Shown here: one piece after another, positions 1-56,775 of the stretch
Layout: the number at the start of each line of letters is the position of its first letter
Position numbering within the stretch: position 1 is the stretch's first letter
Source: Spongospora subterranea f. sp. subterranea
Lineage: Eukaryota
Length of the DNA: 56,775 nt
Direction of reading: 5' to 3'
NCBI GenBank assembly: GCA_049724395.1
Contig: JAUGWO010000045.1
Span: forward strand, 248,001-304,775
Notes under the pieces: model-generated
Database searches by the model: none
Seen by the model: only the letters and a program-made list of their open reading frames with translations
What the model was told of the DNA's origin: nothing
Made by a program: the position numbers and the translations under genes

Positions 1-195
1 GTGAATATCTTTTGGGTCGTCTCTGTCTGGGGATTTGCCCTGTCTGGGCGATTCTGGGACCATGCAACGGGTCTGCCAAACCAGTCTGCCAAACCAACTA
101 CTTATTTGACATTTGGCACGCGCCGCCGTCCTAGTATCGAGGGCTGGTGATTGTCGGGTTGGTCACACCTCTGGACCGCTCATCGTTGGTACGCG

Positions 196-2613
196 ATGGT
201 CGTGAACGATCAACGGTATCCTGTATCGGGCCAGTCCATGGCCGTTCAATCCGGATATGATGTCAACGAAAGTCTGGTCTATACCCCAATTATGACGTCG
301 AATCCACTAGAGGTAGTTGGTACAGCAACTTCTGAATATCGAATAAATTCTGAGTAAATTGACGTAGTTTGACAAATTGGGATACAAGTGCCGTTTTGCG
401 TCCGATAATACGGTGGCGTTCATCGTTATCACTATGTACAATGAGGGCCCTGAAGAGCTGACCACAACCCTTCGGGGGGTGTGCGAGAACGTCAAGGCGT
501 TCGTCGACAGGGAGGACGACAAACAGTTCTGGAAAAGGATCGCCGTTTGCATCGTGTCCGATGGGCGAGGCAACGCGTCGCAGGAGACGCTGGATTGGGC
601 AACGGAACGGGGGCTGTTCAGCCAGGACGATGTCGACCGGCAGCTCAACAAGGACGCTGACGTGGGCGTCCATCTGTTCGAAAGCACCATCATGTGGACC
701 GAGGAAACCGAGGCGACCTCCAAGTACCCACCAATACAGATCATGATGGCGCTGAAAGAGCGGAATGGAGGGAAGATCGACAGTCATTACTGGTTCTTTT
801 CCGCATTCGCAGCGCAGATCAAGCCGGAATACTGCTTCCTTTTGGACGTGGGGACAAGGCCAATGCCCAAGGCTCTGTACTTCCTGTGGGAGACGATGTC
901 TCGCAACACCCAAATGTTGGTCAATCTCAATAACTTCGCTCCTGGACCCATTATGGCAATCTGACCCTTTGCCGATTCAGAGGTGGGTGCTGCGGTGAGA
1001 TCAGCACCATGTCCAAGTTCTCCTGTAATCTGATCCTATCCGGTCAGACGTTCGAGTACAAGGTCAGCAACTACCTCGACAAGGCCACCGAATCCGTGTG
1101 CGGGTACATCAGCGTCCTTCCTGGGGCGTTCTCGGCGTATCGATTCGCGGCGTTGACCGGATCCCCGCTCCAGAAATACTTCCACCACATTGCCACACCC
1201 ATGGATAAACTCACCCCGTTCGAGGCCAATCAATATCTCGCCGAGGATCGCATCCTCTGTTTCGAGATCTTGGCCAAAGCCGGCTGTGATTACACTCTTC
1301 ATTACGACAGGTAAGCGGGGGGGAAATCGCTTCGAATTGGGCCCGCGAATTCGACGAATCGCTAACCACGATCTCGTCCCTAGGCGAGCGGTGGCCAAGA
1401 CCGATGCCCCAACCGAATTGGTCGATCTGATCAAGCAACGCAGGAGATGGTTGAACGGGAGCTTATTGGCCACGTTCTATACTGTGATCAATACCGGCAG
1501 ATTTCTCAAGAACACGTCGCACACTCCAAAACGGAAATTTGTCATCACGATGCAGTTCCTTTACTATATCTTCCAGTTATTGGTGAGTTCCCGCTCGTCG
1601 TTGATCATGCTCAATCGCCATTGAATCGCTCCATGGCGTATCAGATGACCTGGTTTATTGTAGCGAACGTCTACTTGACGTTCTCGTTCTCACTGATTGT
1701 GATCCTGGGTCGGGATCACGTCCTCTTCGCGATTCTGCGATATATTTTCATCGGGCTCGTGATCACCCAGTTCGTTCTCGGCCTAGGTCAGCCTGAATAA
1801 CCGGGCTCCGATATGGGTTTTTCCTCATCTGTTGTTGCCGGAATCTTCAATGTCAGGCAATCGTCCAGGGTCGGTCAAGATGATGTACATGGGATGCGCC
1901 GTCCTGTGGTCGTTCATATTTCTGTTGACCACCGCCTTATCGATCTACACGCTGGCGATCGCACGCATCAACCCCTACCTACTGATCGTGGTTTTCATCC
2001 TCTCCATCGGCTCCATCTTCGTGGCGGCCATATTCCATCGGGAAATCGTGGTCGTTTCCTCGAACGCAGCGCAGTACTTTCTCGTAGCGCCCGTATTTCT
2101 CGTAATGTTCCCTGTCTACAGTATTTGTGAGTCACTTTTCATGTTGATTCGCCAGTCGGTGCTAAGTTATGTTCATGACAAGGCAATTTGCACGACATTA
2201 GCTGGGGCACAAAAGGAATTTCCGACGCCGCTGAAATAAAGCGGGATGATCGCGCGGACAAAAACGCTGATGTTGACGAACGAGTTCGGGCAAAATTACG
2301 TCGGATCGCTAAGATGAAAGCGGCCGAGAAAGTTCTGAGAGTGGCGCAACAGGAACGATTCGGAAGATTCAGAACTTATGTCCTCCTTCTGTGGATATTC
2401 TCGCAGGGTTTATATGTCAGCCTTGTGCTTTCTTATGAAATCGCCGCGGCGAATACCGAAGCAGTTGCCAAATATTTCTTGCAGATCATGTTTATTGTTG
2501 TTGCCACAACAAATTCTATTAGGTTTTGTGGGTCGGCAATATATTTAGCGATTCATAACATCACAAAGAAAAAGAAGGTACCGGCATATCCCGCAATCCA
2601 GAACAAGCAGTAG
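196..2613 (+). CDS. CHS: Chitin synthase (GT2, division-1 type), multi-exon
   Basis: Motifs across exons: ITMYNE, KIDSH, LLDVGT, GGCCGEI (joined by intron 916-980), FEYK, SVLPGAFSAYR, LAEDRIL, QRRRW, DISWGTKG. C-terminal TM helices. Introns are GT-AG, e.g. 313-367. Confidence 0.96.
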
Positions 2614-2726
2614 ATGATGCCTCTGTATAAAGTGCACGATTAAAGATAAATGGATCCTTAAAACATTCAATAAATGGTTTATAGCGTATAACTTGCCAGT
2701 CAACGATGCTGATGCTAGTCGAGCGA

Positions 2727-4525
2727 TCAAATAGCGCTCAACGCGTTACGAAGGTCGGCAACGATGTCGTCCACCGCTTCAATTCCAATAGAAAGCCTTA
2801 CCATCGAATCACTGATACCCAAAAGCACCTATTAACCAAAGATGAATGACACAAACAACCTTAGCTCTAGTAGTAAAACTGTACTCGTTGCTCAGGTGGC
2901 ACTGACGCATGGGTCATGATAGCGGGATGCTCGGCCAAGGATTCAACAGCACCTTGTTGCGGGGGACGGTCAGATATGTGAATAGCCGATAAAGATTATA
3001 CATGTTTTACCAAGACTCTCTGCACACCTGAATAGCTTCAGATTTTCTAAAAATACACGGGACTCTTTGATGCCGCCTTTGAGGTAAAATGTGATCATTC
3101 CACCGAACCCTCTCATCTGTTTTACACCAACCAAATGTTGTGGATGCGAGGGTAATCCCGGATAGGTGACCCTATTGTTTCGCTCAATAAAAATATGGAG
3201 CGTATTTTGAATACGGGCAGGTTACTTTTCAATTTTATCTTGCCCTTCGAGAAATGATGCAACGATCATTGCGTTCTGACTGTGTCGTTCCATCCGTAAA
3301 TGCAAGGTTTTGACTCCTCGAAGCGCCATATAGCAGTCGAAAGGGGACGGGACACCACCCATCGCTATAACATGGAATTTCAGCATGCTCACAAAACTCA
3401 CAAGATAAAACAGAGCGACAATTGTTAAGGAAAAACAGCTGATCAGCGATGTCTTTATCATTCGTGACAGCAACCTGAACAAAAAATGAGGACCGATAAG
3501 CCATGAGGCAAGCTGAACAACCCCCATGATGACATCAGAATGCCCATTGATGTATTTTGACACAGAATGTACCACAATATCGGCGCCGAGGTTGAGAGGT
3601 GATTGCAGAAAAGGAGACCTGTAAACCCTCAGTACTGATTTTCAAAGAATTTTCGGGATTCTGTACATGAATGTATTGTCAACCACAACCACAATTCCGG
3701 ATTCGTGGGCGACTTTGCAACATTGGGCAATGTCAATAATTTTGAGAGTAGGATTGGTAGGAGTTTCAAGCCATAACATCTACAACACCATGTGAATTAA
3801 CGAAAATATCTGTATGTGCCGATACCTTAGTCGTCGGCTTTATCGCATTTTTGAGTGCATTAATCTCAGTTAGGTCGACAAAATCAAACGTTAAGTCCAT
3901 GTGCAATTTGGCGACCTTGTTGAAAAACCGGTTTGTACCTAAAACCCTTTAGAAATAGAGTAATGTCGCATTAGACGTCGTAACCTCCATATACATCATC
4001 GACGGTAATCACATGGTCTCCATTTTTTAAAGTGTGCAAAATAGTCGATGTTGCCGCGCTTCCTGAAGCAAATGCAAATCCTGGAAACATACTTCTAATG
4101 AGGCGAAACTATACAGAGCGCTAGTATATCATCAAGTAAACCGACCATATTTGCCGTTTTCCAGTTTTGCGATACAGTCTTCGAAGGCTTTTCTAGTCGG
4201 ATTTCCTGTGCGGGAATATTCATATCCCTAAGATTATTAGTGCCCTTGTTGGTCTCGTGATTGGACGTATGATCTTACAGTATGACATCCTGGAGATTTC
4301 TACAATATTGCGTCAATATCACACTTAGTGTTTTTGGAAAATATTACCTGCGCGAAGGTTGATGCCAAGCTGATTGGAACAGTGACAGCTCCCGTGACGA
4401 CATCTGGCGCCTACTCGATCTATATATCAGTACATTTCCGCAATCAACACAACGATCTAATTTGACACCTGACGGCCATGGATACATAAAGACGACAAGG
4501 CGAGCTCGTCCTCGTGTTCATGCAT
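2727..4525 (-). CDS. CTH: Cystathionine gamma-lyase (PLP-dependent Cys/Met metabolism family), many short introns
   Basis: Exons give PISLASTFAQ, YEYSRTGNPTRKAFE, WLETPTNP, VVVDNTF, HSVSKYINGHSDV (PLP lysine), SPFDCY..LRGVKTLHLRM and MVRLSIGIE. Confidence 0.93.
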
Positions 4526-4934
4526 TGACGAGCTGATAAACAAGTGACGAAGAAGACCGGAGCGAAGGAGGTTATTTAAGTAAAGAATATGCGAAATTGG
4601 AGTGGTCGAATTTGGGTGTTACACTCACTTACAGTCTACGGTACTCAGTTACAACTGTACTGTAACGTAGCCCCCCGTACCACTCAGCTGGACGTTCACA
4701 TCTTCATGACATGACTGTTGCCCTCCGACCATGGGCTCTATTATTATAACGATACTTCGTGTACTAATACTAGCGCTGATTTTATAGAGAAGTAAACAAC
4801 GCTAAAGACGAGATAGATAAATACAAATGAAGTATGGACGAGGAAAGCCGAGAAGGGAAACGGCGACTCAATCGTTTGCTGAGCATTCGACGTCTGATGC
4901 GGATTTATACATGTAAACGGAAAGGTCTATGTTT

Positions 4935-6988
<2,054 letters not shown>

Positions 6989-7355
6989 TCACAAAAAATA
7001 AGATCTCTGCCTTCCACAAAAAATATCTGCAGAAGCGACCAACCACCCCAGTCCTCGAAATTGTGGTCTATGGAGGTGTGTCTCAGGGTGCGGTCCCGGC
7101 CTAAGTCCATTGGAACATGGCATCAGAGAGGGAGTCTTATTTCGCCACAACATTTTTCAAATTCAATGTTCTATGCGCGGCATGGCGCTATTTTTGACTC
7201 AGAACGCAACTGTTGGTTTGCCGCTGAGTTACTGAACACGTTGCAGTCATAGTGGTGCGCTACCAGCCTACCACGTCAGTGCAAGACGTACCTAGCCACC
7301 ATTACCCAAACATTGTGGTTTTCGTCTTCTTCGGGCTAGTTCCACCAATAAATCC

Positions 7356-8596
7356 ATGGCGCAAGCATCAGAGGACAAACCTTTAGCTAAAGCTATAACA
7401 TGCATGGCTTGGAATCACGACAGGACTCAAATTGCCGTTTGCCCCAACAGCAGCGATGTTCATATTTATGCTGTCTCCGGTCGGGATGCATCATCGTGGA
7501 CTTTGCTACATGTGTTGAAGGAGGTATGAACAGCACAGATGCCTATTTTTTTCTACTGACATTGTTGACAAAGCACGACTCGCTAGTGTCCGGGCTGGAT
7601 TGGTGTCCATCCACGAACTACATAGTCACTTGCGGTCACGACAGAAATTCATATGTTTGGAAGTTTACTGATGGAGTTTGGTCGCCAACATTGGTCATCC
7701 TTCGAATCAATAGAGCCGCAACTTCAGTGAAGTGGTCCCCTTCAGGGAAGAAGTTCGCTGTCACGAGTGGCGCCAAAGTGGTGCCTGTTTGTCATTACGA
7801 GCAAGGCAATGATTGGTGGGTCAGTAAGACTATCAAAAAGCATAAGTCGACAGTATTGGCTTTGGACTGGAATCGAAACAATAAGTTCATCGTAACCGGA
7901 AGCAGTGATTTCAAGTGCCGAATATTTTCTGCGTTCATCGAAGATGTCGATATTGATGATGATAACGAAGCATGGGCGGCCACTTTTCCTAATCAAACAC
8001 GTTTTGGGTCTCAACTTGCGGAATTCGATGCCCAGGGTTGGGTAGAAAGCGTTGCGTGGTCACCCGATGGATACCGTCTTGCGTTCGCTTCACATGACGC
8101 CAGTGTTCATTTTGTCCAGATTTTTGCCGGCGAAGCTCCTATTTGCAAGTCAATGCAAATTGCCTTCTTGCCATTTTGTGCAGTGACATTCCTTTCCAAT
8201 GATGCAGTAATCTTTGCTGGATATGACGCGCACCCGATACTCTTCATCAACAGGGGCGGCGAAGCTGATCCAGCTTTTGAGTTTCATGCCGTCCTTGATA
8301 AGATGGTTGGAACCCCAAGTTCAAAAGGCAAAGCCGCATCCAGCTTCTCCAATGCACGTAACCTGTTCGATGCTTCTTCACGAATGGGCATCAGTTTCGG
8401 GGCCGACTCTTCTGAGTCCGATGGAACACTGAAATCCCGTCATCAAAACTCAATCAATGGCTTGGCCACTTTCTGGGCCGACCACAACCAAAACTTCGCA
8501 GTAGAATTCAGTACGTGCGGTATCGATGGGCGTGTTTTGTATTGGGACATGAGAATGATGCCAGACGTTGACCTTATTGGTGCAGGTCTCGCATAA
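7356..8596 (+). CDS. ARPC1: Arp2/3 complex subunit 1 (p41-Arc)
   Basis: [18 protein letters not shown], intron near 7524-7573, then [49 protein letters not shown] and [12 protein letters not shown]. Confidence 0.95.
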
Positions 8597-8817
8597 TTTT
8601 TGTTAATATATATGTGTTGCCATTTTCCCTACCGCTAAGTTTTCCGACGTCTCAGAAGCAAACCTTGTCGTTCAAAAACATCATCAAACCAGCCATGTGA
8701 CAAGAGTGATTGACATTTCTTTTCTGGCCGGGCGGGCAGACGGGAAATTGCGGAGTCGGAGTTTTTAGGGGGTTTATCGGCGAGAAGTGATATGCGGTGG
8801 AGCGGAGCGGTGTCAAA

Positions 8818-9344
8818 ATGGCATCCAACCATGAGACCGATAAAGAACGACCTCCTGTGCTATCGTCTCGTGTCACTTCAATGAAATTCATGAGGAGAAA
8901 AGACGAATCGCTTTTGCGGAAGCGTCTTGCAAGCGATCAGTCGAAGGCGCTTCTGAAATCGCAATGGTATTATACAGATGTTTCCTTTTTTTTTGGGTTT
9001 TAAATTTTACAACGCTAAACAGGGTGTTATTACCGTCTTTGCTGGAATCCGATGAAGCGAAAGAAGTTACGATGGATGTACCTTTTGTCCCTTCGCGGCG
9101 TTCGTTTAATAATTTTAATCCTGCAGTTGAAGACGCCACCAGTTCCTGCAAAGCTGTCGTACAGCAACAATTATCAGCAAAAGCCGATATATCCGATAGA
9201 GAAATGGCATCGCGATTCCAGACTTTGATTGACGATCGAAGAGATCACTCCAACCTAGATAATATGCCAAAGAAGAAATCCAGAACTCACCAACATCCTC
9301 AAGATAACCAACGCGGAAACTTTATGAAGCCTAAACCTATTTAA
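8818..9344 (+). CDS. MPP6: M-phase phosphoprotein 6-like nuclear exosome cofactor, 2 exons
   Basis: LSSRVTSMKFMRR, RRSFNNFNPAVE, DISDREMA and FMKP match MPP6 family motifs. Confidence 0.8.
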
Positions 9345-9579
9345 TCTGTTTTCAATTTTATTCGGTGTAATATCTACTGGAAGGTGTAGTCTCTCCTCAA
9401 TCTGATATACCGTAATTGTGGGTATCTGGTACAATAATAGCGCCCTCACCCGTTATATCACATGTGAGGTTACCTGTCAGAACTTTACCTTTCTTGAGTC
9501 TTTCTTGCTTATTATGATATGTATATATGGGGTCATATGCCATAATTCACCGCCTGTTCCCGTCATTTGTATGATAGGG

Positions 9580-9810
9580 TTATCAGTTATAGCATGACCT
9601 CTCTCCAGTTGTTCATGATACTCTGTATGGGTCTCTTATCTGTCATAACATGACCTCTCTCAATTGTTCATGTTACTCTGTATCAGTCTCTTATCTGTCA
9701 TAACATGACCTCTCTCCACTGCTCATGTTACTCAGTATCAGTCTCTTATCTGTCATAACATGACCTCTCAACCCTGTTATGATACACTATATTTGTGATA
9801 ACACGACCCC
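9580..9810. repeat. Minisatellite, about 4 copies of a 55-bp unit
   Basis: Units start at 9580, 9636, 9691 and 9746. Approximate consensus TTATCTGTCATAACATGACCTCTCTCAATTGTTCATGTTACTCTGTATCAGTCTC. Confidence 0.9.
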
Positions 9811-9935
9811 TCTCTCTCTTTGGGGTTATCTGCTATATCATTCCCTTGGGGTTATTAGGCACTTGACCACCAATATGGTATGATTGGGGTCATAACTAAT
9901 AACAGCACTTCTCTCCCTTATTGACGGAGTGTTTA

Positions 9936-11003
9936 ATGGCGGCGTTAGTTATTATCAAGTCACTCGTGGTCTGGCTTTATCAGATCGTGGAGAGTTGTAG
10001 GCGTCGACCATCACTTCCAGTCATCACCGTTGAGGAGCTGTCCAAGTTCGTCGGGCCCGAGACCATCTACATATCAGTCAACGGTCGAGTGTTCGATGTG
10101 TCAAAACACGAATTATTATATGGATGGAATGGGCCATTGTCGACCATGGCCGGTCATGATATCTCATTAGCCATTGCTAGAAGAAGGTTGGACCCATCGT
10201 TGTTTAACAATTCCATCGCATCGATCTCCAGCTCGGAATTGGGCGATCTGGATCGGTTCGAGCAGCGGTTCGCGTTAGCCCACGATCATGTTGCTAATCT
10301 GATCCGGATGCCAACCCTTCATCATCCTCCATTACCTAATTCTTCATCATCCCCATTATCTCTTGCGGTTCCTGAATTATTCACCTCAGATGGTCTAACA
10401 GTTGCTTATCACATCGACGATAGACAGCTGGTCGCAGTCGGCGGAATCGTTTTTGACGTATCCTCTGATCCATCACGATTTGGCGGTAATGGACGCGACC
10501 ATGGTTTATTAGGACGCGAAGGGGGATTGGTATTGGCCAGAAATCGGCAGGACCCAGGAGTGATTGCGATCTCTCCCAGTTTCGAGGACATTGTGCACCT
10601 GGACATGATCATTGCTGAGTTCACCATTCGTTATCCGTGTGCTGGGGTTGTTATTGATGGAATCCATTCCAATTCCCTAACCGCATCATTTCCGTCACTG
10701 GAGGCGGTCTCCGATCTGCACAGAGCGATTGACATCGGGGACGACGATCTCGTTCAGAAGCTGATCGAACAAGGAGCCGATCCGAACCAGAGGTGTAGCC
10801 GGACCAATCTTTCTCCACTTCACAAGCTCGTTGAATCCGATCGCCCCTCCTTGATTTTTTTATTCCTTAAATCCGGTGCTGATCCGAGCGCGCTCGCTCC
10901 ATTATACGATAACGAGACCCCGCTCGAGATGGCTCAGAGATTCCAACATCAAGATTGTGTCGAAATCCTCCAAGAGGTTCTCCTCCCTGCTTTTGGTGCC
11001 TGA
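9936..11003 (+). CDS. Protein with N-terminal anchor, two cytochrome-b5-like (MAPR/PGRMC-type) domains and C-terminal ankyrin repeats
   Basis: IYISVNGRVFDVS..YG..GP...AGHDIS. Second copy LVAVGGIVFDVS. Ankyrin motifs LHRAI..GD..LVQKLIEQGADPN, SPLHKL, GADP and ETPLEMA. Confidence 0.8.
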   Translation: MAALVIIKSLVVWLYQIVESCRRRPSLPVITVEELSKFVGPETIYISVNGRVFDVSKHELLYGWNGPLSTMAGHDISLAIARRRLDPSLFNNSIASISSSELGDLDRFEQRFALAHDHVANLIRMPTLHHPPLPNSSSSPLSLAVPELFTSDGLTVAYHIDDRQLVAVGGIVFDVSSDPSRFGGNGRDHGLLGREGGLVLARNRQDPGVIAISPSFEDIVHLDMIIAEFTIRYPCAGVVIDGIHSNSLTASFPSLEAVSDLHRAIDIGDDDLVQKLIEQGADPNQRCSRTNLSPLHKLVESDRPSLIFLFLKSGADPSALAPLYDNETPLEMAQRFQHQDCVEILQEVLLPAFGA

Positions 11004-11313
11004 TGGTCGTTTTTGCATAAAAACCAGTTCGATATGAGGTACTGTTGGATCGATCCGATGTAGTCAAACCCATCATTCCCCTCATCTATTACTGTTTGTG
11101 GATCCAATCGCACCGTACATCGTGGGTCCACTTCTGGATTAAGGCCGAGCGCCATCGCATCAAGGAACAGGCTTAAGGTTTCCGTTTGGGTCCTGGCGGA
11201 ACCATCTCCATTCCAGATATACTCCCGCAAAAGGCGGATTGCTCTTTTAGTCTCTTTCACAATACGGTGTTTGGTGCAGTTGTTCACTTCAGCGAAGGTT
11301 CGTGTCGAGGTGC

Positions 11314-13298
11314 ATGTCGCAGATGAATTCACCTCGAAACCCTTCGACGTCATCGACGACGATGGACAACGTCTTGGTTGAGACCCTAAATATGGATGCG
11401 GAGCAGTTCGATCGGCCAAGTTTCGGTTTATCACAGGACGATAGTATTTTCGGTGACACCTTTGATGGATTAACGTCGGCGTCATTCCCAACTTTGTTTG
11501 ATCCTTTCTCGAACCCTTACCAGTTCTATCCGGCGCCGTCGCTCGTGCCTCATGATTTACCCCCTTTGAAACCCACTGGGAATCATTCCAATAAGCCCTC
11601 TGCGTTTTCAAAAAGTTTTATCAACTGTTGTCGAATCGTTATCTCTACCTGATATTGTTTTGTGCAGTTGAACTTGGCGAGCTCTATTGCTCTGGTATCA
11701 ATGTCTGGAGTAGCGACGCTTCTGAAGCTGGTGGCTATATCGTAAGATCTTCCACATTGTTCACCCAGCCGAAATTTACTGATTGCGCTCGTTTGTGCAG
11801 GAGGGCCATGATTTTAATGTTCTATCTGGTATCAAAGAGAGTCGTTTTTCGAGCGCGTGTTCAGCTCATGTCCTCACAGGTTGTGTGTTAACTTATCGTC
11901 ATCAAATTGTTTACGCGGACCAATAGATAAAAGGCGGAAGAATAATCTGGCATTGTGTCGTCCTGCCGCCGATCCCTCTGGCACCAATATTGTCCTGGTC
12001 GGCAGCGCTACTGCCAACGCCACCAAGCACGTGCTGATGGCGTTGGATACGACCCCATTATACAGAACGAGTAATCCCGATCCAGATCAGATCCTTCAAG
12101 GGATTACGACTACCCAAAATGTAATTTGACAACATTGTCGTCCCACGGCTATTGCACATTTTCATTGGTTTTTTATAGCACATACAAGAAATTCATTGGC
12201 TAAGCAACAATAGAGTATTCGTGGCTAATGGCACACAATCCACTCTCTATACCGTCGACGACCTGTACAATCTTCGCGAGAACTGTGAGATTCTGGCCCT
12301 TATTCGTCGTGTGTCGTTGGTAATTGTGCTCACAGGTCAATTAAAGTGGGCCCATACTGACGAAATTAGGGAGGTTTCCTTCAACCCGACCAATGATTCA
12401 GCGTTTGCAGCTGGCGGTAATCGAATATCGTCCGTTGGCGATTGTGCTGATTTTGTAATCAATTCTCCGATTAGGGTATGATCGGATCATTAGCATCAAC
12501 GACCTTTCCAGAAAATCGTGTGCCTTATCGGCAGTGCGATTAGATGATATCATTGGATCAGTTAGATGGGGAGCACGTCGGATGTGCTATTGTGTTTTAA
12601 CATCATCTGCTGATTGTCGTTCACTTTACCAGATAATTCCGCAATCACGTTGACCACCGACGATGGGCGATTGTTTCAATTCGACGTTCGCGCATCGCTA
12701 AGAAAAGCGTCGCTATTCATCGACTCACAAAAGTTGCAGCTATACTCCCATTGTGTATATGGGACACATTATATATTGCTAGGATTTGGCGATGGCGATA
12801 TCATGCAAGTCGATATTCGCAAGAGCCTATTGTCAGACATAGACATATCGGGGGTTTTCAGCCACATCTGACTCCCTCTATCGCCATAGTATCAATGGGA
12901 CCAAGGATCCATTCGTAAATTCTATTGGAGATATACTGTACGATCACCATCAGCATTTGTTCCTGTTGTCGGGGCTATCGGAGTATTCCCTGGTGACTAA
13001 TCGTCAACCTGTCAGCTCTAATGACCGTTTTGTTCAGCTTTTCGTTATGGTCCTATAAATCTGACCAGGACACAGCTCAAGCCTGGTAAATATCGCTAAA
13101 ATTCGCTCTTGTAAATGTTCTATGATTCAATTGTAATGGTCCAGGTCCCATTCTGTCAACACTTCTGGTGTTAATCACTATACTCATGCAATATTCGGTC
13201 AAGGTGACGCTAATATTATCAAATCAGACGAATTCGGGTTCATTGGTGTTTATCAACATAAGTTAAACCACAATAAAAACATATTAGATACGATATAA
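11314..13298 (+). CDS. WD40-repeat protein with low-complexity N-terminus, multi-exon
   Basis: Exons with WAHTDEIREVSFNP..FAAGG, TTDDGRLFQFDVR and GFGDGDIMQVDIR, separated by GT-AG introns. The start could instead be at about 11382. Confidence 0.65.
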
Positions 13299-13339
13299 TT
13301 CTCAGCGATGATTGTCTGTTTTATTCAGTAAATCTGAAA

Positions 13340-14612
13340 TTAGCTTCCTGACGACCCTTCGCCATCTAACCAGTCCAAATCAGATACCGAACCTAAATTG
13401 CTAACCCCTTTTTTTTCACCTTCTTACCACCGGCTGGAAAATCTCGTGCGACGATCTCAGGGTCCTTACAGATATGGAAATGATCAAACACGATATTGGA
13501 TTCCCTTGGTTTGAATCTCGCATTGGCGGCAGAATTGGCCATGAAGTTGGAGAAATATCCATGAGGTGTGGCCTCAATCTTTCCTTTACCCCATTGACGC
13601 ACATCAAGTCGGGGGCATGGGTGAATCTGCTCCGGTGCAGATTCGTTGGTTGTCGGGCCCCTCACCTTCTCGTTCAGCTCTTTCTCTTTTTGAATCTGTT
13701 TGCTATCATGTCAGCCCCCAACTGAGCCGAAAACCTCCATGTTTCCACCTCGATTAGATCGCGCTTTAGCGGGTCTAGAATCCCGTTCACGTGATATGCG
13801 GCGTCATATCGAAACCACACGAATGGGTCGTATTCGTCTTGGTGAACGATATCAAGAAATACTCCACCATTCGTCTTGCCGGCTTTTAGGTATTGATCAT
13901 GGAGCTGACGCCGTACGTGGACAACTTTCCTGAAATAATGGTCGTCGAGATCTGTCGTCGAACAATCAGACGACTGTATTGATTTGGCGCAAACAGCGGG
14001 ATACTTTTGTCTATTTGAGATTGAATAGCGTCGAATACCGTCTGATTCCATGCCTTACATAGCTGCTCCTTCCTTTCTTCTTCTTCCAACTCTTTCGCGT
14101 CCAGATACCTACAGGTCGTCATTAACTATGTCAGAGAATGACCATGCTCATTCCACCTTTCTATGTCCTCGATTGGTTTCGACCCTATATCGGCGTAATC
14201 CAACATGTCCTGGAACGATTTCTCCTTCAAAGCAGTCTTTCGAGCCATAATTTCTCTCGATTGTCTCTGAACAACAGGCAGCGGATCAATCTAACTCCAT
14301 AAACCCGTTTATTGTTATTACCACAATCTCGTCGTTGATCTTCCCCTGTTTCTGGAAGAATTTTTCGACTTGCCGGTTTCGTCCCTTCTGCTTTTCGTCA
14401 ATCGCCGGGATTTGAGCGAATTTCTTGGAACGGTTATGGGAAATACACCTAACCGCTGCCCTAGCCGTTTGAAGCGATGCATCGGCCGCTATTGTGTTCT
14501 GTTGTTCAAGGGAGTACACCAAAACCCGACCGGTATTGACCCTGCTGTGATGGGGAATCAGCCCAAGTCTCGTCCTGCGAACAGTGTCGGCATCGATTGT
14601 ATCGATTGACAT
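13340..14612 (-). CDS. FAM228-like protein, multi-exon
   Basis: RKEQLCKAWNQTVFDAIQ and RRQLHDQYL..GGVFLDIV..EYDPF resemble FAM228 conserved blocks. Ends are approximate. Confidence 0.55.
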
Positions 14613-15084
14613 TGCACCAATCGGTTGGGACTCCAATTTCTATAATTCCCTCATGAAAATATCTGAACCAGAATATCGATGATATCTGGCTCATCAACTC
14701 AATTTTGTCAACAGCCCTCAATGTTATGCCTCTATAAGACAGTCATTTTAATGTTGACAATAAAACGATACTGTATTGAAAACATGTCCAACATTGCCAT
14801 TTAGTCCTTGCCAACGGCAGTATCTCGTCAGTTCACAGCCTACCACCCCCCAATTCAACACAACAAATGCAGAAAACCCGCCGGATATTGTCTAATAGCG
14901 ATGAAATGACTCATGACCGGTCCAGGGAAATTTCAGGACGTTGGCGGTAACGAAGGATGTTTTGCCAGGGCAGTCGGTCATGCCATCCGTCACCAGTGCC
15001 GCTCTATGACCGGGGTAACGAAACGCAAAGCCAGACAGAGTTGGACAGTGGGGTTACAGTCACTGGTTGAAATGAGGTCACGGT

Positions 15085-15100
15085 AGAGAGAGAGAGAGAG
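15085..15100. repeat. (AG)8 microsatellite
   Basis: Directly visible in the sequence. Confidence 0.85.
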
Positions 15101-15301
15101 TTTACTACAGGACGAGACCAGAATAATATACCGACAGACAGTTCATCAGGGACGGTCAAATACTCAACCCCCTGAAATTCGATCAACCCGATTCTGTCAA
15201 CCGACGGCACATCGTCCGACCGGATTGACAACCGTATTTGCGGCTAGCTTTACGAACAGAGCATTGGACGCGTTCTGGCGGTCAACGGGGGTGGGGAGGC
15301 G

Positions 15302-17330
15302 ATGGGAGGGCGTCGGCGCGTGTTCATGACAGTGATCGTGGCCGTAATGTTGGGGTTCGTGCCCAGTTCGGGTCAGTCCGACCAGTTCTATGATGCGGCG
15401 AGCGCGGTTTGGCCCAGGCCCCTATCGACCGAATACCCTGAGGGCGACTGGTTCTGGCGATTGCACCTGCAGAGCCTGCAAGTCGTGTTCGATAAGCGTG
15501 GCCCCCATTGGGATGCAGTTCACGAGATTCTCGCTCAAGCGGCCAACCGCTATTCCGCCGTCACCCCGATCGCGGCCAGCGCCAAACAGGAGAAGGAAGG
15601 CGCTCCGGGACGCGTGATCGGAATCACATCTCAGATTACGGTTCTCATCAGCAATCACTCGACGTCGTTGAATTTGGCGACACCGGAGAATTATGTTTTG
15701 GATATCACTCGGTCAAATGGGATCACAATCTCAGCCCATACCGTATTCGGTGTTCTACGTGGGCTCGAGACCTTCTCCCAGCTTGTCGAGCCACGAACCG
15801 GCTCGAAAATCAGGGAGATCCTCGGAGACGGCCGATTCCAGGACAAGGTCGAGGCGACACGGTTCTACGTCCCATGTGTGAAAATCGCTGATGCGCCCGC
15901 CTTCCCGTATCGGGGAGTCATGATCGATACCAGTCGCCATTTCCTGCCCATGAAGACCATCGAATCCGTCCTTGACGCCATGGTATTCTATGGTCCCCTA
16001 TTTACAACGGCCCCCCTTTTGGATCTAAAACGTGGTTTGCCCCCATCTAGGAAGCCAACAAGATGAATATCCTGCACTGGCACGTATCGGATGATCAGAG
16101 TTTCCCGTTCGCGTCGCAATCGAATCCCAAGCTCTCTCAAGCCGCGTATTCCCCTCAATGCGTTTACACCCACGCTGATGGTATATTCGCTTCCCGATTG
16201 TCGCCCTCTGGATTTCTCAAACGCGGGTTTCGTAGTTCGACGTATATCACAGCTGGCCCTATTTCGCGGGATCAGGATCATCCCCGAGTTCGACACGCCG
16301 GGCCACTCGGCGTCGTTCGGTGTTGGATATCCCGAGGTTCTCGCTGTCTGTCCACACATATCGACCCCCGATCACTACATGATCAACCCGACCAAACCGG
16401 CCACGCTCGATCTCGTCACGTCCTTGCTAGAGGTAAACCGGCCCGATCGCCGCCGATCAGTCTCCCCCTTTTTGACACGACCGATCAGGAAGCGGCCAGG
16501 ACCTTTGGCGCCACAGATCTGATCCATCTGGGCGGCGATGAGGTCGATCCCAGGTGTCTCGAGGATTCGTCTGAGGTCCAGGAATACATGGAACGCCATT
16601 CCATCACCGACGCCATGGGTCTGCTGGCCGATTACCAGAAGTTCCTGGACGATCTGGTCACGTCCCGACTGCACATGACCGGGATCGTGTGGCAAGAGGT
16701 TGGGGATTGGGGGTCGATAGCGCCATCGTCATTGCTGACCGTGTGTTGATCAGGTGTTCGACAGCGACCTGCCAATGCACCCGGATACGATCGTGGACGT
16801 CTGGCAGAACCAGGACGATGTGGCCAGGGTGGTGACGAACGCGCGGCGAGTCGTGTTGAGTAGCTGCTGGTACCTGGATCACCTGGGGACGGATTGGCGC
16901 TCCATGTAGGCAGAGGGGGTTTTCCGTGTTATGTCCCCGATAACGATCGCGGTTCGATGGGCTGATCGGGGTCCCACAGGTATTATTGCGATCCGCTGGA
17001 CTTTCCCGGGTCGGAACAGGGAAAGGATCTGGTTCTGGGTGGGCACAGCTCGATGTGGGGAGAACACGTCGACGAGACCAACGCATTGTCCAGGATTTGG
17101 CCACGATCCAGCGCAGGTATTTCATAATCGGGTGTGGTCAATGCTATTGGTGCGATCCGCTCAGTTGACCCCAATCAGTGGCCGAGCGGTTATGGAGCTC
17201 ACCCGACTACACGAACGCCAAGCAGGCCCATGGCGATCTCGAGGATCGCCTGCATCTTCAACGGTGCCGTCTTGTAGCTCGTGGTATTGACGCGTCACCA
17301 ATCCGACCTGGTCTGTGTTCTTTCCAGTGA
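15302..17330 (+). CDS. Beta-N-acetylhexosaminidase (GH20), secreted or lysosomal, multi-exon
   Basis: Signal peptide. [58 protein letters not shown], catalytic [20 protein letters not shown] and RCRLVARG. Confidence 0.95.
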
Positions 17331-17562
17331 TATTACGACCCTGGCCCCAATCTCCTTAAACCCATATCATCCACATAATAAAGGAATTATCCCGTTCGAA
17401 TCCCCGTTCAACGTTGATCGTTCGGCCACAAATCCCATCAATGAATCCCCATTGTCGACAAGAGAAACCCCAATAGGGGAAAAGGTGATCAGTTTCAGCG
17501 GAGTTTATTGGATTAATTGGCGATTGGCGATTGAAAGGATGAGGTCGGGAACGAGGGGCGAT

Positions 17563-20058
17563 ATGGCGACCATCCTAGGGCGATGGATGGCCGTGTCGCC
17601 ATTGCCCAACCTTGTCCATGTCTACTGCAAGCGGCGGCTAATGGTATTTGGGGCGATTATCGCTGCGAGGGTTGTGTCTGGGGGGTCTAAACCGGCGCCG
17701 GTTGTCAGGATATTATTCGGATGGATGCGGCCATATCGTCCATCTGCCTGGCGCCATCGCATGTGGTCAGACATGGAGTTCGGCTGATCGTGGTCACCGT
17801 CGATTACTGTCTATGGGATATTCAGATCGCCAAGCGGTCCCGACCTGATGGGCCGATCACCGTCAACGGTGTCGACCAGTCGTCTTATCTGGGCTGTCAA
17901 CCGAGTGTGGAATTCGCCATCGTGTCGGATATGGGAGTGCATCTTCATGGCGTGTTCTCCAGATCGTATCGCCTGGGCCCCGATCGTCAGGCCGACGCGA
18001 ATCGGTTCCAGCTGGAGGCGTCGTCGCGCTCGGACAGGACCGCGATCTGCATCGTTCTGACGTCGGGCCCCGATCAGGCGATATCGTCATCGAGTAGCGG
18101 ATCGGCGTCGTTGTCGGTTGATCATCGATTTCATTCACTGATCACCGGGCGACATGATGGGTCGCCCACGATCATCTGTGCTCAAGCGAATGGGAGCGTG
18201 ACCTGGGCGAAGCCCGACCAGACGACGCCGTCGTCGTTGGTCATCGATATGGAAGAGCCCGTCGTTTCCTGTCATGTTGTTCGGTTGGAGGCGCTATCGG
18301 GATTAGTGTTCATATCGTCATCAGGGAAGGTGGCGTGGCTATCGATCGACGGCGCCAGGCAATGGCATCGCCTATACACTCATGTGCAATCGACCGCGAT
18401 CGTGAACGGATCGTGGCTGTATTTCCTATCGGACCACTCCCTGTATGTCGTCGACCTGATCGAGGCGTTTTCCAGCGCCGACGCTCGTTCAACCTCGTCG
18501 CGTCAATGTCGGCCTATGGTTTACCGAGTGTCGTCGCTGTCTCGGAACACTTCCCTCTCGCAGATATGTTCAAATCTGTCAGACGATGCTGTTCTAACTG
18601 CCATATCCTGTTCGAAATCCATCCTCTATCTCGATACGCGCGACGACTGCCCAACCGATCCGATATGCGATTCGTCGCTGTCGTCCGCGCTGAACACGAT
18701 CGACTGTTTCAGTGCCGCCAGCGCCGCCGTCGAGGAACGTTCCGCTTCTCTGGACCGGTCCCTACAAGCGGCCCATATTGCGTTATTATTGACGAATCCC
18801 CCCAGTTCCGGTTCGCAATTGCTATGTTCCGTTCAATCCCGACCATCATATCAGACATGTTCGCCAGCGATCGTATTCGATATCCACATCGTCAACAATC
18901 TACCGCTTCCTATTCCTGCACCGTTCTTCGTCCTGTTCGTTGAAATCGTGGAATCCACCGAATCCGGTTCGTGTCTCAAAGGTAACGTTCGCCGCCCTCA
19001 TTGTTCCTCTCACGTCGTTTTTCAGCATTGTTCGTTCAGGGTTCAATATCCCGTTCAAGGCAATTGGTCCAGGATCGAGCGCAGATTACTCTGTTGTCTC
19101 CAGCCTAGGTTCCGACCTACCTCTACAAGTTCGTGTTCTGCTATCGTTTATGTCGCTCGCATCGTTGCCCGCTACGAATCTCCCCGCCCCCACTCGCAAC
19201 ATCGAATTATTCTCGGGAGATATCGGTCCGATTCACTTATCGCAAATCTCTGGGTAATTGAATCCATCTTGCTGCCTGTTTTACCTTTGATCCCGACAAT
19301 GTGTTTCCAGTTCAGGCTCCCTGGATTTTTCGGGGAGCCGATCGTCCAAACCATGGATTGCGGAATGGTTCAATCTCGGTTCATATGGCAAGTCGATCGC
19401 TCCATTATCATGCACCATCAACGTTTACCGCCCAGATGTGTCGCATGAGACGGCGATCATGATTTTGAAGCACATCGTGGCACCATCGTCCATGTAAGCA
19501 TCGGCCCTTCGCCACAGCGGCGGCGATTGCGTTTGTGTCGCTGGTCCTAACGGAAATGGCTTCCCAGGAAGGTTGAGGATCTCGGGAAGACGTCCTGTCA
19601 GCTCATGGTGAATGATGAGAATCGAGCTCAGATAACGACCACCGTCAATATACAATCGTCAACGATCACCATCTTTCTGCAATGTTCTCATAGCAGTTTA
19701 TTACCAATATGGAGGTCGTATCAAATCTCATTTACGCCTTGGATTGGCTGTTCATTCTTTGGACAGATCTGCTGTCGTAGAGCGTCTGAAATCCATTCCG
19801 CAATATCCATCAGACGCCGTATCGCTTTGGAAATCTCAAGTTGCTCAGACGATATTTCCCAATCTGCTGACTGCCATGTGCGAACTGCGATCGTGTTCTG
19901 TCGATTTTCTCGGTGGCATGGCCGTTGGCGACAATCACGATATGTCCAAAGTGCTGATTAGCTCCCTGGACCACGCCCGATGGGCGCAAGATCAGATATC
20001 GAAACTGCTATCGACCTATCAATCGTTTCGGAAGATCGCCCAGGAACTCCCAATGTAA
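17563..20058 (+). CDS. Large hypothetical protein with beta-propeller-like N-terminus, multi-exon
   Basis: Long ORF 17721-19448 plus exons that join through GT-AG introns (e.g. about 18982-19039) to a stop at 20058. No confident family assignment. Confidence 0.6.
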
Positions 20059-20907
20059 ATCTCCCGGTCGGAACTGCATGAACCCCCACAATTGGGTCAA
20101 CCCACTCAACGGTTTTCCTTGTGCTGGCGACGTCATTGATCTAGTCCACCTATTTATCCATGAGGTTAAGCCATGGTAATCTATAAACTCGCATATTCTC
20201 CAAAAAAAAAATACAAGTTGAAATTCTGCAAAACATCCCCGGATGCGGTGCACGAGGATGGTGATTTCGATCCTTTGTGGCATCGTTATTCAAAGACCGG
20301 ACGACGTTCGTTATCATTGAAGAAATCGGATCATCCATTCATCCTTTAGAAAATCTACCCGGGCAATTTACATCCATTGGTTGATTGTTTTTCTTGATCA
20401 GATGTTTCTGGGGTACATTCCAGGGCGGAGATGCTCTCACAGATTATATTTGAGGGCGATTTGGAGGGTTTCTTTGATGTTCGATGTCATTAGTGTTCAA
20501 CGGGCTCTGCCAAACGGTGTTCTCCTGAAGATGTTCTGGCCCAAGTTATCTGTTGTTGTCATGGTGAATAAACGGCGAACCTTTACCGCAAAGGCGAGGC
20601 GCCTCGATGGCGTTTTTCATGGACCCGAAGCAGCTGTCGATGTCGTTCGGTCAACTTGAACTGCTGTTGCGACTGACAATGGCGACAGACGGCAGTCATA
20701 ACAGATCCGTCATTATCGCCAAGGCGTGTTTTGGTTGGCGTTAATTGACTCCGCATTGAAGTTGCATTTTCGTCTGAGCTCAATGACGCGCCCACAACAG
20801 CGTTGCAAAATCTGGGCGAAAGTTTTATATGATGGCCTGATTGGAGTTGATGAACGTCGAATGGTCCAAGATGGGTTCCTCGAGCAGATATTGGTTTATG
20901 GTTCAGA

Positions 20908-21104
20908 ATATCCAACATGTTTTGAATGGGTTTACAGAAGGTAAATTCAATAAGAATGGTCCACCGTATCACTGTTTTTCTTGTTCGACTCCATTATTGT
21001 GTTGTCCTGGCCCATTCCCACTTCGATAACACAATAATGGAGTCGAACGAGAACTCCTATTGATTTGATCTCCTGTCAAACCATTATAACAACACGTTGG
21101 ATAT
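20908..21104. repeat. Nested imperfect inverted repeat (long foldback)
   Basis: Inner arms 20978-21006 and 21025-21053 match at 27/29. Outer arms of about 50 bp run ATATCCAACATGTT... and ...AACACGTTGGATAT. Confidence 0.85.
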
Positions 21105-21636
21105 ATATGAGGTATTTCACAATACGTACTTGTGTCGAGAATTTCGCAGGTAATTCTCTAGACTGGTGAAGAAGGTAATTGTTCAAGTTGATTTGATTTT
21201 TGGTGTATTGGTTGACATTTCACTTAAGCTTGGGCACACAGTCGTCCTACAAAATGAAAACCGCCTTTCCTGCCATCAATCATCTGTTATTCTTCAAATG
21301 TACGGCAATCCAGAAAATAATTTCAATACAATTCAAAACCAATCAATGTTCTGCCTGAACCAATAGCCAATGATCATATAAATATCCTGTCATATGCCCA
21401 TACTAATTCACGTCTCTTCAGTAATTCGCAGGGCGTATGGCCAGGGCATTTCGCTCAGTTTTTGAAAATGCCCCGCGAATTTGCCCTTGGCGTTTCCGCA
21501 GCCACCAGTTTTGGCGCGGACCTGCGACAGTACCCTTATGTACACCTGCAGTACACGTGCCATGATACAGGGCTGCAGTCCGTTCAAATTCCACCTGTCT
21601 CAATGTCATTATCAATAACCATTAGACGAATATCGA

Positions 21637-22874
21637 ATGGCTCGCCCTCGCCGGGTGAAAGCCCCACCCTTGTTTCGCGTTCGAAGCGCCGCAGTCGCCA
21701 GGCGCCATCCTGTCAATCTTGCCAGGTCCGGAGGGCTGACGGCTCCGGAATTTATTGGTGGCTATCATCGTCGAGATTTTCCCGAAAATTACAAGAAAAA
21801 GCGTTCAGTAGTATCGTCGCTGATTCGGGCTACTATTTCCAAGGTGAAGGGTTTGGTAAGTTCTGTGTGTATGTGAAATGCCCTTATTGATTTCTGGGGC
21901 ATGCTTCATCGGCTAGTTTTCAATTGGACCCAATCCATTGCTGGCGCGTGTTCGAGAGCTTGAAGACGATTTGCTCCTTTTACGTCAGAAGAATTCTATT
22001 TTAGAAGGCCATAGTAGTGCGCATTTTGAAAGGCGTTCAACTGATGTGCCTTTTGTTGAGGCTGTCGAACTTGTACCTTATGGCGGCGACAAAAAACCTC
22101 CTTCTGGTAAAAAAAATCACTGTGCCTTCAGGTTTCTTGAGTGATCTAACAATGAGTAATCTAGAAATCGACGTCTGTCAGGGATCCTCAAGTTTAAACC
22201 TCTCGAGGGATCGCAGTAGTAGTACATCGGGAATATCGCGCAATCAACCTGTGTCGTCAAATCTAATGGCGGATGACACTTCTATTGCATCTCAAAAGAT
22301 AGCCGATCGTCAATATATTGATTCCAACACATCATCACCTCGTGATTCTCAACCGCTATCGGTTCCACCACCTCCGCCAGCCCCGCCGTTGCGGCCAACT
22401 GATAAGGCTCATCACCCGACTGCTGCTCAATCTGTTTCTGATTCAGTTCGAAGACCTTTAACCGCAATTGATTCATCTGCTTTGCGAAGTGTTAAATTGA
22501 AGCCTGTCAAGAAATTACAAGAACCAATATCAAGCACAATTACGAGAAATGATATTTTATCTGTTCAACTGAGGCCTACATCGAAGATTTCCTCCAACGT
22601 TCCATCAAAGTAAGTACAAGGCCTTACACGAGCCTGATTAATATTTACATTGTTAATGTTAGTCCTGCCAAGGATGACGAATTTTCGCTGATTCGTGCTG
22701 AAATGTCTAGGCGTTGTCAAGTAATTCCCTGTACGTTGTTTGTTATTCCTTTATTGACCCATTTTATAGTCGATGTATTCTCCTGCTTGCATAAGTCCAC
22801 GGTTTAGACCTTCCGAAACTGATGCCGATTGGAGCGTCTCACCGAAGCATCGTCTTACTAAAGCAGCTATCTAA
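21637..22874 (+). CDS. Proline-rich coiled-coil protein with WH2-like motifs (PRR11/MTFR1-like architecture), multi-exon
   Basis: Coiled coil RVRELEDDLLLLRQK, then PPPPPAPP, ALRSVKLKPV and DILSVQLRPT. GT-AG introns. Confidence 0.55.
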
Positions 22875-23151
22875 CAGGGCATTTGGTATAAACTTAAATT
22901 AAAATATTTGTTGAGCAACCACAAACGGCAGCGTTTTTCCTAAGTATCTCAAAGTCTGTGGATGGCTATTCCAATGTTATAGTACATTCCTACTCTCGTC
23001 GATCTGGGCCCGACTCGTGGCCCCTTATTATGGACGGACAGCATGTTGGAAGTCTGAGAGCAATGTAGTTGCTGGACGGGTTGCATGGGTGGTGTGAATC
23101 AAGGTCTTTCCGATCTGTGACTGTTCGACAGTCTTCTCAACTGGCCTGGTC

Positions 23152-24086
23152 ATGATTGATGAAACTGGCGCCCAATCCCAATCTTCCAATCACACCGTAT
23201 AACATCGCTTCGTTCAAAAGTCAACGCACATTGGCCATTTTGGCGATTGGGCCTACTACAGCCCGGGATCGACAACTCTATCAGGGTTATGTACATATCT
23301 TGGTAAAATAAAATTCATTTCATCCCCGTTTCATTGCACTTATGTAGTTTTTTTATTCGCCAGCAATGATAGAGTGTTCCTGGGCCTGCTATTGTACCTC
23401 GTTCTAGTCACAATATTTAGCTGGAATACCGGGGATCCGTGCAGTTTTTATATGCAGGTTTTCCAGTTTGTGTCGTATACGACTGTTATGGTCTCAAGAT
23501 TACTCTCGGCGAAGTTCGAGCAAGTGCAAGATCTCGATTTTACCGGCCAATTATGCGAACTGATACACACATTCTTTGTCCTACCCGTACTTACAGCATG
23601 GACGATTACAGGATCTATGTGGATGATCGAATACTATCACTGCCTGGCTAATTCGTCGTCCAACTCAATCCTGTGAGTTCATGTTTATTGACACAATCAG
23701 CCCATATCTAATGTAGATTGGTTGACAGGTTGCTATGGTTAATCTTCTCCTACGCATACATTGCTGTGAAAGTCTACGACGTCTACAAAGGCTGCTGCGG
23801 GAACCTAGAAGCCATCGATGATTCGACATTGGAGTTCGGGATCATTATGAGACAACAACCTCCGGCGTTGTTCGACACGGAACTCATACAATCGTTCCAT
23901 ATTGATCCAAATATGAGATCGGACAAGGACTCTTGTGCGATTTGTATTGGGGAAATTACCAGCTCCGAACTCTGCAAGCAGATGCCTTTCTGTGATCACC
24001 ATTTCCATGCGTCGTGTATAGATCTGTGGTTGCCGAGGAATCCTAGCTGCCCCATATGCCGTACGAGAGTGGACGTTGAGGCGTGA
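23152..24086 (+). CDS. Transmembrane RING-H2 E3 ubiquitin ligase, multi-exon
   Basis: Several TM segments followed by CAIC..PFCDHHFHASCIDLWL..SCPICR. Confidence 0.85.
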
Positions 24087-24812
24087 AAACCAATGAGCAT
24101 CGTGACTCGTTTATCCTATTCCATTTTTATCTACATTAAACTAGTGAAACTCTGAATAAGTCCCCGGCCATCCAATGTATCATGCAATCGCAATACGTTC
24201 ATGGGGGATAGTCAAAGAACTAAGGCCCTAGAACGCAACAAGTAAGTAACACAGACTGTAGAAAACTCAAATGATTCGTGATCTCTATCAAGTCCTCAGA
24301 AGGGGAAGCGCTTTTCGGTTTGCATTTGGGCCAGTTTTAAGGAATTCATCAGCTATCCGCTCAAGTGTGTCAAGTGATCTCCTGGGGGGATCTTCGGGCC
24401 ACGAAAGTGCAGGAGAATGATCATAAACATGTACTCAATTATGAATGGCGCCCTAATAGGGCAACCAACTGGCAAATCCGCACAGTATATAACAACGGTT
24501 ACATGAGTGTTACATGAGTGTTACATGCTATACTGTTGACGATGTAACCCCAAAACAGTGGTAACGATAAACCGAGTACAGTAAAGGGTCATTGGTGATG
24601 ATCAAAGGTGTTATTATATTGATCGTGTTGATGGTGTCGCTATGGCCCAAACAGATCCCCCATCCAGAGTATTGAAAACACCTTCATCCCGCCGCAGGGC
24701 AATCTCGCCCCTCCAACACCGTCGGAGCAGCAATCGCAGTCCATCTTCGGTTTGCGGACTTGACGTTTTATCGGCCCTGAGCGACCTGGTGGTGGAATTC
24801 CCTCGTGGCCCA

Positions 24813-26317
24813 ATGAAAAGGAAGCGCATTGGGCATGAAGACAATGGCGAACATGCTGCAGGCTGTATCAATATGCACAGGAATAATTTGTACAGGAATA
24901 ATCCTCCCGACTTCTCCGCTCTAGCTGATCAATATCCGGATTTTGCACAACAGTAGGCTGCTTTTTGGTTCAGCTTTTTAGTGGCATTAGGTTTTAATTT
25001 GGGTCTTGTTTTGCTAGCGTTATCAGGTCTGATCGGGGCGCTGTTTCAGTTGACTGGACTAACCCAGAATCTGTTCAAGCTGTCACAACCGTATTGCTTC
25101 GCCATGATTTTGGATTGAAGTTTACGATCCCGAAAGGTCATCTTTGCCCTCCTGTTCCTCAACGATTAAATTACATTTGCTGGGTGGAAGTAAGAGTCAA
25201 TTACAATTATAATAACCATGCTCCTGATAGATCCATGTTTTCAGGACCTCATTGCCGCTCGTTCTTCATCGCCCGAAGTTAAAGGAATCGATATCGGAAC
25301 GGGTGCGTCGGCAATATTCGCAATTTTAGGGGCAAAACGATCTATGCAGTTTCTGTGCACAGAAACCGATTTTGAGTCGTTCGAATCAGCTTCGGATATT
25401 GTTTCAGATAATTCCTTGCAAGACCAGATCCGAATCTTGCACGTGTCAGATCGCAGGAAAATATTAGTTGGGGTCATTCCAGATGACGAACTGTAATGCC
25501 ATACAATTGATCCAATCCTAGTTCCCTAAATGCTGGTAATATTTGGTCAGGTTCGACTTTTGCGTCTGTAACCCTCCGTTCTTTGATAATATCGCAGACA
25601 CAGGACATAATCCTAAGCGGGTTGGTTCCTCAAAAAGTTTTTTTGTCTTTTGATTTCAAGAATTAATTTTCAGATATGTCCCGCGACGTCGTCGGAATTG
25701 ACATGTCCTGGTGGTGAACTTGCATTCGTTACACAGATACTGGAGGAGAGTTGTGGAAGCCTGGGAGATCGTATTGGGTATTTAATTGAACCGATATCTA
25801 TCATTTCAATGATTTAAATATGTGCTAATTTAGATGGTTTACCACAATGTTAGGCCGGAAAGTATCACTGACAAAATTACTGCCATTGGTGCATGGCAAA
25901 AAACCGGTGTGTGTACAAACCACTGTGTTTTCTCAAGGGAAACAAACGCGATGGGGATTGGCATGGACTTTCGACAAACGTGTCTCCATTCAAAGACTTC
26001 CACGAAAATCTCCAGAGCCAAATGATAATGCGCCTCCTTCCCTGGACTTAATATCGGAAGGCAGAACACATCAAGCCACTCTTCAATTCATCAAAGCATT
26101 TCTCCAAGGTCGCGGTGGAAAGTTCAGCAAGGAGTCTCCATTACACATGGTTGTCTCTATCCCAATCGCTCTCTCAGATATCCAATGCAAATTGGAGATT
26201 ATCCCATTAACTGCAATCAAATGCAAGGTCAGATTCACATGTCGCAACGCCCCAGCTGAATCCGTTAAAGAAGTCTTGGACGCTATTTTCAATGACTTGC
26301 GTTCGTCTTTAAAATAG
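24813..26317 (+). CDS. METTL16: U6 snRNA m6A methyltransferase METTL16 (RlmF family), multi-exon
   Basis: MHRNNLY..PDF..LA..YPDF, LCPPVPQRLNYICW, GIDIGTGASAI, FDFCVCNPPFF, GGELAFV, WFTTMLGRK and QGKQTRWGLAWTF. Confidence 0.93.
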
Positions 26318-26566
26318 CTATTCATTTATTACATCTCGACAAAAGTCTCGACAATGTCAATCAACGTGGGTGACAAAAGAGGTAGAGGAATATCTATTTC
26401 TCGGGTTAATGCGGCTTCGTGATGTCCATCAGCGATTGCTGAACGCGTCGTCTGCTTCCGATCTACTGGACCCACCAGTCATGTGATTCGCTGCCACATT
26501 CTGCGGTTTGTTTTTTTATGGAATGTTCGTCGTCATTGTCTCGGTCGATCGGATTGTGCTAGGTCG

Positions 26567-27223
26567 TTATCTACGGCCTGGTTGATTGCCCTGTATATTC
26601 GCATCTACTAAACAAACGTATCGAATGATCCTGATCAATCTCATACCGGTTACGGTCAGGTAGGACGTGTTCAGATATCCTCGAGCCAAATAGATGACCG
26701 TCGAGAGCACGATCAAACTGACCAAAAAGACTAACGACAGAACAAATAGCGGAGTGAATGGATTGATGAACATCCCTCGTGGGTGCGGGCCCTTGATTGG
26801 AACGCTTTGGCACGCCTAACCACAAATTCAGGTTAAATCTGGATTCAGACAAGAGTGCTTTGTGATCGATTTTCTTACTGTTAAACCTGCCAAACCGCAG
26901 TGCACAATCGCGATTCCGAAATACGCGCCGATGTTGAAAAAGGGCCTCATGATGGCTCGATGAATCAAGTCGGAGAGATATAGGTTCGGAACGAGGAAGG
27001 TGATCGTACTCCACACGAGGACAGCGACGGCTCTGGAGTTCGACGCAATCTGGCTGCAGTGGTACCAGGCGGCAATGCACAGGGCCAGCAGGATCACCCA
27101 ATGGACCAACCAGCACACGTACAACGACCTGATGATCAACGGGTAGCTGTGGCGTAGCAGGATACGGTTCGGGTGGCGGCTTTGAAAGATACGAGCACGA
27201 GCTTTGAGGTTTGCCGGCTGCAT
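26567..27223 (-). CDS. Four-TM membrane protein, possibly SCAMP-like
   Basis: Four hydrophobic segments with SCAMP-like spacing (LYVCW..., VP.LY...HRAI, GVP..G.G). The family call and boundaries are weak. Confidence 0.45.
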
Positions 27224-28272
27224 GACGAGACTCTTGATGATTGATGGAACAGAGGCGGGTGATATGATGAACCGGATCGATGGATTCGATGAATTCGATG
27301 AATGAATCGGACCCGACGCGGAATTTGTTGCGTCGACTACATTGACCGAGTTGCTTTGAGCCCCAGTTCCGATCGGAAGCCTGCCAATCGGGTGAACGTG
27401 AGTACACAGGGGGATACCGTCGATGCAGTTCAAGCTGTCACCTTCGTTGAACAAGACACTAGATGTACTTGTACGATATCGATGGGATTACTTTCCACTT
27501 ATCTCAAGTTCAGATAATCACCAAAATATTCACAGCGTTGAGACTCCGCCTTTTCAATATTGGAACCAAACAGCACTCCTCTAATGTCGTAGACACTAAC
27601 ATATCCGGGGAAGCTGACAAAAACACAGATTCGTCGAGTTTTTCCGTGATTTGCATTCATACTGTTTCGCTGATCGTCGAGAACGCCGGCGAACAATTGC
27701 CGGTGAAATCCCGAGAACTGCTTCATTACGTACAAGCCTTTAAAGTCTTTTTTCAAAAGCTTAAGTCTATATATATATGTTTGGAAGGCATCATGACATC
27801 CCTTTCGAATCTATATGACACTGTTCCCTATCTGGAAGGGATATGATCTAGAGTGCTGGCCGGAGATCCAGCAGCTAAATCGGTTCGATAGAGCTGCGAA
27901 CGCAATCCCGTTCGGTTGGGGACCACTTTGGCGCGGTCAAGGTCGATCACTGAAACTGATATATAAACTGTCGCCATTTCATCGATACATTTACAGAATA
28001 GAAAAAACCGGTAAAGTCTACTGTAATTGAATTTTGGCAAGCAGTGTCGGGACGAGCGTTCGAAGTCACCATCAGCCGTTCGTTTGGGTTCGGTACGTGT
28101 TTGGTACGGCTGAGTGTTGGGGCACGTTCTGAGCTGCATTGTTCCGTCGGGATAAATCCACGGAGTCCGTGACGGGCTATGAATGTCTGACTGACTCTGG
28201 GGGTCGGTCCTGCTCTAAACCGGTTGGGGTTCGGTTGCGGGCGGCGAAATCTCCTGCATCGATCGCGCGATA

Positions 28273-29481
28273 ATGCAGCAGGGTGGTGATCATGATCATG
28301 CCGACGATCAATATAGGGAGTCAGAGGCGATGGATACCCCATCGATGAGAGCCGGGGAATCCTGCGAGCTGGTTGAGATCGCCGATCAAGGAACGGGCCA
28401 AGACGATACCGACAACACCGACCTGCAGATATTCGAGGACGATTCGGTTCAAGGTTTTTTCAGGCACTCTGAGCCCGTCTACAGTATCGCTTGCAGCCCA
28501 TCAGATCCCAATATTGTGTTAACCGGCGGTGGCGATAATCTCGCCTTCCAATGGTCGATCACGACCGGAGAGCCCTACGGGAAACCGCTCCTGGCCCATT
28601 CCGATTCTGTCATCGCCGTCGGCTATTCCCACGACGGATCGATGCTGGCGACGGGGAGTATGGACGGAACCTGCCATGTGTATAGTGGCGATGGCGGTTT
28701 ACTGCATTCGTTGGATGGCCCATCATCGGAGGTCGAGTGGCTAACCTGGCACCCTATTGGAAATGTGATGGCGTTCGGGTCGGGCGATGGAACATGTTGG
28801 GTATGGCATCTCACACCCACATCCAAAGCGCTCATCCAGGTCCTGTCGCAAGATGGCCAACAGAATTGCGCCACATTCACCGGTAACGGAGGGAAAACCC
28901 TATGCACTGGCAGTGTTGATGGCACGTTCCGGGTTTGGTCGTGTAAAACCGGCCAGACGATGGTGGTCGTCAAGCCAGGGCACCTGTACCATACGGATGC
29001 GATCTGTTCGATGCACGCGCACCCCAACAAGCCGATCGTGCTGACCGGATCCCAGGACCAGACCGCCAAATGGGTTCACACCGAACACGGGAAGGTGCTC
29101 GGGTCGATATCGGATAATCATTCGGCGGTGGAGGCGGTGGCCTTCGCCAAAGGCGAACTGGGCCAGGACTGGGCCGCAACGGGCGGGATGGACGGCTCGA
29201 TCTGCATCATCGATATCAGCCGCGGCTCGGTCCGGGCGAAATTCAATCACGACGACGGCGTGGTGAAGCTGGTCTGGCTGCGAATCCGGCCCTATCTATT
29301 GTGTTCCTGCTCCCTGGACGGGACCGTTCGCCTGTGGGACACGCGATCGTGCTCGCTGGTCCAGACATTCCGGGGCCATACTGGCCCGGTCTACGACATC
29401 GCCATCTCGTCCGACGAGCGATTCGTAATCTCGTGCGCCGACGATCATGTCGCGCTAGTGTTCGAGATATCCCAATCGTGA
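28273..29481 (+). CDS. SQT1/AAMP-like WD40 protein (ribosomal uL16 chaperone family)
   Basis: Acidic N-terminus, then DDSVQGFFRHSEPVY, LTGGGDN, HSDSV and EVEWLTWHP.GNV..GSGDG, with multiple WD repeats. Single exon. Confidence 0.85.
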   Translation: MQQGGDHDHADDQYRESEAMDTPSMRAGESCELVEIADQGTGQDDTDNTDLQIFEDDSVQGFFRHSEPVYSIACSPSDPNIVLTGGGDNLAFQWSITTGEPYGKPLLAHSDSVIAVGYSHDGSMLATGSMDGTCHVYSGDGGLLHSLDGPSSEVEWLTWHPIGNVMAFGSGDGTCWVWHLTPTSKALIQVLSQDGQQNCATFTGNGGKTLCTGSVDGTFRVWSCKTGQTMVVVKPGHLYHTDAICSMHAHPNKPIVLTGSQDQTAKWVHTEHGKVLGSISDNHSAVEAVAFAKGELGQDWAATGGMDGSICIIDISRGSVRAKFNHDDGVVKLVWLRIRPYLLCSCSLDGTVRLWDTRSCSLVQTFRGHTGPVYDIAISSDERFVISCADDHVALVFEISQS

Positions 29482-29523
29482 CCGCTCGTCTCCCCATTCG
29501 CAAATATAAACAGTTCTCTATTA

Positions 29524-30291
29524 TTATTGGGTCGATTTCCGGGTGATCGGCCGTATCGAGAAGGTGTAGCGCCATCCGATGTCCTTGATGGAGCCGTGCA
29601 TGCGGCCGAGGTCGGCGACCTCTTTGCAGATCCGCCCGTGCAGCGCCTGCAGCGACTCCGGCTCCACCGAGCGATTCACCTTGTTCTGGAACTTCCTCCC
29701 CGATTTGAGGATGATCAGGATGCGGATCGGGTGCCCTTGGCCCAGGAACCGCTTCATCATCCCGATTTTGTGCTCGAAGTCGTGAGGCTAATGGGACAGT
29801 AATACACACAATCAATAATCGGGCACTATAATCTGCCAAGCCAAACCTCGGTTCGACTGGTCATCTTGATCTCCTTCTCCTTGTACTCCTTATCTTTGAC
29901 AGGTTTAGCGATCGTCCCGACAGGGATTCCGGCGGCCCTAGCGACCGTGACGTTCGGGACCGCCTGTGTGATTTTATAGACCGGAGGGACAGCTGTACGA
30001 TTAACCATGGTTAGAGTTAATCCGGCGACTTTGGCACAATTCCTGGCGAATTCCATGGTCTAGATCAGATAAATAGCTGTCAAAGGTGGGGGTTGAGGTT
30101 CATCGTGTTTTGATACAGCATAATACCTGATTGCCGCGATTAACACCATGTTGATCAATCAAAAGAACGGATTTGACAATGGAGCTGGCTCCATCGGCAG
30201 GCGATGTCAACCACCTTCTGATTATCACTGGCCGAGAATCATTGTTGACGATGGCTGCTATGCGGCATGATGATAATCTCGCCAGGATCAT
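29524..30291 (-). CDS. Mitochondrial translation initiation factor IF3, 3 exons
   Basis: Transit-peptide-like start MILARLSS. VLLIDQHG..G, LTMVN..AVPPVYKI, KEIKMTSRTE|PHDFEHK and FL.QGH.IRI. Confidence 0.8.
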
Positions 30292-31235
30292 CACGACCTT
30301 CTTGGCCAACTCCGTGACTGTCCGGGCTCCTGTCGATAGCGCCAAGGGCCAACCCCTTGCGTCCAGCGAGCTTTCCTTTTTTAAAAATTGTCGACCTTTC
30401 GTCATGACAAACTGTATTCCCGACCCATCTCCAATACGCTATGCGCTTTGCGGAAAACCGATGGAACAGCGTCCTCAACGTTTTCAGCAAATCCACGAGA
30501 ACGTTTATAACTGGAGCCGGACAAAAGATTCAGTGCTGAGAATCATCTGTGATACAGAATTCGAAATCGATGTAAAAGGCATTAGTGGGGAGAAAAACAC
30601 ATAAGTCAATGAATGTTCAATCGACAGACCTACCAACACCGTGTGCGGTTATTGCTTATATTGCTGTCTTGCCAGGAACTGCATGCGATGGCGAGAATGC
30701 AGTCGGCAGTTATCAGTACAGTATACTGGCGCCTCAAATTCGAACTTATCACACCTCCTCGCTTTCAAACACTCCGATTCGCATCGGCCCTCGTACTATT
30801 GCGTCCGACAACTAAACTAGGGGCGATACGAGCCCCGATAACGGTAGCACCACGATTACGACGGAAAACAAACGCACACAACACAACACGACCGATGTAT
30901 GATTTGGGAATAAGAACATAAGAAATGGATCGAGCGAACCGTGTTCTGGACGATAACGATTGCACAAGTCCCATTTGACGACCTTTCCGCTGTTGCTCGA
31001 CGAGATGAGAGCAGTTTCGTGTGGTTCAACGGCCGATCCCTGGACGATGCCCGTCGTGATAGATTGGAACTTGCTTTACTCAACGAAACGGATAGATGCA
31101 TGTAGGTGACAACAATGGAACCCTGCCCTGTCTGCAACGAGCCGATAAGCGGATCCGGTTCTCAATGGTATGAACATTGTTCTTCGATAGCATTCTCATC
31201 ACTGAGTGTTTGCATGAGCCAGGTGTCCAGATTGT

Positions 31236-31648
31236 AATCGGAGCGTTCATCGCCTTTGCGGGACTCCCTATGGCAAGGATGAAGAAGGGTATGGTGAGCG
31301 GGTATGGTCTTCAGGCATTGGGCCATTGTCAGATTGCCAGAGTTAGCAGCAATAACTTTAGACTCTTTGATGGCAGTGATGGCTCAGTCGATCCAGCTTA
31401 AATTCTCTTCGTGCTATCTCAGCCACTTTTGCTTGCGACATTTTAAGATTGGCTTGATGAATTTCCAAAACACGAGCCCGTTTAGAGGGTGACAGTTTCC
31501 CTTTATGCGACACCTTAGACGCGCGTACAGGAATAACACAAGCGAAAGCTTGCTGACACTTTTCTGATTTTGAGCACCAAACCCGCTGATCATATCCTTC
31601 TTCATCCTTGCCATAGGGAGTCCCGCAAAAGCGATGAACGCCCCGATT
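31236..31648. repeat. Long inverted repeat (arms of about 70 bp with a 34-bp perfect core) enclosing further stems
   Basis: AATCGGAGCGTTCATCGCCTTTGCGGGACTCCCTATGGCAAGGATGAAGAAGG... starts at 31236. A near-identical reverse complement ends at 31648. Confidence 0.9.
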
Positions 31649-32082
31649 GATATCGAACGGGTTTCTCGTTGCTGAACGTCCGGCAGCTTAGATGGTTTCC
31701 GAGCATTCGAGTCGTAGCAAATTCAGCATACACCATGGTCTCAAAACGAAGGGTTCTTGAGCAATGGTTTCTCGTTCGGTAAAGTAATTTACAGCTCGAA
31801 ATGGCACTCTTCAGAGCTCCAGGAACTGCAGTGGAAGCATACCAAACTGCCATCTTGTCAAGCAACAGCGACGATGACATTGCAGGTCATGGGAACCGAG
31901 CAAATATTGACCATATCGGAAGAGAGATTATCACGTCAATCTCTCTCCTATTTCTCAACGGAAGTTGACCGTGATTGTCCGGATTATGTGATGGTTCTTT
32001 GGACACCTTATCTGGATCATGTGAATTCCTCTGGACATCTTGACTGGATCGTGAATTGCTGTCCGGACATGGCGGAAATACA

Positions 32083-32254
32083 GGCCCCATACAGTCGGGC
32101 AATCAACTGGCCCACAGTCGAGCAATGTACACTAACTCAGTTGCGCAGCCGGGTATTGTACACTATTGCAGTCGCGCAACGTGCGGCCCCATACCGTCGA
32201 GTGTTTGTACACTAACTCAGTCGCGCAACAATGGGCCCCATACAGTTAGGCAAC
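32083..32254. repeat. Modular direct repeats upstream of BRAP2
   Basis: GGCCCCATACAGT-like motif occurs 3-4 times. TGTACACTAACTCAGT-like motif starts at 32126, 32157 and 32206. Confidence 0.75.
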
Positions 32255-32297
32255 GCCGCGCACTTTGTAATCGGATCATAATTGTGAGTGTCAAGCA

Positions 32298-33788
32298 ATG
32301 GAGGACGATCATATCTCGTTCAGGTTTGGTCATGGAGATCTTGAAGTGATCCATGCCCGAGTCCAGATTGGGAGCTCCGGCCAGCAGACCATTATGGCCC
32401 TGGTATCCTCAATTCCCAAGCATGTGCCTCTTTCAGAATTCTGCACCATAATCGAGACCGTTGATGATAAAATCCGTCATATGCAAGTTGTCGATCACGA
32501 CATTCCACCCAGCGATTTTTATTACGCCATCCTGGTGTCTTTCGTGTCAGAAAACGATTATCAAACCTTCTATGAATCATTGAATGACTTGCCATTCAAT
32601 GATCTGGAGGACGATTGCTGCAAAAGAATTTCGCCAATCGCGAACTGCGCCTTTTTTCCAGATCCTTCTTCGTCATCAGAATGCTGCGACTCTTCCCCGG
32701 AATGCTGCCCTGTCTGTCTCGAACCACTTACAACGGTGGGGACAATCGGCGTCTTGTGTCGTCATCGATTTCATCTGCAATGTTTACGAAAATGGAAGAG
32801 TAACAGTAACGCGTGTCCTGTTTGTCGCCATCATATGCACCCACAAATAGTAGGGATAATCCGACGAGGTTTTTGATTACGAAATTTCATCAGATTATTC
32901 AGGACCAATCGCATTGTGAAAGATGCGAATCTGTAGCGACGGCTGATGATTTATGGATTTGTCTGATCTGTGGACATGTTGGGTGCGGTAGAAGAGTTAA
33001 CGGACACGCAGCGCAACAGTAATTGCTCCTCCCATTCATAAAACTGTGTTTGCTCATGTAGATGTTACAGCTTTCAAGAAACATTTCACACATACGCGCT
33101 TGATGTCTGTACGCGTTCGGTATGGGATTATGCAGCTGAGAATTTTGTGCATCGTCTAATTCTTGGCGATGGTAAACTTGTGGAAGTTGAAGGACAAGAT
33201 GAGGAATCTTTGGCTTATTCATCAAGGAAATCTGATTTAAAGCTTGAGAATGTCCTAGATGAATATAACTATCTGTTGTCGTCTCAACTCCAAGAACAAT
33301 GCTGCATTTTTAAGCAACAACAAAAGAATATGGAGCGCAATTTCCAGGCGGCATGTCAACGGATTGATTCTGACCTAGTTTCTCTCTTGTCATATCAGTC
33401 AGCCGTGCAAGAATCCATCATACAGCTTCAGGGTGTTTTGGAAGGCAATGTTGAACAGATCAAGAACCAGCAACGGATGGAAGCTGAAAAAACGGTTCAA
33501 TTGCAAGATTTGCGAAAGTTGAATGAAAAGCTGCTTGCTGATCAAGATTCTGTCAGAAATTTGCTACAATCCGATCAAAGCTCTTATAACGACGTCATTC
33601 GACGGCGGGGCGAAGAAATTCGTTCGTTGACTGAACAGTTGAACGATATGAGATTTTACGTGAAGACACAACATTCCATAGAAAACAATCCTTTAAAAGA
33701 CGAGATCACTACTGGGACTATTACATCTGCTGATCGCCCACCGCCAGTGGAAGCTCCCAGAAAGAGCAATCGCAGAACACGACGTTAA
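32298..33788 (+). CDS. BRAP: BRAP2/ETP1-like E3 ligase (BRAP2 domain, RING, UBP zinc finger, coiled coil)
   Basis: [71 protein letters not shown] and EQLNDMRFY. Confidence 0.93.
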
Positions 33789-33949
33789 AGCAGTGACATC
33801 ATCTATTTATTTTTGTACTGTTCTTGGACAACCGGATATCTAGGGAAAGTCTGATCCAGTAGCTGCAGAAAACGGTACTCAGAATATCGGAACATTGCCC
33901 ATTGATCACGGTATTTACGAGTATATCAATAATTCTTTGTTTATAATTT

Positions 33950-36151
33950 TCAATGAAATGCTGCTGAGTCCGCTATTGGAATTTTGACTGAGCTTTTTTC
34001 AATTGTAGGCAATGACTTAATCACGTCCGTTTCTCCGCCAGATGTTATTGCGACTGTCGAATTAATCACATGCACTTTTTTTTCTTCAAATGACCCCCTA
34101 TCATTGCTTCCTTGGTGGCCATTATTACCGTCAGAACCAGCGGTTTCGTGGTTGACCGCATTGACATTGTTCACGTTGTGGATCGCAATATTGTTATTGT
34201 TCGAATTATTGGTCTCGATCATGTTGTTATTGACATTGTTGATGCCAATGTGGTTGTTGTTGATATTGCTAATGTCAATGTTATTCTGCGATGTTTGGCC
34301 TCTGCCAGCGACGTTATTGCTATCGATATTGTTGGTCACGATATTGTTACTATTAAGATTGGTAGCAATGACGTTGTTGGTAGCGATGTTGTTGCCGTTT
34401 GAGTTGCTGATAAGACTGCTGTTGTTCAAGTTGTTGATAGCGATGGTATTGCTGTTTAGAGTGTCACTGGCAATGTTGTTGCTGTTCACGTTGTTGTTTG
34501 CGATACTATTGCTGTTCACGTTGTTGGTTGCAATGTTGTTGCTGTTCACGCTGTTGGTTGCGATACTATTGCTGTTCACGTCGTTGGCTGCAATGTTGTT
34601 GCTGTTCACGTTGTTGGTTGCGATACTATTGCTGTTCACGTTGTTGGCTGCAATGTTGTTGCTGTTCACGTTGTTGGTTGCGATACTATTGCTGTTCACG
34701 TTGTTGGCTGCAATGTTGTTGCTGTTCACGTTGTTGGTTGCGATACTATTGCTGTTCACGTTGTTGGCTGCAATGTTGTTGCTGTTCACGTTGTTGGTTG
34801 CGATACTATTGCTGTTCACGTTGTTGGCTGCAATGTTGTTGCTGTTCACGTTGTTGGTTGCGATACTATTGCTGTTCACGTTGTTGGTTGCGACACTATT
34901 GCTGTTCACGGTATTGGTTGCAATGTTGTTGCTGTTCACATTGTTGGTTGCGATCTTATTGCTGTTCGCGTCGTTGGTTTCAATGTTGTTGGTAGCAATG
35001 TTGTTGTTGACGTTGTTGGTTGCAATGCTGTTGCTGTTCACGAAGTTGCTATCAATGTTGGCGTTGTAGGTAGCAATGTTACCGCTGTTCACGTTGTTGG
35101 TAGCAATGTTGTTAATGTCGATGTTATTAGCGACAGCGTTATTGTTCATATTGGCACTATTGATACCCGTTGCCGTCCGCGTCATTATATCAGCGTTTGG
35201 AGTGGCGCGAACTAAATACGCGGAATTGGTGGAATCCACCTGGATCGGCGCTGGCGTTTGCGGCATAGGAATGCGGATAAAAGTCTCGACGTCAACAGGA
35301 ATAGCTCGAGGTCTACGAACAATAGGCTGTTTTGTTGGACGCAGCCTTGGAGAATACGCTTTAACCTCAGTCCGACGGACACCACGATTGACAGCATTAG
35401 CTGCTGCGAACGAGTATGAGGCCCCGGATGCAATATTATTGGAGGCATACGTCGGTGGTTGAGCGCGTCGAGCGAATCCAGGCGCTGATATTGATATACC
35501 GCGAAGAGGAACAACCTTGACTGGCTCGCATTGTGTAGTTGGTGGTGACACAATTCTCTCGAGGGGGGCCGGGGCATCGGTGCATTCCACCTTGGTGAGA
35601 ATTGGGGTGTCGGTACATTCCTCCTTAGTGACAATGGGGGCATCAGCACAATCCTGTTTAGTCGGAATCGTGGCGTGAAGATGAAGGCGAGATGGCGCCA
35701 GTGGACGAGGCGGTTGGTTAGGGCATTCAGGGGTTATCGTCTGAACCGGATGTATTATAGGCTTTGGACCAAGAGCGGCGTATTGTGCTATTGAGATATG
35801 GTCGGTGACAAGGCGGTTCACCGGGGAAGGAGTCTTGCCCGATTCAGATTCGCAAGAGAATCCGACCAGGGATGAACCAGTGTCGCCTTTGATTCCCTCG
35901 GGACCGTATCGCCATGTAACAGGGAGTGGTCTCGGGGAGGCCGATGGCGCTACGACAATACCTGCAATACGATATGTTTGTGGAGTTTCGGGAGCCAAGC
36001 CAGGCTCGTCACTGCAATCGTCGCGATGAATAATGGTCAATGGCGGACCCTTAACAGGAATAAGGGGCGCCGCGTTATCTGGGCAGTCTTGGCACATTCC
36101 CAAAGACACGAAGAGCGCCACACATAATGTTAGGATAAATGAGATACCCAT
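33950..36151 (-). CDS. Secreted protein with Pro/Cys-rich N-terminal half and Asn-rich decapeptide tandem repeats
   Basis: 733-aa intronless ORF with a signal peptide (MGISFILTLCVALFVSLGMC) and NNVNSN(S/N)IA(T/A) repeats. Confidence 0.8.
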   Translation of the reverse strand: MGISFILTLCVALFVSLGMCQDCPDNAAPLIPVKGPPLTIIHRDDCSDEPGLAPETPQTYRIAGIVVAPSASPRPLPVTWRYGPEGIKGDTGSSLVGFSCESESGKTPSPVNRLVTDHISIAQYAALGPKPIIHPVQTITPECPNQPPRPLAPSRLHLHATIPTKQDCADAPIVTKEECTDTPILTKVECTDAPAPLERIVSPPTTQCEPVKVVPLRGISISAPGFARRAQPPTYASNNIASGASYSFAAANAVNRGVRRTEVKAYSPRLRPTKQPIVRRPRAIPVDVETFIRIPMPQTPAPIQVDSTNSAYLVRATPNADIMTRTATGINSANMNNNAVANNIDINNIATNNVNSGNIATYNANIDSNFVNSNSIATNNVNNNIATNNIETNDANSNKIATNNVNSNNIATNTVNSNSVATNNVNSNSIATNNVNSNNIAANNVNSNSIATNNVNSNNIAANNVNSNSIATNNVNSNNIAANNVNSNSIATNNVNSNNIAANNVNSNSIATNNVNSNNIAANDVNSNSIATNSVNSNNIATNNVNSNSIANNNVNSNNIASDTLNSNTIAINNLNNSSLISNSNGNNIATNNVIATNLNSNNIVTNNIDSNNVAGRGQTSQNNIDISNINNNHIGINNVNNNMIETNNSNNNNIAIHNVNNVNAVNHETAGSDGNNGHQGSNDRGSFEEKKVHVINSTVAITSGGETDVIKSLPTIEKSSVKIPIADSAAFH
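34450..35110. repeat. Coding tandem repeat, 30-bp unit with a 60-bp higher-order period
   Basis: The 60-mers starting at 34621, 34681, 34741 and 34801 are identical. Flanking units are degenerate. Confidence 0.95.
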
Positions 36152-36964
36152 GATTAAACTTTATAGCAATGAACGAAAATTGACCACCATTCACGATGAT
36201 CCGGATTTCCGGATCAGGATGAGTCAACAACCAACAGCCGACCAAATTTCGTTCCTCAAGCGAAACCTATCTGCGATGGTGACTCATTCTGGAGTGTCGG
36301 AGAGAAGTAGCGGGGGGAAAAAGGCCAAGGAACCCCAACGATCTGACTAAGGGTCAGGACGGTCATCCCCAAGACTTGATTGACCAACTTGACACAACCA
36401 TCGAGGGCTTGAGACGGTCTACCTGGTGGAGAACAAGTGGCACATGTATCGAAATCGCCCAACGTCCACTTGACTGGAGTCAAACTGGATTAGACACACA
36501 AAAGACGGAGGCGATAATCCGATACTGATCATCTAAGAAAATGCAACCCAATTTACCAAGCGGACCGCTAACATGAGAAAGGGGTAGCGGAATCCGGTGA
36601 TCACCGCCATCAAATGCGGTTCTACTATTGACAAAGTTAAGCGTGACGATGGTGGTGTTTCAAAATATGTGCAGGGCCCCTCGTCATCATGAATAAACGA
36701 TCTTTGACACTGGGATAATAATTTACTAATCGCAAATCCACTTTCAACATCATCACAAGCACCACGGTTTGAGTCAAATTCCCATCTCAAAATTTTCATA
36801 GTTGTATTGTTTTAATTGTAGACGGCTCTCGCAACAAATCATCCGGCGCGGTTACGTTTAGTGTGCCCTCCAGGGTCGGGAAGGAGTCAACCGACGGTCG
36901 GTGTGTCATTGTACCCTGAAAATCAGGGAGATTCTGATCCAAATGATGTTGAGATGGTAAAGCG

Positions 36965-37547
36965 TATGTCATCGAAGGAATTTCCGGAGGACAATGTCTG
37001 GGCCGATCTCGGGTCGCGATGGCTCGACAAAGACAGTACAGTTCTCTTTGTATCAATCGGATTTCGACATACCTCTCATTCAGCCGCCACAACAACCCGA
37101 TTTTCATGGCCGTCGTTGTCGGAAATTCTGGTAGCTCAGACTAAAGCTTTTGAAGCTGTGCAAGAATCGTCGTTTATTAAGGCGAAAGGGCAGAAGGATT
37201 TCATCGCAAGATCTCTTTTGAGGTTCGGACAATATTATATGGCTTCCCACTGAAGCTATCGAACTTCAGCTTCGATTATTGATCATTGCGAATTGCGGAA
37301 GTGCTGGTCATCGAGGAACGCAAAGCTACTCGATTACAAGCCGCGTTTTTTTCAACACTCTCGTCGCTGATGTGCCGTGTTTCTGCCTTCAATGCCTTCA
37401 TTGCACAGTTAATGCTGAGGGTAATAGTATCCCTCGCCCTTTCGGCGCAGCTCTTCACTACCTCTCTTGTTACATCCAACGTTCTACGCCTTACGGCGCA
37501 ACAGTGCCAACCAGATCATTCATTTTGATTTCGTATACATTGCACCT
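36965..37547 (+). mobile_element. Decayed Ty3/Gypsy LTR-retrotransposon pol fragment (RNase H end to integrase start)
   Basis: Read through frameshifts: YVIEGISG/DNVWADLGSRW, IWLPTEAIELQLRLLIIANCGSAGHRG...CLQCLHC...IPRPFG (degenerate HHCC) and NQIIHFDFVYI. Confidence 0.8.
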
Positions 37548-38291
37548 TCCCGATCTTCCTCTGAGTAGCTGCTGGGAGGATGCTGTATGGCTGTATGGAG
37601 TTTAGTTCGTACGACACTCTTGTGCCCGACAACACCTGAAGAACCTGAGATTGGAAGTGAGTGACTTATGCCGACACAATCAACATATACAAGTACAGAA
37701 ATGGCAACGATCCGACAACGAAACCACCTATGCGAACAGGAATCCAGAATGAGACAGGGCATCCTTACAAACTACCCGGCTATCAGAATGTGAATCAACC
37801 AGGCATCGACTGGTCTCAGCAGAATAAACGCGAGAGAGTAACGCCTCCCCAATAACCTCATCCAACTGCTTTCTAAATCGCATTCACCGAATATTGGAGG
37901 CCAGCTCATACCATGAGAAAGGGAAATACAGTACGGCGTGGCGACTGCCATAAATTTTACAAACGACTTTGAAAACTGGAAAGTCAACCAACCCAACAGA
38001 GAACGTTGAACGCTGTGTGAGCGTCAAAACCATTTGGTTTTGGTGAAAAACTGGAAATCGGGGGTTGTGAAACCTTGGTGTTGTTTGTTTTTTGGGCAAC
38101 CTCGAGCTGATCTACAGTACATGTGTAGTAGATATTGATTGACCTTGTGGTAGTTGTTCTGGTTCCTACGGAACACACTTCCGCAGTTCGGATGACATTA
38201 GTGTCTGCGACCAAAAATAGATCATTTGCCACTCGACGTCCCGACTCCCGACTCCCGAGTCCGTTGACCGGTGTCGGGGCATCCTGAGACG

Positions 38292-38569
38292 TCAAATGGA
38301 TCGAAAGTATGCGCTTGTGGGATGAGATCATCTCAACATGCGCGAAGTGGAATTCTATACGATTCCGCACACCGATGTCGGAGCATCCTGAGCACTTACA
38401 AGAATCGACGATCATTCGTCGATTCGAATCGAAGTACGGATTACTTAGCGTTATCGTCCGACCAGATACCAACGCCGACATCGGGAGCGTGTGCGGAATC
38501 GTATAGAAATCCACTTAGCGCGTGTTGAGACCATCGCAGCCCGCACGCGCATACTTTCGATCCATTTGA
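38292..38569. repeat. Foldback element A: arms of about 81 bp with an internal 10-bp hairpin
   Basis: Arms 38292-38372 and 38489-38569 have about 9 mismatches. GAATCGACGA-TCAT-TCGTCGATTC lies at 38402-38425. Confidence 0.9.
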
Positions 38570-38669
38570 TGGGTCCACCGGCCCAACTCCCATTAAATCT
38601 TCAAATGACAACCCGCTGGGGCATCTAGTTTGGTTCTGCATTTTATCCTGTCCGAGCAGTACAAGCTAA

Positions 38670-38905
38670 ATCGGTAGCCATCAGACACGAAGACAGTACT
38701 GGGAATCTTACACAATCGTGAGATTACAGAAATCGAAGGCCAACGGACATTCACCCAGAAAGAAAGATAGACTCATACATGACACCTGCCAGCGTAGGGC
38801 TGGAATACTCGAAAACTGTGATGAGTACCCGTTGGCCTTCGATTGCTGTAATCTCGCGATTATGGAAGATTCCCAGTACTGTCTTCGTATCTGATGGCTA
38901 CTGAT
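38670..38905. repeat. Foldback element B: arms of about 80 bp
   Basis: GTAGCCATCAGACACGAAGACAGTACTGGGAATCTT... pairs with ...AAGATTCCCAGTACTGTCTTCGTATCTGATGGCTAC. Confidence 0.9.
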
Positions 38906-39031
38906 CACACTTGTTGGCTAATGAAAATGAAGACGATCATCTCTGCAAATTGCGCATACACACACGAGAGGCTCGGAAGACCGAATGTGATACTATATGT
39001 ATCAAACGTCAACATCTCGTGACAAGTCATA

Positions 39032-39103
39032 GGTTCTGTGGTGCAGTGGTAGCACGTCGCCCTCCGGAGGCGAAGGTCGCGGTTTCGACTACCGTCAGGA
39101 TCA
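39032..39103 (+). tRNA. tRNA with CCG anticodon (tRNA-Arg)
   Basis: 72-nt cloverleaf: acceptor GGTTCTG/CAGGATC, D arm GTGC/GCAC, anticodon arm TCGCC-CTCCGGA-GGCGA and T arm GCGGT-TTCGACT-ACCGT. Confidence 0.92.
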
Positions 39104-39111
39104 TTTTTTTT
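39104..39111 (+). terminator. RNA polymerase III T-run terminator
   Basis: A run of eight T immediately follows the tRNA discriminator base. Confidence 0.8.
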
Positions 39112-39447
39112 CCTACGATTTACACGGTTCATCGGCGATTTGTTCTTAGTTCATCTTTGTGTTTTTCATCGCCAATAATTTTGATCTGCCAAGCCGATGT
39201 GTGGATGCGGGAAATATCGCACTTGTTAAGGGACATAATCATCACCAGTTGAGTCATCTGGTTCCCATTTCTGACCTTATATAACCCTAACATTTCGCAT
39301 TCGTTCAACCTAATTTTAATCAATTATTCGCGTGAGGGGACATCATGCTTATGAACACATCGCAAACCCATCTTGATTATGGAATCTGGTTGGTCTGGGG
39401 TTTTTATCTCACAGGTTCGCGACGCCCAAACATTCGTGGAACAATCA

Positions 39448-42440
39448 ATGTTTTTTTCAGAGCGAACTGATTGCATCTTCATAGGAATGATTGTTATCGT
39501 TTTGCGATCGTTGATGATTCGGTCTGACAACAACTCCCATCAACCTAGTCAATCCCAATCCAGTGTGTTCGATCAGTCGTTGACCGATGATTCTCTGGGC
39601 TGTGTCGCATTAACCGCATCGCTGTTCACCGTTATTATCGGATGTTTCTGCGTCGCCAACATTCTACCAGACGTCTATATCGACGGGTTTGTGCCTTAAT
39701 ATCCCAGCGATTGTCGTGACTGACCAGTGGCTGTCCAGGTTTGGAGCTCTGAAATGGATTCCCGCCGTCCTATTCGCCGTCCTTGGTTATCAGCTGATAG
39801 TTGCCCGCCTTATCAAACTCACCCAAATTCGTCACTATATCTCCCCTATCGATTTCCTAAACGACCGTTTCCGGTCCAGGTCGGTGTGGATTTCGCTAAC
39901 ACCATATTCGGTATCTGAATGAGCGTCGTTCAGTGCCATGCGTATGATTGCCAGCGCCATCCTTACAGTACCCACAATCCTGTTCATGGCGCTAATGCTG
40001 AGAGCGGCAGGATCGCTGATCGAAGTCCTATCTAGTTTGGTGATCCCGAAATTATGGGGTTAGTCGCCATGGCTAAGGTCATAAATGTGTGATATCCTGA
40101 CCTATTTGGCCAGGGTCTATCGGGATTGCGATATTGGTGTTGCTGTTCGAGCTGATGGGAGGGCTGAGCGCAGATGGCGCCATCGACATGTTACACGCTG
40201 GAACAATGATCATCGTCTTCCTCGTGATGTTTTTCCTACAGTCCAGTCTGTTTGGTCAGTTTCTCTTCAGAAAGATGGACCACAACCTCGAGAAATGTTG
40301 CTAAATTGGGTCTCCTTTCACAGACGGGTTCGTCCAAGTATTGAGGAATATTTCCGGTGTCACTCCGATTATCACAGCACTTCCTACTGGGGCGAACCAT
40401 CTTCGCTGGATGCTATGGAGTGTTCCTTGGATTGCCATTCCATTCGTACGTTTCTGACCTACACGTTTGCCGCAAACTCTGTTTGCTCATTTGCCTCGTC
40501 GTTAGTATCCCCATGTCATGACCCGCATTTCATCTGCCCGATCATCGCAGACGTTTCGGTTCGCCCTGACAGCGATTGCACTGTTGCCATTCTTCTGTAT
40601 CCCAGCCCTGATCTCGTTCGGGTTGGACGGCCGCAGCGTATTTCCCCAATCTGCCCGTCAATGTTTCCAATATCTTCACCGCTCCAAACGGTACAATCGT
40701 CGACATCTTCGCGTTAACGACGAGGATTATCATGGTCCAAGGTCTGTCGATGGCATTTGACCCACCTCAGCTATTAACCTGAATCGGTTTATTTCAGGTC
40801 CCGGCTATTACTTTTTCGGTTCGTTGCTCTTCTCAGGAGTCATATCGATGATCATGTCAACCCTTAGCCACAATATTCTTGGCGCTAGCTCCGTCGTCGC
40901 TCTTGATCTCTGCCGTTCCCTCCTCGGATCCCAATCCGGTTTCTACGTGGGCCGGTTGATCAGCACCGTCTCGGGCATTATAATGCTGTCGTTGTCGCTG
41001 GTCATTGCCAACGCCGCCATCCCGTTCGACTACCCTCTCTGGATCGGGTTCATGAATGGGATCGTGTTGCAGATAATGCCATCCTATGTTCTCGGCATGT
41101 ACAGCTCTAAATCCACCGCCACCGCCCTCAACCTAGGTCCCCATATCGCTCCCAACAATCGTCATCTCCATTGACGTCGCCGCGTGTTCAGGAATGATAT
41201 GCGGCGCCGCTGTCTCATCATCGTTATATATCTTGTTATCGACTGCCACCACTGTTCCAGCCGATCTGGCCAGCTGGATTGGAATGATAACCAACGTCTC
41301 CATTGTGTATTTCATGTCGTTTATGTAATGACAATTCATTGGGCAGATCATTCCCTCAATCAACTGAACCATTCCCTCAGGAACGAATCCGACGAAGAAT
41401 CCGATGAAGAAAGTTCACGATCAGCAAGTTCACTAGACATTAATCACGATAGTTCATCAGATTCTGAACAAAGTAATGGATCCATTATTCAGTTCGCGGG
41501 GCAGGAATTGACCGCATTTCGCAGAGACAACGTCATATGGTAAATTCTCGTCAGCGATTCCGTCGGGGCTGATCGGATACCGTATTCGCACTGGAGTTGA
41601 TCTGGACATTGCTCTTAATAATGATATCCCAGAATTCAGTCTTTCAGACGAACCAAGCTTTTCAGGTCGGCTATGATCCCACTGTCATTGCACTGGGAAC
41701 TAAATTAAAGACACTATAGCGACATATCGGGCAGATCACGCGCGAATAGCGTCAACTACATTAGGGTCGATTGGGCGAATTGGAGATGGGAATACGGAGC
41801 CTATCCATAATCCGATCCTGCTGATCGCCGCCGCCATATTTCTCATATTGTCGACCCCTTTCTACTTCTCAACCGACGGTTCGTGAAAACAATACTCCGA
41901 CTGCAAATTGCTAATTTTGATGATGTGACAGCGATCAGCGCAACGTCGGTGCCTGTCTGGGCATACCTAAGCGTGATGTCGTCGGTAATGGCCGCCATGA
42001 TCATAATATATACCATGTTCAGCTCATGGGACGTCGCTGCGCCCATACCAAGGCCGAAACGACGTAAAGAATCGGTGTCGGAAAGTACGAAAGACGTCGA
42101 CGATTCTGAGATGCAAAGTGAAGAGAGCAGTCTGCCAAACTTTAACCAACAGGCGCAAGAAAAAAAGCCGGCGAATCGCTTTCTAACCCCATTTCAGGCA
42201 TTCTCGCGGCAGGCCAAAAAACCGGAAAAGACAGATTCACAATCGACGATTCCGGCGTCAATCGGTCAGCAAAGAAGAACCCCTGCAGCACAGGCGAACC
42301 GTAATCAGGCCAGGCCTAAGGAGAATAGGTTCGGAAAATACCAGTACCAAGACGGATCGTCGCTGAAGCCGATGGATGTCGACTCCGAGCTTGGCAGTTT
42401 CAGCATTGAAGAAGATATCAAAGCCCGCAATCGCCGATGA
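39448..42440 (+). CDS. Sodium:solute symporter family transporter, multi-exon
   Basis: YISPIDFLNDRFRS, LFELMGGL and SMIMSTLSH..L, with many TM exons. The ATG-less ORF from 41704 (EPIHNPILLIAA...VPVWA) appears spliced on as the C-terminus. Start is uncertain. Confidence 0.75.
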
Positions 42441-42516
42441 AGGATTGGTTTGCATTAAGTTATTCTTAAACAGTTAGATACGTAAAACAAAAATGGGGGT
42501 TGTATCAAAATGTGAT

Positions 42517-43445
42517 TTACTTGGGTAGAAATGACGCCTGCTCTTGAAAATTCTTGTCCAGTTCGTCGAGCTTTTGATCCAACGCGCGTTGTAAAGAAGC
42601 AAGCTTATTCTCTACTTGACGCTGAAACTCAGCTTTGGCAACCGGATCAGACAGCACTGAGCGTATGTAAATATAAAGCGGTGGGGTGGATAAGGGAATC
42701 ACTGTACCCAACTGAATCTCATCGTCGGTCAACTCATTCGTTTGCGGTGTTGACTCTGCTAGGGAACTGGCGTTTTGTGCCTGAGTCTCATTGGTGGATA
42801 GTTCAGTATCTGTAAGTGCTGTTGTGGGCGCGTCTGGAGTTAAAACGGCCGTGCTTAATGCGGGTATGGAAGAAGGATTGGGCGCCAGAGTCGAAACAGA
42901 ATGTAGCGCGAGCAGTCGAGTTCTTCCAAACACATGTTGATAATGGCGAAGATATCGAAATACATGTTCGATGAAGAAACTGGTAAATGATTTAACTTCG
43001 ATAAGAGAATAGACAGCGATACTTCTTGGTGATCTACGAACGCTGTGGCGAATCAGCATTGCCCGAAACTGTTGAAAACACGATTTCAGCGCAAGGAAGA
43101 TCTGGACCACAAGCAACCCAAAAGGTCTCCACGATAATCGAGATTGCGGTTGATATCCGCTCGGGAGACAAATTTTCTTTTCGTGCGAAGGAGCGGAACT
43201 TTTGCAGTAAACGACGAACTAGATTTGATTTCCAGTGAGGCAGATCTTTCTGGAATTTACCCACGATTTCGTCAAAAGCAGCACTAGAGGCAAATTACCG
43301 AACCGCTATTGTTGATCGCGATCTGCGCTTACTCGATGTGTTCGTCATGTTCATCATAGCTGCAGAACGGGTTCGTATTTGGTTGTATATGGCGATAATT
43401 CAGGAATAGGCTCTTAGTCGGTCGTAGAAATCGAACATCTGTCAT
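42517..43445 (-). CDS. CFAP119/C1a-32-like flagellar central-pair protein
   Basis: FARKENLSPERIST.ISI and FRAMLIRHSVRRSPRSIAVYSLIEV..F..HVFRYLRHYQHVF match the family block. Joining them needs a frame change near 43102-43132. Confidence 0.7.
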
Positions 43446-43937
43446 GGTCGTGTGGATTGCTGATAAAGTGTACACCAAATGATCTGGCCCAGCTTGATCC
43501 TATTCGTATCATCTCTTTCCCCCATATTGGCAGGTCGGTTCTGTGACCTGAGATTTTTTGGAGTAGAAGAACGGAAAACCCCCATTACAATGTCGGCTCC
43601 CGTCTCAGAAATTGCAAAGGGTATTTTTTCTGGCTCGATCCACAATCGTCCCTTGTCTCCTTCGGCAGTCGTTCATCGCTGATCCGGACTCCTGCGATCC
43701 CCGACCACATCTGCTCACCAACACGAGGACTATATAGAGTGAGCGGACCGTGGGAGTCATAACTGATAACACGCTGAAAAGGTGTCCCAGTGACGCGGCC
43801 TTCATTAGTCGTGAGCGGCGCCCCTCTCAGTGTCCTGTCCTATTACACTATCGACTAATAATAGCTCCTGTCTCAATATCGGGCTGTCAGTAATAACGGA
43901 TCCCTCATTGTGTAGACGGTCCGGTTACACCCGGATC

Positions 43938-45824
43938 ATGGAGGTCATGATCAATCGGCATATCGCATCGATATCGATCGATAATGCACAGGCGGATTTC
44001 ACGTTGAGTGCCAAAGAGTGCCCTTTCCAGGCATTCGTCTCCCCTTCCGAATCCAGTATCTGTGATGATAATGTGTTCATGGGAGAGGATGTCACAACCG
44101 AGGAGGTACTATTGGCCGACAGCGATATCGTACAATTCTGGGAGCTGACACCTTTTTCTCAGCTCCTCTATCGCGATAATTTTGAGAAAGTTCTTGTATT
44201 GCGAAATGTTGCAGCGATGTTACTGCAAAGTTGGTGGCGTCAGAGGAAACAGCACTTAGAGGCCAGACAAAATGCCCAAAGTTTTCGCCGAATGAGGAAA
44301 ATATTTAGGTTATGGATGCAATTAATGCACCAAACGTGTTCAAGGAATATCATCAACAGTGTGGTCAATTCTGTTCACCATCATGCCGCTTTACGGAATA
44401 ACGCTTCGAGTATTGTTGCACGATGCTGGAGGCGCCGTCTTTTAGCTACAAAAAAGCAAAGCGAGAGAGTTGCAGCCGTTCAACTCTTGAGTAATGCCTA
44501 TTCGCATTATATATCGCATCGTGGCGCTTCTTTGATAATTCAGCGACGCTGGAGGAGCGTGCTTTACTGTCGTTCGACAAAACTTCTACAAGCGTCATTG
44601 TCGGTAATTCTTGCACAAAACACGAGATTTACGTATTGGAGTTCGGCGAGCGCTTTATCGGCTGCTCTTGACGCTTTGCTCAAAAGGCGTGTATTCAGCG
44701 CTACAGTATGTTCAGCTTCAACTATACAGCTTTTTTTTCGTCGACGAAGATCAGCACTCATTGTTCAAAGTGTTTACCGGACCATTATTGCTCAACGAAG
44801 TGCTTTCGTCAAATTTCGGTCTGTCGCTTCTCTACAGCTTGCCTTTGGTTCGTTCCTTGCGCATCGCAAGGTGCTTGAACTTTCATCATCGTCGATTTTG
44901 ATCCAGTCTGTAATGCATAATGTGCAGCCCCGTAAGCGTTTGAACTTAGTTGTCTCCAAGACGCTCGTACTGCAAAGGGTTTTCAAGAAAGTCCACAGAA
45001 GAAACAAGTTCCGAAAGGTGATTTTGGACGTTTGTGAGCTGTGCCGAAAAAAAAAGTCTCGATTTGCGACATTAATTCAAGCCGCATGGCGAGGGCACCG
45101 CTTGCGTCGCTTGGTAGGAGGACCAATCAGAAAATTGTCCTCCTGTGCTAAAATTATTCAAGCAATCTGGCGCCGTTACCGCGCACGCCGGCAGCTTCTC
45201 AGGATGCGGAAGAAAGCAGAAATTAGCAGCAGACGAGAAGTGTTATTGGCGAAAGTTCAATCACTACCGCAGTCTGGCGATTTTCAACTTCAATCTCTAC
45301 GAGAACGTTACTCTCAGCGCTTGGCTGAGATTGAATTTACTGACCATCAAGGCGATGATCTAACGGAACCGGAAATTTTAGCTTCCACAACGGCTCCAAG
45401 TTCCGTACTGACGTTGTTGGACGCAAAGCGCGCTCGGCTTGCTCGAATTCGCGCCCAACTTAATTCAATTCGAGTCAATAATGCTACAACGACCATCGGC
45501 GCCGTTGAAACTGAAGTTGTAAAAGTCCCCAAAAGCGTAACCTGGGTCGACGACCGTGGCGTGCCTTTGCTAGATTCTTGTAATCCCAAGCATGTCCCAA
45601 GTTCTGCCTCTAAACCATTACGGTCCTGCATCAAGCAGCCGACTACGGTTCCTTCACGCTCATGCGCCCAACGCATTGGCAGTGTACTATCAACAACGTT
45701 TGGAAAAGCACGTCGTCGTAAAGTAGCATCTGAAATAGAGAACGCAATTGCGCCAAACGTTTCCAGCGCTGCTAGGAGTACTCCAAATCGAAAAGGTAGC
45801 GCACGGAGAGTTCGCATTGCCTAG
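43938..45824 (+). CDS. IQ-motif repeat (calmodulin-binding) protein
   Basis: Multiple IQ-like motifs: LQSWWR, IQRRWRS, IQLFFR, VQSVYR, IQAAWRGH and IQAIWRRY. Confidence 0.8.
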   Translation: MEVMINRHIASISIDNAQADFTLSAKECPFQAFVSPSESSICDDNVFMGEDVTTEEVLLADSDIVQFWELTPFSQLLYRDNFEKVLVLRNVAAMLLQSWWRQRKQHLEARQNAQSFRRMRKIFRLWMQLMHQTCSRNIINSVVNSVHHHAALRNNASSIVARCWRRRLLATKKQSERVAAVQLLSNAYSHYISHRGASLIIQRRWRSVLYCRSTKLLQASLSVILAQNTRFTYWSSASALSAALDALLKRRVFSATVCSASTIQLFFRRRRSALIVQSVYRTIIAQRSAFVKFRSVASLQLAFGSFLAHRKVLELSSSSILIQSVMHNVQPRKRLNLVVSKTLVLQRVFKKVHRRNKFRKVILDVCELCRKKKSRFATLIQAAWRGHRLRRLVGGPIRKLSSCAKIIQAIWRRYRARRQLLRMRKKAEISSRREVLLAKVQSLPQSGDFQLQSLRERYSQRLAEIEFTDHQGDDLTEPEILASTTAPSSVLTLLDAKRARLARIRAQLNSIRVNNATTTIGAVETEVVKVPKSVTWVDDRGVPLLDSCNPKHVPSSASKPLRSCIKQPTTVPSRSCAQRIGSVLSTTFGKARRRKVASEIENAIAPNVSSAARSTPNRKGSARRVRIA

Positions 45825-45982
45825 GGAGAATTTGCCATTTTGGGATCGATAGTGCAAACTCCATATTCAGACGGAAGCGCGAGGAGGGTTTGCATTGTCC
45901 AGAATGCCTGGCGCTTTCTATGTTCTAATTATTTTATTGTTTTTAATATAAGGAAAGGCTATATATATATATTCCATAATAA

Positions 45983-47726
45983 TTACTCCACTTTAGACTT
46001 AGGCTGTTCTGGCGACTCGGCAAATACATCAATTTCATTAGTCCAGATTCTGAAACAAATAGCACATGTCGACCAAGCAGCCAAAATGATGACGCACATC
46101 ACGATAATGATGCTGCTCCAGCTGAGTTTAGTCAGGTAAAGCATTTCATCAGTTATCCAAATTGCATGTGAAAATTTCCCAAGAGTGTTGATTAACGCTA
46201 TGATCTCGTTTCTTTGCAGCGACTTGGGATTGTTGAACAAAATTTTCAAGGCAGTTCCAATGCCCAAAATTTGTAACTAAAAAGAATCTCAGACCACTGA
46301 AGTCATGAGGGGTACGATCGTACCTTTCCATGAACACGACACTTGTCGCAATGAACACAGTCCATAATCAAACTTAAGATTTCGAAAATGAGACCTTAGC
46401 TGCTCCTTAATAGGATCCTAAATGAACCATTCGGAATATATCGAAAAGACTCAGTTTCAACCCCTACTGCTTGTAAATCTCTGAACATTATTCGTTCATC
46501 AAAGCTATAATCAGGGGAGCAATGCTGAACCATTGAAGATGACAAGCTGAACAATCGCACGAGAATAAGGCAACGCTTTTGTAAAACATTGCAGAGAGCG
46601 TACAGTTTTCGAATTGATAGGAGTGTCTTTGCATCTTCTAAAGCCCTGGCAGGATCGCTTCCAGTACGATACTCATACGACGACAGATAAGGGGCCATCT
46701 TATTGACTGCTCGCAAAAGAAAAACGAATACGAAATAGATGTTCTGAACCCTCTCAGGATGGTTACCAAGCATTCGGGAAAATCTGTTGCCATTAACTAG
46801 GATTAACATTGATAAAACAGCTTCCATTCAACGAACACATTAGGTTCTGGACCCCACTCCAGCCCTTCTCCTAAAGGGTGATTGTACGAGACATGTGCGC
46901 TGATACAAGCCTGAAGCCCACTTAGCAACCTGAAAAATACGCGCTGTTCATAGCACATAGTAGAGAATTGGTCTAGGCGCGTAAAAGTTCAGCAAACATA
47001 TCTACCAAAACGCCGCTAAAAAAATTTCACCTTGGAAACAGTTTTCCCCGTACATCGCAGCCCAAACTTTGCGAGCTCCTTCACCTGAATACCCAGTGTA
47101 TCCTTCCGGATTGCGTTGTAAATTGATAAACGTCACTGAATTACCATAAGAAGAAGAAGTGAAACTCAGTGAATTCTCTACTAGTTCCGGTATCTTGGAC
47201 TATCCAGTTGTCGTCGTTCTCTTGCCACTCTTGAAAAAAAGTTGGCAATTTCATATCCAAATCGATTCCACTCTTCCAAAGTTCCGGAATCTGACGATAT
47301 CGAATAAGAAACTGAAAGGCAGTTCGTCAGGAGTTTACCTCTGTATCTTGACATTCACAAACACCACAACCTTTATCACTGCACATGGGTTCACTCTTCC
47401 AAAACGTACACTCGTTATACAGGTTCAGCTGAAAAATCTTGAAAAAAGTCGAGGACTGGAAAGAGCAATATTATTATTGAAAACATGATACGTTGTCGTT
47501 GAAAATGTACCCTAATCTCTTCCAAAATGGTATGAATGTTATCCTTATTGGCAATATCGACAGTTTCAGTATCGCAGCAGCAATCATCGATCTACATTGC
47601 AGTTCAAATGAGCACGCGAGCTCAGCACGGAAAATTTCACACTTTCAGGGCTGCGGCGGTTGAGCAAAGGCCCACCAAGGCAAGGGCGATGACAGGCCAG
47701 GTGCGAGCCCAACACCAGGATCCCAT
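45983..47726 (-). CDS. ERO1: Endoplasmic reticulum oxidoreductin 1, multi-exon
   Basis: Signal peptide. NLQRNPEGYTGYSG, RLLSGLQACIS, HPERVQNIYF..LLRAV, IMDCVHCDKCRVHGK (CxxCxxC), GIGTALKILF and LQRNEIIALINT. Confidence 0.93.
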
Positions 47727-48666
47727 GGCCCGCGTTTAGCTGGCGACCACCTGTGATTATTGTTGTCGATCCACCGTCTCGATCGCTGGTGATGATGCTA
47801 CACCAGTCACTTGATCCTCCACGGTATGTTGAGGGTCATTATAGTGTATGCACTCATCAGTCATCCTCGCCTCTCCTAATTTGGCTCCCAATTTGGATCG
47901 GCACTGCCAAATACAGTACGATCAACGGATAAACCTCGACCTTGGTGCTTTGATAATTTTGGTTTAGTTGAAAGGGTTCTAATACACGAGACGTATCTGC
48001 TTTCAGGATTATAAGTGCGTGATGGTCTACAGTATGGTGCGATGGGGTCCACCCTCAACTGCCAAGTCCTGTGGAATGTATTGCTAATCGTGAGTATGGA
48101 TATTCCTTGCGGGCACCGCGACGCCAGTTTTTCTTTTACAGACCCATTGGTTTTCGTTGATTGACGTAACAAGAATCTTTCAAAATCATATAGTCCATCT
48201 CGTACCAGTCTAGAGTTAGTGATGCCAGTGTATGCCGGCATCAGGACGGGCTGGAAAACACTATGCCTGCGGAAACTGTAGCACTATAGATCCCGCCGAT
48301 GTTTACAGTAAGAATCGAGACGTCTGGAGGACATATATATATTTCATATCTAAAATGACAACGAAATAAATCTGATATATATATCGCCCCTCCTTACCGA
48401 TGACATGTATATGATGTTTTTCGAGTGAAGAAATCCATTGGTAAAGCATCGGTCGGGTGATTACAGAACAGGGTGGGACCCACTTACTGTGAGGGTCAAA
48501 TTCTGGCAGTGCAGCGACCCATGACTGTGCTGTACTTATCAGTGTAACGAATCGTTACGGGGCGGAGCGATCATTAGGAATATTGATTAAATTAAGGGGT
48601 CAAATTCCATCGGTCCATAATCAGGCAGACGGCTGTGGCAGGCGTCGACAAAGGGATCATCGATAG

Positions 48667-51388
48667 ATGAAGGCTCCATGCCTTCAAACTTGGTGTCCAT
48701 TGTTTTTTTTGCTGTGTGCCGTTACGGCTTATAACCAAGAAACCGAATGGGCCGCTATCGATGACGACATCAGGAACATGGTTGATTCGATGTCTCTTGT
48801 TCATCGAATCGGGCAAATGGTGCAATTAGATATTACTATGTTCCTTACGGAAGCCGGTGCATTGAACCAATCTGCTCTGCATTCGGCCGTGGAATATTTT
48901 GGTGTCGGTTCAATTCTCAACTCACCTTCAGCTATGACTACGGAAGGGGTGCTCTCTGTTCAATCATGGAGACAATTGATCACCGACATCCAGTCTGTGG
49001 CGCTTGGAGCCGGCCCCAAAATCCCTATCCTTTATGGTCTCGATGGTATCCATGGCGCGAACTACGTAAAATCAACGACACTATTTCCGCATCAGATTGG
49101 ACTTGCTGCTACTTTCAATCGCAATCTTGTCCGAAAAGCGTTCGCAATTAGGTTGAAATCATTTCTTTTAATCTAATCGAATTTTTCTGAGCAACACCGT
49201 ACAGCGCAAAAGATACCAGGACGTGTGGAATTCCATGGTCGTTTGCTCCAGTTCTGGATATCTGCCTTCAAAAACAGTGGCCACGCGTTTATGAAACCTT
49301 TGGAGAAGATCCATACCTGGTAATTGTTTTCTTTCCATTGATAGCTTACGTTGATTTCAACGCTTATAGGCATCAGAGATGGGCAAAGAAGCGGTTTTGG
49401 GAATGCAAGGAGTCGAGAAAGGGGAACTTAAACTTTCTACAAAAGTCGCATCGTCTCTGAAACATTTTGTGGGTTACTCTAATCCGAGGTCTGGACAAGA
49501 TCGTACCCAGGCATGGATACCTGACAGGTAGGATTGCTGCCTCCAGTAATCTCAATATTTACATCTAGTTAGGATCCTTCGACAATACTTTCTACCTCCA
49601 TTTCGTTCCGCCATTAAAGCGGGCGCAGCTACCGTAATGGAAGCATATGCTGATGTAAGTTTATATATTTCCACCTGATTTAGTCTCACGAATGATGTAG
49701 AATAACGGACAGCCGGTAGTCTCATCAGAGTTTTATCTGAAAACAGTGCTTCGAGACGAACTCGGCTTTAAAGGGGTGCTTGTTACTGATTATAGTGAGA
49801 TTAACAACCTTTATTGGTGGCACCACGCTGCTCATTCACCGTCCGACGCCATCCGGATGGCAATACAGCAAACAACCATTGATATGTCAATGGTGGTCTC
49901 GTCTTTCAACTTTTCGACGACTTTAACGCAATTAGTGAAGGACGGAACCATCGATTCGAATCGAGTCTCAATCAGTTGCGCTAGGGTGCTTCAGCTGAAA
50001 AAAAATCTTGGACTCTTCGACGACCCATTTCCTACAAATGACGCGAATCAGATAAACAGCGTCGGAAGTAAAAGAGACAGGCATGTCGCACTTGACGTTG
50101 CTCAACATAGTATAACTTTGCTGAAGAATTCTCCACTTTGCCCCACCTGCCGTTCAATACTACCTCTTTCTCGAACATCCTCCAAGCGAATGCTGCTAGT
50201 GGGCCCATCTTCAGATTCTCTTAAGGTAATCATACTTCGCGAAACTACGATGGTTATTAGTAAATAGTTCTAAATGGATACAATGTTTTGCAGTTGCTAA
50301 GCTCTGGGTGGACAATGCACTGGCAAGGAGCCTCCGAAACAGAATTTTCTTTTGGGACAACGATAAAAGAAGGAATCAGGAGGGTTCTTCATGGCTCGTC
50401 TCATTTATTACAACATTCGAGTGCGTGCTCTATTGAAAACTGTTCGACAGAAAAACGGTCCGAGATTATCAAAGCGTCGGACGGTGCCGATATCATTATT
50501 GTTTGCTTAAGTGAGCCTGTATATACAGAGAAACCAGGCAATATTAAAGATATGGAATTCGATCAAGATCAAATCGACTTGGTCAAAGAACTTCACAGCA
50601 AAGGGAAGCCCATCATCGTCATTTTAACAATGGGACGTCCCCGCTTATTAGGAAACATCGTCAAAATGGCATCTGCTGTCATTCATGCGTACCTGCCAGG
50701 ACCAGAAGGGGGAGAGGCGATCGCCAACATCATTTTTGGGTTAGTTAATCCGAGCGGCAAACTGCCGATGACCTGGCCCAAGCATTCGGCCCTTCTAAAC
50801 TTGCCATACTGGCACGCGTTTTCATCCGCTGATACTTTTGACGTCGAGTTTCAATTTGGAGATGGGCTGTCATATTCAATTTTCTCGTATTCAGACCTTA
50901 TCTTATCAAACAACGTAATGACATCATCGACCGGAATTGACATTTCCGTCTTAGTGTCTAACACGGGAGATGTTGACGGATACGAGACGGTGCTATTGTT
51001 TTTAACAGCTGATTATCGAACCGTATCACCTGAAGTCCGCTTATTGAAACGATTCAGCAAAGTGTGGATTCCTGCAAAAACATCCAAACTAGTTCAATTC
51101 ACACTTTTTGCAAATGACACCGAATTCTTCATTGGTGATCAGTCTATTCCAGTTTTAGAGGATGGGGTTTTCTCAGTTCAGGTTGCCAATATCTCTTCTA
51201 AGTTCAACTTGGTCGGTTTATCTCCGCAAAGTCGCCTCGCCAGCCTCAGTTATAATGACGATGTTGGCTTCTCACAAGAAATATTATGGTTTATTTTTGG
51301 ATCTACTGTATTCTGCCCTGTTTGGTATTACTGGTTCAAGCTTTACCTTGAGCGGAAACACAGAGTCGGTGATTATGTTGCCATTTAA
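48667..51388 (+). CDS. GH3 beta-glucosidase with signal peptide, FnIII-like domain and C-terminal TM, multi-exon
   Basis: IGQMVQ, PILYGLDGIHGA, FPHQIGLAATFN, FAPVLD, WPRVYETFGEDP, KHFVGY, GFKGVLVTDY, LPGPEGGEAIA and FGDGLSY. Confidence 0.95.
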
Positions 51389-51521
51389 TAAATACTTATT
51401 CTCTTTAATAAAGTATCGCATATTTTAACCGCAAAATTTTGTTGTTAAGTTCGATTACATCTACCATGAGTCGGTAAATATTATAATGAACTTGACCACA
51501 TGCTCGGGTATGACCGCGCTG

Positions 51522-53009
51522 CTAATGGATGTACGCAGTGATCTCGCCCTCGTTAGCTTGAAATTCCAGTTTTAAATACTTGAGATAAGTAATTACAGCT
51601 GGTCGAAGCTGTTAAGTCACGATTAGTAAACGGTACCTGCTATTTTTGCAGTATTTTACTTTTGGAGCAAAAGTGTCAGCGCTATGTCGTCCGATCCCCA
51701 CGATGATAGATAGACGACGGATTTGCATCGGATACGCAGCTTGTATTCTCCTAATGCAATCTCGTAAGAGTTTTCGAGCTTCCGGAACATGCATTTCATG
51801 CAAATCTAAGCTTCTCAGCTTGCTGGCAGATGGATTGTATTTCTAAGCAGATATCAATCAGAAAAATACTTGCAAAAGCTAAATTACAAGTACAATAAAT
51901 GTTGCCACCATGATACGCTCACGAAGCGGGATCATCTTTTCATTAATGTTTCGCGCTTTTTCATTAAGGGACTGAGCAAAAGAATTTTGACCATTCGAAT
52001 GTGCTTGGCGAGCAGCCCAACATGTTTGCGCTTTTTGATGGGTTAGAAATTTGTACAATCTACAATTATTTTCCATTGACACGGATTCTGATGAAGTATG
52101 ACATCCTCGATAAAGTTTGTCAAGCTCTGAAAGCGTTTCGAAAGAAAACTCACACCCGACGTCGGAAACTGTTGCAGATTCCGGAACATGTTTCTTGGGT
52201 GCAGCTACGGTATCGGGAGACGATGCTGTGAACAAGCTGCACAGAGCGTCTTTTGAAGGCTGGACCGCAAAGTCGTGTGCTTCTAGTATTTCGCGAATAA
52301 TGGCTGCACTTGCTGCTGGAAACATTCTCTAAACCGAACTGAACGGAAATCCGAAATTTATTTGCAAAAACTACCTTAAAGCCGTGCAATTTGATGTGAT
52401 TAGCCATATTCAACTTCGCAGACTGAAGGTCTTGAAGTTTTTGATGTCTTAGAGCGCAAAATGTGATCAATTACCAGCTCTACAGACCGATTGTTTTCGA
52501 CAAAAACGTCATGAAGGACGGGGTCCGGAATCAACGGGAACATCATCGACAGTTGCCTTACTTCATCCTAATCGATATGCTCCGTTAGATCAACAATCTG
52601 CTGAACCCAAAACGCATTTTCGTACACTAGCAGCGGCATCGCTGTCCATGTCCATCATCATGGACAAAGCAAGATCGAAGTCGCCATCAACACTATTGAT
52701 GATATGTTGTCGGCGTTCATAATCAACAGACGGAAACATCTCCATCAAGCTAATCTGGGTAAAATCCTGATATAACGCATCGTTCTCTTTCATCTCAGCA
52801 CTATCCAGCAGAGGTTCTGCAGTTTCACATTCGAGAAGGCGGTCAACAATGGCCGAGACATCATGGGACCCAAGTTGGCGGATGTGCTGCTCGATAACGC
52901 TGTGGTGAATGTCTGGGAACACCTGGGTCAGATGGGCGATCACCTCGCCATCGATCTGCGCATCAAGATCCGCCCCATTATCATTATGATCATCAGTCAT
53001 GGGGGTCAT
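51522..53009 (-). CDS. CUE-repeat plus Smr-domain endonuclease (Cue2/N4BP2-like), multi-exon
   Basis: CUE-like LTQVFPD, LMEMFPS, LSMMFP and MFPA. Smr motifs LDLHEMHVPEA and LSIIVGIGRHS. Confidence 0.82.
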
Positions 53010-53529
53010 GCACCACAGTGATGATCACACCGCCTCCTGTCAAGTGTCAACTAGCACTCGGGTTCGAGGCCGAGCATCACCTGACAGGGGCGTGGGGGAT
53101 ATGAGTGTAACAGTACACACCAGAACCTGCACAGTACTGCACAGTACACACCAGAACGACGCTGCAATCACTGCAGTTGTTGAACACGTTACGTTATACC
53201 TATTTCAGGTTCACGCACTTGAAGTGTACCACTGTGACTGTCGTTTTGGCGACTGTAGATGTTCCAAACACAGTGCGTGAGAGCCGTGCAGTATTTTGAT
53301 GTTTGGAATTTTAAACAATTTTTGAAATTCAAGAATTCACAATTGAGTTGCCGACAAACACACGGTCAGCTGGGTTGCTGCGGCCATAAAAATCCTTGTC
53401 CATAAAGTCACTGGCGCGCAAGTGCCCAACATTATTGTCGTCGAAACGGCTCAAGAAAGAAAGACTCAGATTTTGTATTTGACATTAAGTCTTAACGGCT
53501 TAAAGCAGCGATCCGAACAGAATGAGGGA

Positions 53530-54075
53530 TTCCATGAAACTGGTTATTTCAATTTTTGATCGTAAACGTCATTCAATGAGCGACTAATTTGGCCATCCAA
53601 TTTTGTGGATGAACGAATGTCGGTATTCGACGAATTTTCGAAGGGCCTGCGTGGCTTCGTCAACCTGCGTAATAGAATGCATTTCGAAAGACCCTAATGG
53701 GCGAAAGATCAGTATGTGGATTGACAACTGTGGCGGGCACAACGACACCGAAGAGTCGCAAGATGTCCTTGTCACAAAGAACAGTTATTCGGCGATTTGC
53801 ATCGAACGCCACGAATCTGGTCCAGCTGTGATAAGCAAAATCAAAGACGCGTGGATATGATTCACAGAGGGAGGTGGTCTGACGCGGGTGGCAAGGGCGG
53901 TGCATCTTCTGGCAAGTTGCTCACCAGGCAAGATTTTTTTCCTCCAGCTTGCGGTAATTCGCAGCGAGACGCGAATGGGTTAAAAAAGCGATGATCCGTT
54001 GCGGTTGTCGCTGGATATCAACGGTCAATGGAGCGAGCAACAGCCCTCTCGCGAACTCCAGGTTATCCTGCGTAC
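53530..54075 (+). mobile_element. Decayed pogo-like (Tc1/mariner superfamily) DDE transposase fragment
   Basis: Read through frameshifts: PNGRKISMWIDNCGGHN, RRFASNATNLVQ, VISKIKDAW, SGKLL.PGK.FFLQLA, KAMIRCG and SLDINGQW. Confidence 0.7.
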
Positions 54076-54425
54076 CTTGAAGGACGTCCAGTCGAAAGTG
54101 GGAAATTTAAATAAAGCAAGAGCACGTCACCCGTGAGACACCGTTTTTCGATCAGACGTCATCCCATTCGCCTCAAGTCTTACAACGCCCTGAATGGTGC
54201 CATCTCCTACTCTAATGTCGATGATCGCGCTGCCAGCCATCTGTAATGTTCACTGCATACTGTGCAATATAGTTTTGCAATGATTTGACTGTGCCACAGG
54301 CATTAGTGTGACCCTAGCGTGCGAGTGTCCAAACATCTCGCGCGGTAGAAAAAGCCACCGAATAATGTGGCTCACACTATTTCCTATGAGGTGTCGAAAT
54401 TGAGAAGGTTGACAATTAGTGTGAC

Positions 54426-55652
54426 TCACACTAAACACGGTTGACGGTGTACCAAATTATCCTGCACTGAAGCATTGGAAACCAATTCAGCGTCCGGCGC
54501 CTCCTGTAAATGCCTCTGGATAAAATACGGCCAATCCTTGACATATTCCTTGATTATCCTCTCGGTTTTGCGCCAAGGCATAGCTTCGAGAGCGTGAACA
54601 CGACACGCACAGTCTGCAGGAGAATAACATTTGAATAGATTGATCTCCTGAAAACGTCGCCTAAGTGACAACAAAAACTGATCACCATTGCGATGATCGT
54701 TGAAGCATTCGTGCATAGTGAAGTTCGAAGAGACGATGACATGTAAAGGACGAATCTTGCGATAACCGCCCTTGAATTGAACCAACACGGGACGCGCGTC
54801 CGCAACATTCTCCACCATCGAAATCAACGCAATGATGTTGGCTGGCTGCCATTCAGAAAAAACAACAACCTTTTCGTCGGCATATCCGTCCCACCATTTC
54901 GTACAATCTTTTTCAAAAACGTTTTCGCTCCCGAAAAACCGAAACCAGGTCTCGGATTTGCCCACACCGGTCGGGCCCCCAATCCATATATTACGCAGCG
55001 CATCCAAACTGTTAAGCTGACGGAGACAAGCTCCGCGCTTCTCAATAGAATTGATAGCACTCTGGTACCGAACATAAAAAGAGGCATCAATCTCCTCTGC
55101 ACGACCCTGAAATGCCATCGCACGATAATTCTTCCAACGCTCCCGCTCCATTCCACCCTTCTGTTTGGAAGAAACAGGGGGGACACCGAACTCCTCGAAA
55201 TCCTTCCCTTTCGAACAATATATAAAACTCTGAGCCGCATCGCCTTTCGCGGGCGCCACCGTGAGAAGATACGGCCAGAAATCACCAATCAAACCCTGCT
55301 TGGTTTTCTGATTTTTGAAATACATATATGCTTGTAAATGAGGCCGCTCCGTCCGAGAACCGACTTCACGTCTAAATATGTAATACGACGCCGACGATTG
55401 ACGAAACTTGACTTCCGCACCATCAAACGTCGTCTCAGTGCCCAAGTGAACGGTCAAAACCCATCCTCTCGACTTCACATTGCCATCAGCAGCGCGAGGA
55501 GGACCCCCAGGTTGCCTCCGCCCACAATTACCCCTTCGAAGGTTAGCTGGAGACTCCACTGACAACGCACGGTCCACAAGAACCTGTTCTTGTCCTGTTT
55601 GAACCATTAGGATCTCACGCACATTTTGGGATCTCAGCAAGCATGACTGCAT
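54426..55652 (-). CDS. rep: CRESS-DNA virus-type replication initiator Rep (HUH endonuclease plus SF3 helicase), endogenous viral element
   Basis: Motif I WVLTVH, motif II PHLQAY, motif III YCSK, Walker A GPTGVGKS, WWDGY with Walker B VVFSEW, KGG..IRP, motif C IVSSN and Arg finger LRRRF. Intact and intronless. The second ATG at 55607 is an alternative start. Confidence 0.96.
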   Translation of the reverse strand: MQSCLLRSQNVREILMVQTGQEQVLVDRALSVESPANLRRGNCGRRQPGGPPRAADGNVKSRGWVLTVHLGTETTFDGAEVKFRQSSASYYIFRREVGSRTERPHLQAYMYFKNQKTKQGLIGDFWPYLLTVAPAKGDAAQSFIYCSKGKDFEEFGVPPVSSKQKGGMERERWKNYRAMAFQGRAEEIDASFYVRYQSAINSIEKRGACLRQLNSLDALRNIWIGGPTGVGKSETWFRFFGSENVFEKDCTKWWDGYADEKVVVFSEWQPANIIALISMVENVADARPVLVQFKGGYRKIRPLHVIVSSNFTMHECFNDHRNGDQFLLSLRRRFQEINLFKCYSPADCACRVHALEAMPWRKTERIIKEYVKDWPYFIQRHLQEAPDAELVSNASVQDNLVHRQPCLV

Positions 55653-55761
55653 GAGATCCAGTGCACAATTACATGTAAATACACTTATTGTATTAAGCGC
55701 TTCAAAACTTTAAACGCGCTTTTAAAGTTTTAAAGCGCTTTACGCGCATTTTAGGATCTCA
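55610..55761. promoter_or_regulatory. Putative CRESS origin/intergenic region with hairpin and iteron-like repeats
   Basis: GGATCTCA at 55610, 55629 and 55754, and inverted at 55652. A 20-bp stem 55695-55714/55721-55740 matches at 19/20. No canonical nonanucleotide in the loop. Confidence 0.6.
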
Positions 55762-55789
55762 TTCTCATTAGGTCTAGCCGCATATACCG

Positions 55790-56125
55790 AGATTGCAACA
55801 ACGAGACTGATTTTATTCGGTCAAACGTCTCAGATATTGGAAAAGATGGGGCAAGACTCGAGGAGTTTTTCGATCATTCCGAAAGAATATGGATCAAGAA
55901 GTATTCCCCGAACGATTGGATCATCTCGCGTCAGATTGGTAAATAGGAGGTTTTCAATAAAACGAACAATCCGTTGGAACGGTACAATTCTTTTTTCGAA
56001 TTCCCCTTTTCCGAGTGCTCATCCTAGGTTGGCTCATTTCGTGGGGACCTTGCGGCAACAGTCGAACAATCAGCTGCAGAAAATTGCAGGACTGTCGTTC
56101 TGGTAGGAATAAAGCGCCTCCCCGT
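55790..56125 (+). mobile_element. Decayed Mutator-like (MULE) transposase C-terminal fragment
   Basis: FFDHSERIWIKKYSPNDW, stop, NKTNNPLERYN, then after a frameshift FPSAHPRLAHFVGTL and GRNKAP. This matches the TNN.LE..N motif of MULE transposases. Confidence 0.7.
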
Positions 56126-56775
56126 AGACCGACGTTTACTCCAACATCATCGTTGATTTCGCATTCGTACAAGTCATTTTTATTGAACCGATGTGTTTCA
56201 CAAGAACCTGTTCAAATCGCATCCAATCTTGATATCAGTAGGGTGTTCCAACTAAAATCACCCTCGTATACTGAAAGTGCTGGCAATATAGCATCTGACG
56301 ATAGATATGGTGTTCCAGAAATGGCACGGTTATCGTCCATCACAAACGCTACGACGTGTGGATTGCACCTTGCTACAGCTTTGACCTCCTATGGCGAACC
56401 TTCCCCTAAAGGCACGTGATCAATATAGCTGCTTTCATTAATCCAAGTAATTTCGTAGGTGAACATGGTTGTCGGACGTTGCGTACAACACCTCCTGAGG
56501 GTCAGAAATATAATGTTCTTACCAAAGAATCATTTTCGACAAGTATGAATGATGATTGCTCAAGCGGTTCAAAATCAAGTTTTGGCGTCGACACTGGCGG
56601 GACAATGGGTTCAAATATTCAAGGTATCAAAGCCGAGTTTGTTTTTGTCTAGTGATTCTGTGCGCTTCAGAGAAGGATTGTGGTGTCTTCTCCATCCCCA
56701 ACCCTGTTTCGAATCATACGGATACAAGTACCGGGTATAGGTACAGATGGTTATTATGGCATATATTAGCTGAAA

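What the first reader, a model, noticed from the sequence alone, without database searches (positions are those of the whole stretch)
54426..55652. Intact endogenous CRESS-DNA virus Rep in a protist chromosome
Seen: a 408-aa uninterrupted, intronless ORF with the rolling-circle motifs (WVLTVH, PHLQ, YCSK) and SF3 helicase motifs (GPTGVGKS, WWDGY..VVFSEW, IVSSN, RRRF), about 1.4 kb from an intron-rich host gene. Known: this domain pair defines Cressdnaviricota Reps, and most such lineages come from metagenomes without known hosts. Inference: this is evidence of an ssDNA virus or replicon infecting this probable plasmodiophorid lineage. An intact ORF amid decayed TEs implies recent integration, ongoing activity or domestication.
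Basis: partly seen in the sequence, partly recalled or inferred. Interest (0 to 1): 0.9.

Follow-up and report, generated by a model that had tools for sequence, protein, structure and literature searches.

The report
Transcribed viral Rep inside protist chromosome
A protist chromosome carries a single, unbroken and transcribed copy of the replication gene of a small circular DNA virus, without its capsid gene, which likely reveals the host of a virus group so far known only from environmental sequences.

Summary
The ORF is real: minus strand, 54426-55652, probable start 55607 (393 aa). It has all HUH and SF3 motifs and a Rep fold.

It is chromosomal. Overlapping contigs from four runs bridge both junctions. 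Depth is single-copy in two DNA runs (30.1 vs 28.3; 70.9 vs 64.4), with no circular joint. One RNA run holds it on a deep contig whose 3' read-through has a spliced 65-nt intron. A second haplotype differs at 20 sites in 6 kb of flank but at none in the 1.55-kb Rep contig.

The window holds no capsid gene or canonical nonamer, only iteron-like repeats upstream.

The Rep forms a six-member unclassified clade (48-55% identity; other relatives 37% or less). The clade has an altered Walker B and a C-terminal Cys/His motif.

CRESS inserts in protists are known, and draupnirvirus inserts are already listed for the plasmodiophorid Polymyxa betae (PMC10193959). So the host group is not new; a host for this clade probably is.

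Best reading: a young, passively transcribed viral fragment (0.5). Rival: co-option (0.33). Host species and virus family were not determined.

The parts
54426..55607 (-). Rep gene, 393 aa from the likely start Met16 (the open frame runs up to ATG 55652)
   Evidence: AlphaFold model mean pLDDT 89; Rep fold matches
55209..55463 (-). HUH endonuclease motifs I (WVLTVH), II (PHLQ) and III (YCSK, Tyr145)
   Evidence: H105, Q107, Y145 and K148 are kept in 98-100% of 222 non-clade relatives and in all 6 clade members
54651..54977 (-). SF3 helicase motifs: Walker A K232, Walker B S266-E267, motif B K294, motif C N310, arginine finger R333
   Evidence: aligned to PCV2 Rep (E267 faces D216, S266 faces D215)
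54594..54629 (-). C-terminal C342-x5-C348-x-C350-x2-H353 motif, a predicted metal site
   Evidence: present in 6 of 6 clade members plus P0014 and, with different spacing, P0135; metal binding not tested
55610..55760 (.). Four copies of GGATCTC (three direct, one inverted) around the Rep start: iteron-like, likely remnant of the viral intergenic region
   Evidence: 4 of the 7 copies in the 56.8-kb window lie here; 7 of 1000 shuffles gave any 7-mer four times; function inferred
55695..55740 (.). AT-rich near-perfect palindrome upstream of Rep, no NANTATTAC nonamer in its loop
   Evidence: (I1)
54361..54433 (.). Left end of the insert; two copies of a 17-nt palindrome-like repeat (54363-54379, 54417-54433), one overlapping the Rep stop codon
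   Evidence: D14, I4; the window leaves the high-copy repeat consensus at about 54361 (table 7)
54011..54075 (-). 65-nt GT..AG intron spliced from the Rep-sense read-through RNA, lying in host flank DNA
   Evidence: joint in run X3 (tables 5, 5c); ends read after allowing for a one-base difference at 54002 shared by all four runs
54259..54361 (.). High-copy host repeat at the left junction
   Evidence: bin depth 668 vs 28 (X1) and 1529 vs 64 (X2); loose ends
53347..54246 (+). Decayed multi-copy sequence, pogo/DDE-transposase-like by recalled motifs (IDNCGGHN, NATNLVQ)
   Evidence: no Pfam match
55779..56775 (+). Multi-copy host repeat at the right junction, Mutator-like by a recalled motif (TNNPLERYN)
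   Evidence: paralogue contigs at depth 94-269 and loose ends at 55808; no Pfam match
51524..53009 (-). Neighbouring host gene, CUE + Smr domains, four introns (context, not part of the insert)

Best explanation
This is a single-copy, capsid-less chromosomal insert of about 1.4 kb holding the Rep gene of an unclassified CRESS-DNA virus; it is transcribed, likely from the viral promoter that came with it, and is probably a young insert with no host role yet. Shown: chromosomal position, single-copy depth, RNA with a host-type intron in the 3' read-through, all catalytic residues present, membership of a six-sequence Rep clade. Inferred: a virus of this clade replicated in the nucleus of this protist lineage; a fragment running from the intergenic iterons to near the end of Rep was joined into repeat-rich DNA (by Rep-mediated or repair-mediated ligation), losing the capsid gene, the nick-site nonamer, the polyadenylation signal and possibly a 60-residue tail. 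Without its own end signal the RNA would run on into the flank, where it is spliced. The protein is predicted to nick ssDNA and hydrolyse ATP but would have no origin of its own to amplify.
For: Bridging chain 48000-54017 (X1, X2), 53451-54293 (X8), 54076-55510 (X3), 54320-55872 (X2). Rep depth is 1.06 and 1.10 times the flank, and no go-back joint was listed. One Rep hit in six frames of the window and no capsid remnant: 87 of 88 tblastn hits of viral ORFs fall on the Rep ORF, the other is E 0.009 inside a host WD40 ORF. No exact NANTATTAC near either end. Nearest retrievable genomes are small viral contigs, 75 of 80 with terminal repeats; 7 of 39 tested partner ORFs match capsid families. 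No match in 72,556 plasmids. No frameshift or stop, and no more loss at conserved columns than its relatives: 9 of 47 versus 8-10. Transcribed Rep inserts are known even when defective (PMC3198968, passages).
Against: Zero differences in 1553 nt between haplotypes. The flank-wide rate predicts 4.9 (P about 0.007) and the rate of the adjacent decayed kilobase about 20 (13 sites, one of them probably an error of the window); the gene-rich rate predicts 2.2 (P 0.11). This fits purifying selection at least as well as youth. The X3 contig depth (1279 vs 204 for the neighbour gene) is high for a functionless insert, although contig depth cannot rank genes. No promoter was mapped. The host species and the age of the insert are unknown.
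Confidence: 0.5

Rival explanations
1. The Rep has been co-opted: it is kept by purifying selection and made as protein, most likely to block related viruses (binding their iterons or poisoning their Rep hexamers) or to act in host DNA metabolism at one life stage.
For: Invariant between two haplotypes while the adjacent decayed sequence differs at 13 sites per kb; deep RNA contig in X3 but depth similar to host genes in X8; spliced read-through; catalytic residues kept while capsid and nonamer are lost. Precedents: yam endogenous geminiviral Reps under selection and expressed (PMC5014472, abstract); poxvirus-captured Reps under purifying selection (PMC10193959, abstract passage).
Against: The roughly 370 non-coding nt of the same contig are also invariant, so shared recent ancestry explains the zero equally. 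The X3 contig stops at 55510, 33 codons inside the likely ORF, so a full-length message is not shown; a G-rich tract at 55503-55539 may explain the stop. Two charge-changing substitutions at otherwise conserved sites are private to this copy (G94R, K281E). No orthologue in a named protist was found.
Confidence: 0.33
2. It is an active capsid-less replicon or rolling-circle transposon that excises or copies itself.
For: Intact nuclease and helicase motifs, iteron-like repeats and hairpins at both ends; virus-derived Rep transposons are described in fungi (PMC3198968, passages).
Against: Single-copy depth at 90% likeness in two DNA runs; no circular joint; no terminal inverted repeat or target duplication longer than 5-6 nt at the estimated ends; no canonical nonamer.
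Confidence: 0.1
3. Assembly chimera or co-sequenced free virus.
For: Both junctions lie in repeats; only contigs, not raw reads, were laid; X1 may be the source sample.
Against: Junctions are bridged in different runs, including a haplotype that differs from the window (X2) and an RNA run (X3, 285 nt beyond the left junction). Depth equals the host flank in both DNA runs, and the RNA joins Rep to flank DNA with a host-sized intron.
Confidence: 0.03

Closest known systems
Draupnirviridae (CRESSV3) Rep and Cap inserts in Polymyxa betae and Chromera velia (PMC10193959; passages and supplement rows seen)
   Same: Cressdnavirus Rep insert in a SAR protist chromosome, one host being a plasmodiophorid; used as evidence of host range.
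   Different: This Rep sits among sequences with an IRP motif after motif B (219 of 222 relatives), which I recall as typical of the CRESSV2-like radiation rather than the circovirus-like CRESSV3. No draupnirvirus sequence was on hand to test this, so identity with the listed P. betae insert is unlikely but not excluded. Transcription was not mentioned for those protist inserts in the passages read.
Endogenous Rep-like genes of protists, fungi and animals (PMC3198968, passages); Kirkoviridae and CRESSV1 inserts (PMC9615429, passages)
   Same: Rep-only inserts (302 Rep versus 3 capsid in that survey), some intact and expressed.
   Different: Different virus clade and host; here single copy, with a spliced read-through into flanking repeat DNA.
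Unclassified environmental CRESS viruses: sewage-associated circular DNA virus-29, Lake Sarah-associated circular virus-38, spinybacked orbweaver circular virus 1 (the last is a circularisvirus in PMC6186406)
   Same: Best named structural matches; same domain order and fold.
   Different: Only 22-28% identity; first Walker B acid is S/A in this clade versus D/E in 221 of 222 relatives; extra C-terminal Cys/His motif.
PCV2 Rep (7LAR, 8XMS) and Vientovirus Rep (9PQQ)
   Same: HUH nuclease, oligomerisation helices, SF3 ATPase; residues facing K180, D216 and N256, each essential for PCV2 ATPase (PMC8406172, passages), are kept.
   Different: About 20-26% identity; residue facing D215 is Ser; longer N- and C-terminal extensions.

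Membership tests
Cressdnaviricota-type Rep protein | N-terminal HUH endonuclease with motifs I-III | tested here: met
   nuclease domain Z 14.8, rmsd 1.9, 99 aligned to 7kii
Cressdnaviricota-type Rep protein | C-terminal SF3 helicase (Walker A, B, motifs B and C, arginine finger) | tested here: met
   Z 13.2, rmsd 2.0, 126 aligned to 8xms; first Walker B acid replaced, second kept
Endogenous viral element | Contiguous with host DNA in independent data | tested here: met
   overlapping contigs of X1, X2, X3, X8 bridge both junctions; contigs only, no raw or long reads
Endogenous viral element | Depth equal to single-copy host DNA | tested here: met
   30.1 vs 28.3 and 70.9 vs 64.4
Complete CRESS virus genome (provirus) | Capsid gene beside Rep | tested here: not met
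   no ORF over 90 codons in 53200-54425; no capsid-like hit in the window; only 1.1 kb of the window lies upstream, and a capsid elsewhere in the genome could not be searched
Complete CRESS virus genome (provirus) | Stem-loop origin with NANTATTAC-type nonamer | tested here: inconclusive
   no exact match, two one-mismatch sites not at a hairpin apex; variant nonamers exist (TATGTGTAA in PMC6186406) and the clade's own nonamer is unknown
Draupnirviridae (CRESSV3) | Rep groups with draupnirvirus Reps in a tree | not testable with these tools
   no named draupnirvirus sequence could be fetched; the tree has unnamed rows only
CRESSV2-like lineages / cruciviruses | Rep groups with named members; tombus-like capsid for cruciviruses | tested here: inconclusive
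   IRP motif shared (its link to CRESSV2 is recalled); one BFVD hit named Cruciviridae sp. at rank 29; longest contigs of three clade members are 4.1-4.3 kb, but their DNA could not be retrieved
Domesticated viral gene | Orthologous locus in related species under purifying selection; protein made | not testable with these tools
   no genome held; only one intraspecific comparison, with zero differences
Bacterial pCRESS plasmid replicon | Rep related to plasmid Reps, plasmid context | tested here: not met
   no match in 72,556 plasmids at E 0.01; eukaryotic intron-bearing context

The most novel reading that the evidence does not exclude
A crop-associated soil protist has domesticated the Rep of a previously unrecognised CRESS virus family (marked by an S/A-D/E Walker B and a C-terminal zinc-type motif, genomes of about 4.1-4.3 kb, possibly crucivirus-like) and expresses it strongly at one life stage as a defence against, or a relic tool from, viruses that still infect it. 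This would give the clade its first host and point to natural DNA viruses of plasmodiophorids.
Probability: 0.25. Interest if true: 0.8.

Novelty: new member of a known kind. Interest (0 to 1): 0.5.

Why it matters
Most CRESS-virus lineages have no known host. A verified chromosomal copy ties one orphan clade (five other members, all from unnamed environmental assemblies) to a specific protist lineage and gives probes for finding the free virus. If the host is a plasmodiophorid it would probably be a second CRESS lineage in that group after Draupnirviridae; these protists are plant parasites and virus vectors, and the literature searches made here found no other CRESS virus of their own. The expression and lack of polymorphism make it a cheap test case for co-option of a Rep. 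The kind of event itself, a Rep-only insert in a protist, is well known.

Tried and rejected
Whole-genome search: no genome held, so paralogues under 90% identity and capsid inserts elsewhere are untested.

DNA of clade members: none retrieved from IMG/VR or JGI contigs (the three loci returned are 30-32% outsiders), so capsid type, nonamer and dN/dS against the virus are unknown. Shorter homologues: none among 438 candidates. Atlas: no result. Named references for a family tree: only 3-10 distant records per search in the phage set, not used.

Host naming: 1 of 10 host ORFs was in the protein collection (UniRef, EukProt), with no name shown. 4 of the 20 listed runs were laid; RNA of other studies and the 5' end of the transcript remain open. 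Lack of X3 cover at 55511-55807 is not taken as a transcript start.

Isolated C-terminal domain: pLDDT 60, not searched; the full-model search barely tests that part. Flank transposase families: no Pfam match. Rfam: none in 50000-56775. Helitron end or target-site duplication: nothing convincing. Continuation of the missing tail past the stop: no better than shuffles (649-883 of 1000). The loose nonamer pattern matched 79 of 80 viral loci, but chance matches to it are common, so it carries little weight. Earlier findings of this scan: none.

Zhao, Lavington and Duffy 2021, a broad survey of CRESS inserts cited in PMC9615429, is not held and might list this element. Supplements of bioRxiv preprints were not seen.

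Full report
Observation. Pfam finds the SF3 helicase (E 2.6e-6) and, weakly, Viral_Rep (E 0.008). The best solved-structure match by sequence is PCV2 Rep (E 8.9e-12). An AlphaFold model from a 111-row alignment has mean pLDDT 89. Its best matches are Vientovirus and circovirus Reps in the PDB and unclassified environmental CRESS Reps in BFVD. Two close relatives align from their first residue at base 55607, so the protein probably starts at Met16 and has 393 residues; their last 63 residues have no counterpart here. The neighbouring host gene (CUE + Smr, four introns) starts 1417 nt from the Rep stop.

Is it in the chromosome? 19 of 20 listed public runs, from 7 studies, hold the stretch or part of it; 4 were laid, all as contigs. 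Contigs overlap in a chain: 48000-54017 (X1, X2), 53451-54293 (X8), 54076-55510 (X3), 54320-55872 (X2). That chain carries host genes through the left repeat, the Rep and 93 nt into the right repeat. Rep depth is 30.1 against 28.3 in X1 and 70.9 against 64.4 in X2, and no joint suggests a circle. X1 may be the source of the window. X2 differs at 20 sites in 6017 nt of flank (one shared by all runs and probably an error of the window), so it is another haplotype. The chimera and free-virus readings are rejected, with the caveat that no raw or long reads were seen.

Anatomy. The insert runs from about 54361, where the window leaves a high-copy repeat, to about 55779, where a second repeat family begins (loose ends). 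It holds the Rep, four GGATCTC copies around the start (4 of 7 in the window; 7 of 1000 shuffles match this) and an AT-rich palindrome at 55695-55740. No exact NANTATTAC nonamer, capsid remnant, second Rep, terminal inverted repeat or target duplication was found. The flanks look like pogo- and Mutator-type remnants by motifs I recall; Pfam did not confirm this.

Expression. X3 and X8 are RNA, as their contigs skip host introns. In X3 a contig identical to the window covers 54076-55510 at depth 1279, against 204 for the neighbouring gene, and continues through a joint that removes a 65-nt GT..AG intron at 54011-54075. The intron's orientation makes the RNA Rep-sense, and it lies in flank DNA, so the transcript reads through the junction. 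In X8 part of the ORF is covered at depth 5.5, like host genes (about 4-12). Contig depth is a poor measure of level. The X3 contig ends 33 codons inside the likely ORF; the strongest G-rich tract of the region (55503-55539; 0.12% of window 25-mers score as high) lies there and may stop reverse transcription (inference). A full-length message is therefore not shown.

Relatives. Among 5.8 billion proteins four are 48-55% identical, and a profile search of 1.84 billion representatives added one (450 bits, next 210). All come from unnamed Logan or JGI assemblies; three lie on contigs of 4100, 4138 and 4270 nt, a similarity of size that suggests whole viral genomes but could not be checked. In a FastTree of 228 Rep cores (12 hits dropped for short coverage or as duplicates) the six form a clade with SH-like support 99. 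The backbone is weak, the root arbitrary and no row is a named reference. Other relatives are at most 37% identical. The best 80 of 550 IMG/VR relatives are 1.1-5.2-kb contigs, 75 with terminal repeats; 7 of 39 partner ORFs tested (of 79 extracted) match capsid families. No plasmid matches. Two clade marks stand out. The first Walker B acid is Ser or Ala in 6 of 6 members against Asp or Glu in 221 of 222 others; the second acid, facing PCV2 Asp216 whose loss abolishes ATPase (PMC8406172, passages; alignment), is kept, so the helicase is predicted to work. A C-x5-C-x-C-x2-H/C motif after the helicase is shared with P0014 and, in variant spacing, P0135, which also group next to the clade; a zinc site is a guess. 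The window copy departs from conserved columns no more than its relatives (9 of 47 versus 8-10), though G94R and K281E are its own.

Age and selection. X2 shows no difference in 1553 nt spanning the Rep. The flank-wide rate predicts 4.9 (P 0.007), the gene-rich rate 2.2 (P 0.11), the adjacent decayed kilobase about 20. This fits purifying selection, but the non-coding part of the contig is invariant too, so a recent common ancestor of this segment fits as well. I give a young, passively transcribed insert 0.5, co-option 0.33, an active replicon 0.1 and artefact 0.03.

Host. No call named the organism. Window GC is 47.1%, introns are 46-68 nt and a chitin synthase is present. This is compatible with a plasmodiophorid; Spongospora subterranea has 45.7% GC (PMC12883290, passage). 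That short introns and chitin synthases are typical of the group is partly recalled and partly from a search listing.

What is known. Rep-only inserts, some expressed, are widespread in protists, fungi and animals (PMC3198968, passages). Draupnirviridae Rep and Cap inserts are listed for Polymyxa betae (PMC10193959, passages and supplement rows). That study screened 24,764 eukaryotic assemblies with a broad query but, in the passages read, reported only draupnirvirus-like elements. Searches for CRESS terms with Plasmodiophora, Spongospora, Polymyxa, Rhizaria, plasmodiophorid or Phytomyxea returned no other report in their listings. A review of Spongospora resources has no hit for CRESS, viral or endogenous. 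The library lacks most subscription journals and one relevant survey. This Rep looks unlike a draupnirvirus by recalled motifs, but that was not testable.

Verdict. Its kind is known, and a plasmodiophorid host for CRESS viruses is already in print. What is probably new is a host for this orphan clade and a candidate for co-option. New member of a known kind; interest 0.5.

Noticed in passing
window 52426, 53526, 54002: One-base differences shared by the runs that cover them: likely indel errors of the window assembly. The one at 52426 breaks the frame of the CUE-Smr gene. None lies in the Rep ORF.
   Followed up: partly
window 50608-51388: The RNA of the CUE-Smr gene (minus strand) runs on to 50608 and overlaps the last exon of the convergent glycoside hydrolase family 3 gene by about 780 nt.
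   Followed up: no
window 53390-54004: The Rep read-through RNA approaches the 5' end of the same-strand CUE-Smr gene (contig end 53213); transcriptional interference is possible. X3 depth drops between about 53490 and 53670, perhaps a second intron.
   Followed up: no
window 368-2239: Intron-bearing chitin synthase gene (Pfam Chitin_synth_1 E 2e-44).
   Followed up: partly
window 33950-36160 (minus): 733-aa ORF with a signal-peptide-like start and a long Asn-rich 10-residue tandem repeat (30-nt unit), possibly a secreted or wall protein.
   Followed up: no
window 31236-31648, 38292-38569, 38661-38914: Three long inverted repeats (78-93-nt arms, 86-90% complementary), MITE-like.
   Followed up: no
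window 39292-39323 and 56156-56187: A 32-nt 78% match suggests another remnant of the right-flank repeat family elsewhere in the window.
   Followed up: no
P0008 (Logan contig of 1941 nt): A clade member with a 7-residue deletion, short ends and DG-to-NR change in WWDGY; it may be another endogenous copy in a related host.
   Followed up: no
L081 (OM869583.1) and related rows: A record with a CRESS-type Rep is filed under Microviridae in the phage collection.
   Followed up: no

What the first reader, a model, noticed from the sequence alone, without database searches (positions are those of the whole stretch)
55610..55761. Origin-like cassette upstream of Rep: iterons, direct repeats and a 20-bp hairpin
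Seen: four GGATCTCA octamers (one inverted) lie within 152 bp. Direct repeats at 55617-55636 and 55742-55761 (18/20 identical) bracket the hairpin AAGCGCTTCAAAACTTTAAA-CGCGCT-TTTAAAGTTTTAAAGCGCTT. A TTACATGTAA palindrome and TTGTATTAA (7/9 match to TAGTATTAC) sit just beside the stem. Known: CRESS origins combine a stem-loop nonanucleotide with Rep-binding iterons near the rep start. Inference: the cis-acting origin integrated together with Rep, but it is non-canonical or partly decayed because the nonamer-like sequence is outside the main loop.
Basis: partly seen in the sequence, partly recalled or inferred. Interest (0 to 1): 0.7.

Follow-up and report, generated by a model that had tools for sequence, protein, structure and literature searches.

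The report
Captured viral Rep control region, protist
The repeats and hairpin are real and lie just before an intact, transcribed gene from a small DNA virus lodged in what is likely a potato-parasite protist's genome; they are likely the virus's own promoter and protein-binding sites, but lack the cut site that a working replication origin would need.

Summary
Observation confirmed. The four GGATCTCA copies, the 18/20 direct repeat and the 20-bp hairpin beat shuffles. The nonamer-like 9-mer and the palindrome are chance-level (903 and 385 of 2000 shuffles). The cassette starts 3 nt from the ATG of an intact 393-aa CRESS-virus Rep. Rep and cassette are single-copy chromosomal DNA in 2 of 2 DNA runs. 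The host is likely Spongospora subterranea. The cassette is not a MULE end: it abuts the middle of a MULE transposase. RNA contigs cover Rep and cross the left junction. In two studies they stop at the ATG (55608, 55604; weak hint), and a spliced intron points to Rep-sense. No nonamer lies in any loop, whereas 64 of 97 free CRESS loci have one. Best reading (0.6): a captured, right-truncated viral intergenic piece, now likely acting as the Rep promoter, with probable iterons and an accessory hairpin and no nick site. Decay is not supported. It parallels the yam and tobacco endogenous geminiviruses, but links an unclassified Rep clade to a plasmodiophorid.

The parts
54426..55607 (-). Intact CRESS-virus Rep ORF, 393 aa: HUH endonuclease (motifs I, II, III) plus SF3 helicase; Walker B reads SE instead of two acidic residues, a clade trait
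55608..55761. Captured non-coding segment upstream of Rep (the cassette); single-copy; no RNA contig covers 55609-55807 in 3 of 3 RNA-type runs laid; likely Rep promoter and partial origin
55610..55617 (+). Octamer GGATCTCA copy 1, 3 nt from the Rep ATG (likely iteron)
55629..55636 (+). Octamer copy 2; end of direct-repeat copy A (55617-55636)
55652..55659 (-). Octamer copy 3, inverted; with copy 2 it forms a stem-loop 55629-55659 (about -7.7 kcal/mol) whose loop 9-mer matches 5 of 7 fixed nonamer letters, a chance-level match
55669..55696 (.).
55695..55740 (.). 20-bp hairpin with a 6-nt loop and no nonamer; fully paired on the Rep-sense strand with one G.T
55742..55761 (+). Direct-repeat copy B ending in octamer copy 4 (55754-55761); its last 4 nt are shared with the start of MULE-like codons (likely junction microhomology)
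55758..56725 (+). Decayed, 5'-truncated MULE transposase fragment and following repeat DNA, about 4 other copies by depth; homology clear from 55778, probable from 55758 across an 8-nt insertion
54259..54433 (.). Host repeat, high-copy over about 54259-54353, with four TAGTGTGA motifs; the Rep stop codon lies inside the last motif pair, so the left virus-host junction is near 54435-54445
54011..54075 (-). 65-nt GT..AG intron, spliced in part of the RNA downstream of Rep; points to a Rep-sense transcript that reads through the junction
   Evidence: tables 5, 5c, 8
53390..54250 (+). Decayed repeat with pogo/DDE-like peptide fragments (label recalled; no Pfam match), crossed by the high-depth RNA contigs down to about 53678

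Best explanation
The cassette is likely the piece of a CRESS virus's intergenic region that integrated with the intact Rep gene beside it, and it likely acts now as that gene's promoter, with probable Rep-binding repeats but no recognisable nick site. Shown: Rep and cassette are one single-copy stretch of chromosomal DNA between host repeats; Rep is intact and is covered by RNA contigs that cross the left junction; no loop holds a canonical nonamer; the right end abuts the middle of a MULE transposase. Inferred: a viral DNA fragment was captured by end-joining in a transposon-rich spot, with 4 nt of microhomology at the right end. The nonamer stem-loop lay further out and was lost. Host RNA polymerase starts close to the Rep ATG, where the tandem octamers would let Rep repress its own gene, as geminivirus Reps do (recalled). 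The 20-bp hairpin is an accessory intergenic structure like those in some free CRESS genomes. Without a nick site the locus would not replicate or excise.
For: Single copy and chromosomal: X1 has one contig over 54334-55872 with 0 differences at depth 30.1, against 28.3 for the host genes; X2 covers 54320-55872 with 0 differences at 70.9, against 64.4. The Rep start is conserved with environmental homologues. Other MULE copies align only from 55808, their 174-242 upstream letters do not lay on the cassette at 80%, and the junction is at about residue 315 of a 391-aa transposase. RNA: an X3 contig spans 54076-55510 with 0 differences and crosses the left junction, and host introns are spliced in the same run. 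The X6 contig ends at 55608 and the X7 contig (another study) at 55604, with no cover of 55609-55807 where DNA run X1 goes on. A minus-strand GT..AG intron at 54011-54075 gives the strand. Controls: 64 of 97 free CRESS loci have a NANTATTAC stem-loop and 7 of 97 have a hairpin of 15 bp or more without it. In 16 of 33 loci with an upstream nonamer it lies more than 170 nt from the Rep ATG, beyond the length captured here. An 8-mer occurs 3 times upstream of Rep in 10 of 61 viral loci, against 8 of 333 host tiles.
Against: No genome of a close relative could be fetched (searches gave none above 36% identity; searches gave no match), so the viral origin of the cassette rests on position and exclusion, not on homology. 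The RNA evidence is from contigs, which cannot show a start or a level. The intron joint has only 21 letters on its short side and was seen in 1 of 4 runs. X3 stops earlier (55510, at an adapter), and Rep cover is low and patchy in X7 and X8. A 5' end 1-4 nt from the ATG would be an unusually short leader. No TATA or AATAAA match lies in the cassette. 0 of 61 control loci have a 4-copy octamer, and 17 of 33 have their nonamer within 170 nt of the ATG.
Confidence: 0.6

Rival explanations
1. The cassette is a complete but non-canonical origin: this Rep clade nicks a sequence other than NANTATTAC, for example in the loop closed by octamers 2 and 3 or at the tip of the 20-bp hairpin.
For: Octamers lie on both sides of the big stem and include an inverted copy, as described for nanovirid iterons (PMC10653810, passages). 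The stem is fully paired on the Rep-sense strand. The clade is long-branched, with its own Walker B. The loop 9-mer at 55639-55647 ends flush with the 3' arm. 33 of 97 control loci lack a detectable nonamer stem-loop (many are partial contigs).
Against: That 9-mer matches 5 of 7 fixed letters, as do 23 of 264 random host stems. A 6-nt loop cannot hold a nonamer. There is no sign of amplification or circles: depth equals single copy in X1 and X2, and the DNA runs show no joints, although Rep appears to be transcribed.
Confidence: 0.17
2. The cassette is host- or junction-derived (a relic of a small transposon, or repeats made by repair synthesis) and only happens to drive Rep.
For: The locus is a patchwork of decayed repeats. 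Octamer 4 overlaps MULE-like codons and is followed by an 8-nt insertion that resembles sequence at the Rep start. No viral homologue of the cassette was found. The whole host genome could not be searched.
Against: It is single-copy in 2 of 2 DNA runs and is absent from other MULE copies. It has no second copy in the window. The first octamer starts 3 nt from a conserved viral ATG, leaving no room for a viral leader. It is nearly free of mismatches while the flanking repeats are full of indels.
Confidence: 0.12
3. Rep and its control region are domesticated and kept by selection for a host function (for example interference with related viruses), the repeats serving as regulatory sites.
For: The ORF is open over 1182 nt with all catalytic motifs, next to a MULE copy that differs from its sister copies by 45 substitutions and 15 gap letters in about 560 nt. 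RNA depth differs strongly between studies. A diverged Rep fragment is present at depth 3.4 in DNA run X1. Yam endogenous Reps show purifying selection (PMC5014472, passages).
Against: A recent insertion explains the intact state equally well. There are 0 differences among runs, so no dN/dS is possible. No orthologue in another species was found among the named hits. The Cys-rich tail of 4 of 5 close homologues is missing.
Confidence: 0.08
4. Assembly chimera with a free virus.
For: Both ends lie in repeats, and no listed contig spans the whole stretch.
Against: Single contigs cross both virus-host junctions with 0 differences at host depth in 2 of 2 DNA runs, and an RNA contig crosses the left junction.
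Confidence: 0.03

Closest known systems
Yam endogenous geminivirus-like elements EGV1/EGV2 and Nicotiana GRD elements (PMC5014472; abstract part and passages seen)
   Same: Integrated rep plus intergenic DNA; rep often intact and transcribed in yam.
   Different: Those are multicopy or tandem in plants and keep an origin-like sequence (a TAATATTAC stem-loop in EGV1). This is single-copy, in a rhizarian protist, from an unclassified Rep clade, and has no nonamer.
Geminivirus and nanovirus origins (PMC10653810; passages seen)
   Same: Short repeats next to the Rep start, tandem and inverted, on both sides of a stem-loop.
   Different: The defining loop nonamer is absent; the stem is 20 bp and AT-rich with a 6-nt loop rather than about 11 bp with an 11-nt loop (ideal values in PMC7468197, passages).
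Protist cressdnavirus EVEs of Blastocystis, Entamoeba, Giardia, Histomonas (PMC9615429 passages; PMC7493932 search listing only)
   Same: A Rep EVE used to link a virus lineage to a protist host.
   Different: Different host supergroup. PMC9615429's main text has 0 mentions of Spongospora, Plasmodiophora, Rhizaria or Cercozoa; its supplements were not read.
Cruciviruses (PMC7468197 passages) and locus L001
   Different: No capsid is captured here, and L001's Rep is only about 29% identical, so crucivirus membership cannot be claimed.

Membership tests
CRESS-virus Rep (Cressdnaviricota) | HUH endonuclease with motifs I, II, III and catalytic Tyr | tested here: met
   T52, H90-x-Q92 and Y130-x-x-K133 invariant in alignments; Viral_Rep E=0.0078, below the curated cut-off, for the window protein but above it for P0004 and P0005; the alignment profile hits solved Rep structures, best E=6e-50.
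CRESS-virus Rep (Cressdnaviricota) | Fused SF3 helicase with Walker A, Walker B, motif C, Arg finger | tested here: met
   PF00910 above cut-off; Walker A, motif C and R318 present. Walker B has one acidic residue in 6 of 6 clade members, against two in 71 of 71 other Reps in the tree. ATPase activity not tested.
CRESS origin of replication | Conserved nonanucleotide in the loop of a stem-loop | tested here: not met
   No NANTANTAN, NAKWRTTAC or TRAKATTRC match; one degenerate TAWWDHWAN match lies in a stem arm. Best loop match is 5 of 7, seen in 23 of 264 host stems.
CRESS origin of replication | Iterated short repeats near the Rep start and stem-loop | tested here: met
   Four GGATCTCA at 3, 22, 45 and 147 nt from the ATG; 14 of 5000 shuffles.
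CRESS origin of replication | Rep binds the repeats and nicks the strand | not testable with these tools
   Needs EMSA and cleavage assays.
CRESS origin of replication | Conservation of the region in cognate free genomes | tested here: inconclusive
   No DNA of close relatives obtained.
Endogenous viral element | Viral sequence joined to host DNA at host copy number | tested here: met
   Contigs across both junctions at single-copy depth in 2 of 2 DNA runs.
MULE terminal or subterminal repeat | Present at the ends of other copies of the family | tested here: not met
   Other copies do not lay on 55608-55777; the junction is inside the transposase coding region.
Crucivirus | Tombusvirus-like capsid gene with a CRESS Rep | not testable with these tools
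   No capsid recognised in the flanks; contigs of the close homologues not retrievable.

The most novel reading that the evidence does not exclude
An undescribed Rep clade of plasmodiophorid-infecting ssDNA viruses, with a one-acid Walker B and a Cys-rich extension, replicates from an origin without the canonical nonamer. This cassette would be a complete copy of it, sitting in the parasite's chromosome beside an expressed, catalytically intact Rep.
Probability: 0.15. Interest if true: 0.78.

Novelty: new member of a known kind. Interest (0 to 1): 0.46.

Why it matters
It ties an unclassified CRESS Rep clade (6 sequences, 45-84% identical, otherwise known only from environmental contigs) to a likely plasmodiophorid host, a group for which my six paper searches listed no ssDNA virus. 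It also preserves a Rep together with candidate binding sites, so specificity can be tested with one protein and short oligos. If the promoter reading holds, a viral control region is still driving an intact nuclease-helicase inside a crop-parasite genome. If the origin reading holds, it would be a nonamer-less CRESS origin. As an origin fossil alone it is incomplete and ordinary.

Tried and rejected
No whole genome is held, so other Rep copies, other cassette copies and empty sites could not be searched. Exact patterns of the direct repeat and the hairpin arm gave 0 matches in viral contigs. Rfam gave 0 matches at E up to 1 over 53000-56775. Pfam found nothing in 9 flank frames read through stops, so the pogo label on the left flank is recalled. 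No remainder of the homologues' Cys-rich tail was found left of the junction; P0025 also lacks that tail, so truncation of Rep is probable, not shown. X16 (rhizosphere metatranscriptome, share 0.05) laid only on the MULE part, so it says nothing on Rep. Contig depths were not used to rank expression. Earlier-findings look-ups returned nothing. The structure model (pLDDT 76.7) and fold search only confirmed a CRESS Rep.

Full report
Observation. The clustering of four GGATCTCA copies (14 of 5000 shuffles), the 18/20 direct repeat (0 of 300) and the 20-bp stem (best shuffled stem 12 bp in 500) are beyond chance, while the 7/9 nonamer match (903 of 2000) and the 10-bp palindrome (385 of 2000) are not. 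The window-wide count of four octamers is unremarkable (30 of 100 shuffles); only their clustering counts.

The gene beside it. A 393-aa ORF runs from 55607 to 54426 on the minus strand. It has an HUH endonuclease and an SF3 helicase. Its start aligns with the first residues of P0002 and P0003, so octamer 1 lies 3 nt from the true ATG. Five environmental proteins are 48-55% identical to it; three lie on contigs of 4.1-4.3 kb, the others on 1.7 and 1.9 kb. With it they form a long-branched clade (support 0.997 in a FastTree of 77 Reps; proteins outside 230-500 aa and representatives beyond P0085 were left out). All 6 have one acidic residue in Walker B, against two in the other 71, so this is a clade trait, not decay. 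The stop codon lies within a host repeat motif. Four of the five relatives carry a longer Cys-rich tail, one does not, so truncation is probable but not shown.

Host and integration. The flanking genes are eukaryotic with 46-68 nt introns. The fragment right of the cassette matches a Spongospora subterranea MULE transposase at 71% over 58 residues. The host is therefore likely this plasmodiophorid; this is inference. In 2 of 2 DNA runs one contig covers Rep and cassette with 0 differences at the depth of the host genes (30.1 against 28.3; 70.9 against 64.4), flanked by a high-copy repeat on the left and a roughly four-copy repeat on the right. There is no sign of amplification or circles in those runs.

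Is it a transposon end? No, for the neighbouring family. Other MULE copies align only from 55808. Their nearest 30 loose letters still resemble 55778-55807, and their 174-242 upstream letters do not lay on the cassette at 80%. The site is at about residue 315 of a 391-aa transposase whose earlier part is absent from the window. Codons for L-T-L-I match at 55758-55769 with one mismatch (background 16 hits in 56.8 kb), followed by an 8-nt insertion and then P-H. The viral piece thus ends between 55757 and 55777, and probably shares 4 nt with the MULE inside octamer 4. Other transposon families could not be excluded genome-wide.

Transcription. Run X3 is RNA, since host introns are spliced in it. 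It holds a contig over 54076-55510 with 0 differences that crosses the left virus-host junction, so the RNA comes from the integrated copy. A joint 54004 to 54076 with seven letters between resolves to a 65-nt GT..AG intron on the minus strand, 54011-54075, and the Rep contig ends exactly at its border. This points to a Rep-sense transcript with a long 3' tail. The joint has 21 letters on its short side and appears in 1 of 4 runs, so the link is inferred. In one search the X6 contig ends at 55608 and the X7 contig, from another study, at 55604. None of the 3 RNA-type runs covers 55609-55807, where the DNA run goes on. This argues against DNA carry-over and is a weak hint that transcription starts at the cassette's edge. 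Against it: X3 stops at 55510 at an adapter, cover in X7 and X8 is low and partial, contigs cannot show starts or levels, and no TATA match lies in the cassette.

Origin test. No loop holds a nonamer. Of four published motif classes (PMC7468197, passages) only one degenerate match occurs, in a stem arm. The best loop candidate matches 5 of 7 fixed letters, as do 23 of 264 host stems. As a control I scanned all 97 fetched loci, 94 with a Rep hit, all distant relatives and many partial. 64 of 97 have a NANTATTAC stem-loop. 7 of 97 have a hairpin of 15 bp or more without it; in one of these (L076) the only such hairpin carries a one-letter nonamer variant. In L001 such a hairpin lies about 60 nt from the nonamer. 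Of 33 loci with a nonamer upstream of Rep, 17 have it within 170 nt of the ATG and 16 further away. So a captured 150-170 nt piece lacking the nick site is unsurprising, and long small-loop hairpins are an uncommon but real accessory of CRESS intergenic regions. Three-copy octamers occur upstream of Rep in 10 of 61 viral loci and in 8 of 333 host tiles; no viral locus has four.

Mechanism. Shown: structure, single copy, junction positions, intact Rep, RNA cover, no canonical nonamer. Inferred: capture by end-joining with microhomology; loss of the nick site beyond the right junction; promoter activity of the cassette; iteron function of the octamers. The last rests on their layout, which resembles that described for geminivirus and nanovirus iterons (PMC10653810, passages; PMC9872696, whole text). 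Autorepression by Rep is recalled from geminiviruses. I give this 0.6, a complete non-canonical origin 0.17, a host or junction origin of the cassette 0.12, domestication 0.08 and artefact 0.03. 'Partly decayed' is not supported: the ORF is open over 1182 nt and the stem is 19/20, beside a MULE copy with 45 substitutions and 15 gap letters in about 560 nt against its sisters. Either the insertion is young or it is maintained.

Known systems and novelty. It works like the yam EGV and tobacco GRD elements, which are integrated rep plus intergenic DNA, transcribed in yam (PMC5014472, passages), and like other protist Rep EVEs (PMC9615429, passages). It is an endogenous CRESS element by test, and is not a canonical CRESS origin by test. 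Six searches listed no paper that links Spongospora or Plasmodiophora to a CRESS virus. The library lacks most subscription papers. The genome-wide surveys of Liu 2011 and Zhao 2021, seen only as citations, and all supplements were not read and may list this element. Verdict: new member of a known kind, interest 0.46.

Noticed in passing
run X1, contig laid on window 55300-55349: A 210-nt contig at depth 3.4 (host 30) encodes a diverged Rep of the same type (8 differences in 50 nt, then unlike): a second related Rep in the sample, possibly a free virus or a minor strain.
   Followed up: no
window 54002 and 52426: All four runs show one extra G behind 54002 and one base fewer at 52426: probably errors of this assembly.
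   Followed up: partly
Rep clade P0001-P0005, P0025: Walker B with a single acidic residue in 6 of 6 members, and a conserved Cys motif after the helicase that P0031 (5.4-kb contig) shares in part.
   Followed up: partly
L001 2788-2822, L027 237-291, L031 143 and 2177, L039 962, L058 2423, L080 5343: Long small-loop hairpins without a nonamer in free CRESS loci, several just outside the Rep gene. L001 encodes two similar capsid-like ORFs.
   Followed up: partly
window 38292-38569, 38670-38905, 31236-31308 with 31576-31648, 20978-21053: Large inverted repeats, possibly MITE-like elements.
   Followed up: no
window 33953-36151 (-): A 733-codon ORF with a signal-peptide-like start and a long tandem repeat (about 34168-35154); exact sequence not in the protein collection.
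   Followed up: partly
window 51600-53213 (-): Host gene with a CUE domain and an Smr-like C-terminal stretch (label recalled), with four spliced introns in RNA runs.
   Followed up: no
window 55808-56400: Other copies of the MULE family are covered by RNA-type contigs in X3, X6, X7 and X8.
   Followed up: no
window 9580-9769: A tandem duplication of about 80 nt with repeated TAACATGA motifs.
   Followed up: no
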